This document shows, piece by piece, positions 1 through 64,000 of a DNA stretch of 64,000 nucleotides. The DNA is from an uncultured Bacteriovoracaceae bacterium (lineage in GTDB: Bacteria; Bdellovibrionota; UBA2428), in NCBI GenBank assembly GCA_937952285.1, contig CALFZE010000130.1, positions 18,282-82,281 of the forward strand. The letters are read 5' to 3'. A program made the position numbers and the translations under genes. Under the pieces are notes generated by a model. That model ran no database searches. It was not told the origin of the DNA and worked only from the letters and a program-made list of their open reading frames with translations. Positions within the stretch are counted from its first letter, which is position 1. The number at the start of each line of letters is the position of its first letter.

Positions 1-663
1 GCGGCAGACGCCGCGCTCCTGCCGCGTGACGACGAGCGGCCAGGTCACGAGATCGCCGCGCAACGAGCGGCTCGCGACGAGCGCGACCTCGCGCACGAAG
101 TCCACGCGTTGCTCGGCGTAAAGCGGACGTCCTCGCGCGAGGGCGTCTTCGGCGAAGGCGAGCGCCTCGGCCGGACTCGAAGCGACACAAGTTCCCTTGC
201 CGTCGTAACCGAGCTCGGCCCACTTCAGGACGACGCGATCTTCGAGCAGGCGGCGAGCGCGCTCGACGAAGGCCGAGGCCGTCTCGCCGTCTTCACGCTC
301 CACGAACGGCGAGGTCGGCAAGCCGGCCTCGCGGAAGTGGCGTTTCTGGCGGAGCTTGTTCTGGATCTCGCCGATGACCGGCGGCGCCGGCTGGACGCGC
401 GCCCCCAGCGGCTCGAGCGCCTCGAGCACGGGTTTCGGCACGAACTCGTTCTCGAAAAGGAGCAGGTCGCAATCCGACGCGAAGCGGACCACGCTCTCTT
501 CGTCGTCCGTGGACCCCTCGCGGAAGACGTCGGCGAAGCGAACGGCCGGGTCCGTCGGGCGTTCCGCGAGCACCCTCATCTCGAGCCCCAAACGGCGACC
601 CGCCTGGCAAAGCAAACGGGAGAGCTGCCCCCCGCCCAAGATTCCGACCCGCAACGACGTCAT
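1..663 (-). CDS. purK: N5-carboxyaminoimidazole ribonucleotide synthase (PurK, ATP-grasp); C-terminus runs off the window edge
   Basis: Reverse translation from the ATG at 663-661 gives MTSLRVGILGGGQLSRLLCQAGRRLGLEMRVLAE...LKWAELGYDGKGTCV. The GxGQLxRM N-terminus and YDGKG motif align with E. coli PurK. The ORF has no stop inside the window, so it is absent from the ORF track. Confidence 0.65.
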   Translation of the reverse strand, partial: MTSLRVGILGGGQLSRLLCQAGRRLGLEMRVLAERPTDPAVRFADVFREGSTDDEESVVRFASDCDLLLFENEFVPKPVLEALEPLGARVQPAPPVIGEIQNKLRQKRHFREAGLPTSPFVEREDGETASAFVERARRLLEDRVVLKWAELGYDGKGTCVASSPAEALAFAEDALARGRPLYAEQRVDFVREVALVASRSLRGDLVTWPLVVTRQERGVCR

Positions 664-703
664 GGATTCATAAACTATTCGAGCTCGCGCGGGCCTTCAA
701 CGG

Positions 704-2014
704 TCAGGATCCCGAGGCCAGATCCTTTTTCGCCGTGTCCCCGTGGCGTTTGAGGTAGGCGTCAAAGAAACGCGCCGCAAGGTAAGACGATCGTACCGTC
801 CACTTATCGGGGTTCACCGTCAGCACGCCGATCGCGATCGGCGGGCCGTCGTGGCGCAGGTAACCCACGAACCAATCGCACTTGCCCCGGGGTTCGCCGC
901 CCACGAGGGAGCCCGTCTTGCCGCCGACCTCGAGCTCGTCGTGGCGTTTGAGGCCGTGGACCTGGCGGAAGGACTTGCGCGACGTACCGGCTTCGACCGT
1001 CGCGCGCATGAGTTCGCGAAGCTCGTGGGCCTTCTCGACCTCGAGGGTCCGGGCCCACGGCTCGGGCTTGGCGCCGAAGACGCGCTCGCCGTTCTCGGCG
1101 TAGGCCGCGTCGACGACGTAGGGGCGCATGAGCAGACCGTCCGTCGCGACGACCCCGCCGATGAGGGCACCGTGCAGGACGCTCAGGCTCGAGTCGCGGT
1201 TGAAACCCGAGGCGATCTCGGCGATTTCGTAGGGATCGGCGTTGGCCGGCAGACGGGTCACGCCCGTCTCGAAGGGAAGATCGCTCTCGACCGATTCGTT
1301 GAAGCCGAAGCGCGAAGCGACCTGCCCCATCTTGTCGGGGCCCACGTGAAAGGCGCCGAGCTTGCCGAAGACGGTGTTGATGGAGCGCGCGAAGGCGTCC
1401 TTCAGGCTCATGTAGCGCGTCCAGCGATTGACCTGCGTCTGCTCGATATTCTTTCGGTAGAGCGTGTGGCTGCCGCCGTTGAAGGCGATGACGCTGTCGG
1501 CGTCGAGCCCCTGCGTTTCGAGCGCCGCCGCGGCGGTCACGATCTTGAAGATCGAAGCCGCCGGGAAGCTGGCCTTCAGCACGAGGTTCTTGGCGGCGGG
1601 ATCATGCTTGGCGTAGTTCACGAGGGCGATGACGCGGCCCGTGTCGGCCTCGATCGCCGCGAGGGCCGCGTAATCGGGCGCGTAACGGGAGATGAGCGTC
1701 CCGATCTCCTTCTGCAGCGCTTCGTCGAAGGTGTACTGGATACGCAACGGCCCGTCCTCGGACGGGAGCGACGCCGGGAACTCGGGCAAGGTGCCCTCGA
1801 ACTGCGAACGCAGGAAGCGGCGGAAGTCGCGGAGCTTGGGATCCGGGCCCGGCGGGGCGATCCGCGCCTCGGGCGCCGTGCCCGACCAAAGGGAAGCCGC
1901 GCCCCACACCGCGCCGAGGCCGCCGAGCAGGAGCCCGAACACGGCGAGACGACGCTTCGGATTCGCTCCTCTCAACATCGGAACAGTATGTCGCGAAAAC
2001 GAGGGGCCCGTCAA
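704..2014 (-). CDS. Penicillin-binding protein / serine transpeptidase-domain protein, membrane-anchored
   Basis: 436-aa ORF with an N-terminal TM/signal segment. It carries the SxxK (ASIFK), SxN (SIN) and KTG (GGKTGS) motifs typical of PBP transpeptidase or class-D-like folds. Confidence 0.75.
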   Translation of the reverse strand: MTGPSFSRHTVPMLRGANPKRRLAVFGLLLGGLGAVWGAASLWSGTAPEARIAPPGPDPKLRDFRRFLRSQFEGTLPEFPASLPSEDGPLRIQYTFDEALQKEIGTLISRYAPDYAALAAIEADTGRVIALVNYAKHDPAAKNLVLKASFPAASIFKIVTAAAALETQGLDADSVIAFNGGSHTLYRKNIEQTQVNRWTRYMSLKDAFARSINTVFGKLGAFHVGPDKMGQVASRFGFNESVESDLPFETGVTRLPANADPYEIAEIASGFNRDSSLSVLHGALIGGVVATDGLLMRPYVVDAAYAENGERVFGAKPEPWARTLEVEKAHELRELMRATVEAGTSRKSFRQVHGLKRHDELEVGGKTGSLVGGEPRGKCDWFVGYLRHDGPPIAIGVLTVNPDKWTVRSSYLAARFFDAYLKRHGDTAKKDLASGS

Positions 2015-2046
2015 AGCTCGAAATCCCGCGGGCGCCGCGCGCGACG

Positions 2047-2250
2047 TCAGGACTTCGGCGCTTCGGGCTCCACGATCTCGACTTCGACCCCGGGCTTCAC
2101 CCAGACGAGGCGCCAGCCTTCCGCCCGCACCGCGACTTCGTCGCCGCGCTCGTACTCGACCGCGTAAAGCTTACCCTTCACGAGCACGGGAGAATGCGTG
2201 GCGACGTCACGCAGCGCGCGGACCTGCCGTGGACGGGGCTTTTCGCTCAC
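2047..2250 (-). CDS. Small hypothetical protein (67 aa), GTG start, possibly co-transcribed with the upstream TetR gene
   Basis: ORF track. The GTG start lies 7 nt after the TetR stop. There is no clear SD and no recognisable domain. Confidence 0.35.
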   Translation of the reverse strand: MSEKPRPRQVRALRDVATHSPVLVKGKLYAVEYERGDEVAVRAEGWRLVWVKPGVEVEIVEPEAPKS

Positions 2251-2257
2251 GGACGGC

Positions 2258-2860
2258 TCATTTCAAGAGACTTTCGGCGAGACGCGCGACGGTCGCCGAC
2301 ATCTTTTCGCGCCGCGCGGACTTGCCCTCGCCGAACCAGATTTCCGGGTCGGCCGTCAGGCCGTAGAGCACGCCGATCTTGATGTAGGAAACGAAGCGGA
2401 TCCGGTACTCGTCGGGCTCCGTCTTGTGGAAGTGCTTCCACGCCGCGATCTGCTCCTTGAAGTAAGCCGCCTCGACTTCGCGGATGGCGTCGCCGAAGTA
2501 GCTCTTGTCGCCGCGGTAGCGCAGGTAAAGCGAGGCGGCCCACGGACGCTCGTTCATGAGCAAGTGCGATTGCGAGACGATGAAGTTCTGGAAGGCGCCG
2601 TAGTTCGGGAAACGCTTGTAGTCCTTCACGATCGTCATCTGGACGAAGGTCTTGGCGCCGAAGGCGGCCGCTTCCTTGAGCATGCCTTCGAGCGAGCTAC
2701 CGAAATAGTAGTAGAGCGTGGTGCGCGAAACGCCCGTCCAACGCGAGATCTTGGAATAGCTCAGCGTCTCCGGCGGGTGGCGACTGATGAGACTCAGCAG
2801 CTTCCCGAAGAAGTCGTCGAGGTTCATCTTGGCCCGGCGGCGATTCTCGTTCGCGTCCAT
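2258..2860 (-). CDS. TetR/AcrR family transcriptional regulator
   Basis: N-terminal HTH (SYSKISRWTGVSRTTLYYYFGS) followed by an alpha-helical ligand-binding region. The alternative start at 2827 (MNLDD) overlaps the upstream ORF's stop as ATGA. Confidence 0.85.
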   Translation of the reverse strand: MDANENRRRAKMNLDDFFGKLLSLISRHPPETLSYSKISRWTGVSRTTLYYYFGSSLEGMLKEAAAFGAKTFVQMTIVKDYKRFPNYGAFQNFIVSQSHLLMNERPWAASLYLRYRGDKSYFGDAIREVEAAYFKEQIAAWKHFHKTEPDEYRIRFVSYIKIGVLYGLTADPEIWFGEGKSARREKMSATVARLAESLLK

Positions 2861-3291
2861 CTTCGCAGTTTAGCGGCACGCGAGCGACTCGACGACGTCA
2901 AGAAATGGGCGACCCGATCCGGACCCTTTTCCCGTTCCGTTAGCGGCGGGACTTGGCGCGGTAGAGCTCCCAAGGCGGTCGCCGCGCCGACGCCCTTCGC
3001 GAGGCGTGCCCAAGCGAGGGGGCCGCCGCCGAGCCGCGCGCGGCCTTCCGCCGCGAGGTCCTTGAGTTTGAAGAACACCCGCTCGGCGGCTTCGTCCTGG
3101 ATGAAATTCGGACGCTCGCCGTAGGAGTGGACCGCGGAAAACTCGACGCCGAGTTCGCGCGCGTAGGATTCCACGGCCCGCTCGAGCTCGGCCGACGCGA
3201 GCGCGCGCTCGCAGAGGGCGGCCCCTTCGCGCAATCGCCTCGAGAGTTCCTCGCGCAGGAAGCCGAGCAAGGCCGCTTCGTCCGCGTTCAT
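2824..3291 (-). CDS. Hypothetical protein (155 aa), translationally coupled between the AKR and TetR genes
   Basis: The ATG at 3291-3289 overlaps the AKR stop (ATGA), and its stop overlaps the TetR ATG at 2827 (ATGA). The first ~100 aa have normal composition; the tail is Arg-rich. Confidence 0.4.
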   Translation of the reverse strand: MNADEAALLGFLREELSRRLREGAALCERALASAELERAVESYARELGVEFSAVHSYGERPNFIQDEAAERVFFKLKDLAAEGRARLGGGPLAWARLAKGVGAATALGALPRQVPPLTEREKGPDRVAHFLTSSSRSRAAKLRRWTRTRIAAGPR

Positions 3292-4253
3292 TTGGCGAAG
3301 ATCTCCTCCACCCGGCGCACGAGCTCGGCGTCCAGACGGCGGTACGCATCCAGCGCCCCCAAGTTCTCCTTCAGCTGCTCGAGCCTCGAAGCGCCCAGGA
3401 TGACCGTGCTCACGCGCGGATTCTTGAGACACCAGGCGATGGCGAGCTGGGAGGCCTTGAAGTCGTGCTCACGGGCGAGGCGCGCAAAGCGAACGGATTG
3501 GTCGAGACGCTTTCTTCCCTCTTCGGTCTCGAGGCGCGCGCGCAGCCACTCGTAGCCCTTGAGGGAAAGACGCGAGCCGTCCGGGATGCCGTTCTCGTAC
3601 TTTCCGGTCAGCAATCCCGAAGCGAGCGGGGACCAGATCGTCGTGCCGAGGCCCGGCTTTTCGTAGAGGGGCGCGAACTCGACCTCGACCTTGTGGCGCT
3701 CGTAGAGGTTGTACTGGGGTTGCTCCATGGTCGGGAACGCGAGGTTGCGACGATCCGCGATCTCGCAAGCCTCGGCGATCTGCTTGGCGCTCCACTCGCT
3801 CGTGCCCCAATAGAGGACCTTGCCCTGACGAACGAGGTCGTCCATCGCGCGTACCGTCTCTTCCACCGGCGTCTCGGGATCCGGGCGGTGGCAAAAGTAG
3901 AGGTCGAGGTAATCCACGTTGAGGCGCGCGAGCGCCGCGTGGCAAGCGTCGAAGACGTGCTTGCGGCTGAGGCCCTTCTGGGTCGGCTTCTCGCCGCCCC
4001 AGAAGACCTTGCTCGAGACGAGGTAGGAATCGCGGCGCCACTTGAGGGCCTTCAACGCCGCGCCCATGATCCGCTCCGACTCGCCGCCCGCGTAGACCTC
4101 GGCGTTGTCGAAGAAGTTCACGCCGGCGTCGTAGGCCGTTCCCATGAGACGCTCCGCGGAGTCCTCGCCGACCTGCTGGTGGAAGGTCACCCAGGATCCG
4201 AAGGAAAGGACGCTGACGGGGAGGCCGCTTTGACCGAGTCGACGGTATTCCAT
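3288..4253 (-). CDS. Aldo/keto reductase (Kv-beta / AKR-type NADPH oxidoreductase)
   Basis: The 321-aa C-terminal part of the 644-aa track ORF (MEYRRLGQSGLPVSVLSFGSWVTF...) carries AKR motifs (DNAEVYAGGESE, LDLYFCHRPD, WGTSEW). The ATG at 4253-4251 was checked. The upstream part of the track ORF is a spurious extension. Confidence 0.9.
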   Translation of the reverse strand: MEYRRLGQSGLPVSVLSFGSWVTFHQQVGEDSAERLMGTAYDAGVNFFDNAEVYAGGESERIMGAALKALKWRRDSYLVSSKVFWGGEKPTQKGLSRKHVFDACHAALARLNVDYLDLYFCHRPDPETPVEETVRAMDDLVRQGKVLYWGTSEWSAKQIAEACEIADRRNLAFPTMEQPQYNLYERHKVEVEFAPLYEKPGLGTTIWSPLASGLLTGKYENGIPDGSRLSLKGYEWLRARLETEEGRKRLDQSVRFARLAREHDFKASQLAIAWCLKNPRVSTVILGASRLEQLKENLGALDAYRRLDAELVRRVEEIFAK

Positions 4254-4285
4254 GCGACCCAAGCTAGCACCCGCCCCGCCGAGGG

Positions 4286-5386
4286 TCACGGTTCGACCCG
4301 CGCTTCGATGCTCCCCGTCGAAAGCTCGCCGGGCTCGAGGCCCCATCCCGGCCCCATGTGCTCGAGGCGGGCCCAGGCGTCGGCTTCGAAGGAGAGCCGC
4401 GGCCCTCGCCGGTGCCGCAGCCCCTCCGCGCTGCTTTCCTTGACGACGAGCAGATCGCGCGCCTGCGCGGCGACCGCGAAACCCGCGCGCGCGAGCAACG
4501 GCCCCTCGCCGAGCCGCGACCCGATGACGAGCGGCCAACTCAAATCGCGGACCCGCTCGAGCACCTCGAGCGAGCGCAGGAGCCCGCCCATCTTGGCCAC
4601 GCGCAGGTGCACGGCGTAGCTCCCGTCGCTGCCCTCGAAAGCATCGAAGTCGGCCAGGCGCGCGAGACTTTCGTCGAGGACGAGAACCCGATCGAGTTCG
4701 ACGCTCAAGCGCGAAAGCTCGCGGGCGGGCCGGGCGTCGCCGGGCTCCTTGATCGCCCAGAAGTAATCCCGCAACGGAAGCAGGCGGCGAAGCGCCTCCT
4801 CGCCTCCCTCCCGCCAAAGCGCGCCGGCGTCCACGCGCACGCGCGGTCGCAGCCCCCGGGGCGCGGCGAGGGCGTGTACGCGCCGCAGGCGCCGGAGGTC
4901 CGCCGAGGCGTCCCCGGACAAGCGGAAACGAAAATCCTCGACGCCCCGTTCGAAGGACGTCCGCACGAGCGTCTCGAGGCTTTCGTCCTCTTCGTCGCCG
5001 AGGGACGTCGTGAACCGATAGTCTCCCCGCACGGAAGCGAGTCCGGTGAAGCGCTCGACCGAAAGCCGGGAGGCCCGCGCGAGGGCGTCGAGAAAGGCCA
5101 TCTCGAGGGCGCACCAAGCCATCGGATGCGCGTCGATGTCTTCGCGACGTTCCTGGACGAAGGCCTCGAGCTGGTAAAGCGAAGTGATGCCCGCCACCTG
5201 GGGCTGGAGGCCGAGCAACCAAGATTCGGCTTCCGCAAGGGTCTCCCCGCCCGACACGCTACGGGGGGTCCCCTCGCCGAAACCGATCTCGCCCGCGAGG
5301 GACAAGGTCACGATCAAGCGATCCGAACGGAGCTTCGTTTCCGGTCCGGCGCCGTCGCGGCGGAGCGTAAAGGTGGCGCGGTTCAT
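4286..5386 (-). CDS. Enolase-superfamily enzyme (mandelate racemase / muconate lactonizing / o-succinylbenzoate-synthase-like)
   Basis: 366-aa ORF ending 33 nt upstream of the AKR start. Its composition and length fit the MR/MLE fold. Assignment is by overall similarity pattern only. Confidence 0.6.
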   Translation of the reverse strand: MNRATFTLRRDGAGPETKLRSDRLIVTLSLAGEIGFGEGTPRSVSGGETLAEAESWLLGLQPQVAGITSLYQLEAFVQERREDIDAHPMAWCALEMAFLDALARASRLSVERFTGLASVRGDYRFTTSLGDEEDESLETLVRTSFERGVEDFRFRLSGDASADLRRLRRVHALAAPRGLRPRVRVDAGALWREGGEEALRRLLPLRDYFWAIKEPGDARPARELSRLSVELDRVLVLDESLARLADFDAFEGSDGSYAVHLRVAKMGGLLRSLEVLERVRDLSWPLVIGSRLGEGPLLARAGFAVAAQARDLLVVKESSAEGLRHRRGPRLSFEADAWARLEHMGPGWGLEPGELSTGSIEARVEP

Positions 5387-5673
5387 AGGGTCGCCCCGTC
5401 CACGAGAATCCGGGGCATCCTAGGCCGAAGAGTTCCTTGATTTCGAGCTAACCCATTGGAAACATTGTCTCCATGGGCCGCCCTCGGTCGAGCCATTCGG
5501 AATGTAAAGCGCATGACACGCTCCTTTCGAACGGCATTATGCCGAAGCCCCGATTCCGCCCTCCACCGGCATCACTGACACTTCGGGCGAGATCCGTAGC
5601 CGAAGGGGATATTTTCGACGGCCCCCGCGGGAATCTGTCAAAAGCTCCGGGGCGGGTGTAAAAATCGAGCATA

Positions 5674-7530
5674 GTGGCCTTCCAAGATTTGAAGCGCTTT
5701 ATCCTCGGTGAGGCCCTCTCCAATTCCCAAGCCGAGCACGAAAGGCTTCCCAAGTGGAAAGCCCTTCCCGTCTTCTCGAGCGACGCCATGAGCTCGGTGG
5801 CCTACGCGACCGAAGAGATCCTCATCATCCTCGCGGCGCTTTCGGCGGCCGCGGCCGTGTGGAGTCTGCCCATCGCGCTGACGATCGCGGCGCTGCTCCT
5901 GATCGTCTCGCTTTCGTACCGCCAGACGATCTCCCTCTACCCGCACGGGGGCGGCGCCTACACCGTCGCGCGCGAGAACCTGGGCGAAACGCCGGGGCTG
6001 CTGGCGGGCGCCGCGCTCATGATCGACTACATCCTGACCGTGGCGGTCTCGATCTCGGCCGGCGTCGCGGCCATCACGTCGGCGCTCCCGGAGTGCGCGC
6101 CTTACGCCGTCGCGATCGCGCTGGGGCTCATCCTGATCATGACGCTCTTGAACCTGCGCGGGGCGAGCGAGTCGGGACTCATCTTCTCGATCCCGACCTA
6201 TTTCTTCATCGCCTCCATCTTGATCCTGCTCATCGTCGGATTCTACCGGACCTGGCTGGGCGACTTGCCGCCGAAGGCCGGCATCGTCCACGAGGCGTAC
6301 CCGAAGATCGGCCTTTTTCTCGTGCTGCGGGCCTTCGCGAGCGGTTGCGCGGCGCTCACCGGCATCGAAGCCATCTCGAACGGCGTGCCCGCCTTCCGCG
6401 AACCGTCCGCGAAGAACGCCAAGACGACGCTCATGATCATGATCGCCGTGCTGGGCACTTTTTTCATGGGCGTGACCGCGCTCGCCCACCAGCACCTCAT
6501 CCTGCCGAGCGCGGCGGGCGGGGGCCACGGGGGCGGCGAGACCGTGCTGTCGCAGCTTGCCCGCACGGTCTTCGGCGACAGCATGGCCTACTACGCGATC
6601 CAAACCGCGACGGCGCTCATCCTCGTGATGGCGGCCAACACCGCCTTCGCCGATTTCCCGCGCCTCGCCTCGATCCTCGGCAAGGATCGGTACATGCCGC
6701 GCCAGCTGTCGAACATCGGCGATCGACTCGTTTTCTCGAACGGGATCACGGTGCTGGGCATCGCGGCCGCGCTGCTCATTTACCTCTTCGACGCCGATAC
6801 GCACGCGCTCATTCCGCTCTACTCGGTCGGCGTCTTCCTCTCTTTCACCCTCTCCCAAAGCGGCATGGTCGCGCATCACTTGCGGCACCGCGAACCGCAC
6901 TGGGTGAAGGGGCTCCTGCTCAACCTGGCCGGCGCGATCGCGACGGCGCTCGTGCTTTGCGTCGTCGCCGTGACGAAGTTCACCGAGGGCGCCTACATCA
7001 TCATCCTCGTCATCCCGGCCATGCTTCTGCTCTTCCGCGGCGTGAAGCGCCACTACGAAAGCGTGGGCCGCCAGCTCGCGCTGCCCAAGACCTGGACCCT
7101 CGACCACGTGACGCCTTCGATCGTCGTCGTGCCGATTTCGGGCTTCCACACGGGGGTGCTCAAGGCCCTCGAGTACGCGCGCGGGATCTCGAAGAACATC
7201 CACGTCTGCGTCGTCGACGTGGACGAGCGCGCGACGGCGAACGTGCGTCAGCAGTGGCGACAAAACCTGGGCGAGGAGAGCGCCTCGCCCCTGAAGCTCG
7301 TCGTGCTGGATGCGCCCTACCGTTCGGTCATCGATCCCGTCGTCGATTACCTGAACGAGCTCGAGCGCGGCAACCCGGGGCAGACGCTCACCGTCGTCAT
7401 CCCCGAGTTCGTGACCAAGCACTGGTGGCACGCCACGCTCCACAACCAGACGGCGTTCTTCCTCAAGACGCGACTACGCTACATCGAACGTCGCGTCGTC
7501 GTTTCGGTCAGCTACCACTTGCGGGAGTAG
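5674..7530 (+). CDS. APC-superfamily amino-acid/polyamine permease with a C-terminal cytoplasmic extension
   Basis: 618-aa ORF with about 12 predicted TM helices. The N-terminus (LGEALSNSQAEHERLPKWKALPVFSSDAMSSVAYATEEIL) is characteristic of the APC family. Confidence 0.8.
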   Translation: MAFQDLKRFILGEALSNSQAEHERLPKWKALPVFSSDAMSSVAYATEEILIILAALSAAAAVWSLPIALTIAALLLIVSLSYRQTISLYPHGGGAYTVARENLGETPGLLAGAALMIDYILTVAVSISAGVAAITSALPECAPYAVAIALGLILIMTLLNLRGASESGLIFSIPTYFFIASILILLIVGFYRTWLGDLPPKAGIVHEAYPKIGLFLVLRAFASGCAALTGIEAISNGVPAFREPSAKNAKTTLMIMIAVLGTFFMGVTALAHQHLILPSAAGGGHGGGETVLSQLARTVFGDSMAYYAIQTATALILVMAANTAFADFPRLASILGKDRYMPRQLSNIGDRLVFSNGITVLGIAAALLIYLFDADTHALIPLYSVGVFLSFTLSQSGMVAHHLRHREPHWVKGLLLNLAGAIATALVLCVVAVTKFTEGAYIIILVIPAMLLLFRGVKRHYESVGRQLALPKTWTLDHVTPSIVVVPISGFHTGVLKALEYARGISKNIHVCVVDVDERATANVRQQWRQNLGEESASPLKLVVLDAPYRSVIDPVVDYLNELERGNPGQTLTVVIPEFVTKHWWHATLHNQTAFFLKTRLRYIERRVVVSVSYHLRE

Positions 7531-9034
7531 TCGTGTGCGAGGGGAGCGGACGCTCCATTTCCTCGCCGATGAGCGCTTCGATGTCCGGCGGAACCTGGAC
7601 CTGGAGCCGGCGCCGGAGTTCACCGAATTCCATCGTGGCCCAATCCCGCGGCAAACGGATGCGGAAGCCTTCGGACGGGGCGCCCTCGCCGATCGGTCGC
7701 GCGCGGCAGACGGTATTGCGTTTTCCGATTTTGCGGATCGCCTCCGCGGCGGCGGGGCTCGCCGAGCCGCGGAATTCCGCCGACACCCCGGCGACCGGAG
7801 TCAGGAAGGAGTTGCCGCGCACGTCGACGCCCGCGGCCGCCCCCTCGCGCAAGAAGCACGCGCCCGGCGTCCCGTCGCAGGGCGGACGCGCGACGACGTT
7901 CCCCGTCATTTCGCTGTTCACGACGTCGCCGTAGGCCGTCAGGCCGGCGTAGCCGTTCTTGCGTCCGTCGGCCAAGCTCACGTTGTCGCGGACACGCACG
8001 CCGTCGACCGCTTCGCTGCCGTCGAAACTGCACAGCAGGACGCCCGCGCCGTCGTTGTCGAAGGTCAGGTTCCTTTCGACGACCGCGCGTTTCACGCTGC
8101 CGTCGACGTCGATCCCGCCGCCGTCCGACTTGGAGGCCGTTCGGTTCGCGAAGGAGACGTTGTCGTGGATCCACACGTCCTCGGCGTCCCAGGCCCAGAT
8201 ACCGATCGGCCCGCCGTTCGCTTCGTTGCGCTCGCCGTTGCGGAAGGCGACGTTGCCGGCGAGCTCCACGCGCGCGACGTTCGACACGACGATCCCGTGC
8301 CCGGAATGGTGGCGCTTGCCCGCCATGCCGAGGTTCGAGTGCGCGACGGAATCCCGGACGACGACGTCTTCGTGCCGGAAACTCGGCTTGGGCCAGTTGT
8401 CGCCCGCGACTTGCACCCCGGCCCAGTCGTTGCCGTGGGCGGCGACCCGCTCCAACGAGACCCGACGTAGACCGGGCGACTCCCAGCCGTTGCGTACGAG
8501 GATGCCGTTGCCGAAGGCGGCGACCTTGGGGCCCGCCTCGCCGGCGCGGTCGCCGCGAAAACCGGAGGCCTCGACGTCCCGCACGAGAAGATTCTCGGGC
8601 CTCGAAGCGGGGTCCTCGTTCGAAAGCACGAGTCCGTTCGACGGCGGCAGGTTTTCGCCCACGCGGTCGTCGACGAGCTTGAGTCCTTCGACGACGACGT
8701 GGCTTGCCCCGCGGATCTCGACCGTGCTGCCCCCCTCCTTCGGCACGCGGATAGAGGCCTTACGCCGCGAATCCGAGGCGAGGATCTTCACGGGCGCGGC
8801 GGGGGAACCCGGATCGCCGGCGTCCAGGCGCAGGGGACCTTCGTGCATGCGTCCGCTCTCGAGCAGGATGACGTCGCCCGGCTTGAACTGCCTTCCGTTG
8901 AGGGACGCGAGCGACGCCTCGACTTGGGAGCCGACGGGCGCGTTCTCCGGGCGTCCGACGTAGTAGGTCTTCGCGAACGACTCGCCTTCGCCCAGGGCGA
9001 GGGAAAGCAGCGCGAGCCCCGGAAGAAAACGCAT
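7508..9034 (-). CDS. Secreted right-handed parallel beta-helix (pectate-lyase-fold) repeat protein
   Basis: Signal peptide MRFLPGLALLSLALG. Contains repeated xNxxFxNN/GxGIxV beta-helix rungs. The 3' end overlaps the convergent permease by 23 nt. Confidence 0.65.
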   Translation of the reverse strand: MRFLPGLALLSLALGEGESFAKTYYVGRPENAPVGSQVEASLASLNGRQFKPGDVILLESGRMHEGPLRLDAGDPGSPAAPVKILASDSRRKASIRVPKEGGSTVEIRGASHVVVEGLKLVDDRVGENLPPSNGLVLSNEDPASRPENLLVRDVEASGFRGDRAGEAGPKVAAFGNGILVRNGWESPGLRRVSLERVAAHGNDWAGVQVAGDNWPKPSFRHEDVVVRDSVAHSNLGMAGKRHHSGHGIVVSNVARVELAGNVAFRNGERNEANGGPIGIWAWDAEDVWIHDNVSFANRTASKSDGGGIDVDGSVKRAVVERNLTFDNDGAGVLLCSFDGSEAVDGVRVRDNVSLADGRKNGYAGLTAYGDVVNSEMTGNVVARPPCDGTPGACFLREGAAAGVDVRGNSFLTPVAGVSAEFRGSASPAAAEAIRKIGKRNTVCRARPIGEGAPSEGFRIRLPRDWATMEFGELRRRLQVQVPPDIEALIGEEMERPLPSHTTTPASGS

Positions 9035-9075
9035 CTCTTCCTATCGGAAAAAGCCCCCGCTTTCTGAAGCGGGTC

Positions 9076-9552
9076 TCAAGCGAAGAGGCCGCGCAGCCGC
9101 TCGAGCCCTTCGCGGTCGGCCTCGCCGAAATCGTCGAGGCGCTCGCTGTCGACGTCGAGGACGAAGACGACCTCGCCCGTCGGCGCGAAGAAAGGCACGA
9201 CGATCTCCGAGCGCGACGCCGAGCTGCAGGCGATGTGGCCCGGAAACTTGTCGACGTCGGGCACGACGATCGTGCGGGCCTCGCTCCACGCCGCCCCGCA
9301 CACGCCGCGGCCCCGCGCGATCCGCGAACAAGCGAGCGGCCCCTGGAAGGGACCGAGCACGAGCTCATCGCCCACGACGCGGTAAAAGCCCACCCACAGG
9401 AAAGCGAAGCTCTCTTTGAGCGCCGCCGCGACGTTCGCCATCTTCGCGACGAGATCCGGCTCGTCCGCGACGACCGCGCGGATCTGCGGCCAGAGCTCGG
9501 CGTAGGTCTCGGCGCGCGAGAGTCCCGCGCGAAGGCTCAGCGACTCGCTCAC
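9076..9552 (-). CDS. GAF-domain free methionine-(R)-sulfoxide reductase (fRMsr/MsrC-like)
   Basis: 158 aa with the fRMsr-like GAF core (VDKFPGHIACSSASRSEIVVP). The ATG overlaps the cysK stop (4-nt ATGA). Confidence 0.75.
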   Translation of the reverse strand: MSESLSLRAGLSRAETYAELWPQIRAVVADEPDLVAKMANVAAALKESFAFLWVGFYRVVGDELVLGPFQGPLACSRIARGRGVCGAAWSEARTIVVPDVDKFPGHIACSSASRSEIVVPFFAPTGEVVFVLDVDSERLDDFGEADREGLERLRGLFA

Positions 9553-10553
9553 GTCGCGCCCAGCGGAATCGTCGCGAGGATCTTGTCGTCGACGGGCTGG
9601 GCCGTGAGCGATTGCGCTTTCTGGCGCTCCGCCTCGGCGAGCAGGGTCGAAAGGTAGCGTTCCGTGTAGCTCGGCAAGATCGCGACGATCGTCTTGCCCT
9701 TCATTTCGGGGCGACGGGCGAGCTCGCGCGCGGCGAAGAGGGCCGCGCCCGTCGAGATACCGGCGGGGAGACCTTCCGTGCGGAGGACTTCCTTCGCCGT
9801 GGCGAGGGCCTGCTCGGAACTGACCGAGAGAACGCCGTCCACGACCGAGCGATCGAAGTTCTTCGGCACGAAGCCCGCGCCGATGCCTTGGATCTTATGC
9901 GGTGCGGGCTTGCCGCCCGCGAGCACGGGGGATTCCGTCGGCTCGACCGCCCAGACCTGAATCCCCGCCCGCCGCGCCTTGAAGACGCGGCCGCAGCCCG
10001 TGATCGTGCCGCCCGTGCCGACGCCCGCGACGAAGGCGTCGAAGTCGCCGCCCGTCTCGTTCCAGATCTCCTCGGCCGTCGTGCGCACGTGCACCTCGGG
10101 GTTCGAGGCGTTCTCGAACTGCGAAGGCTGGAAGGCCGATGCGTCGGCGCGCGCGATCTCGAGGGACTTGGCGATGGCCCCGCGCATGCCGAGCGGCCCC
10201 GGCGTCAGCACGAGCTCCGCGCCGAGGAGCAGCAGCAGCGTGCGCCGCTCGAGGCTCGCCGTCTCGGGCATCGTGAGCGTGAGGCGATAGCCCTTGGCCG
10301 CGCACACGAAAGCGAGCGCGATCCCCGTGTTGCCGCTCGTCGGCTCAACGACGTGGGCGCCGGGCTTGAGACGCCCCGCCCGTTCCGCGTCTTCGATCAT
10401 CGCGAGGCCGATGCGGTCCTTGACCGAACCGAGGGGGTTGAAGAACTCGGCCTTGCCGAGGATCGTCGCGCCCGTGTCGCGCCCGAAGTGCTGAAAGCGA
10501 ACGAGGGGAGTCTTGCCGATGAGACCGAGGATCGTCGGGATTTCCGTCTTCAT
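9549..10553 (-). CDS. cysK: Cysteine synthase A (O-acetylserine sulfhydrylase, PLP-dependent)
   Basis: 334 aa with the PLP lysine motif (GSVKDR), the SGNTG loop, a GxGTGGT glycine-rich loop, and a typical CysK N-terminus (GKTPLVRF). Confidence 0.9.
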   Translation of the reverse strand: MKTEIPTILGLIGKTPLVRFQHFGRDTGATILGKAEFFNPLGSVKDRIGLAMIEDAERAGRLKPGAHVVEPTSGNTGIALAFVCAAKGYRLTLTMPETASLERRTLLLLLGAELVLTPGPLGMRGAIAKSLEIARADASAFQPSQFENASNPEVHVRTTAEEIWNETGGDFDAFVAGVGTGGTITGCGRVFKARRAGIQVWAVEPTESPVLAGGKPAPHKIQGIGAGFVPKNFDRSVVDGVLSVSSEQALATAKEVLRTEGLPAGISTGAALFAARELARRPEMKGKTIVAILPSYTERYLSTLLAEAERQKAQSLTAQPVDDKILATIPLGAT

Positions 10554-10600
10554 GGCGCTAAATTAGCGCATCCCGCGACGATCGCCCGCCCCAATCCGCG

Positions 10601-12667
10601 TCAATCTTCCGTGGCCTTCCAAGTTTCGAGCGCCTTAAGGGCGTGCTCGCGGCAAAGCGCGATCTCCTGGTCCGTGATGAGTCCGTTGTGGCCCCGGATC
10701 GCGGCGAGCTTCGCCCCGTGTTTCTTGGCGATGTCGTAGATCTCGATGACCTTGCGGTGGTTGATGTTCTTCGACAGCGTGAAGGATTCGAAGCGTCCGT
10801 CGAGGGCGAGCAAGGCCGTCTCGGCCAGGCAGGCGTAGACGGCGTCGTCGGGCGTGCCGATGTCGCAGTCCAGCTTGACGTCGCCGGGCAACTCGATTTC
10901 GCCCGACTCCACGACGAGCACGTCGGGCCGCTTGACGGCGTCCTCCTCGCTCACGTCGAGGGGTCGACTGACGTCGCAGATCACGCAACCCGGTTTCACC
11001 GCCATGATGTCGAGGACCTTCTTGTCGTAGGAGCTCGTCGAAGTCACGATGAGGTCGCAGCTGCGGGCCGCGGCGTTGGGGCTCGTGACGAGCGTGACTT
11101 TGCAGCGGGGGACGAGCTCCTGGATCTCGGAACGGATTTCGAGCAGCTTGTCCGCGCGGCGCCCCACGAGCACGAGCTCCTCGAAGACGTAGGCGAGGAC
11201 CTTGGCGCAAGCGCCGCCGATCGAGCCCGTCGCGCCGATGATCATCGCCTTGCCGCGCACCTTCGACCCGAGCTTGAACGACGGCAGGAAGCCGAGCTTC
11301 GCGCAGGCGTCGCGCGCCGCCCACAGCGTGGCGGAGGCCGAGAGACTGTTGCCCGTCGTGAGCGGGATCGGGCTGCGCTTGGCCACGGTGATGCCGCCGT
11401 CGCCCACGATCTTGGTGTAGGCGCCGAGGCCGATGATGTCGGCGCCGCGCTCGGAGGCCTTCACGCAGACCTTCGTGAGCACGTCGTACATCTTCTCGGG
11501 CGCTTCCTTCATCATGACCCGCGGCGTCTGGTAGACGATGAAAAAATCACCTTCGACTTCCTGGCCCGTCGCCTCGCTCCGCACGCCCGTGATCTTGCCG
11601 TAGAAACCCGGCGGGATCTTGCCCATGGCCGTCTCGATCTCGGACCCGAAGTTCTCGGCCATCCCCTTGAACGGCTTCAGGAAGGGAATACGGAAGAGCT
11701 GGCGGTAGCTGAGCGGGTGGATGACGAAGGCAAAGCGGCGCGCCTGCGGCTTCGCGGCGCCGTCGATCGCGATCTGGGGCTTGAGCCCGAAGCGGTCCAC
11801 GAACTCGAGGATGTCGTCTTCGCGCAAGGGTTCCCGTTCGGGTTTGAGGCACTGCAGGAGCCCTTCGATGATTCCGAACGAGAAGCGTTCCTGATCGCCT
11901 TCCATCGGGAGGCGCGGGGCGAAACTCACGACGCGCTGGACGCCGGCCTCGTGCAGCCCCTTGAGCACCCCGGGCGTGACGTAGTCGACGAGCAGGGTCT
12001 TGCCCTTGAGGTGATCGAAGCGGAAGCGCTCGAGGAGCGTCATCCGCGTCACGAAGATGTCGCACTTCTCGAAGTCGCCCAGGCCGATCCCGAGCAGGCT
12101 CTTGCGGGTGTGCCGCGGACGGATGTGGCGACCCAGGGGGATGAAGCGCGCGAAGGGCGTGACCCGGCGCAGATAGCTCTCGAGGCCGGGCAAGCTACGG
12201 ATCTCGGTCTTCGCGCCGACGTGCAGGTAGGGATCCAGGAAGACCATGCGCTCGGTCTGCTCGGAGAGCATTTGGGCGAGCCCCATCTCTAGCGCGCCCG
12301 AGTAGAAGCCGATGCGCTTCTTGCGGAAGAAAGCGGGGTCCTTGCGGATGAGCTCGCGCACCGCCCAGGGCAAGTAGGCCGAACGCAGGAGATCTCCCGT
12401 CACGACGATCGAGTGCCGCACGGAATCGAGGAGCGCCTGGGACTCGGGGTGGATCATGCGGCGCGACCCGATGCGCGTGCCGTGCTGGATGCCCTGCAAG
12501 CCGATGACGTCGGCCTTGCCGTCGAACTCGGCGATGAGGCTCCGCATGACGTCGATGTCGAAGTCGCAGCCGAAGTGGCTGACGTGGATGGATTCCCCCT
12601 CGAGCTTGACGTCGGCCTCGAAGTTCGAGGCGCTCGAAGTGAAGGAGATGTTCACGAGGCGTTTCAT
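10601..12667 (-). CDS. Two-domain protein: N-terminal ~340-aa uncharacterised domain fused to a C-terminal acyl-ACP-reductase (AAR)-like NAD(P)-binding domain
   Basis: The last 688 codons of the 1130-aa track ORF; the ATG at 12667-12665 was verified. The C-terminal domain aligns block by block with cyanobacterial AAR (TTGNSLSASATLWAARDAC, IIGATGSIGGACAKVL, CVICDVSRP, ACLAETALLALDGRF). The N-terminal half has no match I recognise. Confidence 0.7.
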   Translation of the reverse strand: MKRLVNISFTSSASNFEADVKLEGESIHVSHFGCDFDIDVMRSLIAEFDGKADVIGLQGIQHGTRIGSRRMIHPESQALLDSVRHSIVVTGDLLRSAYLPWAVRELIRKDPAFFRKKRIGFYSGALEMGLAQMLSEQTERMVFLDPYLHVGAKTEIRSLPGLESYLRRVTPFARFIPLGRHIRPRHTRKSLLGIGLGDFEKCDIFVTRMTLLERFRFDHLKGKTLLVDYVTPGVLKGLHEAGVQRVVSFAPRLPMEGDQERFSFGIIEGLLQCLKPEREPLREDDILEFVDRFGLKPQIAIDGAAKPQARRFAFVIHPLSYRQLFRIPFLKPFKGMAENFGSEIETAMGKIPPGFYGKITGVRSEATGQEVEGDFFIVYQTPRVMMKEAPEKMYDVLTKVCVKASERGADIIGLGAYTKIVGDGGITVAKRSPIPLTTGNSLSASATLWAARDACAKLGFLPSFKLGSKVRGKAMIIGATGSIGGACAKVLAYVFEELVLVGRRADKLLEIRSEIQELVPRCKVTLVTSPNAAARSCDLIVTSTSSYDKKVLDIMAVKPGCVICDVSRPLDVSEEDAVKRPDVLVVESGEIELPGDVKLDCDIGTPDDAVYACLAETALLALDGRFESFTLSKNINHRKVIEIYDIAKKHGAKLAAIRGHNGLITDQEIALCREHALKALETWKATED

Positions 12668-13725
12668 GCGCCACCCCCGGCGATCGTATCGAACTCGTCG
12701 CTTCTCACGAAACGATAGAAAGCTTCGGCGTAGTCGCCGAAAAGCGGAAGGGAAAGGTCGGGATAGTCCTCGCGCAGCGAGTGGTTCGCGAACTGCGCCT
12801 CGGAGTAGAGGTAGTGCTGGAGCGAAGCGGGGATGCCCAGGCGAGGCAGGAGCGCCGGCGGCACGACGCCGCGAGGGAGCGGCACGAGACGCGTGCGGTG
12901 CCCCAGCTCCTGGAAGGAACGCTCCAAGAACTCCGCCATCGGAAAGGCGGGACCGGAAAGGTGGTAGGTCCGCCAACGCCCTTCGAAGAAGGCCGGCTGC
13001 CGGGCGATGCGGGCAAGGACCGCGGCCACGGCGTCCACCGGCACGATGTGCAGGGGCGCCCCCGGATGGAAGGGCAGAGGCGTACGGCCGAAAACGGAGA
13101 GCGCGCGCCAAAGCGGCGCGTGGCGCTTCAGGCTCCGCAGCAAGTAGTAGGGTCCGTCGATCTTGTCGGTGCGGCCCGTGGCGGCGTCGCCGACCAGGAT
13201 GCCCAACCGGCAGACGTACTTGCGGACCTCGGTCTTCCAGGCGCCGACGAGGCCTTCGACGCGGAACTTCGTCGAGGCGTAGGGATTCGGGAAACCCTGC
13301 CCCACGTTGAACATGTTCTCGTGGAAGATCCCCCGGAAGTCCCCCGCCACGGCGATCGTGCTCGTCGACACGAAAGTCTCGAGCGAGGTGAGGCGATCGC
13401 AAAGGCCCAAGAGATTCTGCGTGCCCACGACGTTGTGGAGGTAGTTCTGCGAAGCGCCGATGCGCAGGTCGTAGCTGGCCGCCATGTGCAGGACGCCGCG
13501 AACCTCGGAGGCGAGCTCGTCGATGTGGTCCCGCTCGGTCAGCACGCCGAAGTCGCGCAGGTCGCCCGCGAGCAGCCGCACGTCCTTGCGATCGCCGTAG
13601 AGACGGCGCGCCTGCGCCATCGAGGCCGGGCGAACGACGAGGTAAAGGAGCCCCGGGTAACCTTCGAGGGATTCGAGGACGCGACGGCCCAGGAAGCCGC
13701 TCGCGCCGGTGATCAAGAGACTCAT
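12664..13725 (-). CDS. NAD-dependent reductase of the thioester-reductase / fatty-acyl-reductase (NAD_binding_4, extended SDR) type
   Basis: Starts MSLLITGASGFLGRRVLE (TGxxGFLG) and carries the YASTK catalytic dyad. A GGGGAAG RBS lies upstream. Its stop overlaps the downstream ATG as ATGA. Confidence 0.8.
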   Translation of the reverse strand: MSLLITGASGFLGRRVLESLEGYPGLLYLVVRPASMAQARRLYGDRKDVRLLAGDLRDFGVLTERDHIDELASEVRGVLHMAASYDLRIGASQNYLHNVVGTQNLLGLCDRLTSLETFVSTSTIAVAGDFRGIFHENMFNVGQGFPNPYASTKFRVEGLVGAWKTEVRKYVCRLGILVGDAATGRTDKIDGPYYLLRSLKRHAPLWRALSVFGRTPLPFHPGAPLHIVPVDAVAAVLARIARQPAFFEGRWRTYHLSGPAFPMAEFLERSFQELGHRTRLVPLPRGVVPPALLPRLGIPASLQHYLYSEAQFANHSLREDYPDLSLPLFGDYAEAFYRFVRSDEFDTIAGGGA

Positions 13726-14651
13726 AGTGCTTCCCCCAAAGGACTGAAGAGGCGGAGGCCTTTCGGCATGATCTCGATGTCGAAGCTCGAAGCTTCGCAA
13801 AGGAACTCGCCGTCGCCGAAGAACGGCAAGGTCTGGCCGTCGAGCACGTCGATGCGCACCCGGCGCGCTTCCGCCGTGAAGAACTCGGGATCGTTGCGCG
13901 GGTCGCGTCCGCGGCGGATGTCGAGGAGCCCCTTGAGGAATCCCAGGCGGTGGCGATGCCCGAAGCCTGCCACGTTGAAGGTTCCGTCGTCATTGCGCGT
14001 GCTCGGCGCGATCGCGAAGTTTCCGCCCAGCACGGGCTGGTTGTTGATCATGAGGATGGGCGTGCGGATCTCCGAGACGACGCCGTCGACGTCGATCCGG
14101 AACGGAATGCCCCGGCCGCCCGGGCCGAGCAGCTTAAGCACGACGCCCGCGGAATAGATGTTCGGGCCGGTCAGCTTCATGAAACGCTTGAAAAGGGGGG
14201 CCTGCGCGCGCCACTCGTTCACCTGGAGCGCGACCGAGGCGCCGAGCCCCAACCCGCCGTTCGTCGCCATGTAACGGCCGTTGATGCGGATAAGGTCGAT
14301 GCAACGCTCGTTGGAACGGCGCACGGCCTCGACGGCCCGCTCGATGCGACGGTCCAAGCCGATCTCGCGGGCGAGGTCGTTGGCCGTGCCGGCCGGCACG
14401 AGCAGCAAGGCAACGTTGGATCCCGCGAGGTCTTGGATGAGCGTGTTCGCCGTCCCGTCGCCACCGACCGCGACGATGGCGTCCACGCGGTCGCTCACGG
14501 CGCGCAGCAGCTCCTCGTGCAGGCGATCGAGCCCGTCCGGCGAAACGAATTCGAGCTCGCTGCGGAAGAGCTTACGCTTGAGCCCTTCCACGAGTTCGAC
14601 GCTTTCGCCCGACGAGGCGCGCGGATTCAGGAAAATTCTAATCTTCTGCAT
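13722..14651 (-). CDS. Lipid kinase of the diacylglycerol-kinase catalytic-domain family (YegS/DgkB-like)
   Basis: 309 aa with the AIVAVGGDGTANTL motif and a YegS-type C-terminal domain. Its stop overlaps the SDR ATG (ATGA). Confidence 0.8.
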   Translation of the reverse strand: MQKIRIFLNPRASSGESVELVEGLKRKLFRSELEFVSPDGLDRLHEELLRAVSDRVDAIVAVGGDGTANTLIQDLAGSNVALLLVPAGTANDLAREIGLDRRIERAVEAVRRSNERCIDLIRINGRYMATNGGLGLGASVALQVNEWRAQAPLFKRFMKLTGPNIYSAGVVLKLLGPGGRGIPFRIDVDGVVSEIRTPILMINNQPVLGGNFAIAPSTRNDDGTFNVAGFGHRHRLGFLKGLLDIRRGRDPRNDPEFFTAEARRVRIDVLDGQTLPFFGDGEFLCEASSFDIEIMPKGLRLFSPLGEAL

Positions 14652-14755
14652 AGGGAGCCCTCTCCCTCTTCGGAGAAAACGCTCCCTCGCACAAGCCCGG
14701 CGGGGCCGGCGTCAAACTCTCAACGCCGCCGAAGCGCCGCGGCGCACCGGAACAC

Positions 14756-15150
14756 CTACTTCGGGGCGCGCAAACGCAGGCTCAGATTGATCGCGAGCTT
14801 CCGCAGGATCTGGATGTGGGCCTCGGGGTTGCGTCCCACGAAGTCGTTCATACGGGCGTGGGGGATCAGGAGGACCTTGGCATCATTGCCCGCCACGGTC
14901 GTCGCGCTGGCCGGCTGTCCGTCGAGCCACGACATCTCGCCCAGCATGTCGCCCGATTGGAGGCGAAAACCCGAGGGCTGAACGACGACCTCGCCCTCCA
15001 TCACGATGCAGATGGCGTCGTTGCGACGCCCTGCCTCGGTGAGGTGCGTTCCCGTCGGGAGCTTGGCGATCGAGGAAAGCGAAAGCAGCTCCGTGCTCTC
15101 GTCCGGCGTCAGTTCGTTCAGGAGCCAAGTCTGCAGCAGCAACTGTCTCA
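14756..15150 (-). CDS. Stand-alone cyclic-nucleotide-binding (cNMP) domain protein
   Basis: The C-terminal 131 codons of the track ORF form a CAP-effector-like beta-roll (IVMEGEVVV...GDMLGEMSWLDGQPASATTVAGNDAKVLLI). A GTG at 15150 is preceded by GGAAGGGGGA. The upstream part of the track ORF looks like antisense junk. Confidence 0.5.
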
Positions 15151-15244
15151 CGGTGTCATATCCCCCTTCCCAGGATAATCGAATCGTCCCGACTGCGATA
15201 CGGGTCGCTGGCGTCCGGAGCGGAAGGGACGCATACTTAGAGCC

Positions 15245-16051
15245 ATGAAAACGCACCGCCTGCCCGTTTTGGCCCTCTTCGCGCTCACCCTGAACGGCCC
15301 GGCCTTGGCGCAGAAGGCGCCGAGCGCCGACGAGATCATGCAGAAGAGCGAAAGCGCGCGCCGCATTCCGCAGCTCAAGGCGGAGGGTCTCCTCGCCACG
15401 AGCGGCGACGGTGCCCCTTCCGACAAGACCTTCCTGTTCTCCCGCAAGCTGACCTCGGACGGCACGCGTTTCCGCACGCTCACCCGTTTCAAGACGCCGG
15501 CCACGGTCCGCGACCAGGCCATCCTCTTCCTCGAACGCGACAGCGACTCGAGCGACATCTTCATGTACCTGCCCAACTTCAAGAAGACCCGCCGGGTCGA
15601 GTCCCACGCCCAGAGCGGAAGCTTCATGGGCACGGCCTTCAGCTATTCCGACATCGCGAATCCCCACGCCGAGGACTACACGCACAAGCTGCTCAAGTCC
15701 GAGAAGTGCCCCGGCGGCGCGAACAACTGCTTCGTCGTCGAGTCGACCCCCCGCACCGCGGGCGTGAAGGAACGCACCGGCTACTCGAAGTCCGTCCAGT
15801 GGATCGATTCCGTGAGCTACCTTCCCGTCAAGGGCGAGTTCTACGACGCCAAGACCCAGAAGCTCCGCAAGCAGATGGTGTCGAGCGACATCCAAGCCGT
15901 CGGCGCGAAGAAGGCCCACTACCTCGCCCACCGCTCCGAGATCACGGATCTCACGAACGGCCGCAAGAGCCGCCTCGTGTTCTCGAAAGTCAACGTCGAC
16001 GAGAATCTCCGCGATAACCTCTTCACCCAGGCCGCCCTCGAGTCGCCCTGA
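15245..16051 (+). CDS. Periplasmic LolA-like protein (outer-membrane lipoprotein-sorting-protein family)
   Basis: Signal peptide followed by a 268-aa domain with the layout of LolA-like proteins. It is paralogous to the ORF at 40888-41670. Confidence 0.65.
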   Translation: MKTHRLPVLALFALTLNGPALAQKAPSADEIMQKSESARRIPQLKAEGLLATSGDGAPSDKTFLFSRKLTSDGTRFRTLTRFKTPATVRDQAILFLERDSDSSDIFMYLPNFKKTRRVESHAQSGSFMGTAFSYSDIANPHAEDYTHKLLKSEKCPGGANNCFVVESTPRTAGVKERTGYSKSVQWIDSVSYLPVKGEFYDAKTQKLRKQMVSSDIQAVGAKKAHYLAHRSEITDLTNGRKSRLVFSKVNVDENLRDNLFTQAALESP

Positions 16052-16071
16052 GCGGATCCGCGAAGCGTCCG

Positions 16072-17358
16072 ATGCCGAAGCACGCCCCGTCTCGACGCCT
16101 CGCCCTCCTCGGCCTGGCGTGCGGCCTGGGCGTCGGCGCGCACGCGGCCGAGGTCGCGGGGCGCCTGCTCAGCGCGACCCACTTCGCCGTCGACCCCGGC
16201 GCGCGACGGCCGCTTCTGCAGAACACGCAGCTGGGCTTTCTGCGCGTCCGCGAGAGTTTCGACGAAGGCCCGCGCTTCGAGGGGAGCGTGCGGCTCGTCG
16301 CGGAACCCCGCGGGCTCGACGCCACCGGCAAGACCTTCGAAGCGGACTTTCACGAATTCTACCTCAACCTCCGGCGCGGCGACTGGGATGTTTCGCTCGG
16401 ACGGCGCATCCGCAGCTGGGGCATCGCGGACGGCGTGAACCCGACGCGTTTCTTCGGCGCGAAGGACCACACGCTTCTCCTGTCGAACGAAACCGACAAG
16501 GAGCTCCCGCTCACCCAGCTCATCGTGAACTGGACGCCCGACGGCGGCGCTTGGACTTGGGGCCTCGTTTTCCTGCCGACCTTCGTGCCCGACAAATTCT
16601 ACGTCCCGCCGGAGAGCCTGCCGACGGGCGTCGCCTTCAACGACACCGCTCAGTTTCGCGGCGAGGGATGGGGCGGCGGCGGCGGGCTGCGCCTCGCGTA
16701 CGTCGGCGACGGTTTCGACTTCGCGCTCGTCGGCTTCGCCGGCTTCGACCCGCGTCCCGAGTACGAAGTCCGCGTCGTGAAGGTCCTGCCCGAGCTCGTG
16801 ACGCTTTACCGCAAGCAGGTCGGCGCCGGTCTCGAGGCCTCGACCTCGACGGGCCCCTGGATCTTCCGCCTGGAGGGATCCTTCCGCCACTTCGTTTCGG
16901 AGTGGGATCGCGATCCCTACCTCCTACAACGGACCGAAGGCGTCGTGGGAGTCGAACGCTCGCTCGGCGACAGCTGGCGGATCAACGCGCAGGCGATCGG
17001 CCACCACTCCTCGACCTCGATCGCTTCGGGGAGCTTTCCCCTGACGGCCGAGACCGCCGGGCTCTACGCGGTCGTCCGACTGAACGAGCGGGTCTACCGT
17101 TCGCGAAGGTCGGCGGAAGCCGGCGCGACCTTCCGTCTCGCCTACGATTCCGAAACGAATCCCTTCACGGCGGAAGTTTTCGGCGTGACCTACTTCGCCG
17201 ACCTGGACTGGCTCGGACGAGGCGCTTTGGGATGGAAAGCGCGCGACGGACTCAAGCTAAGTCTCGGCGTCGACTACTACTCGGGGGACGACGAGACGCT
17301 CTTCGGCAGCCTCCACGACCTCTCGGCCGCTTGGTTCGAAGCCGCTTTCGACTTTTAG
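16072..17358 (+). CDS. Outer-membrane beta-barrel protein (partner of the LolA-like protein; DUF1302-like)
   Basis: Signal peptide, amphipathic beta-strands and a C-terminal Phe. The motif GRRIRSWGIADGVNPTRFF is shared with its paralog at 41673-42944. Confidence 0.6.
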   Translation: MPKHAPSRRLALLGLACGLGVGAHAAEVAGRLLSATHFAVDPGARRPLLQNTQLGFLRVRESFDEGPRFEGSVRLVAEPRGLDATGKTFEADFHEFYLNLRRGDWDVSLGRRIRSWGIADGVNPTRFFGAKDHTLLLSNETDKELPLTQLIVNWTPDGGAWTWGLVFLPTFVPDKFYVPPESLPTGVAFNDTAQFRGEGWGGGGGLRLAYVGDGFDFALVGFAGFDPRPEYEVRVVKVLPELVTLYRKQVGAGLEASTSTGPWIFRLEGSFRHFVSEWDRDPYLLQRTEGVVGVERSLGDSWRINAQAIGHHSSTSIASGSFPLTAETAGLYAVVRLNERVYRSRRSAEAGATFRLAYDSETNPFTAEVFGVTYFADLDWLGRGALGWKARDGLKLSLGVDYYSGDDETLFGSLHDLSAAWFEAAFDF

Positions 17359-17374
17359 CTGCTAGAATGAGGGC

Positions 17375-18232
17375 ATGATCCAAATCCACGAGTTCGTCGG
17401 CGAAGAGAGCGGAACGCACCTGCTTATCTTGGGCGGGATCCACGGCAACGAAGTCTGCGGGCCCCGCGCGCTGAGCAAACTCGTCGACGAACTTCGGGGC
17501 GGAAAGCGCACGCTCGCGAAGGGACGCCTGACCATCGTTCCCGTCTGCAACCCCCGGGCCCACGCCGCCAACGTGCGCTTCATCGAAGAGAACCTGAACC
17601 GCGTGTTCGAGCCGAGCGACGCGCCGAAGTCCTACGAACGCCGTCTCGCCCAAAGCCTCGCGCCGCTCGTGGCCCGCTGCGACGCGCTGCTCGACCTGCA
17701 CAGCATGCAATCCAAGGGCGAAGCGTTTTCCGTGCTGAACCAGGATCGGCCGGGCTCGGCGTCGCTTTGCCGCGCGCTGGGCACGCGCTGGATGCTTTCG
17801 GGATGGCCCGAGGTCTACCGCGACCACGCCGACAAGGACAGCTGCTGCACGCAGAGTCTGGCCGACCGCCACGACAAAGCGAGCGCGCTCATCGAATGCG
17901 GACAGCACGGCAGCGTCGAAGCCGATCGCGTCGCCGAAATCGCGATCGAGCGCGCCCTCGCGCATTTCGGCCTGGGCGGGCTTGCGGCGGGTCACGTCGC
18001 GAACCTCGAGCCCCGGCGCGTTCATTTGCGCTCCGTGCATTTCCGCGAATCCGACGGCGACCGGCTCCTGAAGGACTTCGAGAACTTCGAAAGCCTGCGC
18101 CAAGGCGATCCCATCGTAAAGCGCGCCGATGGCCGCGTGGAGCACGCCCCCGAAGACGGGGTCATCGTTTTTCCGAGCCCCCATTCGGCGATCGGCACGG
18201 AGCTCTATTACCTTGGCAAGCTCCAAGGATAG
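17375..18232 (+). CDS. Succinylglutamate desuccinylase / aspartoacylase family (M14-like Zn hydrolase)
   Basis: 285 aa with the LILGGIHGNEVCG zinc-ligand motif typical of the AstE/AspA family. Confidence 0.75.
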   Translation: MIQIHEFVGEESGTHLLILGGIHGNEVCGPRALSKLVDELRGGKRTLAKGRLTIVPVCNPRAHAANVRFIEENLNRVFEPSDAPKSYERRLAQSLAPLVARCDALLDLHSMQSKGEAFSVLNQDRPGSASLCRALGTRWMLSGWPEVYRDHADKDSCCTQSLADRHDKASALIECGQHGSVEADRVAEIAIERALAHFGLGGLAAGHVANLEPRRVHLRSVHFRESDGDRLLKDFENFESLRQGDPIVKRADGRVEHAPEDGVIVFPSPHSAIGTELYYLGKLQG

Positions 18233-18327
18233 TCCCGCTAAGCCTCCGAAAGGACGGAGGATCCGTCCTTCAAAAATACTACACGCCGAGCTAACCCAAA
18301 CTTCACCGGAGCGGGTCTTATCGGCAT

Positions 18328-19386
18328 ATGGAACGTTTTCAACGTCGCCTCCGCCGCTCCCCTTCAATTCTCCTCTTGAGCTTCGTCGCCGGCCTCTCGG
18401 CCTGCGGCAAAGCGACCACGGGCGCCGAGCCCGAGGGCGTCGTCGATAACACGACCCCCCTCGGCACGACGCCCCTTCCCTCGAGTGCCCTCTCCCTCGA
18501 CGTCATCGCCGCGAGCGGGGCGGAATGTCCGGCGGGCGGTTCGGTCCTCGTGCGTTTCGTCGACGCGAACGGCAACGCGACGCTCGACGCGAACGAGAAC
18601 GTCGTCTCGCGTCTGCCGATCTGCAACGGCGCGCGCGGCACGGACGGCGGCGAGGGCATCGCCTCGGGGCTGCTCTTCGAGAACGCGACGAGCGCGAGCT
18701 GCGCTTACGGCGGCTCGAAGCTGACCGCCTTCGCGGACCGCAACGGCAACGGCCAACGGGAGATCGGCGAGGAAATCCGCTCCGAGACGACGATCTGCAA
18801 CGGCCGCGACGGCGCGGACGGTCGCGACGGCGAAGCGGCGAGCTTGAGCGTGGCGCCCGCGAGCGCGGCCCAGTGCCCGGGCGGCGGCGCCGTGTACACG
18901 AGCGTCTCCGCGTCGAGCTCGGCGCAGACGACCGTGGTTTGCAACGGCCAAGACGGTCGCGACGGCCGAAACGGACAGGATGGATCAAACGGGCAAGACG
19001 GAACGAACGGCCGCGACGGATCGAATGGCCGTGACGGCGTGGATGGCCGCGACGCGACCTACGCCATGGGCGCCGTCGGCTCGATCGTGAAGGGACGCGA
19101 CTACTCCGCCTGCCACCACGACTACCTCTACCTGCCGAATCGCGAGGAAGGCGCGCGCGGGTGGCTGCTCTTCCGTCACCAGGCCAACGGCGCGAACGAC
19201 CAGGGCGTCGGTCCGACCGGCTTCCAGGTGTGGAACGTCGACATCGGCGACTTCGCCCTCGTGTCCGAGGTCGGCGGCGTGACCTACTGCCGACTGCGCT
19301 GGCACGCCGAGAAACGGCTCCTCGAGTACGAAGTCGTCGACCGGAGCAACGGGCTAGCGGGCGAGACGGGCCAGATCTCCTTCTGA
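18328..19386 (+). CDS. Lipoprotein with three Cys-bounded modules and collagen-like Gly-X-Y repeats
   Basis: Lipobox LSAC. Three modules run C(P/A)xGG...CNG, each followed by a G-x-x run (CNGQDGRDGRNGQDGSNGQDGTNGRDGSNGRDGVDGRD). Confidence 0.7.
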   Translation: MERFQRRLRRSPSILLLSFVAGLSACGKATTGAEPEGVVDNTTPLGTTPLPSSALSLDVIAASGAECPAGGSVLVRFVDANGNATLDANENVVSRLPICNGARGTDGGEGIASGLLFENATSASCAYGGSKLTAFADRNGNGQREIGEEIRSETTICNGRDGADGRDGEAASLSVAPASAAQCPGGGAVYTSVSASSSAQTTVVCNGQDGRDGRNGQDGSNGQDGTNGRDGSNGRDGVDGRDATYAMGAVGSIVKGRDYSACHHDYLYLPNREEGARGWLLFRHQANGANDQGVGPTGFQVWNVDIGDFALVSEVGGVTYCRLRWHAEKRLLEYEVVDRSNGLAGETGQISF

Positions 19387-19400
19387 GCAAGCGCTCCCCA

Positions 19401-19450
19401 AAAAGCGAAACCCCCGAGCACCGCGAGGCGCTCGGGGGTTTCGCTTTCGC
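19401..19450. terminator. Bidirectional intrinsic-terminator-like hairpin between convergent genes
   Basis: GAAACCCCCGAGC (19407-19419), a 10-nt loop, then GCTCGGGGGTTTC (19430-19442): a 13-bp perfect stem with AAAAA before it and TTTC after it. Confidence 0.55.
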
Positions 19451-19467
19451 TCGGAAGCGTGAAGAAG

Positions 19468-21306
19468 CTACTGGAGGTCGTCGACGACCGTCGCGGAAGG
19501 TTGCAGCAGTTCGGCCGGGTAGACTTCGGGTTCCGCCGCGGCGGCGACCTTACGGCCGGCCGAGCTCGTCTTGACGGCGCCCGTATTCACGCCGAGCATC
19601 TCGTCGCCGACGCTCAGCCCGACCGGGATCGCCCGGCCCGTGTAGAGACCGTAGGCGTCGAGGTAGGCCAGGTACTCGTTGATGAGCGTCTGATGCTTGG
19701 AGCTCGCGACGACGGGCGCGTCGATGCGCACCGACTTCTGGAACATCCCGTAGGCCGGGCTTCCCCACTTCTTGATCTCTTCGTCAGCCGCCGCGAGGCC
19801 CGCCGGCGTTTGCGGCGCCATCGCGCGGAAGGTCACCTCGTCGCCCGGCGCGCGGTAGACGAAGCGGCCTTGGCAGCCCGACCAGCCACACTCGAGGGGG
19901 TTGCCCTTGAAGGGGCTATATCCCGAGGGGCGTTTCTCTTCGGCCGCTTCGAGGGTGCGGATGCACTCGGCGTAGCGCGCATCGCGGTTGTCGTTCGGGC
20001 ACAGGAAGTCGAGCACGCGAATCTTGTAAGCGCGAAAGTCGTTGTTGGGCACCCACTCGGCGCGTCCGCCCCCGGTGGCGACGGGCTTCCAAAGCGGCTC
20101 CGGCGAGGTCCAGCTCATGGCCAAGTGGCCCATGCCCCGGTAGCAACGGGTCATGTCGGGATCCGTCTGCACCTTCACGTTCACGATGTAAGTCTCGACG
20201 CGACGGCGCTCCCAGGGGAAGCGAGGCTCGATGACGCGACGCTGTTCGCGCGGCTCCATCTTGAAACCCGGCGCGAAGTCGCAGAAGGCTTTGAAGAAGC
20301 CCAAGCCGCCGCCCCGGTACTGGGGTTTGCGCTTGGTCGGGTCCGGGTTCAGGTCGAGCGGGTCCTTCTCGGGCGAGGGACCGTAGTTCCCCCAAACCCC
20401 GGAGTACGGAAAGTTATTCGGCTTCATGCGCAAGCAGCCGCGCGAGCAGTCGTAGGTGTCGCCCTGCGAGAAAGCCGTCGTGGACGGCGCCCAGGGATAA
20501 GAGGCGAAGGGCTTGGCTTGGCCCTCGGCGAGCGGCGGGTTCGGATAGCCGTAGCCGGTCATGTAGAAGCGGCCGTCGGCGTGCAGTCGCTCGAAGTCGG
20601 TGAAGCTGAGCGAGCCGAGGACGGGGATGCCCCACGCCCGCGACAGCAGCGGCGCCAAGGTGAAGCCGGAGTTGCAGCCCCAGAGGGCGGCGAAGGCGTT
20701 CGGGCTGAAACGCGGAGCGAGCGCCGCGATGCCGGGATGGAGGGCGCGCACGTCCGGATTGCCCGTGGCGTACATGTTCGCGATCGGCTGCGCGAGCGGA
20801 AAGCGGAAGTTCCAGTCCTTCGTTCCCATCGCCGCGCCCGAGGGCCAGCTCGCGTGCGAAAAGACCTCGAAGCCTTCGATCGAGCCGAACTGCGAAGCGA
20901 TCGCGGCCATCTCGGCGGATCCGAGGGTTCCACGGGGCTGCGACACGACGTGCAGACGCGCGCCCTTGATCCACGCGGTCTCGCGGTCGCCGGCCTTGAC
21001 GCCCTTCGCGATGAGCGGCTTGCGCAGGACTTCGTCGATGTTCTCGATGGGCTCCATCGGCACGTAGGCCAGGACCTGACGCTCGGGGAACTGCGACGAG
21101 AGCACGCTCAGGCGCGTCGCGACGGCGTCGAAGAGCGCCTTGCCCAATTCGTTGGGCGCGCCCATGAAAAGAAGGTGCGCGGGGAGCCGCGAGTTCACCG
21201 GGCGATCCGGCGTGGCCGAAAGCACGTAGTAATCCGCCCGCGACGCCGACGTGACCGAGACCAAGGCGCAGCCGAGCAACGCGCGCGTGAAGAATTTTTT
21301 CTGCAT
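19468..21306 (-). CDS. Secreted hypothetical protein (612 aa)
   Basis: Long ORF with a signal peptide (MQKKFFTRALLGCALVSVTSASRA) and globular composition. No family recognised. Confidence 0.65.
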   Translation of the reverse strand: MQKKFFTRALLGCALVSVTSASRADYYVLSATPDRPVNSRLPAHLLFMGAPNELGKALFDAVATRLSVLSSQFPERQVLAYVPMEPIENIDEVLRKPLIAKGVKAGDRETAWIKGARLHVVSQPRGTLGSAEMAAIASQFGSIEGFEVFSHASWPSGAAMGTKDWNFRFPLAQPIANMYATGNPDVRALHPGIAALAPRFSPNAFAALWGCNSGFTLAPLLSRAWGIPVLGSLSFTDFERLHADGRFYMTGYGYPNPPLAEGQAKPFASYPWAPSTTAFSQGDTYDCSRGCLRMKPNNFPYSGVWGNYGPSPEKDPLDLNPDPTKRKPQYRGGGLGFFKAFCDFAPGFKMEPREQRRVIEPRFPWERRRVETYIVNVKVQTDPDMTRCYRGMGHLAMSWTSPEPLWKPVATGGGRAEWVPNNDFRAYKIRVLDFLCPNDNRDARYAECIRTLEAAEEKRPSGYSPFKGNPLECGWSGCQGRFVYRAPGDEVTFRAMAPQTPAGLAAADEEIKKWGSPAYGMFQKSVRIDAPVVASSKHQTLINEYLAYLDAYGLYTGRAIPVGLSVGDEMLGVNTGAVKTSSAGRKVAAAAEPEVYPAELLQPSATVVDDLQ

Positions 21307-21406
21307 AGCGATTCCTCCCCGCGAATCAGTCTAAAGTGATTGCGTCGAGAGGGCAGCCGCAAAGCTTTGACGCCCGATTCGAGGGCGAAACACCGATAAT
21401 GCCCTC

Positions 21407-21808
21407 ATGTCCCCAACCCCAACGCTACGCACGCTCGAAGGGATGCGCCTGCTCATCGTCGACGACGAGGGCGCGCTCCGCGAGATTCTCGCGGAAGAAT
21501 TTGAAAGCCACGGCGCGATCGTGACGAGCGCGGGCGATGGACGCGCCGCGCTCGAGCTTTGGCGGCCGGACCGCTTCGACGCCGTCCTCTCCGACATGCG
21601 CATGCCCGAGATCGACGGCTTAACGCTCGTGCGACGCGCACGCGCCGCCGGCGACCTCCGCACGCCCGTGCTGCTTTGCTCAGGCTACAACGATATCGAC
21701 GACGAGGAACGGCGCAAACTCGGCATCGTCGAAGTCTTCGCGAAGCCCTTCAAGGTCTCCGAGCTGCTAGCGCGCGTCGCCCAACTTCGGGCCCCGAAGC
21801 GAGACTGA
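21407..21808 (+). CDS. Single-domain response regulator (CheY-like receiver)
   Basis: LIVDDE acidic pocket, DAVLSDMRMP with the phospho-acceptor Asp, and a conserved Lys (FAKPF). Confidence 0.85.
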   Translation: MSPTPTLRTLEGMRLLIVDDEGALREILAEEFESHGAIVTSAGDGRAALELWRPDRFDAVLSDMRMPEIDGLTLVRRARAAGDLRTPVLLCSGYNDIDDEERRKLGIVEVFAKPFKVSELLARVAQLRAPKRD

Positions 21809-21870
21809 GTCCAGGCCGCCCCGCGAGCGGCCTTGCTTCGGCCGCCGCTTGGGCTATCTCGAAGCCCCGC

Positions 21871-23541
21871 ATGTCGCTTCCTTCGCTGGCCCTCGTCTTT
21901 CTCGTCTTGATCGCCCTCGCCTACCGCTTCTACGGCGGCTGGGTCGCCCGTCAGTTGGCCGTCGACCCGAGTCGCGTGACGCCGGCCCACCGGCAGTCGG
22001 ACGGCGTCGATTTCGTGCCGACGCCGCCCTTTTACCTTTTCGCCCAGCATTTCTCGGCGATCGCCGCGGCGGGGCCGATCGCGGGGCCCATCCTCGCGGC
22101 GCAAAGCTTCGGCTGGTTACCGGCGCTCCTCTGGATCGGACTCGGCGTCGTGCTCATCGGCGCCGTGCACGACTTCGCGAGCCTCACCGCCTCGGTGCGG
22201 CACGAGGCGGGATCGATCGCCGACATCGCCGGTCGCCAGCTCGGACGCGGCGCGGGGCTCGCCGTGATGGCCTTCATCTCGATCGCGCTCGTGTACATCA
22301 TCGTCGCCTTCGCCGACATCACCGCGGCGAGTTTCGTCGCGGCGCCCGAGGAGCTCGCGGGCCGCGCGCTCGATTTCCATCCCGGCGGGGCCGTGGCCGC
22401 GGCGAGCGTCTTCTTCCTGGGGATCTCGCTGCTCATGGGCGTCGTGCAACGCTACTTGAATCCGCCGCTCTGGCTGCTGACGCTTCTCTTCGTCCCGGCC
22501 ACGCTCGGCGCCGTCTGGGCGGCGACCTACGCGTCGCACTGGTTCACTTTCGACGCCAAGACTTGGGCGCTCCTCATCATGGGCTACTGCGGCCTCGCCT
22601 CGGTCGCCCCGGTTTGGCTCCTGCTGCAACCGCGCGGGTATCTGGGGGGCTTCGTCCTCTACGGGGCGCTGGGGCTCGGCGTCATCGGGATCTTCTTCGG
22701 CGGCTACGAGATCGCGCAGCCCGCCTTCCGCGGGTGGCATAGCGGCGGCGCGACCGGATCGCTGCTGCCCTTCCTCTTCGTCACGATCGCCTGCGGCGCC
22801 TGCTCGGGCTTCCACGGGCTCGTCTGCTCGGGCACGACTTCCAAGCAGATCGACCGCGAGTCGCACCTCCACCCCATCGGGTACGGCGCCATGCTGGCCG
22901 AGGCCTTCGTCGCTTTCGTCGCGCTCGCCATCGTCATGATCGCGAGTGACGCGCAACTCGCGGGCCTCAAACCGGGCACCATCTACGGCAACGGCATCGG
23001 CGAGTTCCTGACCCTGCTCATCGGGCGGGAGAACCTGGGCTTCGCGATCACCTTCGGCGCGATGGCCTTCTCGACCTTCGTCTTCGACACGCTCGACGTC
23101 AGTACGCGGCTGGGCCGCTACCTTTTGCAGGAATTGAGCGGGCGCAAAGGCTTTGCGGCGTCCGCCGCCGCGACCCTCGTCATGATCGGCGTGCCCGCGC
23201 TCATCCTTTGGCACGGCGACGAGGGCGGCTGGCTGCGTTTTTGGACCCTCTTCGGCGCCTCCAACCAACTGCTCGCCGCGCTCACCCTGCTCACCATCAC
23301 GCTTTGGCTCTACCGCGCGCGGCGCCGCATCGCCTTCACGCTCCTGCCCATGCTCTTCGTGCTCGTCGTCACCTTCTGGGCGCTCGCGGAACTCGTCGTG
23401 GCGAATTTCAAAGCCTCGAAAGGCTTCGACATCGCCTTCTTCAACGCGGCGGCCTCGCTCGCCCTGCTCGGCCTCGCGATCTACGTCGTGCTGGCCGCGC
23501 TCAAACAGGTCCGGCGAGAACGCCGAACGACGAGCCTTTGA
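21871..23541 (+). CDS. cstA: Carbon starvation protein A (CstA family peptide/pyruvate transporter)
   Basis: 556-aa polytopic membrane protein starting MSLPSLALVFLVLIALAYRFYGGWVARQL. The 5' part of the 660-aa track ORF is a spurious extension that overlaps the receiver gene. Confidence 0.85.
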   Translation: MSLPSLALVFLVLIALAYRFYGGWVARQLAVDPSRVTPAHRQSDGVDFVPTPPFYLFAQHFSAIAAAGPIAGPILAAQSFGWLPALLWIGLGVVLIGAVHDFASLTASVRHEAGSIADIAGRQLGRGAGLAVMAFISIALVYIIVAFADITAASFVAAPEELAGRALDFHPGGAVAAASVFFLGISLLMGVVQRYLNPPLWLLTLLFVPATLGAVWAATYASHWFTFDAKTWALLIMGYCGLASVAPVWLLLQPRGYLGGFVLYGALGLGVIGIFFGGYEIAQPAFRGWHSGGATGSLLPFLFVTIACGACSGFHGLVCSGTTSKQIDRESHLHPIGYGAMLAEAFVAFVALAIVMIASDAQLAGLKPGTIYGNGIGEFLTLLIGRENLGFAITFGAMAFSTFVFDTLDVSTRLGRYLLQELSGRKGFAASAAATLVMIGVPALILWHGDEGGWLRFWTLFGASNQLLAALTLLTITLWLYRARRRIAFTLLPMLFVLVVTFWALAELVVANFKASKGFDIAFFNAAASLALLGLAIYVVLAALKQVRRERRTTSL

Positions 23542-23609
23542 CGGGACGGCTTCGAAGCGAGACTCCGTCTCGGCGACTTCTGCCTTAGAATGAGGGCGGG
23601 AGGAACACG

Positions 23610-25019
23610 ATGAGACGTTTTGCACTTTGGCCCCTGGGACTCGGGCTCATCGGGGCGTGTACGCACGGATCGGACCGGATCGCCTCGCACGAGACGAAGC
23701 CGGTCGTCGCGCGACGGGTCGCCTTCACCTCGAAGAACGCGACCGAGGCCGTCATGCGCTTCTCCCACGTCGTCACGCTGGCCCAGGCCACCGAGCCGAC
23801 CGCCGAAGAGGCCCGCGAGCAAGTCGAAGAGCAGATCGCGCATCTCTTCGGTCCCATGGAACGCGCCGAGTACATGGCCGCCCCCAAGGAGGACCACCGC
23901 CTCGCCAACATCCGCGTCGTGGCCCGGGCCGGCGCGACCGATCTCTACGATATCACCTACGACTACGAGGGCACGATCGTCCTTCAGAACGGCCCCACGG
24001 AAAGCTACGAGATCCTCCTGCCCAACGATCCCGACGCGATCTACGGACAGGCGATGGTCGGGGACCGCAATCCCTGCACGGACGACGAATACCAAGGCGA
24101 AGGCGACTTTTGGTACTTCTGGAGCCCCGCGCCCATCCGCAAGGAGTGTCGCCTCAAGGAAGGCGAGCACTACCGTCGCATCCCGGCGAGCATCGCGCGC
24201 ATCCCGAAGGGAAGCCACGCGACCTACCCGGAGTACGATCGCCTCGCCGATCTCAAGGGGGAAATCCAGGTCGCCCTCTTTTACGGGATGGACCATCCCT
24301 CGGACAGCGCGCGCAACCCGCGTCGTTCCGAGGACCTGAACGCGGAAAACTTTCTGGAGACCAAACGGCTCCTGCGCAAGATGGGCTTCAAGCTTCGCCG
24401 CTGGACCAACACCGAGATCCGCAAAGTCGTGAAGGTCCGCGACGAGTCGCGCCTACCCTACATCGAAGAAGCCACGCTCGAGTACCCGCGTAAGCGTCTC
24501 AAGCTCCGCATCCGTCTTTTCTTCGGCGAGACGGGCATCGACGAGGCGAGCCGTCCCTTTCACTACTTCTTCCGGGACGCGCTCCGCAACGCGAGCGTCA
24601 TGATCTACGACGGCCACAGCGGCCTCGGCGGGCACCTGGACCTCGGATCGATCGCCGAGGCGAACGATTTCCGCATCACGCCGAACAAGCAGCGCTACCA
24701 GATCTACTTCTTCAACAGCTGCACGTCGTACACCTACTACAACACGAAGTACTTCCAACGGAAGCGTCGCGAGGGCGGCAACTTCGACCCCAAGGGCACG
24801 AAGAACCTCGACGTGCTCGCGAACGGCCTCTCGACCGCCTTCGAAGGCATGCCCGCTATCAACCTCGCGCTCGTCCGCTCCGTTATCGACTGGCTCGAAC
24901 GCGACGAATGGACCTCGTACCAGCGGCTGGCCGACTTCATGGAGGCCGATAACCTCTTCACGGTGAACGGCGACGAGGACAACCCCCGCGAGCCGCGGCG
25001 CGGAGCGATCCGGCCCTAG
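23610..25019 (+). CDS. Lipoprotein of unknown function with a putative His/Cys dyad (possible clan-CD-like peptidase fold)
   Basis: Lipobox LIGAC. VMIYDGHSGLGG and QIYFFNSCTSY resemble the beta-strand-His and beta-strand-Cys arrangement of caspase/gingipain-like enzymes. This is inference only. Confidence 0.6.
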   Translation: MRRFALWPLGLGLIGACTHGSDRIASHETKPVVARRVAFTSKNATEAVMRFSHVVTLAQATEPTAEEAREQVEEQIAHLFGPMERAEYMAAPKEDHRLANIRVVARAGATDLYDITYDYEGTIVLQNGPTESYEILLPNDPDAIYGQAMVGDRNPCTDDEYQGEGDFWYFWSPAPIRKECRLKEGEHYRRIPASIARIPKGSHATYPEYDRLADLKGEIQVALFYGMDHPSDSARNPRRSEDLNAENFLETKRLLRKMGFKLRRWTNTEIRKVVKVRDESRLPYIEEATLEYPRKRLKLRIRLFFGETGIDEASRPFHYFFRDALRNASVMIYDGHSGLGGHLDLGSIAEANDFRITPNKQRYQIYFFNSCTSYTYYNTKYFQRKRREGGNFDPKGTKNLDVLANGLSTAFEGMPAINLALVRSVIDWLERDEWTSYQRLADFMEADNLFTVNGDEDNPREPRRGAIRP

Positions 25020-25022
25020 CCG

Positions 25023-25748
25023 CTAGTGCGCGAGATCCCCGTGCTCCAGGTAGAGACTCGACTCGACCCGTAGCCGGAGGCGCTTGGCATCGAGCGCGCT
25101 CTCGAAGTCCGCGAGCGCGGCCGCCGCGAGGGGACGCGTCGCGGGCGCGCCCTTGAGCTTCAGCTCGAGCGTCTTCGCCCCGCCCCGCTCGACGGGCGCC
25201 GCGCTCCGCACGCGCAGAACCTGGTCGAAGTCCGGCTTCGCCTCGATCAAATGGGCCAGGTACTGATCCCGCCCTTCGCCGAAGAGAAGGTAGCTCGCCT
25301 CGCGGCTTCGCGTCGCCTTCGGATCGAAACGGCGAAAATGCAGGACTTCCTTCAGAGTCACCCGCACGTCCCCGGCGATGAGCTCCCCGCCGCGCTCGAA
25401 GTGGCCGCGATAAAGCTGGGCGCGAAAGGGACGCGGGGACCGGACGAGTTCCGGCAGCACGAAAGTCTCGGGAACGAGCGTGTAGACCGTTTCTTGCGAA
25501 GCGATTCGGCTCCGGCGGTAGGCGGATTGGGCCGCGCGGTCGAGCTCAGCCTCCAGGATGACTTGGTAGTCGTGCGGGGAGTGGAACATCGGCAGGTGCG
25601 AGAGGAACACGCGCTCCTCGCCGAAGAGCAGCATTCCGTGCACCGACGGCAGATCGGCGGGGACGGACGTGGGGCCGGGGAACTGCGGACGGCCCCAGGC
25701 CGACCCGGTCGAGAGAAAGGACAAAATGATCGTGAGCGCGGCTTTCAT
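25023..25748 (-). CDS. Secreted hypothetical protein (241 aa)
   Basis: Signal peptide MKAALTIILSFLSTGSAWG; no recognisable domain. Confidence 0.55.
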   Translation of the reverse strand: MKAALTIILSFLSTGSAWGRPQFPGPTSVPADLPSVHGMLLFGEERVFLSHLPMFHSPHDYQVILEAELDRAAQSAYRRSRIASQETVYTLVPETFVLPELVRSPRPFRAQLYRGHFERGGELIAGDVRVTLKEVLHFRRFDPKATRSREASYLLFGEGRDQYLAHLIEAKPDFDQVLRVRSAAPVERGGAKTLELKLKGAPATRPLAAAALADFESALDAKRLRLRVESSLYLEHGDLAH

Positions 25749-25810
25749 GGCGATCTCCTTCGCCCCGCGAAAGTAGCGTCCGATCCTCTATCCGTAAAAT
25801 TGATTATTTT

Positions 25811-25843
25811 AAGGTCAGAATTAGAGTAACTAATTCTGACCTT
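25811..25843. promoter_or_regulatory. AT-rich perfect 14-bp inverted repeat (AAGGTCAGAATTAG-agtaa-CTAATTCTGACCTT) between the MCP stop and the next gene's start
   Basis: Read directly from the sequence. It is flanked by a T-run and a G-run, so it could be the MCP terminator and/or an operator. Confidence 0.5.
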
Positions 25844-25851
25844 GGGGCGCC

Positions 25852-27519
25852 TCAGGCCGCCCGGCGGGTCGCGGTCGAAGCGCCGCGCGGGGCCGGCAAC
25901 GCGTGAACGCTCGCTCCCTTGCCGGCAAACTTGGCCGTCTCGCCGCTTCCGGCGCCCTCGATGGCCAGCTTGAGCTCCAGGACGGCGTCCTTGAGCGAGC
26001 GGGCCTGCGCCGAAAGCTCCTCGGCCGCGCGGGCCGTTTCTTCGCTCGTGCCGGCGTTCTGCTGCGTGACGGTGTCGAGCTGCCCCATGGCCTTGTTGAT
26101 CTCGGCCACCCCCTGCGACTGCTCCTTGCTGGCGCTCGAGATGTCCTCGGCGAGCCCGGAGACGCGCGAGACGTTCTGTACGATCTCGTTCAGCACTTCC
26201 GCGCACTGGCGGGCGACGTCGACGCCCGAGCTGACCTTCTGCTTGCCTTGCTCGACGAGCATCTCGACCTTGACCTTCGTATCGTTCACGATGCCTTCGA
26301 CCTTCGAGATGCTGCCGGCGAGCATCTCCGAGATGTCCTTGGCGGCGTTGCCGCTCATCTCGGCCAGGTTGCCGACTTCCTCGGCGACGACGGCGAAGCC
26401 TTTGCCGTGCTCGCCGGCGCGGGCGGCCTCGACCGAGGCATTGAAGGAGAGGAGTTTCGTTTGGAAGACGATCTCGTTGATGACCTTCGTCTTGTTGCCG
26501 ATCTCCTGGATGACCTTCACGATCTCGGCCATCTGGCGGTTGCTCGTTTCGATCTGCTCCATGATGGCCGCGTTGCTCTGGCTGATTTCCTCCATCGAGG
26601 TCATCATCTGGTTCACGGCCTGCTGGCCCTGCTCGGCCTTCTCGTGCGACTCCTTGGAGCTCGAAGCCGTCGTCGTCGCGCTGTCGGCGGCCTTCGTGAT
26701 CATGGCGCCGATCTCCTCGAGCGACGCCGCGGTTTCTTCGAGCGAAGCAGCCTGTTCGGTGGTCGCCTGCGAGAGGGATTGGGACGACGAAGCGATTTGG
26801 GTCGAAGCGACCGTCACGCGGTCCGCGTTCGCGCCCAGGGCGTCCGAGATCGCGGAGATCGTCTTGGCCATGCCGCTCGAGAAAACCCAGCCCACGCCAA
26901 GTCCCAGCACGATGCCCGCGATGACCATGATCAAGACGAGTTTGTTCGTCATGGCCGCCGCCGATCGCGCTTCGGCGACGTCACGGTTCGAGTTTTCTTG
27001 CGTGAAGACGAGGAGTTTTTTGATGGAGGCTCGGTAGTTCGCGGCGGCATCGGGGCAGTCCTTCAAGAAGATGCCCATCATCTTCTCGCGGCCTTCCGGC
27101 GTGCCTTCTCGGTAGTGGGCGAGCGCGCGCTCACCGATCGAGCGGAAGGCTTTCCAGTTTTTCGAAACTTCGTCGTAGAGAGCCTTTTCGCCTTCGGAGA
27201 AGGGAACCCCGACGTAGATCTTTTCCGCCACGTCGTAGTCCTTCATACTTTCGGTGACAGATTCGATCGCGCGTTCCGCGGCTTCCTTCGAAAGGCCCGG
27301 CAACCCGAGCGTCCGCAGATGAATGCGGACGTTACGGTAGGCCAAGAACATTTCGTTCAGATGGACGACAGTCGGAAGGGCGATATCCGAGACCTTGGAA
27401 TAGGCGCGGGCGACCCGGTTCAACCCAAAGTAGGAAGTGATCCCGACGCTCGCCCCCATCGCGCACAAAATGCCGCAAAGCATGAGGAGCTTGGTTTTGA
27501 AGCTGAAACTTTTCATCAT
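25852..27519 (-). CDS. Methyl-accepting chemotaxis protein
   Basis: 555 aa: TM, periplasmic sensor region, TM, then the MCP signalling domain with the highly conserved [16 protein letters not shown] / [10 protein letters not shown] region. The start MMKSF is preceded by AAGGAAG. Confidence 0.9.
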
Positions 27520-27828
27520 AGAGTCTATCTTCCTTCTGTCCTTCGTTTCGACCCTTCCCCGCCGCGGCTTTAAGGCGCTCACATTCCAGGTTCCCGGATT
27601 CGATCGGGGGCCGAATACGGCGCACCTCGGAGATCGCGCTAATCCCCGGAGCTCGCAGGGTTTTTTGGGCGCGGACCGCCCCGGCATTAAGTTCTTCGAA
27701 AGGCTCGGGCGACGGCCAAGATGCCCCCCAAAAGCGGGACTTTTTGGGACCAATTCCAATTTCCTTCGCCCTAAGCCCCCAAGATTAGGGAAAGCGAGCT
27801 TTGGCAAACGCTTTGCATTCCAGCTCGT

Positions 27829-28512
27829 ATGAACGAACGTTATCGACTTCCCCCCATCGACCGAAAGGCCGCGGCCGTGCCGTCGCTCTTCTCCGAAGAG
27901 CAGTTCGACGCGCACTACTCGAAGCACCACCGGACCTACATCGACAAAACGAACAAGAGCGTCGAAGAGGGCGAGTTCTCCCATTCGAGCATGCTCGAGT
28001 ACCTCGCTTCGACCACCTCGGGCGCGACCTTTAATCAAGTCGCCCAGGCCTGGAACCACACCTTCTTCTGGTTTTCGCTGGGCCTCATGCGGTTCCCTAA
28101 GACGGCCAGCGACGCGCCCCCCGCGCCGATCAAGGCGAAGGCCGCGGAGCTTCGCGAGGAATGGATCGAGGCGGCCGCTTCGCACTTCGGCTCGGGATGG
28201 GTGTGGCTCGTCACGAACGACGAGGGCAAGCTTCGCGTCGTCACGACGCCGAACGGCGAGACGCCGCTTCCGAGCGGCGAGCGCCCGCTTCTCGTCATGG
28301 ACGTTTGGGAACACGCCTATTACCTCGATTACCAGTCGGAAAAGAAGGCCTACGCCGAAAAGTGCTGGGAGCACCTGAACTGGGAATGGGCCGAGGCGCT
28401 CAACCGCGACCCGCAACTCCTCGCGCACGTCGAGACGACGATGTGCCAGGATGCCGCCTGCCGGACTTCACCGTCACAACCAAGGAGAGAACATGAACAA
28501 GGAAACCGCTAA
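27829..28512 (+). CDS. Fe/Mn superoxide dismutase with a ~30-aa C-terminal extension
   Basis: Carries [18 protein letters not shown] and the other SOD metal ligands. Its stop lies 20 nt inside the dps ORF. Confidence 0.85.
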
Positions 28513-28945
28513 AACCCCGTCCGACGAAGCCGATCTTCGCAGCTTCCTCTCGGAGACCTTCGTCGTCTACATGAAGACGTACGCGCTCCACTGGAACTAC
28601 GAAGGGCCCAAGTTCTACGGGATCCACAAGCTGACGGAAACGCAGTACACCGACATCGCGACCGCGATCGACGAGGTCGCCGAGCGTATCCGCGCGATCG
28701 GGCAGCCGGCCCCCGTTTCGCTGTCGCAGATCCTCGAGAACTCGAGCCTCAAGGAGTTCCGCAACGCGCAATTCAACGACCAGGCGATCAAGGACCTCGC
28801 CCAGTCGCACCGCAAGCTGAGCCAACTCGCCAAGCGGGTCGCCAAGAAGGCGGAGGAAGAGAAAGACCTCTTCACGCACGACCTTATGGTCGCGCGCTCG
28901 GGCGCGCACGACAAGTTCGCGTGGCTGCTCGAAAGCGTCTTCTGA
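28493..28945 (+). CDS. dps: Dps (DNA-binding ferritin-like protein from starved cells)
   Basis: MNKETAKT... with ferroxidase-centre residues (HWNYEGPKFYGIHKL, DEVAERI). The RBS is AAGGAGAGAAC. The first 14 codons of the track ORF are an upstream extension. Confidence 0.8.
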   Translation: MNKETAKTPSDEADLRSFLSETFVVYMKTYALHWNYEGPKFYGIHKLTETQYTDIATAIDEVAERIRAIGQPAPVSLSQILENSSLKEFRNAQFNDQAIKDLAQSHRKLSQLAKRVAKKAEEEKDLFTHDLMVARSGAHDKFAWLLESVF

Positions 28946-28972
28946 TTCGCTTCGTTCCCGATTCGCCAAGGC

Positions 28973-29010
28973 GGCCCCGTCTTCCTCGGAAGGCGGGGCC
29001 TTTTTCTTTG
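28973..29010 (+). terminator. Rho-independent terminator after dps
   Basis: GGCCCCG-(13 nt)-CGGGGCC followed by TTTTTCTTTG. Confidence 0.6.
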
Positions 29011-29022
29011 TCCGGCGCCGAT

Positions 29023-29107
29023 GCGTTCGCGCCTCAAACGCGTTTGCACCTTAGACGCCTTCGCGCCTTACACGCGTTCGCGCCTTACACGCGTTCGCGG
29101 CGTGAGC
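29023..29107. repeat. Five tandem copies of a 17-bp unit (GCGTTCGCGCCTTACAC consensus)
   Basis: The units are at 29023, 29040, 29057, 29074 and 29091. The last copies overlap the final codons and stop of the P-type ATPase gene. Confidence 0.6.
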
Positions 29108-31787
29108 GCACGAACTTCTCGATGGCCACGACCGGCCAGACGATCGCGCCGGCCGCGATGGCCTTCGCCCAAGCCGCCCCGCTGAGCGAGGCCGTGCCGA
29201 AGAGCGCCTGCAGGAAGGGCGCGTGCACGAAAGCCGCGTGGAGCGCGACGAGCCCCAAGATGCCCACGAAGACGACCCGGTTCGAGAAGACCCCGATCGT
29301 GAAGACGCTGCCCAGGAGCGAACGGCAATTGAAGAGGTAGAAGATCTGAAAGAAGATCACCGTCGTGACGGCCATCGTCTGCGCTTCGCGCAGCGCGAGG
29401 GCGCCTTCGACGCCGGCCTTGAGGAGGGCCTCGTACTCGTAGAGGAAGAGCCCGATGGAGCCCGCCGCCATGAGCAACGCCACCATCACCGTCCGGTAAA
29501 GCACGAAGCGGCCGAGCAGCGGCGCCGAGGGATCCCGGGGCTTGCGCGCCATGAGGTCAGGTTCTTTGGCCTCGAAGGCGAGCGGCAACGCGAGCGCGAC
29601 CGTCGCGACGAGGTTGATCCACAAAATCTGGACCGGAAGGATGGGCATGAGCGCTTGCCCGTCTACGATGGGGAAAAAGAGCACGGCGACCAGGATGATG
29701 AGCGCCTCGCCCAGGTTCGTGGGCAGCACGAAGGCGAGCGACTTGACGAGGTTGTCGTAGACGCGGCGCCCTTCCTCGACGGCCGCCCGGATCGTCGCGA
29801 AGTTATCGTCCGTCAGCACGAGCTCGGCCGCTTCCTTGGAAACCGAAGTTCCCGTGATGCCCATCGCGACCCCGATATTGGCTTGCTTGAGGGCGGGCGC
29901 GTCGTTCACGCCGTCGCCCGTCATCGCGACGACCTGGCCCTCGGACTGGATGGCGCGCACGAGACGAAGCTTGTGCTCGGGCGCGACGCGCGCGAACACG
30001 TTCGAACGCATCGCGACCGGCCGCAGCTCTTCGTCGGAGAGCCGCGAAAGCTCCTCGCCCGAAACGGGGTCGGCGCCGTTGTCGAGGCCGAGACGCTTGG
30101 CGATGGCGTGCGCCGTCTCACGGTGGTCGCCCGTGATCATCTTGACCGTGATGCCGGCGGAGCGGCACTCGCGCACGGCCTCGATGGCCTCGGCGCGCGG
30201 CGGGTCGATCATGGCCTGCAGGCCGATGAAGTCGCAGTCCTTGAGGTCCGCGGGATCGATCGCGTCGCCCGCGACGCGGCGGCCCGCGAAGGCGAGCACG
30301 CGCATCCCCTCACGGGCGTAGGCCTGCACGCGCTCGACGGCCCGGGCCTCGAGCGCGGGATCCCCGAAGCGGCAACGCGCAAGGATGACCTCGGGCGCGC
30401 CCTTCAAGAGGAGCCGATGCTCGCGGGCCTCGCCCTCGCGATGCAAAGTCGCCATGTACTGGTGTTCGGATTCGAAGGGCACCACGTCGATGCGCGGATT
30501 CGCCCGACGCAGTTCCTCGGCCGAACCGGCCAGTTTTTCGAAGACCACGACGAGCGCACCTTCCGTCGGATCGCCCTGCAGGACCCAACGCCCGTGGACC
30601 GAGTTCAAGGTCGCGTCGCTACAAAGCACCCCGGCTTTGAGCAACGGCAGAAGCTCCTCGGGCAGGGCCGCGCGCACGCCTTCCTTCAGCAGCTCGCCCT
30701 CGGGGGCGTAACCGCCGCCCGTCACGCGGTAGTCCGCGCCGCCGGCCCAAGCGGCCTGCACCGTCATCTCGTTCTTCGTGAGCGTACCCGTTTTGTCGGA
30801 GCAGATGACGCTCGTGCTGCCGAGGGTTTCCACCGCGGGCAGTCGCCGCACGACGGCGCGACGCGAGGCCATGCGGCGCACGCCGATCGCGAGCGTGATC
30901 GTGACGATGGCCGGCAGCCCCTCGGGGATGGCCGCCACGGCGAGCGTGATCGAAGCGAGCAAGGCGTCCGAGATCTCGTAACCACGCAGCCACCCCACCC
31001 CGAAGAGCGCGACGGCCACGGCCGAGATCCCCACGGTCAAGGTCGCCCCGACCTTCGCGAGGGACTTCGTCAGGGGCGTCTCGAGCACGCTCGCCTGCTT
31101 CAGCATCGAGGAAATCTTGCCGAGCTCCGTCGTCGCGCCCGTACGTACCACGACGCCGCGGGCCGCGCCGTAGGTCACGAGCGTGCCGCCGTAGGCCATG
31201 TTCACCCGATCGCCGAGCGCGGCCTCGGCCCCGCTCACGCGCAGACTCTTCTCGACGGGCACGGACTCGCCCGTGAGCGCGGCCTCTTCGACTTTGAGGG
31301 TCTTTACTTCGACGAGACGCAGATCGGCCGGGACCTTGTCGCCGCTCTGGACGAAGACGAGGTCCCCCGGCACGAGGAGCTCGGCGCCGATCTCGACGCG
31401 CTTGCCGTCGCGCCACGCGGTCGCCCGCTCGGGCACCATGGACGCCAGCGCCTCGAGCGCCTTACCCGCGCGGTATTCCTGCACGAAGCCGATGACCGAG
31501 TTCAACACGACCACGCCCAGCACGACGCCGGCGTCGGTCCACTGCCCCATGAGCGCGGCGAGGGCCGCCGACCCGAGCAAGACGTAAACGAGGGGATTGT
31601 GGAACTGCCGAAGGAAAACTTTGAGCGGACCTTCGCCGGCCGCCTTCGGCAGGGCATTCGCCCCGAAACGCTCGCGGCGCGCCGTGGCCTCGGCTTCCGT
31701 CAGCCCTTCGGCCGCGCGGAGCTCCAAAGCGTTCAAAGTTTCATCGAGGGAAAGGGAATGGAACGGGATCGAAGCCGGATCGGACAA
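29085..31787 (-). CDS. Cation-transporting P-type ATPase (P2-type, Ca2+/Mg2+-ATPase-like)
   Basis: 900 aa with DKTGTLT (phosphorylation site), TGES, and GDGVNDAPAL motifs. Confidence 0.9.
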   Translation of the reverse strand: MSDPASIPFHSLSLDETLNALELRAAEGLTEAEATARRERFGANALPKAAGEGPLKVFLRQFHNPLVYVLLGSAALAALMGQWTDAGVVLGVVVLNSVIGFVQEYRAGKALEALASMVPERATAWRDGKRVEIGAELLVPGDLVFVQSGDKVPADLRLVEVKTLKVEEAALTGESVPVEKSLRVSGAEAALGDRVNMAYGGTLVTYGAARGVVVRTGATTELGKISSMLKQASVLETPLTKSLAKVGATLTVGISAVAVALFGVGWLRGYEISDALLASITLAVAAIPEGLPAIVTITLAIGVRRMASRRAVVRRLPAVETLGSTSVICSDKTGTLTKNEMTVQAAWAGGADYRVTGGGYAPEGELLKEGVRAALPEELLPLLKAGVLCSDATLNSVHGRWVLQGDPTEGALVVVFEKLAGSAEELRRANPRIDVVPFESEHQYMATLHREGEAREHRLLLKGAPEVILARCRFGDPALEARAVERVQAYAREGMRVLAFAGRRVAGDAIDPADLKDCDFIGLQAMIDPPRAEAIEAVRECRSAGITVKMITGDHRETAHAIAKRLGLDNGADPVSGEELSRLSDEELRPVAMRSNVFARVAPEHKLRLVRAIQSEGQVVAMTGDGVNDAPALKQANIGVAMGITGTSVSKEAAELVLTDDNFATIRAAVEEGRRVYDNLVKSLAFVLPTNLGEALIILVAVLFFPIVDGQALMPILPVQILWINLVATVALALPLAFEAKEPDLMARKPRDPSAPLLGRFVLYRTVMVALLMAAGSIGLFLYEYEALLKAGVEGALALREAQTMAVTTVIFFQIFYLFNCRSLLGSVFTIGVFSNRVVFVGILGLVALHAAFVHAPFLQALFGTASLSGAAWAKAIAAGAIVWPVVAIEKFVRSRRERV

Positions 31788-31979
31788 GGAACCTCCAAGG
31801 TTTTGGATTGGTCTTGCCCAACGACTCCCGGCGCCGGGAACCTCGCGGTTCCGTGTTGACGACGACGGGCCCTTTCGACTCGAAAGGGGGCTACTCCCCG
31901 ATCACTGACTTTGTTCAGGTTACCGAGCCCCGTGGGGCCAATCAAGCGAGATCGGCCGCCAAAAAACGAAGGTTTCCGC

Positions 31980-33005
31980 TCAGCTTCGACGCGCTTTGCT
32001 CCGGGAGGCGATGAGCCTTTGGACCCGGCCGTCTTCGTGTTCGTCGTAGATCTCGCCGAAGACCTCTTCGTTGATGTCTTCCAGGGTGACGATTCCCTTG
32101 ATGCCGTCCACGATAGCCAGGTGACTCCGCTTTTCTTGGAGGAGCTTGAGCGCGTTCAGCACGGACTCCGTGCTTTTGACGTGCACGGCGGGGCGCAGGA
32201 CGGTCAGCCAGTCCGAGATGCCCGATTCGCGGGTCGCGAGGATTTCCTTCGCGTTCACGACGCCGACGACGGCGCCGGCTTGCGTGACGGGCAAACGCGT
32301 GTGCCCCGCGCGAAAGATGAGCGCGACGACATTCTCGAGGGTCTCGTTCATATCGACGTGGGCGACCTCGTCCCACGTCACGTAGACGTCGCGCACGAGG
32401 CGCTTTTCGATGTTCGCCATGTTGAGCAGGATCTGGCGGTGCTGCTGCGTGAGGTGGGTCAGCTCGACGGCGGACTCTTCGGGCGCCGAGACGGATTTGC
32501 CCCGCTCGAAGAAAGTCTTCACGATGAAGCGGGTCGACAGCTCGAGGAAAGAAATGACGGGGCCCAGGACCTTATCCGCCACGATGAGGATGCGGCCGCC
32601 CCAGAGCGCGATCGCGGCCGGGCGCCGGAGCGCGAGGGTCTTCGGCACGAGCTCGCCGACGACGACGCTGAAATAGGTGATGGGCAAAACGACGAGCGCG
32701 ATCGAAAGAAACTCGGCCGTTCCCTCGCGCAGCCCTTGGCGGATGAGGAAGGGCTCGAGGGACTCGCTCGCGCCCGCGCCGCCGACCGCGGCCGAAAGGG
32801 CCCCGACGAGCGTGATGCCGATCTGAATGACGGAGAGCGTTCTCTCGGGAGACTCGCGCAGCGGCAGCAGACTCCTCGCGACCTTGCTGCCTTCGCGCGC
32901 CAAGCGCCGCAGCTCGACCTTGGGAACCGAGACGAACGCCATCTCGAACGCGGAGAGAAAGGAGTTAACGGCCAAACACGCGACGACGACGATGAGCTCT
33001 TCCAT
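31980..33005 (-). CDS. CNNM/CorC-family protein (DUF21 transmembrane domain plus CBS pair)
   Basis: The ATG at 33005-33003 was verified. The N-terminal DUF21 TM domain (MEELIVVVACLAVNSFLSAFEMAF) is followed by two CBS motifs. There is no CorC_HlyC C-terminal domain. Confidence 0.8.
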   Translation of the reverse strand: MEELIVVVACLAVNSFLSAFEMAFVSVPKVELRRLAREGSKVARSLLPLRESPERTLSVIQIGITLVGALSAAVGGAGASESLEPFLIRQGLREGTAEFLSIALVVLPITYFSVVVGELVPKTLALRRPAAIALWGGRILIVADKVLGPVISFLELSTRFIVKTFFERGKSVSAPEESAVELTHLTQQHRQILLNMANIEKRLVRDVYVTWDEVAHVDMNETLENVVALIFRAGHTRLPVTQAGAVVGVVNAKEILATRESGISDWLTVLRPAVHVKSTESVLNALKLLQEKRSHLAIVDGIKGIVTLEDINEEVFGEIYDEHEDGRVQRLIASRSKARRS

Positions 33006-33170
33006 TGGGGGCGACTCGTTTGTAGCACAAATTCGCTCCCTCCGTCGCCCCGTCCGCCCCCGCGGCCCGCCCAACGCCGCGCGAAAGCGCTTTTTTATTA
33101 ACAAGTTACAAAAAACTTTGGTGCGCCCGACGGCCTCGACAAGGGCGACCGGGGAGAGGATCTTCTTGGG

Positions 33171-33827
33171 ATGAAGAAGAAGCTCGTCCTCTTCGACTGC
33201 GACGGAACCTTGCTCGATACCGAGATCATCCTCGCGCGCGTCTTTCTTTCGACTTGGGCCGAGCGCGGGGTCCACATGAGCCTCGAGGACTACACGCGGC
33301 TCTTCGTGGGCACCGGCCACGACGCTCCCGTCGTGCGCGAGACGTGGGAGCGCATGCCGCCCGACACCGAAGCGCTCTGCCACGCGCGCTGCGCGGAGGC
33401 TTTCCGCACCGAGCTTCGCGCCGTAAGGGGTATCCCCGAGCTACTCGCGAAACTCGGCCCCGAAATGGAGACTTGCGTGGCCTCCAATAGCTCGGCGCCC
33501 TACCTTAAAAATGTCCTCGCGATGACGAAGCTCGACGCCTTCTTCGGCGATCGCGTCTACAGCGCCCACGTGGTGGGGCGCGCCAAGCCCGCGCCCGATC
33601 TCTTCCGGCACGCCGCGCAAAACCTCGGCTACGCGCCCGATCGCTGCCTCGTCGTGGAAGACAGCCCGGCGGGCATCCGCGCCGCCCGCGCGGCGGGCAT
33701 GCGGGTTATCGCGTTCGTGGCCGGTGGCCACTGCCGACCGAGCGTCGTCGAGCGGCTGCGCGGCGAGGGCCCCGATGGCCTGGTCGAGGACGCCGAGCAG
33801 CTCGCGCGTCTCATCGAAGCGTTCTAG
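33171..33827 (+). CDS. HAD-superfamily hydrolase (phosphatase-like)
   Basis: Motif I LVLFDCDGTLLDT; motif IV VEDSPAGIRAARAAGM. Confidence 0.8.
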   Translation: MKKKLVLFDCDGTLLDTEIILARVFLSTWAERGVHMSLEDYTRLFVGTGHDAPVVRETWERMPPDTEALCHARCAEAFRTELRAVRGIPELLAKLGPEMETCVASNSSAPYLKNVLAMTKLDAFFGDRVYSAHVVGRAKPAPDLFRHAAQNLGYAPDRCLVVEDSPAGIRAARAAGMRVIAFVAGGHCRPSVVERLRGEGPDGLVEDAEQLARLIEAF

Positions 33828-33860
33828 AAGAGGGCCGCTTCGAAACCCCGGCGGGCACGC

Positions 33861-34832
33861 TTAGCGGGCCGCGCGGCGATGACGAGCGCGCGCCAGTTTC
33901 GCGGGGCCGAAGGTGTCGAGCGCGGCCAGCGCGTTGTGGGCGAGGCAGCGCAGCCGCAGGTTCTCGGGCGTTTGCGTGCCGCCGAGCGCAAAAGCATGGA
34001 TATGATCAAATTGCAGTCCGCTCCGCGTCTCGCAGCTACGCCCCGTGCGGGGATCACGGTAGGTGCAGCGTCCTTCGTCGCGAGTCCAGACTTCGCGGCG
34101 CACTTGTGCCGGAACGTAGCGCGAAGCTTTCTTCGTCTTCATCTCCACCGGCGGAGGTGAATCCGCGCGCGGAATTTCGCAGGTCGAAGGCTTGGAAAAT
34201 CTCGCGCGCTCGCGAACCAAGGTTTTTCCTACGCAATAGGCGATGACTTCTTTAAGGCTCATCCCCGGCTTCGAGCCCGCGAGAAAGGCCTTCATCTCTT
34301 CAAGATTCTGGAGAAGCTCCTCATCCAGTACGAGATTCAAAGCGTGGTGCGTCGGCGAGACCTGTCGAAGCTTCTCCCGAATGAGCTTCGCCGGTTCCGT
34401 GGCCCGGCCCACCAACTCACGCTCCACTTCCCGGCGGGACTTACCCACGAGGGTGGCCAAAACCTCTCGCTTCGCTTCGGCGCTTTCGATCTTCTCCGTC
34501 CGAAAGAAGCTTTGCGCCTGCGACAGGGTGGATAGCGGCAGCGATCCCTCTTCAACCTTCGTTTCGAGTTCCGGCAGATCCCGCAAGAGGCGCATACTTG
34601 CAATACGCCGGTGAGCGGCTCCCTCGCTATACCCAAGCTCTTTCACGACATATTCGTAAAGGCTACTATAGCCGAGCCTGGCGAAGAGGTAGCGACGCTC
34701 GACTTCGCGCAGGTGCCGGAGCACCCGGACCGTGAGTTCGCGCTCCTGCTGCGCGAGTCCCTTCAAGGTTTCAAGCAGCAAATTATCCGAGAGCCTCTGC
34801 ACTTCCGTCGTCATAGACAGAAGTCCTAGCAC
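33861..34832 (-). CDS. DUF222 domain plus HNH endonuclease protein (REP13E12-like)
   Basis: The C-terminal HNH motif is LQFDHIHAFALGG...NLRLRCLAHN. The N-terminal domain resembles DUF222 of the actinobacterial 13E12-repeat HNH proteins. Confidence 0.7.
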   Translation of the reverse strand: MLGLLSMTTEVQRLSDNLLLETLKGLAQQERELTVRVLRHLREVERRYLFARLGYSSLYEYVVKELGYSEGAAHRRIASMRLLRDLPELETKVEEGSLPLSTLSQAQSFFRTEKIESAEAKREVLATLVGKSRREVERELVGRATEPAKLIREKLRQVSPTHHALNLVLDEELLQNLEEMKAFLAGSKPGMSLKEVIAYCVGKTLVRERARFSKPSTCEIPRADSPPPVEMKTKKASRYVPAQVRREVWTRDEGRCTYRDPRTGRSCETRSGLQFDHIHAFALGGTQTPENLRLRCLAHNALAALDTFGPAKLARARHRRAAR

Positions 34833-35088
34833 GCCTTTTTAGCGCGAGATTTTTCGCGTTAAACGCCCCGAAGATCTCCGAGGCCCCGCTTTCCGACGAA
34901 AACGGTTTTTCGTTCGCGATCCGCGCCCCACGCCGAATACGCGGCGGCACAATCCAAACCCGCGCACGAATAGCGGCCCACGCCTCGACCTACGCAAAAC
35001 GCCGTCAAGCGCGCACGAAAAAATAGTTTCCGTTGAGACGATGCGAGAGATCCGCTCCGCCGCGCTTCGGCCCGAGGGATAGGGCGCC

Positions 35089-35973
35089 TCAACCCTGGAC
35101 TTTGCCGACGCGCACGAGCTCGTGCACGAGCAGGTCGTCGATCTCGTCCTGCGCGATGACGGTGCGGCCCAGACCGTGTTGACGCGCGAGACGGCGGTTC
35201 TTGCGGAGCGAAAGCTCGAAGAAGACGCGCAAAGTCTTCAGATCGCGTTCGATCGTCGGGTAGTGAAACGGCGGGATCTCGAGATTCTCGAGCAGCGCGA
35301 TCGCGAGGGCCTCGGTCAGACCGCCCCGCGTTCCGCGCAGGTAGGCGCGCACCCGCGCGAGCCACGCCTCGGAAAGCACGACCGTATCGTCGCGGCCACG
35401 GCGAAAGCGCAGGAAACGCGCCGGTCGCTCGAAGCGCGCCAGGCTCTCGCGGGTCACGGCGTTCGGCGGCACGAGCCAAAGCAGGCGGAGCAAAGATCCG
35501 TAGGCCGCGCGCGCGAGGCGGCGGGCCTTGAAGCTGCCGTAGACCTCGTAGGGTTTGAAATCCGGGTGCCCGGCCGGGCGCGAGGTGAAGCGCAGCTCCA
35601 CGCCGTGCGGCCGCACGCGGAGCGCCAGGAAGCAGTAGCCTTCGGGCGACTTGTTCACGACGTTGTAGAAGGGGCGATACCGGCGCAGGAGCTCGTTCTC
35701 GCGCAGGAGCGCCGCCGCCTCGCTCGCGCATTCCTCGATGCGGACGGCGTGGGCTTGGCGCAAGAGACGCTGCACTTTGCGCGACACGCTCTCGGCCGTC
35801 GCGCGTTTGTAGGATTGGAGGCGCGCGCGGAGGTCCTTGGCCTTGCCGACGTAGAGAATCGTACCGCTCTCGCCCAGGAAGGTGTAAACGCCCGGCGTGC
35901 GCGGAAGTCCCCGGAAGAAATCCGCCCCTACCCGCCGGAGCAAAGCGTTCTCGAAGGAAAGCTCGGGCCGCAT
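35089..35973 (-). CDS. cho: Cho (UvrC-homologue) GIY-YIG excinuclease
   Basis: PRTPGVYTFLGESGTILYVGKAKDLRARLQSY aligns closely with E. coli Cho PTRPGVYLFHGESDTMPLYIGKSVNIRSRVLSH. The 294-aa length also matches. Confidence 0.75.
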   Translation of the reverse strand: MRPELSFENALLRRVGADFFRGLPRTPGVYTFLGESGTILYVGKAKDLRARLQSYKRATAESVSRKVQRLLRQAHAVRIEECASEAAALLRENELLRRYRPFYNVVNKSPEGYCFLALRVRPHGVELRFTSRPAGHPDFKPYEVYGSFKARRLARAAYGSLLRLLWLVPPNAVTRESLARFERPARFLRFRRGRDDTVVLSEAWLARVRAYLRGTRGGLTEALAIALLENLEIPPFHYPTIERDLKTLRVFFELSLRKNRRLARQHGLGRTVIAQDEIDDLLVHELVRVGKVQG

Positions 35974-36056
35974 GCCGCCAGCTTAGCCAAAGGCGCGCCG
36001 AAAACGAGAGGCTTTCACGCTCCCCGAAAGCCGCGACGCGCGCTAAGATCGGCACG

Positions 36057-36557
36057 ATGGAACAAGTCTTCGGCCCCCTTCGTTTTGCCCCCGTCGATTT
36101 GTCGCGGCACGAAGAAATCTGCCGCCGCTTTCGCGCCGATTCCTTCGCCGTGTCCTTTGGCGACGCGAGCCGCTTTCACGAGGAAGATGGCCTCGGCGGA
36201 GATCGCTACGTCGAATGGCTTCGCGGCAAGCAGGCGCGGGATCCCGCCTCGGTCGTCCACGTTTGGCAGGGCGACGAGATCATCGGACAAATGGAGCTCG
36301 GGCGTCTACGCGGCTTGGAAGGCGTGGGCTACGTGAATCTCTACTACCTGGCCCCCGCGCATCGCGGCCGGGGCCTTGCCAAGCATCTCGACGAATACGC
36401 CGCTTCGTACCTGCGCGGGCTCGGTTTTACGAAGGCGCAACTCTCCGTGAGTCCTTCGAACGCCCGGGCCATCGCTTACTACCAAAAAATGGGATGGCGT
36501 GACCTGGGACCGCGGGCCGACGAACCCAGCGTCCACTCCATGGAAAAAGATCTCTAA
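36057..36557 (+). CDS. GNAT-family N-acetyltransferase
   Basis: 166 aa with the acetyl-CoA-binding motif RGRGLAKHL. Confidence 0.75.
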   Translation: MEQVFGPLRFAPVDLSRHEEICRRFRADSFAVSFGDASRFHEEDGLGGDRYVEWLRGKQARDPASVVHVWQGDEIIGQMELGRLRGLEGVGYVNLYYLAPAHRGRGLAKHLDEYAASYLRGLGFTKAQLSVSPSNARAIAYYQKMGWRDLGPRADEPSVHSMEKDL

Positions 36558-36677
36558 AATGGGGCATCGCGCCACGGCGAATTCCGTTTAGGCGCCTTTC
36601 GACTGAGCCCGGAAAAAGTGAGCGTCGCGCTTCGCGCGCCGGGTGCGCCCCCACCTTTTGGGCTATCCTCGGGCGCC

Positions 36678-37382
36678 ATGAGCGAAGCCTCGATCGAACT
36701 CACGAACGTCGTCAAAGAATACCAGCTCGGCAAGGTCACCGTGCCGGCCCTCAAGCAAGTGAGCTTGCGCATCGAGAACGGCGAATTCACCGTCATCGCC
36801 GGCCCGTCGGGCAGCGGCAAGACGACGCTCCTGAACCTCATCGGCTGCGTGGACCTCGCCACGCGCGGGAACGTCGTGGTGAGCGGCAAGGACACGGCCC
36901 AGCTCACGGAGCGCGAGCTCACGGACCTGCGCTTGCACCGCATCGGTTTTATCTTTCAATCCTTCAACTTGATCTCCGTGCTGAACGTCTACGACAACGT
37001 CGAGTTCCCCCTCCTCTTGATGAAGGACCTCGACGCGAAGGAACGCCGGGAGCGGGTCCTCCACTTTATCCATAAAGTCGGCCTGCAAGACCACATGAAG
37101 CATCGTCCGAACGAGCTTTCGGGCGGCCAGCGCCAGCGCGTCGCGATCGCGCGCGCGCTCGTCACGAAACCGCGCATCGTCCTCGCCGACGAGCCCACCG
37201 CGAACCTCGATTCGCAGACGGGCCAGAGCATCCTCGACCTCATGAAGCACATCAACGAGAGCGAAAAGACGACCTTCCTCTTTTCGACGCACGACGATCG
37301 CGTCATCCGCCAGGCCCGCCGCATCGTCAAGCTGCGCGACGGCGCGATCGAGTCGCTCGGTCTCGAAGGCCGCGCGAACTAG
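36678..37382 (+). CDS. ABC transporter ATP-binding protein (LolD/MacB-type)
   Basis: Walker A GPSGSGKTTLLN, signature LSGGQRQRVAIARAL, Walker B IVLADEPT. The start is taken at MSEASIELTNV; the track ORF begins 60 nt upstream. Confidence 0.9.
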   Translation: MSEASIELTNVVKEYQLGKVTVPALKQVSLRIENGEFTVIAGPSGSGKTTLLNLIGCVDLATRGNVVVSGKDTAQLTERELTDLRLHRIGFIFQSFNLISVLNVYDNVEFPLLLMKDLDAKERRERVLHFIHKVGLQDHMKHRPNELSGGQRQRVAIARALVTKPRIVLADEPTANLDSQTGQSILDLMKHINESEKTTFLFSTHDDRVIRQARRIVKLRDGAIESLGLEGRAN

Positions 37383-37393
37383 GGGAGCCTGGG

Positions 37394-39487
37394 ATGCTAC
37401 TTTGGAAGCTCGCGTTCCGTAACCTCTTCGTCCACCGCCTCAAAACGGCGGTGACGGGGCTTATCATCGTCTTCGGCACGACGCTCGCGATCGTGGGCAA
37501 CGCCGTGGTCGACGCCATCTCGGGCGGCATGCAGAAGAGCCTCACGAACAGCATCACGGGCGATTTGCAGATCTACGCGGGCGACGCGCCCGAGAAGATC
37601 GCCGTGCTCGGCGGCTTCGACGGCAACATGCCCGACATCGGCCACCTGAACGACTTCCGCAAGGTGAAAGACGCGCTCACCGCGAAAGTGCCGAACGTGC
37701 GCGACGTCATCCCGATGGGGATCAGCCAGGCCTTCTTCAACCCCGGCAACATCCTCGACCTCAAGCTCGCCGAGTTGCGCAAGACTTTCTACGAGAACCC
37801 GAGGCCGGTGGAGCGCCTCCAGACGCAGAAAGAGCACCTCGTCGAGATCGTACGCGACATCGAGCGCAGCCGCCGCGAGAACGCCGAGCTCCTGGGGAGC
37901 ATCTACGGCGGCGAGGAGCTCTTCAAGACGGCGCCGGCCGACATCGAGCGAGCCCTTTCGCCCGCATTCTGGGCGAACTTCGACGCCCACTTCGAGGAAC
38001 GCGTCGAGTTCCTGGCGAACCGCATGGCGCCCCTCATCTTCGACGATAACCAGCTCTTCCTGAGCTACATCGGCACCGTGCCCGAGCTCTTTCGCGACTC
38101 CTTCTCGCAGTTCGAGATCGCGAAGGGCGAAATGATCCCCGAGGGGGCGCGCGGATTCCTGTTCAGCGATTACATCTACGAGAACCAGGTCAAACACCGC
38201 GTGGCCCGGCGCCTCGACCAGATCAAAAAGCAGATCGATAAGGAAAAGCGCACGATCAAGGACACGAAGGAGCTCCAGGACCGCGTCGCGGCGAACGTCG
38301 CGCAGGCCGCCGAGGTCTACAACCAACTCGACCCGGCGCGGGGCCGCGAGCTCGCCCCCAAGCTCCGCGACTTCCTCAAGTCCGAAAAAACGACGATCGC
38401 GGAACTCGTGCAGGAGTTCCTCGCCACGACCGACGAGAACTTCGCGTCCCACTACGAGTTCTTCTACGCCGAGATCGCGCCCCACATCCTTCTCTACAAG
38501 GTCAAAGTCGGCGATGTCTTCCCGCTTACGGCCTTCACGAAGTCGGGCTATTCGTCTTCGACGAACGTCAAGGTTTACGGCACTTATCGTTTTAAGAGCT
38601 TCGAGAGTTCCCCGCTCGCTTCGAGCTTCAACATCCTCGACATGGTCTCCTTCCGCACGCTCTTTGGTTTCATGACCGAAGCGCGACGCCAAGAAACGGC
38701 CGACATCGACCGCGAAATGGGTGCCGCCGATGTGGGCCGCGACGACATCGAATCCCTCTTCGGGGGCGGAGCCACCGTCGTCCAGGAAGCCCGCGGCGAA
38801 GCAAAAGCGCTCCGGAGCCTGGGCCAAGAAAAGTTCGGACGCATCGATGCCGTCCGACGCGACGCCGACACCAAGTATTCCCGCGAAGAGATGGAAAATG
38901 GCGTCTTCATGAACGCCGCCGTCTTGCTCAAGGATTCCGCCCGGCTCGACTCGACGCTCGACGAGATCCGCAAGGTCTCGACCGACGACGGTCTCGGGAT
39001 CCAGGCCACGGGTTGGCGCGAGGCCGCCGGCGGCGTGGGACAGCTCACCGTGATCGTGCGTGGGGTGCTCTACCTCTTCGTGATCGTCATCTTCGGCGTG
39101 GCGACCTTCATCATCATGAACTCGATGCTCATGGCGACGCTCGAGCGTGCCCGCGAGATCGGCACGATGCGCGCGATCGGGGCCCAGCGTTCCTTCCTCA
39201 TGGGGCTCTTCCTGCGCGAGACCTTCGTGCTGAGCTTCCTCTTCGGACTCGTTGGGACCCTGATCGGCGTGGGCATCGTGCTCGCCGTCGGCGCGCAGGG
39301 CATCCCCTCGATGGGCGACGTGACGACCTTCTTCTTCTCGGGCGACCGGCTTTACCTGAGCGTGAACCCGCTCCACATCTTGATCGTCTTCGGCTGCATG
39401 ACCCTCGTCGCCGTCGTTTCGACCCAATACCCGGCCTGGCGCGCGATGCGAATCTCGCCGCTCGAAGCCATGCAGCAGAGCGAGTGA
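37394..39487 (+). CDS. ABC transporter permease, FtsX/MacB-like, with a ~500-aa periplasmic domain
   Basis: 697 aa: TM1, a large extracytoplasmic domain, then three C-terminal TM helices with the FtsX-like signature (ATLERAREIGTMRAIGAQR). Confidence 0.85.
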   Translation: MLLWKLAFRNLFVHRLKTAVTGLIIVFGTTLAIVGNAVVDAISGGMQKSLTNSITGDLQIYAGDAPEKIAVLGGFDGNMPDIGHLNDFRKVKDALTAKVPNVRDVIPMGISQAFFNPGNILDLKLAELRKTFYENPRPVERLQTQKEHLVEIVRDIERSRRENAELLGSIYGGEELFKTAPADIERALSPAFWANFDAHFEERVEFLANRMAPLIFDDNQLFLSYIGTVPELFRDSFSQFEIAKGEMIPEGARGFLFSDYIYENQVKHRVARRLDQIKKQIDKEKRTIKDTKELQDRVAANVAQAAEVYNQLDPARGRELAPKLRDFLKSEKTTIAELVQEFLATTDENFASHYEFFYAEIAPHILLYKVKVGDVFPLTAFTKSGYSSSTNVKVYGTYRFKSFESSPLASSFNILDMVSFRTLFGFMTEARRQETADIDREMGAADVGRDDIESLFGGGATVVQEARGEAKALRSLGQEKFGRIDAVRRDADTKYSREEMENGVFMNAAVLLKDSARLDSTLDEIRKVSTDDGLGIQATGWREAAGGVGQLTVIVRGVLYLFVIVIFGVATFIIMNSMLMATLERAREIGTMRAIGAQRSFLMGLFLRETFVLSFLFGLVGTLIGVGIVLAVGAQGIPSMGDVTTFFFSGDRLYLSVNPLHILIVFGCMTLVAVVSTQYPAWRAMRISPLEAMQQSE

Positions 39488-39497
39488 GGAATCCGAA

Positions 39498-40856
39498 ATG
39501 AGCCAACTCTTCACCATCGCCCGCCGCAACCTCATCAGCCACCGCGGACGCACGCTCATCCTGGGCGGCGCGATCGCGCTCGTCACTTGTCTCATGGTCT
39601 TCATGATGGCCCTCACCCGCGGCATCAAGGCCCGTATGATCGAGAACGCCACGGCTCTCTCAACGGGGCACGTGAACGTAGGTGGTTTTCTCAAGATCAG
39701 CCAAAGTTCGGCCGCGCCGATCGTCACGCAAGCCGCGCGCGTGCGCGAGCTCCTTGCGCGCGAAGTTCCCGAGGCCACCCTCATCGTGGACCGCGTGCGG
39801 GCCTACGGCAAGATCATCTCGGATACGAACTCGATCATGGTGCCCATCACGGGCATCAACATGGCCACGGAAAAGCGCATCCTGGGCGGGCTCAACCTGG
39901 CCCGCGTGCGCGACTACGTGGAGGCCTACGCCCCCGCCCCGGGCGCCCCGGAAGCCGAAGGGAGCATGGCCGACCTCGAGCAACGCGGCGGTCTCGCGAT
40001 CTTCGCTTCGCACGCCCGCAAGCTCAAGGCCCGCGTGGGCGACGTCGTGACCGTCTCGATGCCGACCTACCGCAACGTCTACAACACGAAGGACGTGCGC
40101 ATCGCCGCCATCCTGCAGGACCTCGGCATGATCTCGAGCTTCACCATGTTCATGCACCACGAAGACGTGCGCGAGATCTACGACATGGCGGCCGACACGA
40201 CGAGCGTCTTCCAGATCTACCTGCCTTCGCTCGACGCCGTGCCCGCCGTCGAGGACCGCCTCCGCAAAGCACTCTCCGCCGCGAGCTTTACGCTCATGGA
40301 CAAGGACGCGAACCCCTACTGGATGAAGTTCGAACGCGTGGCCGGCGAGTCCTGGACGGGCCAACGTCTCGACCTCACGAACTGGGAAGACGAGACTTCG
40401 TTCCTCAAGTGGGTCCTGGATATCTTCAACGCGCTCACCTTCGCCCTCACTTTCGTGTTGATGGTCATCATCGTGATTGGCCTCATGAACAACATGTGGA
40501 TGGCCATCCGGGAGCGTACCTCGGAGATCGGCACGATGCGCGCCGTGGGGCTGCAGCGGCGGGGCGTGCTCGTCATGTTCCTGCTCGAATCGCTCCTGCT
40601 CGCGACGGCGAGCGTCGGGATCGGCATTGTGGCCGGCTCGCTGCTCGCCACGGGCGTCGCTGCCCTCGAGATCCCGATCCGATCGGACGCCTTCGTCATG
40701 TTCTTCATGTCGAACTCGCTCTGGCTCCAGGTCGGCGCGGGCGACCTGGCCTTCACCTTCGTCCTGCTCTCGACCTTGCTCATGGTGGGCGCGCTGCTGC
40801 CCGCCTACCGCGCGAGCAAGCTCGAACCCATCACGGCGATTAACCACGTCAATTAA
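39498..40856 (+). CDS. ABC transporter permease, FtsX/MacB-like (second subunit)
   Basis: 452 aa with the same topology (AIRERTSEIGTMRAVGLQR). Confidence 0.85.
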   Translation: MSQLFTIARRNLISHRGRTLILGGAIALVTCLMVFMMALTRGIKARMIENATALSTGHVNVGGFLKISQSSAAPIVTQAARVRELLAREVPEATLIVDRVRAYGKIISDTNSIMVPITGINMATEKRILGGLNLARVRDYVEAYAPAPGAPEAEGSMADLEQRGGLAIFASHARKLKARVGDVVTVSMPTYRNVYNTKDVRIAAILQDLGMISSFTMFMHHEDVREIYDMAADTTSVFQIYLPSLDAVPAVEDRLRKALSAASFTLMDKDANPYWMKFERVAGESWTGQRLDLTNWEDETSFLKWVLDIFNALTFALTFVLMVIIVIGLMNNMWMAIRERTSEIGTMRAVGLQRRGVLVMFLLESLLLATASVGIGIVAGSLLATGVAALEIPIRSDAFVMFFMSNSLWLQVGAGDLAFTFVLLSTLLMVGALLPAYRASKLEPITAINHVN

Positions 40857-40887
40857 ACGCGGGCGCGACCCGCAGGAAGGACCGAAC

Positions 40888-41670
40888 ATGAAACGCCCGC
40901 TCAAGATCCTCGGACTCGCGGCCCTCGCCGCGTTCTCCGCTCCCGTGGCCCGCGCCGCCCTCTCCGAGAAGGACGCGCTCGAGCTCGTGAAGCTCGTCGA
41001 CGAGAAGCAACGCAACTCGGGCGATTACGCCTCGCTTTGCTTCGTCAAGGAAACCGAACGCAAGAAGGAGCCCAAGGTCTTCCAGGCCATGGTCTATCGC
41101 CGCGACGCCGACGACAAGTTCATGATCCTCTTCACCAAGCCCAAAGAGGAGGCCGGCAAGGGTTACCTCAAGATCGACAAGAACCTGTGGATGTACGACC
41201 CCTCCACGGGCAAGTGGGAGCGCAAGACGGAGCGCGAGCGCATCGGCGGCACGAACTCGCGGCGCTCGGATTTCGACGAATCGCGTCTCGTCGAGGAGTA
41301 CGACATCAAGGTCGACGGCGAAGGCACGCTCGGCAACTTTAAGGTGCACAAACTCAAGCTCACCGCGAAGAAGGGCAAAGACGTCGCCTACCCCGTGCTG
41401 GGCCTCTGGATCGACCAGGCCGACAAGAACGTGCTCAAGCGCGAGGAGTTCTCGCTCTCGGGCAAGCTCATGCGCACGACCTTCTACCCGAAGTGGACCA
41501 AGAAGTTCAGCGAGTCCAAGAAGGCCGACGTCTGGATCCCCGAAGAGATGCGTATTTTCGACGAGCTCGAGAAGGGCAACTCGACGGTCGTCACGATCAA
41601 GGAAACCGACCTCAAGCCCCTCGATGCCAACATCTTCACCAAAGCCTGGATCGAATCCAAGAGTAAATAG
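40888..41670 (+). CDS. Periplasmic LolA-like protein (outer-membrane lipoprotein-sorting-protein family), paralog of 15245-16051
   Basis: The start MKRPLKILGLAALAAFSAPVARA is preceded by GGAAGGACCGAAC. The 260-aa protein has the LolA-like architecture; the 5' part of the track ORF is spurious. Confidence 0.7.
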   Translation: MKRPLKILGLAALAAFSAPVARAALSEKDALELVKLVDEKQRNSGDYASLCFVKETERKKEPKVFQAMVYRRDADDKFMILFTKPKEEAGKGYLKIDKNLWMYDPSTGKWERKTERERIGGTNSRRSDFDESRLVEEYDIKVDGEGTLGNFKVHKLKLTAKKGKDVAYPVLGLWIDQADKNVLKREEFSLSGKLMRTTFYPKWTKKFSESKKADVWIPEEMRIFDELEKGNSTVVTIKETDLKPLDANIFTKAWIESKSK

Positions 41671-41672
41671 GG

Positions 41673-42944
41673 ATGACCATGACGAAGATTAAGCTGCAGT
41701 CCCTGACTTACGCGCTTCTCGTGGCGAGCCTTCCGGCCTCCGCGCAGGATGCGGCTCCGCAACCCGCCCCGCCGACTACCGAAGCCGAAGGTGGCACGAG
41801 CGAGGATTTCGAGCGCGGGTTCGGCGCCGAAGGCGGGATGTCGGAGGCCGACAAGGGCACGACCGACGCGGACCGACTCAAGATCGGCGGCACGCTCGCC
41901 GCGGATCTCTACGTCTTCGGCACCCGGGATCGCGACTACCTCAAGAACCTCAACACGCTTTGGGTCTACGCCGACGCGCAGCTACGCGAGGACGTGCGGG
42001 CCTTCGCCAAGTTCCGTGGCGTCGTCGATGCCCTCCCGACGGGCGGCGCGGTCGGCGCCAGCATCCCGGCCGCGCGCTCCGACGTCGAGGAGCTCAAGCT
42101 CATGTTTAACGCCGGCAAGGCCGTCTTCTTCACGGCCGGCCGCCAGAAGATCAAATGGGGCGCGGGTAAGTTCTGGAATCCGACCGACGTCATGAACTCC
42201 GCGCGCCGCGACCTGCGCTACACGGACGACCGGCGCTCGGGTATGGACCTGCTCAAGACCCACGTGCCGGTAGGCCCGGCGAATTTTTACCTCGTGCAAG
42301 GTTTCAACGGCGCCACCCGCGTGAACGAGATCGCGCACGCCGCGCGCGTCGAAGTTCCGTGGAGTTCGGGCGAGGCTTCGCTCAGCGTGGCCAAGCGCCG
42401 CGGCGAGAACACCGTGCTCGGCGCCGACCTCTCCTTTGCCGTGTGGGATCTCGATCTGCACGCCGAAGTCGCGGGCTCGAGCCCTTCGAATCAACTTCGC
42501 TTCGGCCCCACGGGCCCCGTCGCCACGAACGGAACGCACGTGAGCTGGGTCGCGGGCGCGAGCTACGAGCTCCCGTACGGCGACAACGACTCGCTTAGCC
42601 TTATCGTCGAGTACTTCCGCAACGGCGACGGCTACGCCAAGGCCGACTACGCTTGGCCGATCGCGAACGGGGCCTACGCCCCCTACTACCTCGCCAAACA
42701 GTACCTGCTCGCGATGCTGCTCGTGCCGACGCCTGGCTCGTGGAACGACACGACCTTCAGTCTGCTCAACCTCTTTAACCTCGAGGACGGCAGCGCCTAC
42801 ACCAAGTTCACGACGGGCTTCAGCTTCCTGCGCGACCTCACCTGGCAGATCGGCGCGAGCCTCAACTACGGCAAGTCCGACGGCGAGCTCCGCTTCGGCG
42901 GCCAACGCTACGGCCTCGAAACCCGCCTCCTCGCCAATTTCTAA
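41673..42944 (+). CDS. Outer-membrane beta-barrel protein, paralog of 16072-17358
   Basis: Signal peptide and C-terminal F. GRQKIKWGAGKFWNPTDVMN matches the GRRIRSWGIADGVNPTRFF of the other OMP. Confidence 0.65.
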   Translation: MTMTKIKLQSLTYALLVASLPASAQDAAPQPAPPTTEAEGGTSEDFERGFGAEGGMSEADKGTTDADRLKIGGTLAADLYVFGTRDRDYLKNLNTLWVYADAQLREDVRAFAKFRGVVDALPTGGAVGASIPAARSDVEELKLMFNAGKAVFFTAGRQKIKWGAGKFWNPTDVMNSARRDLRYTDDRRSGMDLLKTHVPVGPANFYLVQGFNGATRVNEIAHAARVEVPWSSGEASLSVAKRRGENTVLGADLSFAVWDLDLHAEVAGSSPSNQLRFGPTGPVATNGTHVSWVAGASYELPYGDNDSLSLIVEYFRNGDGYAKADYAWPIANGAYAPYYLAKQYLLAMLLVPTPGSWNDTTFSLLNLFNLEDGSAYTKFTTGFSFLRDLTWQIGASLNYGKSDGELRFGGQRYGLETRLLANF

Positions 42945-42955
42945 AAGGAGCGTTC

Positions 42956-43600
42956 ATGTCTGACGCCACCTTGGCCTTGCTCTTGGGACTCGGGGCTTTG
43001 ACCACGGTGATCGTGATCGTCGTGGTGGCGTTGTCGCGGGGACGCGGCGACCTCCGCTATTTTGAGACGCATTCCATCGCCGAGTTTCGTCGGGACGTGG
43101 CCTTCATAGATCTCGCGAGCGCGGACTACGATTTCTTCGCCCTCCATCCCATCGCGGAGTGGTCGCGCACGGAACTCCTCCTCTTGAACGAGGCGAAGAC
43201 CAGCGTTGGCCGTTACCTGCGCCCGGCCATTGGGCTCTGGATGAACTTCGAACTCAACGGGCAGGCTTACGTCGTGCGCTTTCCGAAGTATGAAGTCGGC
43301 ACGAAGCTCTTGGACGAGAGAGAAACCTTACTTGCGACGGCCGCGCGGGAGTCGATGGGATCGGACGGTATCCGGGTGGACTTCGCGGATGGCTCGCGAC
43401 TCCACGCTCGGCCACCCAAGCCGGAAACGGCGAGCATCTTCAAGGCCCCCCGCATGAATTGGCTCGATGCGAGCGGCCACATCGTGGCGCGCACGCTTCA
43501 CGTGAGCGGCAAACGCGCCTCGAACGTTTACGTCTTCGCCCTCCGCAAAGACATCACGCCGATGCAACGCCTGGCCGTCTTCGCCTACTTCGCAAGCTAG
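42956..43600 (+). CDS. Membrane-anchored hypothetical protein (214 aa)
   Basis: One N-terminal TM helix. The start is 9 nt after the OMP stop. No domain recognised. Confidence 0.5.
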   Translation: MSDATLALLLGLGALTTVIVIVVVALSRGRGDLRYFETHSIAEFRRDVAFIDLASADYDFFALHPIAEWSRTELLLLNEAKTSVGRYLRPAIGLWMNFELNGQAYVVRFPKYEVGTKLLDERETLLATAARESMGSDGIRVDFADGSRLHARPPKPETASIFKAPRMNWLDASGHIVARTLHVSGKRASNVYVFALRKDITPMQRLAVFAYFAS

Positions 43601-43621
43601 GTCCGGCTAGGCGTCAGGCAT

Positions 43622-43716
43622 TTTTTCGTGTCGCAACTGCGTCATTTAACGCGTGTGCGACACGAAAAAGCGCCGGGGGCGCCTAGCCGGGGGCGCCTAG
43701 CCGGGGGCGCCTAGCC
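43622..43716. repeat. Composite intergenic repeat: 14-bp perfect inverted repeat with a 20-nt spacer, followed by 3 tandem copies of CCGGGGGCGCCTAG
   Basis: TTTTTCGTGTCGCA (43622-43635) pairs with TGCGACACGAAAAA (43656-43669). Tandem 14-mers sit at 43673, 43687 and 43701. Confidence 0.55.
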
Positions 43717-43806
43717 TGACGCCTCCTTCGCTGCGGTTTGTCGATGCTGCATTCTTCGTGGGGAGCGGGCTAGGCGAGACGAAAACGGAACCGTAGAATC
43801 GGCGCC

Positions 43807-44847
43807 ATGAAAGCTAAAGCTTACGCCGCCCAGAGTGCCACTTCTCCCCTGGCCCCGACCGAGATCGAGCGCCGCAAGCCGCGGCCCGACGACGTCGTCA
43901 TCGAGATCGCTTACTGCGGGATCTGTCACTCCGACATCCACACGGCGCGCGGCGAGTGGGGCCCGACGCACTACCCCTGCGTGCCCGGCCACGAGATCGT
44001 GGGCCGCGTCGTGGAGACCGGCAAGAAGGTGAAGCGCTTCAAGGTCGGCGACCTCGCCGGCGTCGGCTGCTTCGTGGACTCTTGCGGCAAGTGCACGCAC
44101 TGCAAATCGCACGAACAGCAGTTCTGCCTGAAGGGCGCCGCCTTCACCTACAACGGCACCGAACTCGACGGCAAGACCCCCACCTACGGCGGTTACGCTT
44201 CGCACATCGTCGTGCGCGACGGCTACGCGCTCAAGATCAAAAAAGGCCAGCCCCTCGAGCGCATCGCGCCGCTGCTTTGCGCCGGCATCACGACCTACGC
44301 CCCGCTCAAGCGCTTCGGCACGAAGAAAGGCAGCAAGGTCGGCGTCGTGGGTCTGGGCGGTCTCGGCCACATGGCCGTCAAACTCGCCAAGGCCATGGGC
44401 GCCGAAGTCACGGTCTTCAGCACCTCGCCGAACAAGGAAGCCGACGCCAAGAAGCTCGGCGCCAAGCACTTCGTCATCACGCGCGATCCGCAAAACTTCG
44501 CGAAGGTCGCGGGCAAACTCGACCTCATCGTGAACACGGTCTCGGCCAAGCACGACTTCAGCCCCTACCTCGGCGCGCTCAAGCACGCCGGCACGATGGC
44601 GCTCGTGGGCGCCTCGCCCGAACCCAACGAAGTCGCCGCCTTCGGCCTCATCTTCGGCCAGAAGAAGATCGCGGGCTCGCTCATCGGCGGTATCAAGGAA
44701 ACGCAGGAGATGCTCGATTTCTGCGCCCGCAAGAAGGTTTTCTCGGACGTCGAGCTCATCTCGGCTTCGCAGATCAACGACGCCTACGAGCGTACGATCA
44801 AGGGCCAGGTCAAGTACCGCTTCGTGGTCGACACGAAGACGCTCTAA
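43807..44847 (+). CDS. yahK: Zn-dependent NADPH aldehyde reductase of the cinnamyl-alcohol-dehydrogenase family (YahK-like)
   Basis: Aligns throughout with E. coli YahK (IEIAYCGICHSDIH, PCVPGHEIVGRVV, GVGCFVDSCGKCTHC, GVVGLGGLGHMAVKLA, ETQEMLDFCA, VKYRFVVD). Confidence 0.85.
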   Translation: MKAKAYAAQSATSPLAPTEIERRKPRPDDVVIEIAYCGICHSDIHTARGEWGPTHYPCVPGHEIVGRVVETGKKVKRFKVGDLAGVGCFVDSCGKCTHCKSHEQQFCLKGAAFTYNGTELDGKTPTYGGYASHIVVRDGYALKIKKGQPLERIAPLLCAGITTYAPLKRFGTKKGSKVGVVGLGGLGHMAVKLAKAMGAEVTVFSTSPNKEADAKKLGAKHFVITRDPQNFAKVAGKLDLIVNTVSAKHDFSPYLGALKHAGTMALVGASPEPNEVAAFGLIFGQKKIAGSLIGGIKETQEMLDFCARKKVFSDVELISASQINDAYERTIKGQVKYRFVVDTKTL

Positions 44848-44936
44848 GCCGAACCCGTCGGGCGGCGCGCACCGTTTCGCGCCGTCCGTCAAAGGGATCG
44901 CTTGCCGAAGCCCGACCCAACTGACAACCTTGAGCG

Positions 44937-46202
44937 ATGCGTTCTTTTTCGCTGCTGGTCGCGCTCGGGCTCGGAGGATCGGCCTTCGCGGCCACGCGCG
45001 AACTCTCGGAGAGCACGGTGCCACGGCTCGGCGCCCACCTCCCGCAAGGGAACGACGCCGTTGAACATCTTTACGGCGAACTGGGCACCTGGCGCGAAAT
45101 CAAGGACCTCAGCTACACCGTCAACTACTACGAAATCAAACCTCCCCTCGCCGAACACCCCTTCGATAAAGGGGCCCTCTTGCGGATCGCTCGCGATCGC
45201 CACACGACCGCGCTCGACGCCAACCGAATCCTGCTCACGGACGCGAACCGCGACGGCGAGCTCGACGCGACCTCGGGCGGCGCCGCCTTCATGGAGCACA
45301 ACGCCATCGGGGACGGCGGCGACCGGAAGGGTTGGCCCTTCCACCAGTTTTGGTTCGACGACAACGACTTCGCGCAATCCCTCGCGCGGGCCTACGCGCG
45401 CCCCCTTCCCTGGGGCCTCTTCGACCCCGGACGGCCTTTGCGCTGGAGTCCGGTGGCCGGACGCCCGAACTACACGCCCTACCCCTCCGCGCACAAGTAC
45501 GTGGACCAGCTCGCGCTCAACGGAATGCACCGCCTCAACACAAAAAACCTGCCGGCGGCGCTCCGTGATTTCCGCGACGCGGTCACGCTCCTGCAGGCGA
45601 AGTACGACGATGCCGAGGGCCGCTACCACTACCCCGGCCTCACGAGCTTCTACCATCTGGGCCTCACGAAGATTCTCGCCGAGTGGCTCCTGCGCGAAGC
45701 ACGCCTGTCCCGCGGCGAGCGCGCGGAGATCCTGCAGCACGCGCGAAGCCAACACGCGCTGCTGCTCACCCACCAGGTCCGTCACCGGGTCTCGGGCGCG
45801 CGACTCGGTTGGAAGAGCGGACTCAAACCCACGGACCTCATCAACACGGAGACGACGAGCGCCTCGGCGCTCGCGCTCGGGGCCGGCGCGCTCTGGACCC
45901 TCGAGCCCGAGGACTTCGTCGCGAACGACTACCGACTGCCGGAAGGCCGCTACGTGGCCGAGATCGAGGCGCGACCGAAGTCCGGTCCCCAAGCCACTTT
46001 CTTCCTGCGCGTGCGGCAAGCCACGGGCACGCTTCGGGTCCAACGCTTCGAAGTCGAGGGCACGCCCGGCCAGACGAAGTGGCAAAGGTTCTCGATCCCT
46101 TTCGCGCAGCGCCGGGGGCGCGTGCCGCTCAAGTTCGACGTGGGCGAGACCGCGAACGAAGCGATCGAGTTCGGTCCGCTGCGGATCTTCGCGGCGAAGT
46201 GA
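44937..46202 (+). CDS. Secreted hypothetical protein (421 aa)
   Basis: Signal peptide MRSFSLLVALGLGGSAFA; no recognised domain. Confidence 0.55.
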   Translation: MRSFSLLVALGLGGSAFAATRELSESTVPRLGAHLPQGNDAVEHLYGELGTWREIKDLSYTVNYYEIKPPLAEHPFDKGALLRIARDRHTTALDANRILLTDANRDGELDATSGGAAFMEHNAIGDGGDRKGWPFHQFWFDDNDFAQSLARAYARPLPWGLFDPGRPLRWSPVAGRPNYTPYPSAHKYVDQLALNGMHRLNTKNLPAALRDFRDAVTLLQAKYDDAEGRYHYPGLTSFYHLGLTKILAEWLLREARLSRGERAEILQHARSQHALLLTHQVRHRVSGARLGWKSGLKPTDLINTETTSASALALGAGALWTLEPEDFVANDYRLPEGRYVAEIEARPKSGPQATFFLRVRQATGTLRVQRFEVEGTPGQTKWQRFSIPFAQRRGRVPLKFDVGETANEAIEFGPLRIFAAK

Positions 46203-46205
46203 AGG

Positions 46206-47021
46206 CTACGGCTTTCCCTCGAAGGTAAGCAGCGCCGTGAGCTCGGCGCCGATGAAGACGATAAGCGAGGAATAGTAGACCCAGACCAAGAAGAGCATGA
46301 GCGACCCCGTGGCGCCGTACGCCGACGCGACCGCGCTCTGCGCGAGGTAGACGCCGATGAGTTCCTTGCCGAGCGTGAAGAGCAGCGCCGTGACGAAGCC
46401 CCCCACGTAGGCGCTCGACCAAGGCAAGCGCCGGTCGGGCAAGACCTTGAAGATCGCCGCGAAAAGGCTCGAGAAGACGGCGATCGAAAGGAGCGCGTTG
46501 ACGAGCGTCCATACGACGCCTTCCTGCGTGAAGACGAAGCTCAGCACCGTCGTCACGAGGAGCGAGACGATCGCGAGAAAGCCGATCGTGAAGACCATGC
46601 CCATCGAGATGAAGCGGCGTCGCAGCCAGCGCCAAATCCCGTTCTTGGCCTCGGACTCGGCTTCCCAGATCAGGTTGATCGAAGCTTGGAGCTGCGCGAA
46701 GACGCCGCTCGCCGAGAACAGGAGGGCCCCCACCCCCAGGATCCCCCCGATCTTCGAAAGATCCGGACGCTCGTTGGCGCCTTCCACCACGACCTTGATC
46801 ATCTCGCCGGCTTGCTCGCCGATGACCCCTTGAACCTGCGCGATGAGCTTGGCCTGGGAATCGCCCCCCAAGACGCCGAGCACGGTCAAGGTGATGAGCA
46901 GGAGCGGCGCGAGCGAAAGCGCGGTGTAAAAGGCGAGCGCCGCCGCCAAGGTCAGCAAGTCATGCTTGGCGAAACGCTCGATGAACTCGATCCCAAATTT
47001 TTTGGCGCGCCGAAAAAGCAT
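46206..47021 (-). CDS. YihY/BrkB-family membrane protein
   Basis: 271 aa, six TM helices, N-terminal FIERFAKHDLLTLAAALAFYTALSLAPLLL. Confidence 0.75.
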   Translation of the reverse strand: MLFRRAKKFGIEFIERFAKHDLLTLAAALAFYTALSLAPLLLITLTVLGVLGGDSQAKLIAQVQGVIGEQAGEMIKVVVEGANERPDLSKIGGILGVGALLFSASGVFAQLQASINLIWEAESEAKNGIWRWLRRRFISMGMVFTIGFLAIVSLLVTTVLSFVFTQEGVVWTLVNALLSIAVFSSLFAAIFKVLPDRRLPWSSAYVGGFVTALLFTLGKELIGVYLAQSAVASAYGATGSLMLFLVWVYYSSLIVFIGAELTALLTFEGKP

Positions 47022-47129
47022 CGCGATACCCTACCCGTAGCCAATGACCCCGCGACGAAGACGCGGTGAAGTTTTTGCCACTCCGTCTTCGGTTGACCGG
47101 CGACGCGACGACTGACATCTTCGGCGCCC

Positions 47130-47660
47130 ATGCGATCCTTCACGCTTTGCCTCGGCCTCGCGTTCGCGTCCCTGACTTCGATCGGCGCCCGGGCGGAGAC
47201 TCCGATCCCGACCCGAAATCCCGTCGGAGAATCGACCAAGTTCAAGCGGCAGCCTCCCCAAACTTGGGTCGCGCTCGGGCTCCGCGAGGCCCAACGCATC
47301 GCCCGCGCGATGGCCATCGTCCGGACCGCGCCGTACCGAGAGCATTTTGCCGCGATCTCGGCCGCCCTTTCCCACGCCGAAGTCGTTTGGAAAGAAACGG
47401 GGGACTATCCGGCTTGCGGCGCCAAGACGATGGCCTACGTCCTCGGGCGCGAACCCCGTATCCACCTCTGCGCGATCGTGATGCGACACCCGGACTTCGG
47501 GGTCGACGCGCTCGCGCAGACCCTGATTCACGAGGGCGCCCACCTCGCGGGCTTCCGCCGCGAGTGCGACGCGACGAAACTCGAGATCGCGGCCGTGCGC
47601 TTCGTCACGGACGGGCTCGCCTACCGCAATGCCTACATGCCAGGCTGCGGGCTTCGCTGA
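47130..47660 (+). CDS. Small secreted protein with an HExxH motif (putative metallopeptidase-like)
   Basis: Signal peptide plus LIHEGAHLAG. Confidence 0.5.
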   Translation: MRSFTLCLGLAFASLTSIGARAETPIPTRNPVGESTKFKRQPPQTWVALGLREAQRIARAMAIVRTAPYREHFAAISAALSHAEVVWKETGDYPACGAKTMAYVLGREPRIHLCAIVMRHPDFGVDALAQTLIHEGAHLAGFRRECDATKLEIAAVRFVTDGLAYRNAYMPGCGLR

Positions 47661-47662
47661 GC

Positions 47663-48370
47663 TTAGGCGACCGTCGCGCCGAAGAGACGGCCGATGAGCG
47701 CCGTCGCCGCCATCGCGAAGGCCCCCCAAAAGCCGACGCGCGCGGCCCCCCGCCAAGGGCTCGCGCCGCCGACCCGCGCGGCGAGCGCGCCCAGCGCCAA
47801 GAGACAGACGAGCGACGCGCCCGACGCGTAAAGCCCGAGGCGTTCCATCGGCGCCCAAATCGCGATCGCGAGCGGGAGCGCGGCGCCGACGGCAAAAGTT
47901 CCCGCCGAAGCGACGGCCGCTTGGAGCGGGCGCGCCATGCCGAAATCCGTGATCCCGAGCTCGTCCCGGGCGTGCGCCCCGAGAGCGTCGTGCCGGGTGA
48001 GCTGTTCGGCGACTTGACGGGCCAGCTCGGGCGTCAGGCCGCGGGCGACGTAGATCGCTTTGAGCTCTTCGAGCTCATGCTCGGGGCTCTCGACGAGTTC
48101 GCGACGCTCGACGGCCAAATCGGCCCGCTCCGTATCGGCCTGGGAACTCACCGAGACGTATTCCCCCGCCGCCATCGACAGCGCGCCCGCCACGAGACCG
48201 GCCACCCCGCTCAGAAGAATCTCTTCGCGCCCCGAGGCGGCCGCGGCCACGCCGACCACGAGACTGGCGGTCGAAACGATCCCGTCGTTGGCGCCCAGGA
48301 CGGCGGCGCGCAACCACCCGACGCGATCCGTCCGGTGACGTTCGGAATGACGTAAAGTTCCCGTCGACAT
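47663..48370 (-). CDS. VIT1/CCC1-family Fe/Mn transporter
   Basis: 235 aa with the N-terminal LGANDGIVSTASLVVGVA motif and five TM helices. Confidence 0.8.
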   Translation of the reverse strand: MSTGTLRHSERHRTDRVGWLRAAVLGANDGIVSTASLVVGVAAAASGREEILLSGVAGLVAGALSMAAGEYVSVSSQADTERADLAVERRELVESPEHELEELKAIYVARGLTPELARQVAEQLTRHDALGAHARDELGITDFGMARPLQAAVASAGTFAVGAALPLAIAIWAPMERLGLYASGASLVCLLALGALAARVGGASPWRGAARVGFWGAFAMAATALIGRLFGATVA

Positions 48371-48523
48371 GGCTCGAGCTTAACCGAGAAATCCCGTCTT
48401 CGCCGCCCCGCCCGCGCCGTTCTAAGCCCCGGAACCTTTTTCCTTTCGAGCTTCGTCCGAGAATGTCCGTTCTGGCGGGGCCCCTAACCCGACTAAAGCG
48501 GGCCTACCAAAGGAGCCCTTCCC

Positions 48524-49636
48524 ATGACCCGAATGATTCTGACTTCCGCCCTCTTGACCCTTTCCTCCCTCGCGCACGCCGCCCTGGACACCCGCGGCGT
48601 CCGGATCGACGAGCAATGGTACGTCCAAAGCCTGCAGACCGCGAAGGTCGTTCCCCACTTCGAAGGCCCGAGCGACGCGCTCGCGGACTCGTTCCGCGAG
48701 CCGCTGGCGATCTTCGACGAGAGCGTGCCCCGACTCCTCGCGCTCAAGTTGAGCGCCCTCCTCGAGAAGGAGCCCCTCCTCGGGGGCATCCTGCGTCAAG
48801 CCCTGCTGATGATGACCTGGGACGTCGCCGGCCACGCGACCTTCGAACCCGTCACGGGCGCCGAGAGTCCCGCCGCGCCCACCGGCCGGGTCCTCGTGAT
48901 CGCCCGTCGGATCAAGCGCACGGTCTACGTTCGCGACGGCGTGCTCGAACGCATGTCCGCTCCCCAGCAAGCCGCCCTCGTGCTGCAGCAGGCTTTGCTC
49001 GCGACGCTGAACCCGCGCGCCATCGCCCTCCAAAGCGACAAAGAGCTCTACGAGCAAGATCCCGCCGGCGCGAACGCCGTGCTCGCGATCCTTCTGCCCC
49101 AGGACTGGGCCGCGCGCCTGGACGACCAACGAAACGTCGCGGTGCTCGACCGCTACTTCCTGAACCGCGACGTCGACGCCGCCTACGTCTCGAAGGACGG
49201 CACGAAAGCCTTCACGACGTCGATCTGGCGCGAATCGCGGGTGTCCGGCGGCGCCGGTTGGGTCGGCCTCAGCTTCCCCGGCCTGGGCCAAGACTGGAAC
49301 CAAGGCCTCGAAGGCCTCATCGGGCGCTACTGCCAGAACGTGAGCGGCGCCAACTCGGTCGGGCTTGACGAGCTCTCGTCGCCTTCGGCCGCCTACACGC
49401 CGAAGTGGCAAGGCTACCGCTCCTTCGAAGGTCGCGAGGAATTCCAGCTCCGTTGGTCCGGCGTCCACATCACGTCGACGATCTACGAGCGGCGGGCGAA
49501 CGTGCGCAAGATCGACACGGCCTTTTCGAGCGTCGCCGCTTGTCGCCAGGTCTTCCGTCGTTACCGTGACCTCCCGGCCTGGGCCGGCGAAAGCCTCGCC
49601 GAGTTCGGCGTTCGCTTCGAACGCGATTTCCGCTGA
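48524..49636 (+). CDS. Secreted hypothetical protein (370 aa)
   Basis: Signal peptide MTRMILTSALLTLSSLAHA; RBS AAAGGAG. Confidence 0.55.
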   Translation: MTRMILTSALLTLSSLAHAALDTRGVRIDEQWYVQSLQTAKVVPHFEGPSDALADSFREPLAIFDESVPRLLALKLSALLEKEPLLGGILRQALLMMTWDVAGHATFEPVTGAESPAAPTGRVLVIARRIKRTVYVRDGVLERMSAPQQAALVLQQALLATLNPRAIALQSDKELYEQDPAGANAVLAILLPQDWAARLDDQRNVAVLDRYFLNRDVDAAYVSKDGTKAFTTSIWRESRVSGGAGWVGLSFPGLGQDWNQGLEGLIGRYCQNVSGANSVGLDELSSPSAAYTPKWQGYRSFEGREEFQLRWSGVHITSTIYERRANVRKIDTAFSSVAACRQVFRRYRDLPAWAGESLAEFGVRFERDFR

Positions 49637-49687
49637 GCCGGCGGGCCTTGCGGTTCGGGGGATTCCGGGGGACCCTGAAGGGATCGC

Positions 49688-50455
49688 ATGTTCACGCACC
49701 GAATCGACCAACCCTCGGACCGCAAGGCTTCCTTGAACTGGCTCCTGCTCGGGTTCAACGGCGGCTTCATCAACGCCGGCGGTTTTCTCGTCACGGGACG
49801 CTTCGTGACGCACGTGACGGGCTTCGCGACGCTCTTCGGCGTCGACTCCGTCCAACACGGCTGGGACGAGGCGCTGGGGATCCTTTCCGTCCCGCTTTTC
49901 TTTCTGGGAGGCTCCTTCCTCGCGGGCTGGCTCATCGACCGACGCGCCTTCCGGGGCGAGGCCCCGCACTACGACTACGTCATGGCGCTTTGCGCGGGCG
50001 CCCTGCTCGTGGCGGCCTTCGCGACTTCCTTCACGCATTTCGTCCCCTTCGGCGAGACTTTGCGGGTGAAAGAGGTCTACCTCGTGCTCGCGGCGCTCTG
50101 CCTCGCGAGTGGATTGCAGAACGCGGCCCTGACTTCTTCGTCGGGAAACTCCGTCCGGACGACGCACCTGACGGGCATCACCACCGACTTGGGACTCGGG
50201 CTCGCCCGGCTCCTCTCGCTCGGCTCCCGGGACGAGCGGGCCGCGCGTGAGCGCCACGCGAATCGGCTGCGCGCCGGCACGATCCTCGCTTTCATCGCCG
50301 GCTCGGCCGTGGGCGCCTGGGTCTTTTTCCACACACGCTACGTCGGCTTTCTGATCCCGGCCTTCATCGCCGCCACCGCCGCGTGGCAGGGTCGCCGGAC
50401 GAAGCTCCGCCTTCGGGCCGCCCTGGGCGCTTCCCCTTCCCGTGAAGACGCATGA
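49688..50455 (+). CDS. DUF1275/YoaK-family membrane protein
   Basis: Six TM helices and N-terminal LLLGFNGGFINAGGFL. Confidence 0.65.
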   Translation: MFTHRIDQPSDRKASLNWLLLGFNGGFINAGGFLVTGRFVTHVTGFATLFGVDSVQHGWDEALGILSVPLFFLGGSFLAGWLIDRRAFRGEAPHYDYVMALCAGALLVAAFATSFTHFVPFGETLRVKEVYLVLAALCLASGLQNAALTSSSGNSVRTTHLTGITTDLGLGLARLLSLGSRDERAARERHANRLRAGTILAFIAGSAVGAWVFFHTRYVGFLIPAFIAATAAWQGRRTKLRLRAALGASPSREDA

Positions 50456-51246
50456 GCCCCGAAGCCGTCGTCCGCGACATCGAGCTCCGTTCGATCCTGG
50501 CGTTGTCGCCCCTCGAGATGGCCAAAGTGATCCTCTCCGGCGCGGACTACCATCCCGGCCTCTGGCGCGAATCCCCGGCCTGGGAGCAGATCCGCCACGA
50601 CGAACGCTACATGAAGTGGATCAACTTTCTGGAGATGCTCCAGCTTTCGCACAAAGGTCGCCGCTGGACGAAATCCCAGTGGGGCGCGGCGCACGCGCAC
50701 GTCCACCGGCTCGCCTACGGGCCGAAGAGCCGGGGCGATCTCCAAGCCTCGCCTTCCGAACGGATCAACGCGAGCCGCGCGGCGATCCGCCGGGCCATCC
50801 GGCATCGCTTCGACGAAGCCCGGTCGATCTCGCTCGTTTGCGTCGACGTCGAGACGGCTTACGAGTCCCTCTCGCCCGGCGAAAGCTACTACTTCATGGG
50901 CAGCGTCCTGCGCTTCGATCGGGACCGGTTTCGGGTCGGCTACGATCACGTCAAGGGCACGGCGACGCTCGACCTTGCGGTCGGCTTCGACGAAGTCTCG
51001 GACTTCGTCGCGCGAAGCTTCGGTCCCCGGCGTTTTTCCGACCTCTTTCTGAAGGCCGAAGTCGTGGCCCACGTCCATTTTTCGGAGGACGACGGGGGCC
51101 GCGTCGAAGCCGGAAACTTCGACGAAAGCGCGTGGACGAGGTTCTCCTTCTCGAGTCCGATCCTCGCCGCGGCGGAGCGCGAGATCCAGTCTCCGATCCG
51201 CTTCGCGCAACCTTTGGCGGTGAGCGATGTCACGCGACTTGTTTGA
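50452..51246 (+). CDS. Hypothetical protein (264 aa)
   Basis: ATGA overlap with the upstream gene; globular composition. Confidence 0.5.
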   Translation: MSPEAVVRDIELRSILALSPLEMAKVILSGADYHPGLWRESPAWEQIRHDERYMKWINFLEMLQLSHKGRRWTKSQWGAAHAHVHRLAYGPKSRGDLQASPSERINASRAAIRRAIRHRFDEARSISLVCVDVETAYESLSPGESYYFMGSVLRFDRDRFRVGYDHVKGTATLDLAVGFDEVSDFVARSFGPRRFSDLFLKAEVVAHVHFSEDDGGRVEAGNFDESAWTRFSFSSPILAAAEREIQSPIRFAQPLAVSDVTRLV

Positions 51247-51634
51247 GCTCGTTCGGCTCGCGAAGGACGAAGCCCTCGCGGCCGGCGTCGTCGGGCACGA
51301 AGGATCCCGGCTCCGGGTGCTCTTCTCGGAGCTTCGTCGCTGGCATTCCCCGACGGAGTGGATCGTCTTCTACCGGCACGCGGGCACCTACTACTACCCA
51401 CTCGCCTTCGAATTCCGCTCGGTGAACAACAACCTGCTGCACTTGGTCCTGGAACTCGGGATCCGGGACTTCGACGTCTTGGCGAGCTTCGTACAGGATT
51501 CCCTGCAGAGGCACGAGCGCCTCGAAACCGTCGTGCGCGCGCTCGTCGTGGAGATGCCGTCGGAGCCCCCCTATGCGGTGCCGCTCCGAGACTTCTCCAT
51601 TTCCGAGGCGCTCCGCGATCTCGTCTACTTGTGA
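51227..51634 (+). CDS. Hypothetical protein (135 aa)
   Basis: Overlaps the upstream ORF by 20 nt; same strand. Confidence 0.4.
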   Translation: MSRDLFELVRLAKDEALAAGVVGHEGSRLRVLFSELRRWHSPTEWIVFYRHAGTYYYPLAFEFRSVNNNLLHLVLELGIRDFDVLASFVQDSLQRHERLETVVRALVVEMPSEPPYAVPLRDFSISEALRDLVYL

Positions 51635-52929
51635 GCGTCCTTGAGCTCCGAAACGCGGACCGGGATCTGGAAGGACTTCTCGATCGCGATCTTCGCCTTG
51701 ATGAACTCGATCTTCAGTTCGGAGCGGCGCTTCTTGGCCTCGAGCCAGGTTTCCTCGGCGCCCTTGACGTCGGCCCCGTTCTTCACGCCCCGACCGAACT
51801 CGGCCAGCGTGGAGCGGTAGAGCCGCTCGGCCCGGGCTTCGTTGCTCACCTCGATGTCCACGCGTTGGGTGATCGACTGCAGTTTGCGGATGCCCGACTC
51901 GACCTCGGCCATGCCGCCGAGGAGCGCCTGCTTGGCGTTGAATTCGTCGCGTCGTAGCTCGGCCTCGGCCCGCGCGCCTTCCGCGCTCGTGCGGAAACCC
52001 GAAAAAAGCTCCCAGGAAGCCATCACCCCCGCCGAATAACTCACCCGCTCGCCGTCGAAACGATCGGCCAAAGGTAAAGCCCCGAAGCGGGCCTCGACGT
52101 CGAGCTTGGGCATCCACCCCGCCCGCGACGCCTTGAGCGCCGCGAGCGATCCCTGCGCCGTCAGGCTGGCCTGCCGCACGCTCTCGCTCCTCTCCTTCAC
52201 GAGGGCCAAGTAGGAATCGACCGTCCCCTCGAGGTGCCAATGCGGAAGCTCGCCGCGCGGCTCGAAGCCCATCCCGAGCTCCGGCCCGAGGCGTCGCACG
52301 AGACTCAGCTTGATCTCGTCGAGCTCCTGCTTCGTTCGATTGAGTTCGGACAGCAGCGAAGAATCCCGGAGCTCGAAATCCATGAGATCCGACTCGGAGG
52401 AAAGTCCCGAAGCCTTGCGCCGTTTGACCGCCCCCAGGTGCTTCGCGTTCAGCTCGATCGACTCCGCCACGTAGTCGTGGACGCGCTTCTTGAAGAGGTA
52501 GTCGTAAAAGAGGCCTTCGACCTCGAGCCGAAGCTCGTTCACGGCCTGCTCGTAGCGGCTTTCGGAGAGCTGCCGGAGCGTGTCGGCTCGCCGACCTTCG
52601 TTACGATCGGCGAGCCCATTGAAAAGGTTCCAACGGCCGTAGACGAAGCCGACGGGCGCCGACTCCCGCGCGCCCGCGCTCCCTTCGACCTCGAAGCCCC
52701 CGGCGACGCCGAGCTTCGGGTAGAAGTTCGAGCGCGACGAACGAAGCGCGGCCGCCTGGACCGAGACCTCCGCCTTCAAAGCCTGCACCCCGAAGTTGTT
52801 CGCGACGGCGTAGGCTTTGGCGTCTTCGACGCCGACGTAGCGGACGCCCGGCTCCGCTCCCCACGCGAGGGACGAAGCGAGGGTACCCAGGACCAAGGCC
52901 AGTCGTCCAAGCGGCTCCATAGGCTTCAC
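51625..52929 (-). CDS. Outer-membrane efflux protein (TolC/CzcC-like OMF)
   Basis: 434 aa with a signal peptide and two tandem OEP repeats rich in coiled-coil heptads. Confidence 0.75.
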   Translation of the reverse strand: MKPMEPLGRLALVLGTLASSLAWGAEPGVRYVGVEDAKAYAVANNFGVQALKAEVSVQAAALRSSRSNFYPKLGVAGGFEVEGSAGARESAPVGFVYGRWNLFNGLADRNEGRRADTLRQLSESRYEQAVNELRLEVEGLFYDYLFKKRVHDYVAESIELNAKHLGAVKRRKASGLSSESDLMDFELRDSSLLSELNRTKQELDEIKLSLVRRLGPELGMGFEPRGELPHWHLEGTVDSYLALVKERSESVRQASLTAQGSLAALKASRAGWMPKLDVEARFGALPLADRFDGERVSYSAGVMASWELFSGFRTSAEGARAEAELRRDEFNAKQALLGGMAEVESGIRKLQSITQRVDIEVSNEARAERLYRSTLAEFGRGVKNGADVKGAEETWLEAKKRRSELKIEFIKAKIAIEKSFQIPVRVSELKDAHK

Positions 52930-52932
52930 TCC

Positions 52933-53358
52933 TCAGTTTCTTTCGACTTTGTAGGCCACGCTGTCGGCCTTGCCGTTGATCTTGAAGGCGACCTTGAGCG
53001 TGTAGAGGTGGCTCTTCTTGGGATCGAAGCTCGTCTCGAAGTGATCCGCGTTCGACTTGAGCACGAGCTTCGTGACGACGGGCTTCGCGTTCTTGGCCGG
53101 CACGACCTCGGCCGTCGCCTCGACGTCCGAGAGCGCCGTCATCGGCAACGCCTTCGTCTTGCCGTCGTAGGGATAAATTTTGAGGACGTTGCCGATGCGA
53201 ACGAGCTCGAGGTAGCCGCCCAGCGCGGGCTGGATCTCGCCGCCCTTGGGCGCCGCGACGGCGCCGGGAACGCCGTGATCGTGCCCCTCGCCGGCCGCGG
53301 CCGAGAAGCCGCCACCCAGGATGGCCAACAGTGCGATCGTCGAAGACAATTTTTTCAT
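52933..53358 (-). CDS. Small periplasmic protein (141 aa) encoded between the RND pump and the OMF
   Basis: The start MKKLSSTIALLAILGG is preceded by AAAGGAGAGAAA, 10 nt after the RND pump's TAA. It has a signal peptide and an N-terminal GEGHDHG. Confidence 0.55.
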   Translation of the reverse strand: MKKLSSTIALLAILGGGFSAAAGEGHDHGVPGAVAAPKGGEIQPALGGYLELVRIGNVLKIYPYDGKTKALPMTALSDVEATAEVVPAKNAKPVVTKLVLKSNADHFETSFDPKKSHLYTLKVAFKINGKADSVAYKVERN

Positions 53359-53368
53359 TTTCTCTCCT

Positions 53369-56300
53369 TTATTCATTTCCTTCGTCCTCCCCTCGGAGGA
53401 CGCTTCTTTCGGACGCCTTCCGGGCGAAGGCGTAGAACGCGGTGGGCGTGACGACGAAATCCAGGATCGTCGAGCTCAGCAGACCGCCGACGATGACGAC
53501 CGCCACGGGGTGAAGGATCTCGCTCCCGGGTTGTCCCTTCGCGAAGACGAGCGGCATCAAGCCGAGCGCGGCCGTGAGGGCCGTCATCAAGACGGGAATG
53601 AGCCGCTCGAGCGATCCGCGGATGACCATCTCCTTCGTGAACTTCTCGCCCTCGTGCTTCATGAGGTGCAAGTAGTGCGAGATCATCATGATCCCGTTGC
53701 GGCTCGCGATCCCGCAGAGGGTCACGAGGCCGATGAGGCTCGCCACCGAGAAGACGCGATCGATCGCGAAGAGCGAATAGAGCCCGCCCATAAAGGCGAG
53801 CGGGACCGTGAGCATGATCTGCGCCGTGATCATCGCCGACTTGAAATGCGCGAAGAGCACGAAGGCGATGCCGAGTACGCTCACCAAGCTGAACAATACG
53901 ATCCGGCGCGTCGCCGAGCGCTGGGCCTCGAACTGGCCGCCGTACGCGACGTAGTAGCCTTCGGGGAGCTCGACCTTCTCCTGCACCCGCCGTTGGATGC
54001 TCTCCACGACGCTGCCGAGGTCGCGGCCGGCCACGTTGCCGTAGACCACGATGCGTCGCATGCCGTTCTCGCGGTTGACCTGGTTCGGTCCGCTCGACTC
54101 GTAGACGTCCGCGATCATGTCGAGGGTCACGCGCCGGCCGTCGGGCATCGTCTTGAAGGGCGTATTCTTCATGAGCTCCAGGTTGCCGCGCGAGACGTCG
54201 TCAAAACGGTAGAAGACGTCGTAGACTTTCTGGTCCTCGATGACCTGCGAAACGATGCGGCCGCCGAAGGCGAGCTCGAGCATCTTGGAGACCTCGCCCA
54301 CGTTGAGACCGTAGCGCAGCGTCTCCTCGCGCAGGAGATGGATCTTGACCTGGGGAATGAGGGCCTGCTGCTCGACGTTCAGATCGACGAGCCCCTCGAT
54401 ATCCTGGATCGCCCCGCGAAGCTCGGCCGCCTTGACCCGTAGCATGGCGAGGTCGCTCCCGAAGATCTTGATGGCGAGCTGGGCGTTCACGCCCGACAGG
54501 AGGTGATCGAGCCGGTGCGAGATCGGCTGGCCGATGTTGACCGCGACGTTCGGGATGGCTTCCAGGTTCTCGCGCAGCTCGTCGAGGATGGCCTCGCGTG
54601 AGCGCGTCGCGTCCTTGCGGAAGGAGACGTCGATCTCGGAGACGTTAACGCCTTCGGCGTGCTCGTCGAGCTCGGCCCGGCCCGTCCGGCGCGAAACGAA
54701 CTTCACTTCGGGGGTCTTCAGGATCAGGTTTTCGGCCTCGGAGCCAATCGCGTTCGATCGCTCGAGCGAGGTTCCCGGCACCGAAACGACCGAGACCATG
54801 GCCGTGCCTTCGTTGAACTTCGGCAGGAAGTCCTTGCCCATGAAGGGGAGCAACGCGATCGAGCCGAGGAACATCACAAAGGCGACCGACAGCACTTTTT
54901 TCGGGTGATCGAGCGCCCACTCCAGGATGCGGCGATCGAAGGCCTTGAGCTTCGTGACGATCTTCGTCTCGTGGTGTTCCTTGAACTCCGCGTTCCGGAA
55001 GAAGAAAGAACAGAGCACGGGCGTCACGGTGAGCGACACGAGAAGCGACGCGCCCAGCGCCGTCACGTAAGCGATGGCGAGCGGGGTGAAGAGACGACCC
55101 TCGAGTCCATCCAGCGCGAAGAGCGGGATGAAGACGAGCGCGATGATGACCGTCGCGAGGACGATCGAGTTGCGAACCTCGCTCGACGCCTCGAAGACGA
55201 TCTTGAGGATCGACCGCTTGGCGCCCGCGGCCCGGTTCTCCTTGAGACGCCGAAAGACGTTCTCGACGTCGACGATGGCGTCGTCCACGACCTCGCCCAC
55301 GGCGATGGCGAGACCCCCGAGGGTCATCGTATTCACCGAAAGCCCGAAGAGCTCGAAGACGATCGCCGTCACGAGGAAGGACAGCGGAATGGCCGTGAGC
55401 GTGATGGCCGTCATGCGGAGGTTCGCCAGGAAGAGCAGCAGGATGACCGTCACGAGGATGCTGCCGTACTTGAGCTTGCCCTTGACGCCCGCGATCGAGA
55501 CCTCGATGAAGTCCGACTGCTTGAAGATCTCCGGGTTCACTTCGACGCCCTTCGGAAGCGTCCGTTGGATCTCGGCGATGGCCGCGTCGACCCGCTCCGT
55601 GAGCGCGACGGTATCCGTGCCGGGTTGTTTTTGGATCGACATCACGACGGCGGGCTTGGCCATGAAGGAACCGTCCCCGCGCTTGGTGCGCGGGCCGATC
55701 TTCACTTCGGCGACGTCCTTGATGAGGATTGAGCGGCCCAGGTGAACGCCGATGACCGTGTTCTCGATATCCTCGACGCTCTTCACGGCGCCGATGTTGC
55801 GGACAAGAAACTCCTTCTGATCCTTATCCAAGAAGCCGCCCGTCGTGTTCGTACCGACGTGACCCAGGTACTCGTCGAGCGCCTGCAGGTCGAGCTGGTA
55901 GTTCTTGAGCTTGGTCGCCGAGAAAAGGATCTGGTACTGCTTGAGCCCGCCCCCGATCGAGATGACCTGGGCGATGCCCGGGATCGTGAGGAGCCGGGGC
56001 CGGATCGTCCACTCCGCCAGGGTCCGCAGGTCGAGGGGCGTGACTTCGGGGTTGCTCGAGGACAACGCGATCGTCTGGATCTGCCCCATGATCGAGCTGA
56101 TCGGCCCCATCACGGGCTGGATCCCCTCGGGAAAATGCTCCGCCGCGACCGCGAGTTTCTCCGCGACGAGCTGCCGGTTGCGGAAGATGTCCGTTCCCCA
56201 GTCGAACTCGACGTAGACCACGGACAGGCCGACGCCCGACGACGAGCGGATCCGCTGCACCCCGGGGAGGCCGTTCAGGTTCGACTCGAGCGGCAAGGTC

Positions 56301-56494
56301 ACGAGCGTCTCGACCTCCTCGGGCGCCATGCCACCCGCCTCGGTCATGATCGTCACGGTCGGCCGGTTCAAATCCGGAAAGACGTCGATGGGAAGTTTGA
56401 AGAGCGTGGCCCCGCCCCATACGACGATCAGCGCCACGAGGGCGAGAACGACGAGCCGGTGCCGAAGGGCCGCCTTGATGATGAGATCTAACAT
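53369..56494 (-). CDS. Heavy-metal-efflux RND transporter permease (CzcA/CusA family)
   Basis: 1041 aa with 12 TM helices and two large periplasmic loops. N-terminus MLDLIIKAALRHRLVVLALVALIVVWG...DVFPDL. Confidence 0.9.
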   Translation of the reverse strand: MLDLIIKAALRHRLVVLALVALIVVWGGATLFKLPIDVFPDLNRPTVTIMTEAGGMAPEEVETLVTLPLESNLNGLPGVQRIRSSSGVGLSVVYVEFDWGTDIFRNRQLVAEKLAVAAEHFPEGIQPVMGPISSIMGQIQTIALSSSNPEVTPLDLRTLAEWTIRPRLLTIPGIAQVISIGGGLKQYQILFSATKLKNYQLDLQALDEYLGHVGTNTTGGFLDKDQKEFLVRNIGAVKSVEDIENTVIGVHLGRSILIKDVAEVKIGPRTKRGDGSFMAKPAVVMSIQKQPGTDTVALTERVDAAIAEIQRTLPKGVEVNPEIFKQSDFIEVSIAGVKGKLKYGSILVTVILLLFLANLRMTAITLTAIPLSFLVTAIVFELFGLSVNTMTLGGLAIAVGEVVDDAIVDVENVFRRLKENRAAGAKRSILKIVFEASSEVRNSIVLATVIIALVFIPLFALDGLEGRLFTPLAIAYVTALGASLLVSLTVTPVLCSFFFRNAEFKEHHETKIVTKLKAFDRRILEWALDHPKKVLSVAFVMFLGSIALLPFMGKDFLPKFNEGTAMVSVVSVPGTSLERSNAIGSEAENLILKTPEVKFVSRRTGRAELDEHAEGVNVSEIDVSFRKDATRSREAILDELRENLEAIPNVAVNIGQPISHRLDHLLSGVNAQLAIKIFGSDLAMLRVKAAELRGAIQDIEGLVDLNVEQQALIPQVKIHLLREETLRYGLNVGEVSKMLELAFGGRIVSQVIEDQKVYDVFYRFDDVSRGNLELMKNTPFKTMPDGRRVTLDMIADVYESSGPNQVNRENGMRRIVVYGNVAGRDLGSVVESIQRRVQEKVELPEGYYVAYGGQFEAQRSATRRIVLFSLVSVLGIAFVLFAHFKSAMITAQIMLTVPLAFMGGLYSLFAIDRVFSVASLIGLVTLCGIASRNGIMMISHYLHLMKHEGEKFTKEMVIRGSLERLIPVLMTALTAALGLMPLVFAKGQPGSEILHPVAVVIVGGLLSSTILDFVVTPTAFYAFARKASERSVLRGEDEGNE

Positions 56495-56521
56495 TCTATT
56501 CCTCGCCGATTTCGGAGGCCG

Positions 56522-57292
56522 TTAGAGAAGGACGCGAAGACCGAGCTCGATCGACCACGCCCGCAGGGGCGCGCTCGCCGACAATCCGCGGTGGATCGCC
56601 CCGGACAACGTGATTCCGTCAAGCCAAGCGTCGGGGGCCCGCGACGAAGCCGCCGTCTCGAAAAGGCTCAGGCCCCCCCGCAGCGCGAGGTTCGGGATCC
56701 AGTAGCCTTGGTCCATGCCGTCGAGCGCGCCGCTCTGGTAGAAGAACTGCGCCCCCAACGACGGCGCCAGGAAGGCCGTGACCGCCGGGGCCGCGCGAAG
56801 CGGGTGGCTCACGCGCACGCCCGCCGCCAGGGGCAACGCGTGCACGCTCACGAAGTCCTTGAGCACGGCGCTCTGCGCCGAAACCACGTCGACGAGCGCC
56901 TCGCGCATCCCGTAACCCACCGCGACGAACGGCTCGACGCCGAATCCCCGCGCGTCGAACTTCTTCGACGCCGAGATCTGCACCGAGGGAAGCGCGCCCA
57001 TCTGCGAAGCGTAGTCGACCGAGAAGAAAGCGTTCGACAGCTCGAGCGCCGACCACGAGAGGTACGAGGCGCCGAACTCCAGATGGAAGGGACTCGCCTC
57101 GCGCGCGAGGGAAGCGTCCATCTCCCGCGCGGATCGCGAAAAGAGGCTCCGGAAGTTGGATTCGTCGACCGCGATGCCGGGCGTCGCCGGCGCTGCGGCG
57201 GGCGCCGCGGCCTTGGGCTTTTCGCGGGCGCCGACGGGAAGCGCGAAGAACGCGCCCAGACCCAAGGCGATGACTCGTTGACGAGCAAACAT
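56522..57292 (-). CDS. Small outer-membrane beta-barrel-like protein (256 aa)
   Basis: The start MFARQRVIALGLGAFFALPVGA was verified at 57292-57290. It shows alternating amphipathic strands and ends LGLRVLL. The track ORF begins 66 nt upstream. Confidence 0.5.
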   Translation of the reverse strand: MFARQRVIALGLGAFFALPVGAREKPKAAAPAAAPATPGIAVDESNFRSLFSRSAREMDASLAREASPFHLEFGASYLSWSALELSNAFFSVDYASQMGALPSVQISASKKFDARGFGVEPFVAVGYGMREALVDVVSAQSAVLKDFVSVHALPLAAGVRVSHPLRAAPAVTAFLAPSLGAQFFYQSGALDGMDQGYWIPNLALRGGLSLFETAASSRAPDAWLDGITLSGAIHRGLSASAPLRAWSIELGLRVLL

Positions 57293-57294
57293 GA

Positions 57295-57813
57295 TTAACG
57301 ACCTCCTTCGCGGGAGAGCCGGAGCGTCCCCGACGCGCCGACCGAGGCGGCGCTCCAAACGCCGACGAGATCCGCCCCCTGCACCGAAACGTTGAGCACG
57401 AGATCCTGGAACTGCGAGTGAACGACGACGAGGTTCAGGCGTCCCGGGGCCGCGAAGTACTCCGCCGAGCCGACCGGGGCGTCGGAATACTCGCCGACCT
57501 CTTCGCTGCCGTAAAGAAAGCGCAGGTAGCCGATCAGCTTGGGCACCAGCACGGGATCGACCCCCGCCCCGCTTTGCCCTTCCGGGACGTCGCGCACCTC
57601 GAGATTCAGGACGACGGGCTGCTCGTAATCGGACGCGCCGAGCAAGTTCCCGGCGTACCGGCCGCCGACCTGGCCGAGCTCCGAGCGTTTGACCTCGGCC
57701 AAGTTCATGTCGCGCTGGCGGGCGATCTCGCGATCGCTCGGCCGGCGCTGGCTACAAGCCGACAGCGCCGCGAGCGAGAGCGCGAGCGCGAAAAGCCGGA
57801 TGTTCTTTCTCAT
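57295..57813 (-). CDS. Lipoprotein (172 aa)
   Basis: Lipobox LAALSAC. Its stop is 2 nt before the next ATG. It shares a VGVWSAASVGASG motif with neighbouring paralogs. Confidence 0.55.
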   Translation of the reverse strand: MRKNIRLFALALSLAALSACSQRRPSDREIARQRDMNLAEVKRSELGQVGGRYAGNLLGASDYEQPVVLNLEVRDVPEGQSGAGVDPVLVPKLIGYLRFLYGSEEVGEYSDAPVGSAEYFAAPGRLNLVVVHSQFQDLVLNVSVQGADLVGVWSAASVGASGTLRLSREGGR

Positions 57814-58631
57814 TGTACGCTCTCCAATTCGATCGTGCCGACGCGGCCGAGGCCGTCCGCGAAGACGTCCGCGACGAAATCGCCGTCGGGGGAAAGCACG
57901 CCCTTCAGCGTGATCCCGTGCTGGGCCGTTTTAAGGGTGAGGTAACGGTTGTAGAAGTTGAACTTCGCCTCGGCGATCGGCGTCTCGACGAACTCCCCCG
58001 AGCCGAAATCGCCCAGGTAAAAGCGCAGGTTGCCGGAGATGCGGAGCTCGACCGTTCCTCCTTCCGCGGGAGTTTGCGTCGTGACGAGCGACAGGCTGAG
58101 TCGCTCGGGAAGGTTGGATTCGGGATGGGTGTTCACGAGCGTCCCGCGGTAGTGGCCGGTGACCGTCTTCACGAGAACCGAGCCGCGCTCGATCGCGGGC
58201 ACCTGCGACTTCTGGGCGGCGAAGCGACCGACGCGACCCGCGCTCGACGAAAACCATTCCCCCGTGATGGCGCCGTTGCGAAGCGTCCCGATGAAACTCA
58301 CGTCGTTGCCGTCGGCGCGGAGGCTCAGCTGCCGGGTGAGCAGGTTCATCGGCACGTCCGGGTACTCGTAGGTCAGGAACTCGTTCGAGCTCCAGTCGCC
58401 GAAGATCATCCGCACGCTCGCCGAAATCTTGAGCGTGCCGCCGATGTTCACGGTGCGAATCGTGAGCGTGGCGAACTGATGGTACTTCGTCGGCTCCGCG
58501 CCCCGGGGTTCGTGGTTGAGGACCGTCCGGTAGGTCCCTTGGATGGACTCGGTTTGCGCCCCCGCGACCGGGGTCGCGAGAAAGGCGGCCCCGAGCGCGA
58601 GCGAAGGAAGGTATCGGGTGAAGAAGTTCAT
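57810..58631 (-). CDS. Secreted protein with two copies of a ~130-aa module
   Basis: Signal peptide; modules IFGDWSSNEFLTYEYPDV ... GEWFSSSAGRVGRFAA; ATGA overlaps at both ends. Confidence 0.6.
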   Translation of the reverse strand: MNFFTRYLPSLALGAAFLATPVAGAQTESIQGTYRTVLNHEPRGAEPTKYHQFATLTIRTVNIGGTLKISASVRMIFGDWSSNEFLTYEYPDVPMNLLTRQLSLRADGNDVSFIGTLRNGAITGEWFSSSAGRVGRFAAQKSQVPAIERGSVLVKTVTGHYRGTLVNTHPESNLPERLSLSLVTTQTPAEGGTVELRISGNLRFYLGDFGSGEFVETPIAEAKFNFYNRYLTLKTAQHGITLKGVLSPDGDFVADVFADGLGRVGTIELESVQ

Positions 58632-60207
58632 GGTTTCTCCTCGTTCAAGACTTTGAACAGACGGGGCGCCTCGAAGACGGGCATGATCGTGCCGTAGCCG
58701 TTGGAGGTCATGAGGGCGCTCAAGTGGGCGCCCTCATGGCGTTTGGCGCTAAAAAGGCGGTCGTCGCCGTAGAGCAGCGCGAGGCGCCCCACGTAAAAAT
58801 CATAGCTGCCGGCGACGACGTTCTCCTTGGCGGCGCCGCGGAACCACATCGTGCCGCCAAGCTGCAGCGGATAGTACGGGTTCTCGGTGTTGGGCGGCGT
58901 CGTGCCCTGGAAGACTTTCAGATCGAGCGAGAAGGTGTCGTGTCCGTAGCGGGCCGTGAGCGGGACGACGCGACGGGCGTCGGGCCGGGGCTTCACGCCG
59001 CCGTCTTTGGCCGCCTCGAAGGACCCCACCCGGCCGAAGAGCAGCGAGTACCACTCCCCGCGGATCGTGCCGTCCTTCAGCGTCGTGACCTTGAGGAAGG
59101 CGTCGACGTCGTCGTCCAGCCGACTCAAGACGAAGTCCGAACGGAGGATCGGATTCGGGTAATCCCGCGGCTCGAAGCGGTAGGCGATCGCCTCGTGGCT
59201 GCGCTCCGACCCGAAGAAGAGCGTCGCCACGGCCGAGATCCGGAGCGTCGACTCTCGTCCGTCCGTGGCCTGGTAGGTGGCCACGTCGATGCGAATGGGC
59301 TGGTAGGCGTCGAGGTACTCGTGGTGGACGTAGCCCCGGTAGGCGCCCGCGATCGCGGAAGGCGACGACGAAGCGGCCGCTTGCTCGCGCACGAAGCTCG
59401 CCTTCGCTCGCGGCGGCGCGAACTCGCGCGAGCGGGACTCGGAAGAGCGCCGCTCGAAGCGACAGCCCGCCCCGCAGTTCAGCGCGTTCCCCTCGACTTT
59501 ACAGTCAAGGTTCGAGAGGCGGCCCACGAGCTCAAGCTGGCCTCGGTAGAAGTCGTAGGTCCCCTGGGTGAAGGTGTCGCGGTTGCACACCCGCCCGCTC
59601 CCTTGGTCGAAGCAGAGGGAATCGTTGAGCACGCCGACTTGCGCCCGCACGTCGTAGGCCGCGAAGGGCGACCCGATGCGCGAGGAGTCCCCGGTGGAGC
59701 GGAAAGTGTGGATCTGGAGCGCCCGATTCTCGCCTTCGCACTTGCCGACGTATTCGCCGTTCAACGGCTCGATGAGCGGCCGGGCCGGATTCGCCACGCC
59801 GTCGAGGTTGAGCGAAAGCTCGCCGATCTGCCCAGCTTGGCCACGAGCTCTCCCGCCGCGAAACGCGTCGTGACGATCGTCGCGTCTTCGTCGGCCGAGT
59901 CGAAGGTGAGAACGCCGGTCACGAGTCCGTAGTGAACCTTGTCGAAATGGTACGAGACGTACTCCCCACTCCGGAAGTCGCCGAAGTGGAGAGTCAAGAC
60001 GGCCTTGAGGTCGAGCTCGTTGCCGGCGGTCCGCGACATCACGAAGTCGAGCTTCGCGAGCTGCTCCCTTCCGAGTCGCTCGTGCTTGAGGGTCCCGACG
60101 TAGCGGCCAAAGACGCCGCTTTGCGCCCACGCCCGAACGGAAGCAAACGAAGCCGCGCAAACGAGAACGAGGACGGACAGACGGCGAACGAGTTTTCGAC
60201 CTCCCAC
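58628..60207 (-). pseudogene. Paralogous secreted protein (~527 aa) interrupted by a frameshift near 59800-59830
   Basis: The N-terminal 149 aa (GTG at 60207, RBS AAAGGGGG, signal peptide, HFGDFRSGEYVSYHFDKV) are in the frame of track ORF 59761-60657. The rest (IRGEWYSLLFGRVGSFEAA...) is in the frame of 58628-60433, which has no start codon near the switch. Confidence 0.5.
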
Positions 60208-60218
60208 GATCGCCCCCT

Positions 60219-60593
60219 TTACTCGCTTCGCGAGGCGGCCTTCTCGACCGTATCGCCTTCCTTGAAGTCGACGCCTTCGGGGAAGCTCGCGACCGAATAG
60301 TGGGCGTCGTAAACCTTGCGAATCGTTCCCGTCCCGATCGTGCGGGGACGGCAGCGGAACTCGGCGGCGCCCGAGGCGCGGCCGCCGGCGACCTTCTCCG
60401 CGACGCATTCGTGCCGGACGACGCGAACGGCATCGCCCACGGCGACCTGTTTGTTGCCGAGGCAGACGTGCGCCTCGCCGCCCTCCGTCTTCATGACGAC
60501 GGACCCGCGGTGTTCGCCTTCGTGAGGTTTCGCGGTCGCGCAAGCACTCAAGACCAGTCCAATAAGCCCAAGCATGGGCATTGAGATTTTCAT
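60219..60593 (-). CDS. Small His/Cys-containing lipoprotein (124 aa)
   Basis: Lipobox LVLSAC with an internal start MKISMPMLG. It is the first gene of the co-directional cluster. Confidence 0.5.
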   Translation of the reverse strand: MKISMPMLGLIGLVLSACATAKPHEGEHRGSVVMKTEGGEAHVCLGNKQVAVGDAVRVVRHECVAEKVAGGRASGAAEFRCRPRTIGTGTIRKVYDAHYSVASFPEGVDFKEGDTVEKAASRSE

Positions 60594-61109
60594 GTTTTCC
60601 TTTTCGTGGACCCACGCGCCCAAACGCGTGGGTCGAGGGTGGGCACGGGCCGTTCACGGCCCTTTCGTTAAGTGGAAGCGGCGGAAGAAAAGGCGACTAA
60701 GCGCGCGGGGGACGGAAAAGCGAAGCGAGGTGCGGCGAGCCGGGGACCGACCAATCGGTCGCGGCTTTGAGGGCCGACGTAGCGGGTTCGAAGCTTCTCA
60801 AAGCGATTTGCCGGATCGGCAGCACGCAAGAAGTACAAGCATGAACGTGGACATGGGCATGATCGGCTTTGCGGTCCTCGTCGTGCGGGTCCGCGCCATG
60901 GTCCTCGTCGAGGCAACCCGCCGCGTCCTGGCAGGCCAGCTCAGCCGTCTGAAGATGCGTGATCGATTCGAAGCGGGCCTGGAGACCGGAGAGCGCGAAG
61001 GCTCCCAGCATCAAGAGCGAAAAGAAGAACTTCTTGGGGCCCACGAGTCTTTGATACCAAATCCCTCGCATCTTGAGAAGCCCCTTTAAATGACTCCGCC
61101 TCCGTCCGC

Positions 61110-61808
61110 TTAGACTTCGTGCAGGAAGAGCTCCGACGCCAGACGCACGTGCGTCGAAGGCGCCGGCGCCTTCGCGGCGCGCCCCACGCCGAACACCATG
61201 ACGACGCGCGAAGCCCGCCCCAGCCCGAGCAAGCGCTTCACGCGCTTTTCGTCGAAGCCTTCCATCGGGCAGCTCGCGTAACCCTGATCGACGACCGAGA
61301 GCATGAAGTTTTCGCAGGCCAGGGCCGTCGTCTTCGTCACGACCTCGACGAGTTCCGCGCGCGTGGAGGGCCCGCGCGGCACGGGCCGCCAAAGCCCCAC
61401 GACGCCAAAGAAAATCCGTTTGAGCAAACCCGCCAAGCCGAAGGGATCTTGCCAATAGGCCGCCGGCACGACTTTGCGGTAGTAGTTCGTGAGGTAGGCC
61501 GGTACGGGGCCTTCGCTCGCGAGCTTTTCGAGCAGGAGAGCGCGGTTGCGGCGCCACGTGTCCGTCCGCGCAACGGCCACGACGAGTTCCGCGGCCGTGC
61601 GCGCGGCCGCCTGCGAGAAGCAAGCTTCGACCAGCTTAGCCTTCGAGGACGGCGTCCGGACCCAGTAGAATTCCCAAGGCTGCATGTTCGAGGAATTCGG
61701 CGCGAGCAGGGCGTCCTCGAGCGCCCGACGGATCACGGCCTCCGGAACGGCTTCCGACGCAAACTGACGAACGCTCCGGCGAGCGGCGAGGACGGCCTTG
61801 AATTCCAT
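61110..61808 (-). CDS. Nitroreductase-family protein
   Basis: N-terminal RRSVRQF FMN-binding motif and 232-aa length. Confidence 0.75.
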   Translation of the reverse strand: MEFKAVLAARRSVRQFASEAVPEAVIRRALEDALLAPNSSNMQPWEFYWVRTPSSKAKLVEACFSQAAARTAAELVVAVARTDTWRRNRALLLEKLASEGPVPAYLTNYYRKVVPAAYWQDPFGLAGLLKRIFFGVVGLWRPVPRGPSTRAELVEVVTKTTALACENFMLSVVDQGYASCPMEGFDEKRVKRLLGLGRASRVVMVFGVGRAAKAPAPSTHVRLASELFLHEV

Positions 61809-62409
61809 GCGACCTTTTTACGCCCCTTATCGCTTCGACGCACCCACGAAACGAAAGACGCACCCAGCCACATCTGTAACTTGCCCTTACATAAAAATCG
61901 GAGGCTCCAGGCATTCGCCCGCTCTCCGCACGAGAGGCATCAATGCGACGCCTCACTATCGTGAGCACGGCGAGTGGGAGGTCTACGACTATCTGCACGC
62001 AACTGATTGGCGCAAAGTAGAACGCCGCCTTCATCGAGCCTTTTCCAGCAGCAAGAAGAAATCAAATTCAGCAAATGAACTCTATTCGGCTTCTCTTCTG
62101 GAAGCGCAAAACGCACTTCACAGCGCGCCCCTCGATCTACAAGTTGGCCGGGAGAAACTCGAACGCTTCAGACAAGACAGAGCACTGAAGTCCTACTTGA
62201 ACGAGTCGCTTCTTACGACTTGCCTATACGGACACCTGGACCCACAGGGAACATGGGCACTGAAGCTATTTCCCCCTACGGCGGGCGGACGCCAGTTCAC
62301 ACTAAGCATTGGCTCACACGAAGTCGTCTTCTCGGCAAACACTTCGGCGAATCATCATTGCCTCGTAATGGATGAACTCGCGCGCGATATTCCCGAATTA
62401 AAGAGGTGA
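61798..62409 (+). CDS. T5orf172 (GIY-YIG-like) domain protein; start uncertain
   Basis: PYIKIGGSRHSPALRTRGINA...EWEVYDYLHATDWRKVERRLHRAF fits the T5orf172/Mug113 pattern (KIGxT...R...E...H..F). The gene lies in a roughly 48% GC segment. Confidence 0.45.
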   Translation: MNSMRPFYAPYRFDAPTKRKTHPATSVTCPYIKIGGSRHSPALRTRGINATPHYREHGEWEVYDYLHATDWRKVERRLHRAFSSSKKKSNSANELYSASLLEAQNALHSAPLDLQVGREKLERFRQDRALKSYLNESLLTTCLYGHLDPQGTWALKLFPPTAGGRQFTLSIGSHEVVFSANTSANHHCLVMDELARDIPELKR

Positions 62410-62694
62410 CTGGAGAAGCACCGAGGCGGCTGCCAAAGGGCTGCCTATAGAACAGCCGGGGATCGAGCCCTCTCGGTCCATTTCAACGGCGATCTTTCCG
62501 ACGCTCAGCGCTTTCTTAAGGTTCGCGGAGTACGACGGGCGCTAGTCGCCTACTGGGCAGATTAACTCGCCAACTTACGAGAACGAGCGGAACAAAGCCC
62601 GTACGCGAGGTATTACGACCACAATGCTGTCATGGACCTCGTGGACTATTAGCGCGCCTATTCTCCATAGGCCCGCAACCCTAGCCTTGCGCTA

Positions 62695-63114
62695 TTAGTC
62701 GCACCGATACGCTGAGGTGAAAAACTGGGGCGACCCCTGAGGAGCTGGCTGTTGGTGAATAAAGTACGTCGGAAAGAATTTCGATCCGGGGATTAGAGTC
62801 CAAAAGAAGACGTCTCCAGAATCTAGCTTCTCGTAAAATGACCTATCACCAACTTTCGTCAGTTTTGACTGGCGACCAGAATTCTTAAAAAGCGCATGAT
62901 CCTTGGTGACGGCAATTGAGACTACTTCGGCGTCCTTTGGAGTGCGCACCTCACCCTCCATCCGCCCAGTTTTTAGTTCGGTCGCGGCTCCCATACGATG
63001 AGACAAATGCGACATTGTTTCCAGCTTGCAGGAGTAGATCCTATCCTGAGCTTGGGCCGAATGCGTGACTGCAAAAATCCAAACACTCAATCCAACCAAC
63101 AAGGTTCTCTTCAT
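62695..63114 (-). CDS. Small secreted hypothetical protein in the low-GC island
   Basis: Internal start MKRTLLVGLSVWIFAVTHSAQAQ (signal peptide). Confidence 0.4.
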   Translation of the reverse strand: MKRTLLVGLSVWIFAVTHSAQAQDRIYSCKLETMSHLSHRMGAATELKTGRMEGEVRTPKDAEVVSIAVTKDHALFKNSGRQSKLTKVGDRSFYEKLDSGDVFFWTLIPGSKFFPTYFIHQQPAPQGSPQFFTSAYRCD

Positions 63115-63221
63115 TCCCTCAAATGTAACACGAGCCGAGAACCCGTGGGTAGACATGCGGGAGGCGCGCCAAACAATCCCGAACGAGCATCTCACGCCGA
63201 CGGCGAGCTGCGAGCTCGGAA

Positions 63222-63983
63222 CTAAATGCCTCGACCCTGTACCCTTATCCGAAAGTCCTCAGGCGTTGTCCTAATCCAAACTGAAGCAAAAAGGTGTCCC
63301 ACATCCGGGCCTTGGCCTGGGTGTGGCGGAAAAGGTTGAATCTGCCCATTCAAGACTTTTCGGATACCGATATGCCTCTGCCCGCTGAGATGAAGAGCAA
63401 TCTCAGCGTCCTCAACCCGTATCGGACGCCCATACCCAGCCCACCGAACAAATGGAATTGATAAATAGACCCCCTGATACGTCGACAGAGACCCTGAGCT
63501 CTTAGCAAAGATCTCGCTACTCTCTTTGGCCACAATTTTTGCATAAAACTCAGCTCTCTTGCCGGGCTCAAGAATACGAAACTGATAGAGCTCGACTAGA
63601 GTGAACTCCACCGTCTCCCCATTTCCATTCGGGACCAGCCTAGCAAGCACGGTGTCACGGACAGGGAGCGCAATGGTGTACGCGCTAAAAGGGCAGTTTT
63701 CTTCAGTCCATTCACCCGAGAATCGCACTTTTACAACCCCACTTAGAGTCTTTATGCGATCCTGCTCAATGGCCAACCGGCTAGTGAGTTCCTGTATTCG
63801 AATGGCCTGACTAAGATTCTCATTCTTCAAGAGCAAAGAATCATTCTGAATACTGAGCACCTGATTCTCAGAGGCTGCAACCTTCAAACTCTGTTCATTG
63901 GACTCAATTCGACCAAGATGCGCAGCCCAAACCGCCAAAGCCGCGACGAAAAAAGAAACAGACTTTAATGCCTTTCGGGCCAA
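63222..63983 (-). CDS. Membrane-anchored hypothetical protein with a coiled-coil segment (low-GC island)
   Basis: Signal/anchor MARKALKSVSFFVAALAVWAA followed by heptad-rich LSIQNDSLLLKNENLSQAIRIQELTSRLAIEQDRIKTL. Confidence 0.45.
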   Translation of the reverse strand: MARKALKSVSFFVAALAVWAAHLGRIESNEQSLKVAASENQVLSIQNDSLLLKNENLSQAIRIQELTSRLAIEQDRIKTLSGVVKVRFSGEWTEENCPFSAYTIALPVRDTVLARLVPNGNGETVEFTLVELYQFRILEPGKRAEFYAKIVAKESSEIFAKSSGSLSTYQGVYLSIPFVRWAGYGRPIRVEDAEIALHLSGQRHIGIRKVLNGQIQPFPPHPGQGPDVGHLFASVWIRTTPEDFRIRVQGRGI

Positions 63984-64000
63984 TGGCTGACTTTCAAAAA

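Follow-up and report, generated by a model that had tools for sequence, protein, structure and literature searches.

To our knowledge, every characterised RND pump that works with a TolC-like channel needs a membrane-fusion protein, with an alpha-hairpin that makes the seal to the channel and opens it. Small periplasmic binding proteins are also known from metal handling, such as CusF, encoded in cusCFBA, and the metal binder ZinT/YodA. CusF is a five-stranded OB-fold whose ligands are Met, His and Trp. ZinT is lipocalin-like in fold and uses a His triad. More generally, calycin-type eight-stranded barrels are classical binders of small ligands, small eight-stranded periplasmic barrels or lipoproteins are often enzyme inhibitors, and the outer-membrane proteins OmpW and OprG are channels for hydrophobic molecules. 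The lipocalin-like protein HpnT was proposed from microsynteny to work with the RND protein HpnN (PMC12324291). Our literature searches on RND pumps lacking a fusion protein or adaptor, and on heavy-metal efflux in Bdellovibrio, found nothing relevant. Here, we analysed a 64-kb stretch of DNA (the window) in which three genes near an RND permease gene, A, B and C, encode ancient secreted paralogues of a previously unclassified beta-barrel domain. It is quite likely that all three proteins serve this pump system as dedicated accessory subunits.

Genes A, B and C are neighbours on the minus strand, and their stop and start codons overlap as ATGA (Table 1). Gene overlaps in the window operon measure 4–8 nt, which indicates co-translation. 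The stop of the small lipoprotein gene lies 9 nt (60210–60218) upstream of the GTG start of C, and this spacer holds the ribosome-binding site AAGGGGG; the closest orthologous locus has a similar-sized gene in the place of the small lipoprotein. The small secreted protein has a counterpart upstream of C in seven other loci and matched Pfam DUF2946 weakly over its full length (E = 0.052, below threshold). A promoter and terminator scan of positions 51000–62500 gave counts equal to the shuffled expectation. An earlier note on this DNA had described three adjacent secreted proteins of 172, 273 and ~527 aa. Secretion was borne out by the lipobox of A and the Sec signal peptides of B and C, as were the lengths of A and B, but the third protein is not a single ORF in the window.

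Table 1. Positions and products of the module genes and their neighbours in the window.
Feature	Position	Strand	Description
TolC-family outer-membrane channel (OEP)	51625–52929	minus	434 aa; Pfam OEP; TIGR01844 E = 4e-23
Gene E	52933–53376	minus	147-aa secreted His-motif protein between RND and channel
RND permease, CusA/CzcA family	53369–56494	minus	1041 aa; TIGR00914
Gene D	56522–57292	minus	256 aa; predicted outer-membrane 8-stranded beta-barrel, N-terminal periplasmic helix
Gene A	57295–57813	minus	ORF; 172-aa lipoprotein: signal peptide, lipobox LSAC, conserved helical linker, one predicted beta-barrel module (residues 47–169, 57307–57675)
Gene B	57810–58631	minus	273-aa Sec-secreted protein; modules B1 58206–58550 and B2 57816–58169
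Gene C	58628–60207	minus	~526 aa stitched, 528–531 aa in intact orthologues; Sec signal peptide; modules C1 59803–60120, C2 59360–59800, C3 59003–59359, C4 58631–59002
Small lipoprotein	60219–60575	minus	118 aa, lipobox LSAC, HEGEH motif, three Cys
Small secreted protein	60697–61071	minus	HxHxH..C..C; C-terminal FRPPRA

The proposed link between the module genes and an efflux pump is real and strongly conserved by synteny. In ~30 loci, of which nearly all belong to MAGs of Bdellovibrionota, relatives of predatory bacteria, the genes B, A and D stand side by side in this order, C lies at one end, and the OEP and RND genes lie within the cluster; D directly follows A in every case. One locus (L003) keeps C-B-A-D-OEP without an adjacent RND gene. 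The neighbourhood genes of the related loci are metal-related, namely CDF transporters, a P-type ATPase, ZnuA and ArsR. A tblastn search of a plasmid collection with B gave no match.

The frame break in C is very probably an assembly artefact. Positions 58631–60207 span 1577 nt, a length not divisible by three, and the frame changes near 59832. Alignment to the orthologues of loci L006 and L003 showed the window to be short by 16 nt relative to an intact 529-aa orthologue. In an independent assembly of the same run, SRR1506984, a contig begins exactly at the break base, and the public record DDRA01000170.1 reads ...AKLR in frame at this point and then 108 N. These three observations all point to the assembly. 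The true sequence is expected to have ~16 nt restored (...AKLRSASGGQIGELSL...), giving an intact C of ~531 aa.

The module shared by A, B and C was supported far beyond chance. Smith–Waterman alignment of module pairs against 300 shuffles gave z-scores of 19.9 for B1–B2, 23.6 for B1–C3, 13.3 for B1–C1, 12.2 for C1–C3 and 7.2 for A–B2. An HMM built from the extracted B modules alone found C1 at 4e-11 and C3 at 4e-14, and the module of A joined after iteration (E = 5e-20); E-values of the module HMM reach 1e-30. Using hhalign, C1 and C3 matched the B modules with a probability of 99.5% (E ~1e-23), and C2 and C4, which we call type II, matched each other at 96% (E = 1e-9), while type II matched the canonical module at 56% and E = 1e-4 only. 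The claim of one to three copies per protein thus holds for A (one) and B (two), but C carries two canonical and two divergent type II modules in the order I-II-I-II. The family motifs are GxYxG...FGDxxSxE(F/Y)...GxW(F/Y)S...GxVGxF, in which the Glu of FGDxxSxE is nearly invariant whatever the module type. The open-end loop of B2, NTxPxSNLPER, is strongly conserved. Lipoprotein A carries 1, 2, 3, 4 or 5 modules, depending on the related locus or library match, and operons contain one to three B-like pairs, either free or fused to a lipoprotein. Modules in the window are just 19–34% identical to one another, whereas orthologues in other genomes are 46–77% identical, so the duplications are old. 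Recent tandem amplification was rejected on these identities, and the local gene amplification suggested in the earlier note gives way to ancient paralogues, each with its own orthologues across Bdellovibrionota.

AlphaFold2 modelled B from 48 sequences (pLDDT 91.8, pTM 0.80) as two eight-stranded all-beta units. On this model, the module is predicted to be an eight-stranded antiparallel up-and-down beta-barrel of ~115 aa in the calycin-like fold class, and DSSP assigned no helix after either barrel. The best Foldseek matches for B were BFA1 (5yvf, E = 1.5e-5) and AttH (2ich, E = 7e-4), with TM-scores of ~0.3–0.4. The module lies outside described families, as the earlier note had suspected. 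Scanning A, B and C, single modules, intact orthologues and the five-module forms against Pfam and NCBIfam yielded no usable match at E <= 10; the sole exception, in the Pfam scans, was a YceI-like match (E = 0.058) in one five-module orthologue. A PDB sequence profile search with B gave no match. The family has 363 representatives (~360 at 50% identity) among 1.84 billion proteins, none of them annotated, and related genome loci come nearly all from Bdellovibrionota. B itself has 102 homologue clusters, all of ~260–290 aa and none with a Pfam match. Its conservation is about that of the pump (median 54% vs. 58%), and many of its conserved residues are polar.

The presence of a membrane-fusion protein was also investigated. 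ORFs of 230–700 aa in the window gave no HlyD-family match, and the precomputed Pfam annotation of window-type loci contained no membrane-fusion protein. Seven HlyD_D23 proteins were found, all seven in variant operons and all seven without the ~46-residue alpha-helical domain of CusB; variant operons hold two different fusion proteins. A, B, C and all 31 modules gave no match to HlyD_D23, HlyD_3 or Biotin_lipoyl_2 in the same scan that found the genuine fusion proteins of the variant loci at E = 1e-18 to 1e-32. The gene for a fusion protein may lie in another part of these genomes, which are incomplete.

Among the operon partners, D was modelled with AlphaFold2 from eight sequences, and ten-residue blocks over residues 71–256 averaged a pLDDT of ~89–97, with one block at 75. 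The best Foldseek PDB matches were OmpX, NspA, Ail, the OmpA transmembrane domain and OmpW (E = 2e-6, target TM-score 0.56–0.70), with OprG too among the top fold matches, and D is accordingly modelled as an OmpX/OmpA-like outer-membrane barrel. A word-index search returned only three to seven homologous proteins, and PDB sequence profile searches with D and with E gave no match. The RND permease scored 819.8 bits against TIGR00914 (cutoff 701.45). Its TM4, AIAVGEVVDDAIVDVEN in the alignment to E. coli CusA, is unusually acidic and lacks the CzcA motif DFG-DGA-VEN, and the CusA Met triad (M573, M623, M672) is replaced by Ser, Val and His. With both the triad and the CzcA motif missing, the substrate of the RND is not assignable. 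E contains a conserved H-x-G-H...PHGG motif (GHDHGVPGA...PKGG in the window copy) and also a His/Asp/Glu-rich tract that varies. With hhalign, E matched fusion proteins, CusF and the modules at probabilities <= 4%, so a remnant fusion protein, a CusF homologue and a module were all rejected as identities of E.

At >= 85% conservation, A and B contain no His, Cys or Met except the lipobox Cys of A, leaving Glu and Asp as the sole candidate metal ligands in B. At the same threshold, C has one His (H87) and six Cys, all six within module C2, where they look like disulfides. A metal sponge was rejected on composition, as the module proteins have ~1% His and a pI of 5–6. The earlier note had suggested a periplasmic binding or chaperone role. 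Given the ligands above, metal binding or metal chaperoning by A, B and C found no direct support, though the modules may bind some other ligand. Judged from its conserved His motif and its His/Asp/Glu-rich tract, E is a better metal-chaperone candidate than A, B or C.

Our leading reading, to which we assign a probability of about 0.35, is that the module proteins form a periplasmic scaffold, tethered to the outer membrane, through which pump and channel are coupled. In this Bdellovibrionota-specific efflux operon (small lipoprotein, C, B, A, D, RND, E and outer-membrane channel), lipoprotein A and the OmpX-like barrel D would anchor B and C under the outer membrane, beside the TolC-like channel. 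B would be a rigid two-barrel piece and C a four-module piece of this scaffold, and the C-B-A-D assembly would couple, seal or stabilise the channel–pump junction, doing the job of the fusion-protein alpha-hairpin in canonical pumps. Metal capture would fall to the His-rich E or to hairpin-less fusion proteins rather than to the modules. That A, B and C associate physically with D and the channel, that A sits in the outer membrane and that the assembly has a coupling role are inferences. In favour of the scaffold we counted the conserved synteny combined with the lack of a fusion protein or hairpin, the lack of conserved soft-metal ligands in the modules, and the confinement of E to operons without a membrane-fusion protein while modules occur in both operon types. 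Locus L003 links the modules to the outer-membrane side of the system. Every A-type orthologue retains the lipobox Cys, with none showing Asp at the next position, which, together with the barrel D, was counted for anchoring; the rule that the +2 residue directs outer-membrane sorting comes from E. coli and may not apply in this phylum. The tight constraint on B and its polar conserved residues are as expected of a subunit with multiple partners. Other observations argue against a scaffold. B is 46–55% identical in variant operons, while the RND (31–35%) and OEP (27–29%) there are of another class, and an adaptor should co-evolve with its pump. The top-50 Foldseek list for B contained no membrane-fusion-protein domain, and the range of one to five modules on lipoprotein A fits autonomous binding units better than a machine of fixed geometry. 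A fuller version, in which rings or chains of small beta-barrels on the outer membrane are the coupling apparatus, a CusA/CzcA-type RND works with a TolC-like channel without an alpha-hairpin, and E replaces metal funnelling, is speculative and we consider it doubtful; if true, it would amount to a novel type of trans-envelope efflux architecture.

Alternatively, the barrels or B-type pairs could be periplasmic carriers or buffers for the pump substrate or a substrate complex, passing it to the RND or taking it from the pump, with extra tethered copies raising capacity; this widens the binding role suggested in the earlier note. The predicted calycin-like fold, a small-ligand-binder type, is consistent with this, as are the variable number of B-like pairs, the near-invariant Glu, the B2 loop, the metal-related neighbours and a conservation of B independent of RND class, as a conserved ligand predicts. 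The ligand might be a hard divalent cation held via Glu, Asp, Asn, Gln or Tyr, a metal chelate or metallophore, or an oxyanion. We rate a carrier of this kind only slightly below the scaffold in probability. Against it, A and B have no conserved His, Cys or Met, the composition is unlike that of a metal sponge and the operon already has the His-rich E. It also gives no role to the ever-adjacent barrel D and leaves the coupling of a fusion-protein-free pump to its channel unexplained.

The independence of B from pump class, along with the missing RND in L003, would also suit co-regulated envelope protection outside the pump, by MliC/Inh-like inhibitor or immunity barrels or by stabilisers of the outer membrane or peptidoglycan under metal stress. 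This is improbable given the very tight linkage and translational coupling to RND/OEP genes in essentially every locus, and no target enzyme is encoded nearby. A lipid- or isoprenoid-like cargo could instead be moved by the barrels between the RND and the outer membrane, with D as the insertion or exit site, comparable to HpnT–HpnN for hopanoids. The RND without the CusA metal-binding Met triad, OmpW and OprG among the fold matches of D, the weak YceI-like match and the proposed HpnT–HpnN partnership (PMC12324291) point this way. Such a shuttle is nevertheless improbable, as the RND scores well over the CusA/CzcA cutoff and has an acidic TM4, the surrounding genes are metal-related throughout, E carries a metal-binding tract of typical form and the conserved module residues are mostly polar. 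Finally, the broken frame of C could be taken to mean chance similarity, or pseudogenes decaying after a recent local duplication. The shuffle z-scores of up to 24, the HMM E-values, the conserved full-length orthologues of each paralogue in many genomes and the assembly gap at the break refute this, and its probability is negligible.

Compared with known systems, the predicted modules share the eight-stranded antiparallel up-and-down barrel of lipocalins, YceI and nitrobindin, and the rigid barrel pair in the model of B resembles the two-barrel proteins BFA1 and AttH. The modules have motifs of their own, reach TM-scores of only ~0.3–0.4 and show no sequence relation to these proteins in Pfam, NCBIfam or PDB profile searches; they also lack both the GxW region signature and the C-terminal helix that packs on the lipocalin barrel. 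Like CusF and ZinT/YodA, they are small all-beta periplasmic proteins tied to heavy-metal handling, but they differ in having no conserved His, Cys or Met ligand set. In the proposed HpnT–HpnN partnership, a lipocalin-like periplasmic protein would likewise work with an RND; however, HpnN belongs to the hopanoid RND subfamily instead of CusA/CzcA, the pair comes from another taxon without an OEP or D partner, and HpnT is a single-domain protein without sequence relation to the modules. Slam-dependent lipoproteins (TbpB, HpuA, hemophilin) combine a barrel with a handle and have a Slam (DUF560) partner. Their Foldseek match to B was weak (probability 0.2–0.8, TM-score ~0.2), and surface lipoproteins of this type were rejected because the modules have no handle domain and the neighbour D, a small barrel of the OmpX kind, does not resemble Slam.

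The operon niche of the module proteins is that of membrane-fusion proteins (CusB, AcrA, the hairpin-less BesA and the paired TriA/TriB), which are also secreted or lipoprotein partners of an RND and a TolC-like channel. AcrA is a lipoprotein, as is A, although the predicted anchor of A is in the outer membrane and not the inner one, and TriABC has two fusion proteins, as do the variant operons here. The lipoyl, barrel and membrane-proximal domains of fusion proteins are all absent from the modules. If the module proteins couple the pump, they represent a new solution for trans-envelope transport and a test of which adaptor functions are indispensable; if they carry substrate, they are a new family of periplasmic binding domains for handling a metal or metal complex. 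Either way, the module domain merits a family definition. Relative to the canonical pumps, this operon lineage has retained pump and channel but lost the fusion protein, or at least its hairpin, and it always encodes five secreted proteins that are conserved, three of them built from the new domain.

The presence of a shared repeat in the three adjoining secreted proteins (A, B, and C), proposed in the earlier note, was investigated by comparing local alignment scores of module pairs with 300 shuffles. The z-scores were 19.9 for B1-B2, 23.6 for B1-C3, 13.3 for B1-C1, 12.8 for B2-C1, 12.2 for C1-C3, and 7.2 for A-B2. A module HMM seeded with B modules only (48 homologues) detected C1 (4e-11) and C3 (4e-14) and, after two iterations over related loci, residues 47-169 of A (E = 5e-20). 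Using hhalign, C1 and C3 matched the B modules with a probability of 99.5%. The repeat is real on all three counts, and its description needed three corrections. The rest of C consists of C2 and C4, which matched each other (96%, E = 1e-9), share the motif GxY…NPF…GSYDFYxGxLxL, and showed a marginal link to the canonical module (56%, E = 1e-4); the module HMM caught the C2 region of some orthologues at ~1e-11. Six Cys are conserved in C2. The HMM and hhalign matches thus give an architecture of I-II-I-II in C (I, canonical; II, divergent), I-I in B, and I in A. Modules within the window were 19-34% identical, compared with 46-77% among B orthologues elsewhere, so the duplications are old rather than the local gene amplification suggested previously.

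The genes overlap by ATGA at both junctions (C/B and B/A). The third protein has no single reading frame in the window, as C (58631-60207, 1577 nt) shifts frame near 59832. Relative to the intact 529-aa orthologue of the related locus L006 (…AKL[RSASG]GQIGELSL…), 16 nt were missing. The contig of an independent assembly from the same sequencing run (L002) starts at the exact base of the break, and the public record of the window's contig (DDRA01000170.1, L001) reads …AKLR in frame, as in the orthologues, followed by 108 N. Given these three observations, the break is very probably an assembly artefact, with C predicted at about 531 aa in the organism, whereas a real deletion near 59832, possible in itself, is much the less probable explanation. 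The window and DDRA01000170.1 differ at two spots, one being the frameshift site (window ~59832), with N runs in the record at both (L001 8717-8824 and ~7310-7430); both look like assembly gaps closed differently.

Coordinates of the module genes and associated features
Feature	Locus	Position	Strand	Description
A	window	57295-57813	minus	ORF, 172 aa; N-terminal lipoprotein signal …LSLAALSAC-SQ…
B	window	57810-58631	minus	ORF, 273 aa; Sec signal peptide at start
C	window	58628-60207	minus	covered jointly by two overlapping frames; Sec signal peptide at start
E	window	52933-53376	minus	between RND and OEP
Lipoprotein	window	60219-60575	minus	118 aa; LSAC, HEGEH motif, three Cys
Small secreted protein	window	60697-61071	minus	upstream of operon; HxHxH…C..C, invariant C-terminal (F/L)xPPR(A/V/S)
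Counterparts of 60697-61071	L003	5930-6322		
	L006	5891-6244		
	L008	7868-8296		
	L009	7934-8296		
	L010	7943-8314		
	L011	1072-1452		
	L014	8015-8359		
HlyD_D23 MFPs	L012	12151-13149, 14464-15534		
	L018	13450-14358, 17148-18056		
	L020	13602-14624, 18583-19587		
	L029	14131-15165		
Cys-rich secreted protein	L020	17576-18583	plus	336 aa; between C and second MFP, variant operon
~180-aa protein by second RND	L014	1320-1844	plus	
	L017	6784-7362	minus	

Annotation of ~30 loci by phmmer placed the modules in one conserved cluster, an unusual efflux operon to which the family is bound: B, A, D (an outer-membrane barrel), the RND pump, E (a His-rich secreted protein), and the TolC-family channel (OEP) in order, with C first or last. 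A occurred either by itself or with one, two, or four additional B-like modules fused to it (lipoproteins of ~293, 415, and 665-686 aa). The D model was an 8-stranded outer-membrane barrel with an N-terminal helix (barrel pLDDT ~89-97 on average in ten-residue blocks, one block 75), best matched by OmpX, NspA, Ail, the OmpA transmembrane domain, and OmpW (target TM-scores 0.56-0.70). The window's RND is a CusA/CzcA-family member (819.8 bits vs. a cutoff of 701) in which the Met triad of CusA is missing and TM4, AIAVGEVVDDAIVDVEN, is unusually acidic. Nearby metal-related genes encoded CDF transporters, a P-type ATPase, ZnuABC, ArsR, and Dsb proteins.

When 1.84 billion representatives were searched exhaustively with a profile, only 363 proteins matched at E <= 1e-3, in length clusters corresponding to one, two, three, four, and five modules. 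The genome scan yielded 26 loci, all from MAGs and mostly labelled Bdellovibrionota (Bacteriovoracaceae, Pseudobdellovibrionaceae, and Bdellovibrionaceae), a few with generic labels only. Two (L029 and L030) were labelled Polynucleobacter (Betaproteobacteria) and carried the full module operon; the cause could be mis-binning, or the operon could have left Bdellovibrionota by horizontal transfer.

Neither the 230-700-aa ORFs of the 64-kb window nor the precomputed Pfam annotation for L001, L004, L006, and the P0002 locus yielded an HlyD-family membrane-fusion protein (MFP). Among 85 unassigned ORFs scanned in eight loci were seven HlyD_D23 proteins (303-357 aa), all in four variant operons ordered B-A-D-MFP-OEP-C-(X)-MFP-RND: two each in L012, L018, and L020, and one in L029, where only the copy just upstream of RND was visible. 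TM4 of the variant RND was of CzcA type (DFG-DGA-VEN) in L012 and L029, where it was covered. Aligned to CusB, the seven kept the membrane-proximal, barrel, and lipoyl domains and lacked the entire alpha-helical hairpin (a gap of ~46 residues), the paired copies resembling TriAB-like hairpin-less adaptors. The hairpin normally contacts the outer-membrane channel. With the MFP either absent or hairpin-less, every module operon therefore lacks a channel-contacting hairpin. The Cys-rich protein of L020 had no Pfam match. L014 and L017 each have a second RND operon, also with no HlyD match, that encodes in order a ~410-aa ORF that may be an OEP (an identity checked for a similarly placed L008 ORF), a ~180-aa protein, and an RND with a CzcA-type TM4 motif. 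In the ~180-aa protein, a His/Glu-rich tract precedes a short segment resembling the membrane-proximal part of an MFP and no other part of it.

In E, the signal peptide is followed by a conserved motif, H(E/G)GHxxPGAxPxAPHGG, invariant as H-x-G-H..PGA..P..PHGG, then by a His/Asp/Glu-rich tract that varies greatly in length and a ~95-aa beta domain, with no Pfam or PDB relative found. Counterparts lie between RND and OEP in L004, L006, L008, L009, L014, L015, L017, L019, L021-L023, L026, and L031. The modules occurred in both operon types, E only in operons without an MFP; E may therefore partner the RND in a new way, by funnelling metal to it. The small secreted protein upstream showed a weak, sub-threshold, full-length DUF2946 match (Pfam, E = 0.052). 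The 118-aa lipoprotein gene ends 9 nt (60210-60218) before C, and a similar-sized gene held this position in the closest orthologous locus only. GC content was 0.52 in 62001-64000 compared with ~0.65 elsewhere, and in L001 IS3-type transposase genes lie just past the end of the window; the metal-efflux cluster may border a region that is mobile or was acquired.

AlphaFold2 modelled B (48-sequence alignment; pLDDT 91.8, pTM 0.80) as two units of eight consecutive beta-strands, the signal peptide being the only helix. Foldseek against PDB returned distant barrel proteins only (TM-scores 0.2-0.4): the two-barrel proteins BFA1 (E = 1.5e-5) and AttH, the erythrocruorin linker barrel, nitrobindin, fatty-acid-binding proteins, and the TbpB, HpuA, and hemophilin barrels. 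The module thus has a calycin-like fold, and none of the solved structures is a close relative. Neither Pfam nor NCBIfam, even at E <= 10, gave a usable match, whether the query was A, B, C, any of 31 isolated modules, an intact C orthologue, or a multi-module form, and a PDB profile search with B gave none. The module, which the earlier note could not place, indeed lies outside known families and is a new domain family of known general fold.

There is good support for A, B, and C being dedicated subunits of this pump system. In conservation, B (median identity 54%) comes close to the pump (58%) and exceeds A (44%), C (42%), OEP (37%), E (34%), and D (30%), which argues for tight structural constraint on B. 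Asp never follows the lipobox Cys of A, D is a barrel of the outer membrane, and L003 retained C-B-A-D-OEP with no adjoining RND; these were counted for a role on the outer-membrane side. We prefer, at a probability of roughly 0.35, an outer-membrane-tethered scaffold that would couple pump to channel where the MFP hairpin is absent. A strictly pump-matched adaptor is disfavoured, because B was still 46-55% identical in variant operons, where RND (31-35%) and OEP (27-29%) were of another class, and because the number of tethered modules varied among loci.

A ligand-carrier role is a close second, at a slightly lower probability. The evidence speaks against a classical metal-chaperone role: at 85% conservation or higher, A had no His, Cys, or Met besides the lipobox Cys, B had Glu and Asp but no His, Cys, or Met, and C had one His and six Cys, and the module proteins have ~1% His and a pI of 5-6, compared with 3-9% His in E. 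A hydrophobic-cargo shuttle and a co-regulated envelope-protection role are given lower probabilities. Relative to these, the tethered scaffold remains our preferred reading. The literature searched held no description of the module family, the operon, or the MFP-less arrangement; the nearest precedent was the lipocalin-like HpnT, proposed from microsynteny to pair with the RND HpnN (PMC12324291).

Follow-up and report, generated by a model that had tools for sequence, protein, structure and literature searches.

A low-GC tract at the edge of a high-GC metagenomic window as the probable end of a decayed metal and thiol homeostasis island

The window analysed here, a stretch of DNA of 64,000 nucleotides from an uncultured bacterium, changes composition abruptly in its last 2.2 kb, immediately after a nitroreductase gene, and the low-GC segment encodes a reading frame related to the T5orf172 (GIY-YIG-like) family. 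The locus therefore raises the question of whether this segment is the visible edge of a defence or mobile system that continues outside the window, as the earlier note had suggested, or part of something else. Our results indicate that positions 61810-64000 are very probably the proximal 2.2 kb of a decayed, acquired metal/thiol island of about 17.6 kb lying between tRNA-Ala(GGC) and the nitroreductase gene (Table 1).

Composition and extent of the low-GC tract

GC content is 65.6% over window positions 1-61809 and 52.2% over 61810-64000, the latter giving z = -7.5 against 597 core windows of equal length (mean 0.655, sd 0.018, minimum 0.602). The drop reported earlier is thus present, but its size, put at about 68% to about 48%, was exaggerated. 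The best GC change point falls at 61800, just after the start codon of the nitroreductase gene, which itself has a GC content of 66.5% and a GC3 of 0.83. Third codon positions show the same step, with GC3 of 0.83-0.88 in the flanking genes versus 0.47-0.70 in 19 island genes. The host is an uncultured bacterium of about 66% GC from a bioreactor-sludge metagenome.

The earlier expectation that the island extends past the window was borne out on a near-identical public contig (GCA_002343545.1), which carries a further ~15.5 kb and places the end of the tract at the extrapolated window position ~79457. A tRNA-Ala(GGC) gene lies exactly at this far border, and past it GC climbs back to about 67% (66-73% beyond public contig position ~2700), so that one contig holds the low-GC tract with DNA of about 66% GC on both sides. 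At the window-side border, tblastn homology to T5orf172-family proteins begins at 61870-61891, and the junction zone ahead of it contains no att-like repeat. The junction sequence is common to the window, an NCBI metagenome-assembled genome (MAG), an ENA metagenome contig and a JGI contig, and three public contigs carry the exact nitroreductase protein. An Rfam search of positions 55000-64000 returned no match, and a promoter and terminator scan yielded candidates at or under shuffle expectation.

Table 1. Features of the window-side end of the island and of its continuation. Coordinates outside the window (above 64000) are approximate, being extrapolated through a public contig with two N gaps inside the island (111 and 94 nt).
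Feature	Position	Strand	Remarks
Nitroreductase, 232 aa	61110..61808	(-)	PF00881, E 1e-30; final core-genome gene ahead of the island
Core/island junction zone, 61 nt	61809..61869	.	Nitroreductase start codon to first base with T5orf172-family homology
Island, in-window 2.2 kb	61810..64000	.	Whole of ~17.6 kb is window ~61810-79457, via public contig
T5orf172 (GIY-YIG-like) pseudogene, ~285-aa family	61870..62655	(+)	tblastn E ~1e-70, single frame
Inverted repeat, left arm CCGGGGATCGA	62456..62466	.	Within T5orf172 pseudogene
Small secreted protein, 139 aa from ATG 63114	62695..63114	(-)	ORF reading
Inverted repeat, right arm TCGATCCGGGG	62781..62791	.	Within 3' end of secreted-protein gene
Membrane-anchored protein, rare family	63222..64000, on to ~64067	(-)	281 aa as called on public contig
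IS3b	64336-65646		12-bp TG..CA ends
YjbR	65959-66336
ICMT methyltransferase	66330-66914
IS3a	66966-68192		Perfect 16-bp terminal inverted repeats
CDF exporter	68410-69222		PF01545
DsbA	69233-70000
DsbB	69883-70422
LspA	70344-70913
DsbD	70907-72652
ArsR	72656-73066		ArsR/SmtB, NF033788
rve_3 transposase fragment	74128-74394
CDF exporter	74560-75192		PF01545
Cytochrome c-FTR1 (PbrT-like) permease	75395-77492
ArsR	77450-77860		ArsR/SmtB, NF033788
XRE	78471-79118
tRNA-Ala(GGC)	~79458-79534	(-)	Public contig 2741-2817

Cargo and mobility genes of the island

The domain content of the island predicts a cargo for heavy-metal and thiol-disulfide homeostasis. Two ArsR/SmtB metalloregulators (NF033788; scores of 77 and 82 bits, cut-off 55) co-occur with the metal transporter genes, two for CDF exporters and one for a cytochrome c-FTR1 fusion, and the metal modules are present as paralogous duplicates. 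By contrast, the suggestion that a defence system is partly visible at the window edge did not hold, as the remaining 15 kb contain no defence genes. A PADLOC search of the other island proteins yielded nothing more specific than generic HTH/wHTH hits on the models Csa3, HTH_VI and capH, and among the in-window proteins nothing was significant.

Both IS3 elements are well supported by the NCBIfam transpos_IS3 model (233 and 182 bits). The earlier note had also proposed a search for an integrase and att sites, and neither was found: the called island genes and ORFs include no integrase, a six-frame Pfam scan of five unannotated island gaps recovered the rve_3 fragment only and no integrase remnant, and a search at the window-side junction for a repeat of the tRNA-Ala 3' end gave an alignment score equal to the shuffle mean, with no match of at least 19/30 nearby. 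The two N gaps of the public contig could conceal small features. The same note had weighed its island against a downstream return to core composition with neither mobility nor defence genes; core composition does return, after 17.6 kb, and defence genes are absent, but mobility genes are present in the form of IS3 elements. Its central claim, that the segment is a horizontally acquired island, is upheld by sharp shifts in GC and GC3 at either end, the tRNA-Ala border, the two IS3 elements and transposase fragment, and a module 77% identical in nucleotide sequence to a uniformly 47%-GC Bacteriovoracaceae genome.

The transposase genes and the missing integrase could also be read another way, with the island being a mosaic assembled by IS3 transposition and recombination and its position beside a tRNA gene incidental; the duplicated, paralogous metal modules would fit such a history. 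We consider this unlikely. The two IS elements are unlike each other and so make up no composite transposon, no IS end falls on either border of the island, and the far border immediately adjoins a tRNA gene, the kind of site that integrases classically target. In addition, a Bradyrhizobium homolog of the T5orf172 gene likewise lies on a low-GC tract adjoining a tRNA. A tRNA-side island location is found for two of the three contexts seen for the intact relatives of this gene.

The island shares with tRNA-associated genomic islands an atypical GC and GC3, abrupt borders, a border tRNA, IS elements, resistance cargo and pseudogenes, and differs from them in that a tyrosine integrase and flanking direct repeats are undetectable. 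The most fitting description is that of an old island remnant, now immobilised. The insertion is argued from composition and content only, because the collections yielded no close relative in which the site is empty: a metagenome scan for the flanking NDH-2 gave 80 loci of at most 57% amino acid identity, none of them adjoining nitroreductase, HgmA or tRNA-Ala, and relatives of the nitroreductase reached at most 64% amino acid identity, with three long-contig contexts, none syntenic.

The T5orf172 reading frame and its intact relatives

The earlier note had described a T5orf172-type gene in the segment. The family assignment stands, with homologs matching at E values down to 1e-50, but the gene is not intact. 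By tblastn, a single reading frame over 61870-62658 aligns to homolog residues ~9-275, and it does so across two in-frame stops, a TGA at 62407-62409 that occupies an invariant tryptophan column (W193) and a TAA at 62563-62565. Gone, too, are the start codon and the initial conserved strand (GFVYIL); R, H and A stand where the family has the invariant residues G4, Y7 and L9, the first β-strand motif is not matched, and a TTG that overlaps the start of the nitroreductase gene is the sole start codon in frame. Because independent assemblies agree on both stops, sequencing errors at positions 62407 and 62563 are unlikely. A reading of TGA as tryptophan under an alternative genetic code was considered and rejected, the other stop being TAA and the neighbouring genes of the 66%-GC host reading normally.

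Could the frame nevertheless encode a working GIY-YIG-type nuclease at the edge of an anti-phage or self-mobile system beyond the window? Its 203-aa ORF (61798..62409) passes the Pfam T5orf172 threshold barely (PF10544, 20.2 bits where 20.0 are required), covering profile positions 15-90 of 101 only, and scores 19.9 bits with MUG113, under the cut-off of 22.3. The conceptual translation retains 38 of 48 family-invariant residues (G4, Y7, L9 and W193 are among those lost), including R29, N34, E60 and E80, among them the conserved arginine and the catalytic-type glutamate (E80) of the GIY-YIG core; the catalytic role is taken from the literature (PMC10448857). Full-length homologs match the PADLOC models PDC-S57 (E 5e-13) and PD-Lambda-1 (E 1e-3), in both cases over the T5orf172 domain only. 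Against these points, two in-frame stops, the lack of a usable start codon and a replaced first strand leave little room for a functional product, and the window ORF itself reaches a PADLOC E value of 0.003 at best, again over the T5orf172 domain only. The remaining 15 kb of the island are as free of defence genes as the two homolog contexts that we examined, in which no Pfam-annotated defence or partner genes lie beside the gene and which share nothing with each other. A working nuclease is thus highly improbable, and the frame, as read from its sequence, is a broken pseudogene.

The intact relatives define an uncharacterised family of ~285 aa that combines a T5orf172/GIY-YIG domain with a domain of ~190 residues of unknown fold. 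Searches with the T5orf172 ORF retrieved 39 proteins, whose lengths range over 226-306 aa and in 36 cases lie within 281-306 aa, and PF10544 is present in 37. In intact members, PF10544 scores 35-49 bits (E 1e-13) over profile positions 1-100 and covers the N-terminal ~95 residues, the remaining ~190 residues forming a conserved domain of unknown type. Foldseek superposes the model of one homolog, P0002, on the GIY-YIG domain of Slx1 (probability 0.97-0.98, E 0.05-0.15). The N-terminal PF10544 domain is shared with the T5orf172 homing endonucleases of ICP1 and T5-like phages (PMC10448857), but those enzymes carry Zn-finger/CapR DNA-binding repeats where the intact homologs have the conserved ~190-aa C-terminal domain. 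The T5orf172 domain is likewise common to PDC-S57, PD-Lambda-1 and the intact homologs, whereas the window copy is a pseudogene. No member of the family was found in a phage search, and a plasmid collection gave one distant match, in a Klebsiella pneumoniae record. As the window copy shows, a borderline T5orf172 match at an island edge can be a dead relic and not a defence gene.

Least credible of all is an artefactual origin of the GC step, in which metagenome assembly would have joined contigs of two organisms into a chimera: every source is a metagenome assembly and the NCBI MAG and ENA contig may share reads, but a single contig has ~66% GC DNA on both sides of the tract, the junction is identical in the window, NCBI MAG and ENA contigs and recurs at 98% identity in the JGI contig from a separate project (the differences being its N run), and only 61 nt separate it from a truncated gene, in the manner of a biological deletion scar.

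Origin of the island and its likeness to known metal clusters

A search of a genome-contig collection gave a sole match to the island, a Bacteriovoracaceae MAG (CAYZFQ010000003.1), in which DsbD-LspA-DsbB-DsbA-CDF is collinear over 3.4 kb and 77% identical at the nucleotide level, with DsbD at 84% amino acid identity. That contig is uniformly 47% GC, so that the module there matches its surroundings, and the module adjoins an RND pump, whereas here it sits within foreign DNA inserted into a genome of 66% GC. No near-identical DNA was present in PLSDB. The tract records a probable cross-lineage transfer of a metal/thiol-homeostasis island with a donor composition like that of Bacteriovoracaceae, and such a transfer fits metal selection in a bioreactor.

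The donor was probably a lineage of about 47-52% GC, the closest known relative of one module being in the Bacteriovoracaceae MAG. Entry was most likely by integration beside the tRNA gene, although the window-side junction carries no direct-repeat copy of the tRNA 3' end. Integrase and att repeats would since have been lost, and two IS3-family elements that differ from each other would have been inserted, together with a transposase fragment. A deletion presumably trimmed the window-side end and removed the start of the T5orf172-family nuclease gene, which would then have gained its two nonsense mutations. From domain content, the ArsR/SmtB repressors would respond to metal by releasing expression of the CDF exporters and the PbrT-like cytochrome c-FTR1 permease, and the same derepression would cover the DsbD/DsbB/DsbA relay, the extra lipoprotein signal peptidase and the ICMT-type methyltransferase. 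The T5orf172 relic would have no function, leaving two intact in-window genes, whose predicted products are an exported protein and a membrane-anchored one.

The pbr determinant of Cupriavidus metallidurans pMOL30 comprises PbrT, PbrR, PbrA, PbrB/C and PbrD, and czc-type clusters include CzcD and CzcN. The island resembles pbr in its cytochrome c-FTR1 fusion (PbrT), extra signal peptidase II (PbrC) and metal-sensing repressors, and czc in its CDF exporters (CzcD) and ICMT-family protein (CzcN). It differs in having ArsR/SmtB regulators where pbr has the MerR-type PbrR and in adding the DsbD/DsbB/DsbA relay to the pbr and czc content, and neither a P-type ATPase (PbrA) nor an RND CzcCBA was found in it. 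It is an ordinary genomic island and matters little beyond annotation.

The earlier note had further pointed to an imperfect inverted repeat and to two secreted or anchored proteins. The repeat is present, its arms pairing at 9 of 11 positions, but its right arm, placed at 62785, spans 62781-62791, and its significance fell away. A repeat search of 2.5 kb found 32 comparable or better inverted pairs and placed this pair outside the 25 longest, and by our own estimate ~300 pairs of 11-mers with at most two mismatches are expected in 2.2 kb; a functional hairpin or terminal inverted repeat formed by the 62456 and 62781 arms was therefore ruled out as being at chance level.

Both proteins proved as described. 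The 62695..63114 product carries an N-terminal signal peptide (MKRTLLVGLSVWIFAVTHSAQA followed by QD, with the boundary at THSAQA-QD); the longest ORF of its gene starts at GTG 63195 and encodes 166 aa, the gene has a GC3 of 0.54, and the protein has no match in Pfam, NCBIfam, PHROG or PADLOC. The 63222..(64067) product consists of N-terminal transmembrane or hydrophobic helices, a coiled coil and a C-terminal β-sandwich. Its AF2 model (pLDDT 84.7) gives a weak PLAT/LH2-like match (E 4e-4, TMq 0.24), and the family is rare, with 12 matches in 1.84 billion representatives. As minor leads, the locus thus offers this rare anchored β-sandwich family and the family joining T5orf172 to an unknown C-terminal domain. 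It is a long shot that the intact ~285-aa family could represent a novel nuclease borne by islands and working alone, in defence or in competition between islands, and that the transmembrane, coiled-coil and PLAT-like protein could be a new envelope factor.

Composition and extent of the low-GC tract

GC content is steady at 65.6% over positions 1–61809 and falls to 52.2% at 61810–64000, a value with z = −7.5 against 597 overlapping 2.19-kb baseline windows (mean 0.655, s.d. 0.018, minimum 0.602), and the largest 600-nt GC contrast lies at position 61800. The drop described in the earlier note is thus real and abrupt, but smaller than stated (66% to 52%, rather than 68% to 48%). Only two other dips in the window fall below 58%, at ~27–28 kb and 41.3–41.7 kb; the former (27000–28000, 57–58% GC) is no island but part of a gene for a methyl-accepting chemotaxis protein, which has Ala/Ser/Gln-rich repeats.

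The nitroreductase protein is identical on three public contigs: the 83-kb DDRA01000170.1 (NCBI MAG GCA_002343545.1), a 7.3-kb contig from the bioreactor-sludge metagenome ERZ936775 and a 1.4-kb JGI contig. Over shared stretches the window and the public contigs match at 99.9–100%, with the JGI contig at 98% owing to its run of Ns. The window, which is free of N gaps and reaches ~36 kb further upstream than DDRA01000170.1, thus stems from another and better assembly of that organism. Identity between its core genes and their nearest relatives is only 57–64%, and the lineage is therefore poorly sampled.

Using a homolog search and a second look-up that reached 10 kb further on the NCBI contig, we followed the island beyond the window on L005, a locus on DDRA01000170.1 (window position = 82275 − L005 position). 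GC content there is 61–73% (mean ~67%) up to ~2700, 43–59% (~51% overall) from 2700 to ~20440, and back at 65% over the nitroreductase gene. This puts the total length of the low-GC tract at ~17.6 kb, with only 2.2 kb of it inside the window. GC3 leads to the same conclusion, being 0.85, 0.88 and 0.83 in the flanking HgmA, NDH-2 and nitroreductase genes versus 0.47–0.70 in 19 island genes. These steps support the proposal that the DNA is foreign, and the low-GC tract on L005, down to ~2700, confirms that it runs past the window end.

A T5orf172-type pseudogene and its intact relatives

The T5orf172-type ORF scores 20.2 bits against PF10544, the Pfam T5orf172 profile (threshold 20.0), covering profile positions 15–90 of 101. 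Extended past its stop codon and used as a query, it retrieved 39 homologous proteins of 226–306 aa (281–306 aa in 36 of 39; E down to 1e-50) that cover 68–95% of the extended query; 37 carry PF10544, and some from Bradyrhizobium are annotated 'GIY-YIG nuclease family protein'. Alignment and tblastn traced a single continuous frame from 61870 to 62658 (E ~1e-70) that crosses two stop codons. The TGA falls in an invariant Trp column of the 36-sequence family alignment, which argues for a TGG to TGA change, and past the TAA the frame reads LANLRERAEQSPYARYYDHNAVMDLVDY, the C-terminus of the T5orf172-domain family. At the other end, nothing recognisable is left of the family's first 8–15 residues, among them the invariant G4, Y7 and L9 from the GIY-like strand, and the sole in-frame start codon is a TTG overlapping the nitroreductase start. 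Both stops are common to the window, the DDRA01000170.1 locus (L001/L005) and the ENA metagenome contig (L002), and 38 of 48 family-invariant residues are kept. Judged on its sequence, the gene is a pseudogene of moderate age: its assignment to the family holds, but it is a relic with two stops and a lost start, not a working gene.

Intact homologs match PF10544 end to end (E 1e-13). The AlphaFold model of one of them, P0002, is confident (pLDDT 91.4), with an N-terminal domain that overlays the GIY-YIG domain of Slx1 (Foldseek probability 0.97–0.98, with a weak E of 0.05–0.15). The C-terminal ~190 residues of P0002 gave no convincing structural match, and a PDB-sequence profile search returned insignificant matches only (for example Hpy188I, E 0.8). 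The PADLOC models PDC-S57 and PD-Lambda-1 align to the T5orf172 domain only. Another intact homolog, P0024 (Bradyrhizobium sp. WSM1253; JH600073.1, L091 6410–15000), has tRNA-Val(CAC) at a distance of 1.5 kb and sits in a tract of 54–61% GC (56–58% around the gene) versus 63–69% for the genome, and this locus is another tRNA-side island with the family. Numerous small hypothetical ORFs surround P0024. The homolog in another organism sits between argG and housekeeping genes. No partner genes are conserved across the contexts examined, so nothing points to a multi-gene system.

Borders, cargo and likely origin

The far GC step coincides exactly with a tRNA-Ala(GGC) gene called by ARAGORN, and the edge of a tRNA gene is a classic site of an integrated island. 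Checks for an integrase and att sites, suggested by the earlier note, found neither: the called genes and ORFs of the island include no integrase, a six-frame Pfam scan of five of its unannotated gaps for integrase remnants gave an rve_3 fragment only, and the window-side junction has no direct repeat of the tRNA 3' end (local alignment score equal to the shuffle mean; no match of at least 19/30). The border on that side falls within the 61-nt stretch that separates the nitroreductase start codon (61808) from the first base homologous to T5orf172-family proteins (61870), and because the T5orf172-type gene lacks its own 5' end we infer that the border is the scar of a deletion and no att site. 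There are no tRNA genes within the window and no Rfam matches in 55000–64000.

A 16-nt copy (15/16) of the tRNA-Ala(GGC) 5' end, taking in 3 upstream bases, lies outside the window at L005 2888–2903 (~window 79372–79387), 71 nt downstream of the tRNA and just inside the island. Its score was reached by only 1 of 500 shuffles, and an earlier integration or duplication may have left it behind.

Features of the island and its flanks (window positions unless L005 is stated; cargo in order outward from the window, all outside it)
Feature	Position	Strand	Remark
Nitroreductase gene	61110..61808	-	PF00881, E 1e-30
T5orf172-type ORF	61798..62409
In-frame TGA	62407-62409
In-frame TAA	62563-62565
Secreted protein, 139 aa	62695..63114	-	Clear signal peptide
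Anchored protein, 281 aa	63222..~64067	-	Past window end at 64000; N-terminal hydrophobic helices
IS3b	1st outward		12-bp TG..CA terminal repeats
YjbR	2nd outward
ICMT-type methyltransferase	3rd outward		NF040696, 203 bits
IS3a	4th outward		Perfect 16-bp terminal inverted repeats
CDF transporter, first	5th outward
DsbA-like thioredoxin-fold protein, DsbB, LspA, DsbD	next, in that sequence
ArsR/SmtB regulator, first	next
Small protein, 100 aa	next
rve_3 transposase fragment	next
CDF transporter, second	next
Cytochrome c-FTR1 fusion	next
ArsR/SmtB regulator, second	next
Small protein, 84 aa	next		Paralogous to 100-aa protein
Double-HTH XRE regulator	last gene before tRNA
tRNA-Ala(GGC)	L005 2741-2817

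On its domains only, the island is most economically read as serving metal (Zn/Cd/Pb-type) and thiol-disulfide homeostasis, which would suit a bioreactor-sludge organism; the cytochrome c–FTR1 fusion we take to be PbrT-like, as in the pbr operon. Two paralogous modules (L005 3795–7715 and 8460–13865, outside the window) each comprise a small protein (84 or 100 aa), then an ArsR/SmtB regulator, with a CDF transporter at the end. The small proteins have the motif W-G-x-P-G-F-C-T-E-W-D-R-D-Y in common and no family match. A PADLOC defence check of the rest of the island gave generic HTH similarities only. What lies beyond the window is not what the earlier note suspected: the tract is an ordinary genomic island beside a tRNA gene, immobilised, with predicted metal-resistance cargo, IS3 elements and a relic T5orf172-type gene.

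The DsbD–LspA–DsbB–DsbA–CDF block is collinear with, and 77% identical in nucleotides to, L004 9999–13453, a locus on contig CAYZFQ010000003.1 from the MAG of an uncultured Bacteriovoracaceae bacterium, with 84% amino acid identity for DsbD; in that MAG an RND pump adjoins the block. The contig is 47% GC throughout, indicating a donor of such composition, and the match hints at the donor lineage. The plasmid collection held no near-identical DNA.

Remaining genes and the inverted repeat

The two secreted or anchored proteins of the earlier note are supported by the signal peptide of one and the hydrophobic helices of the other. No family matched the 139-aa protein. Relatives of the anchored protein numbered only 12 (E 1e-17 to 6e-4, the query itself aside) when 1.84 billion cluster representatives were searched exhaustively, making this a very rare family, and its neighbour gene is not conserved in the sole relative with a readable contig. 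The confident AlphaFold (AF2) model (pLDDT 84.7) has transmembrane helices, a long helix or coiled coil and then a β-sandwich with weak similarity to PLAT/LH2 domains. It is improbable, in our estimate, that this protein, or the intact family joining T5orf172 to an unknown domain, has an undescribed function.

The imperfect inverted repeat noted earlier is present (62456–62466 and 62781–62791, 9/11 matching), but 32 pairs of like or better quality occur in the same region, and its arms lie in the pseudogene and the secreted-protein gene, respectively, in differing reading frames. Next to it lies another inverted pair of 11 nt, this one perfect: TCTTTCCGACG / CGTCGGAAAGA (62493–62503 and 62767–62777). 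Both pairs combined match at 20/22 with a 23-nt indel (rough chance estimate, p ~0.2), and we treat the repeat as chance.
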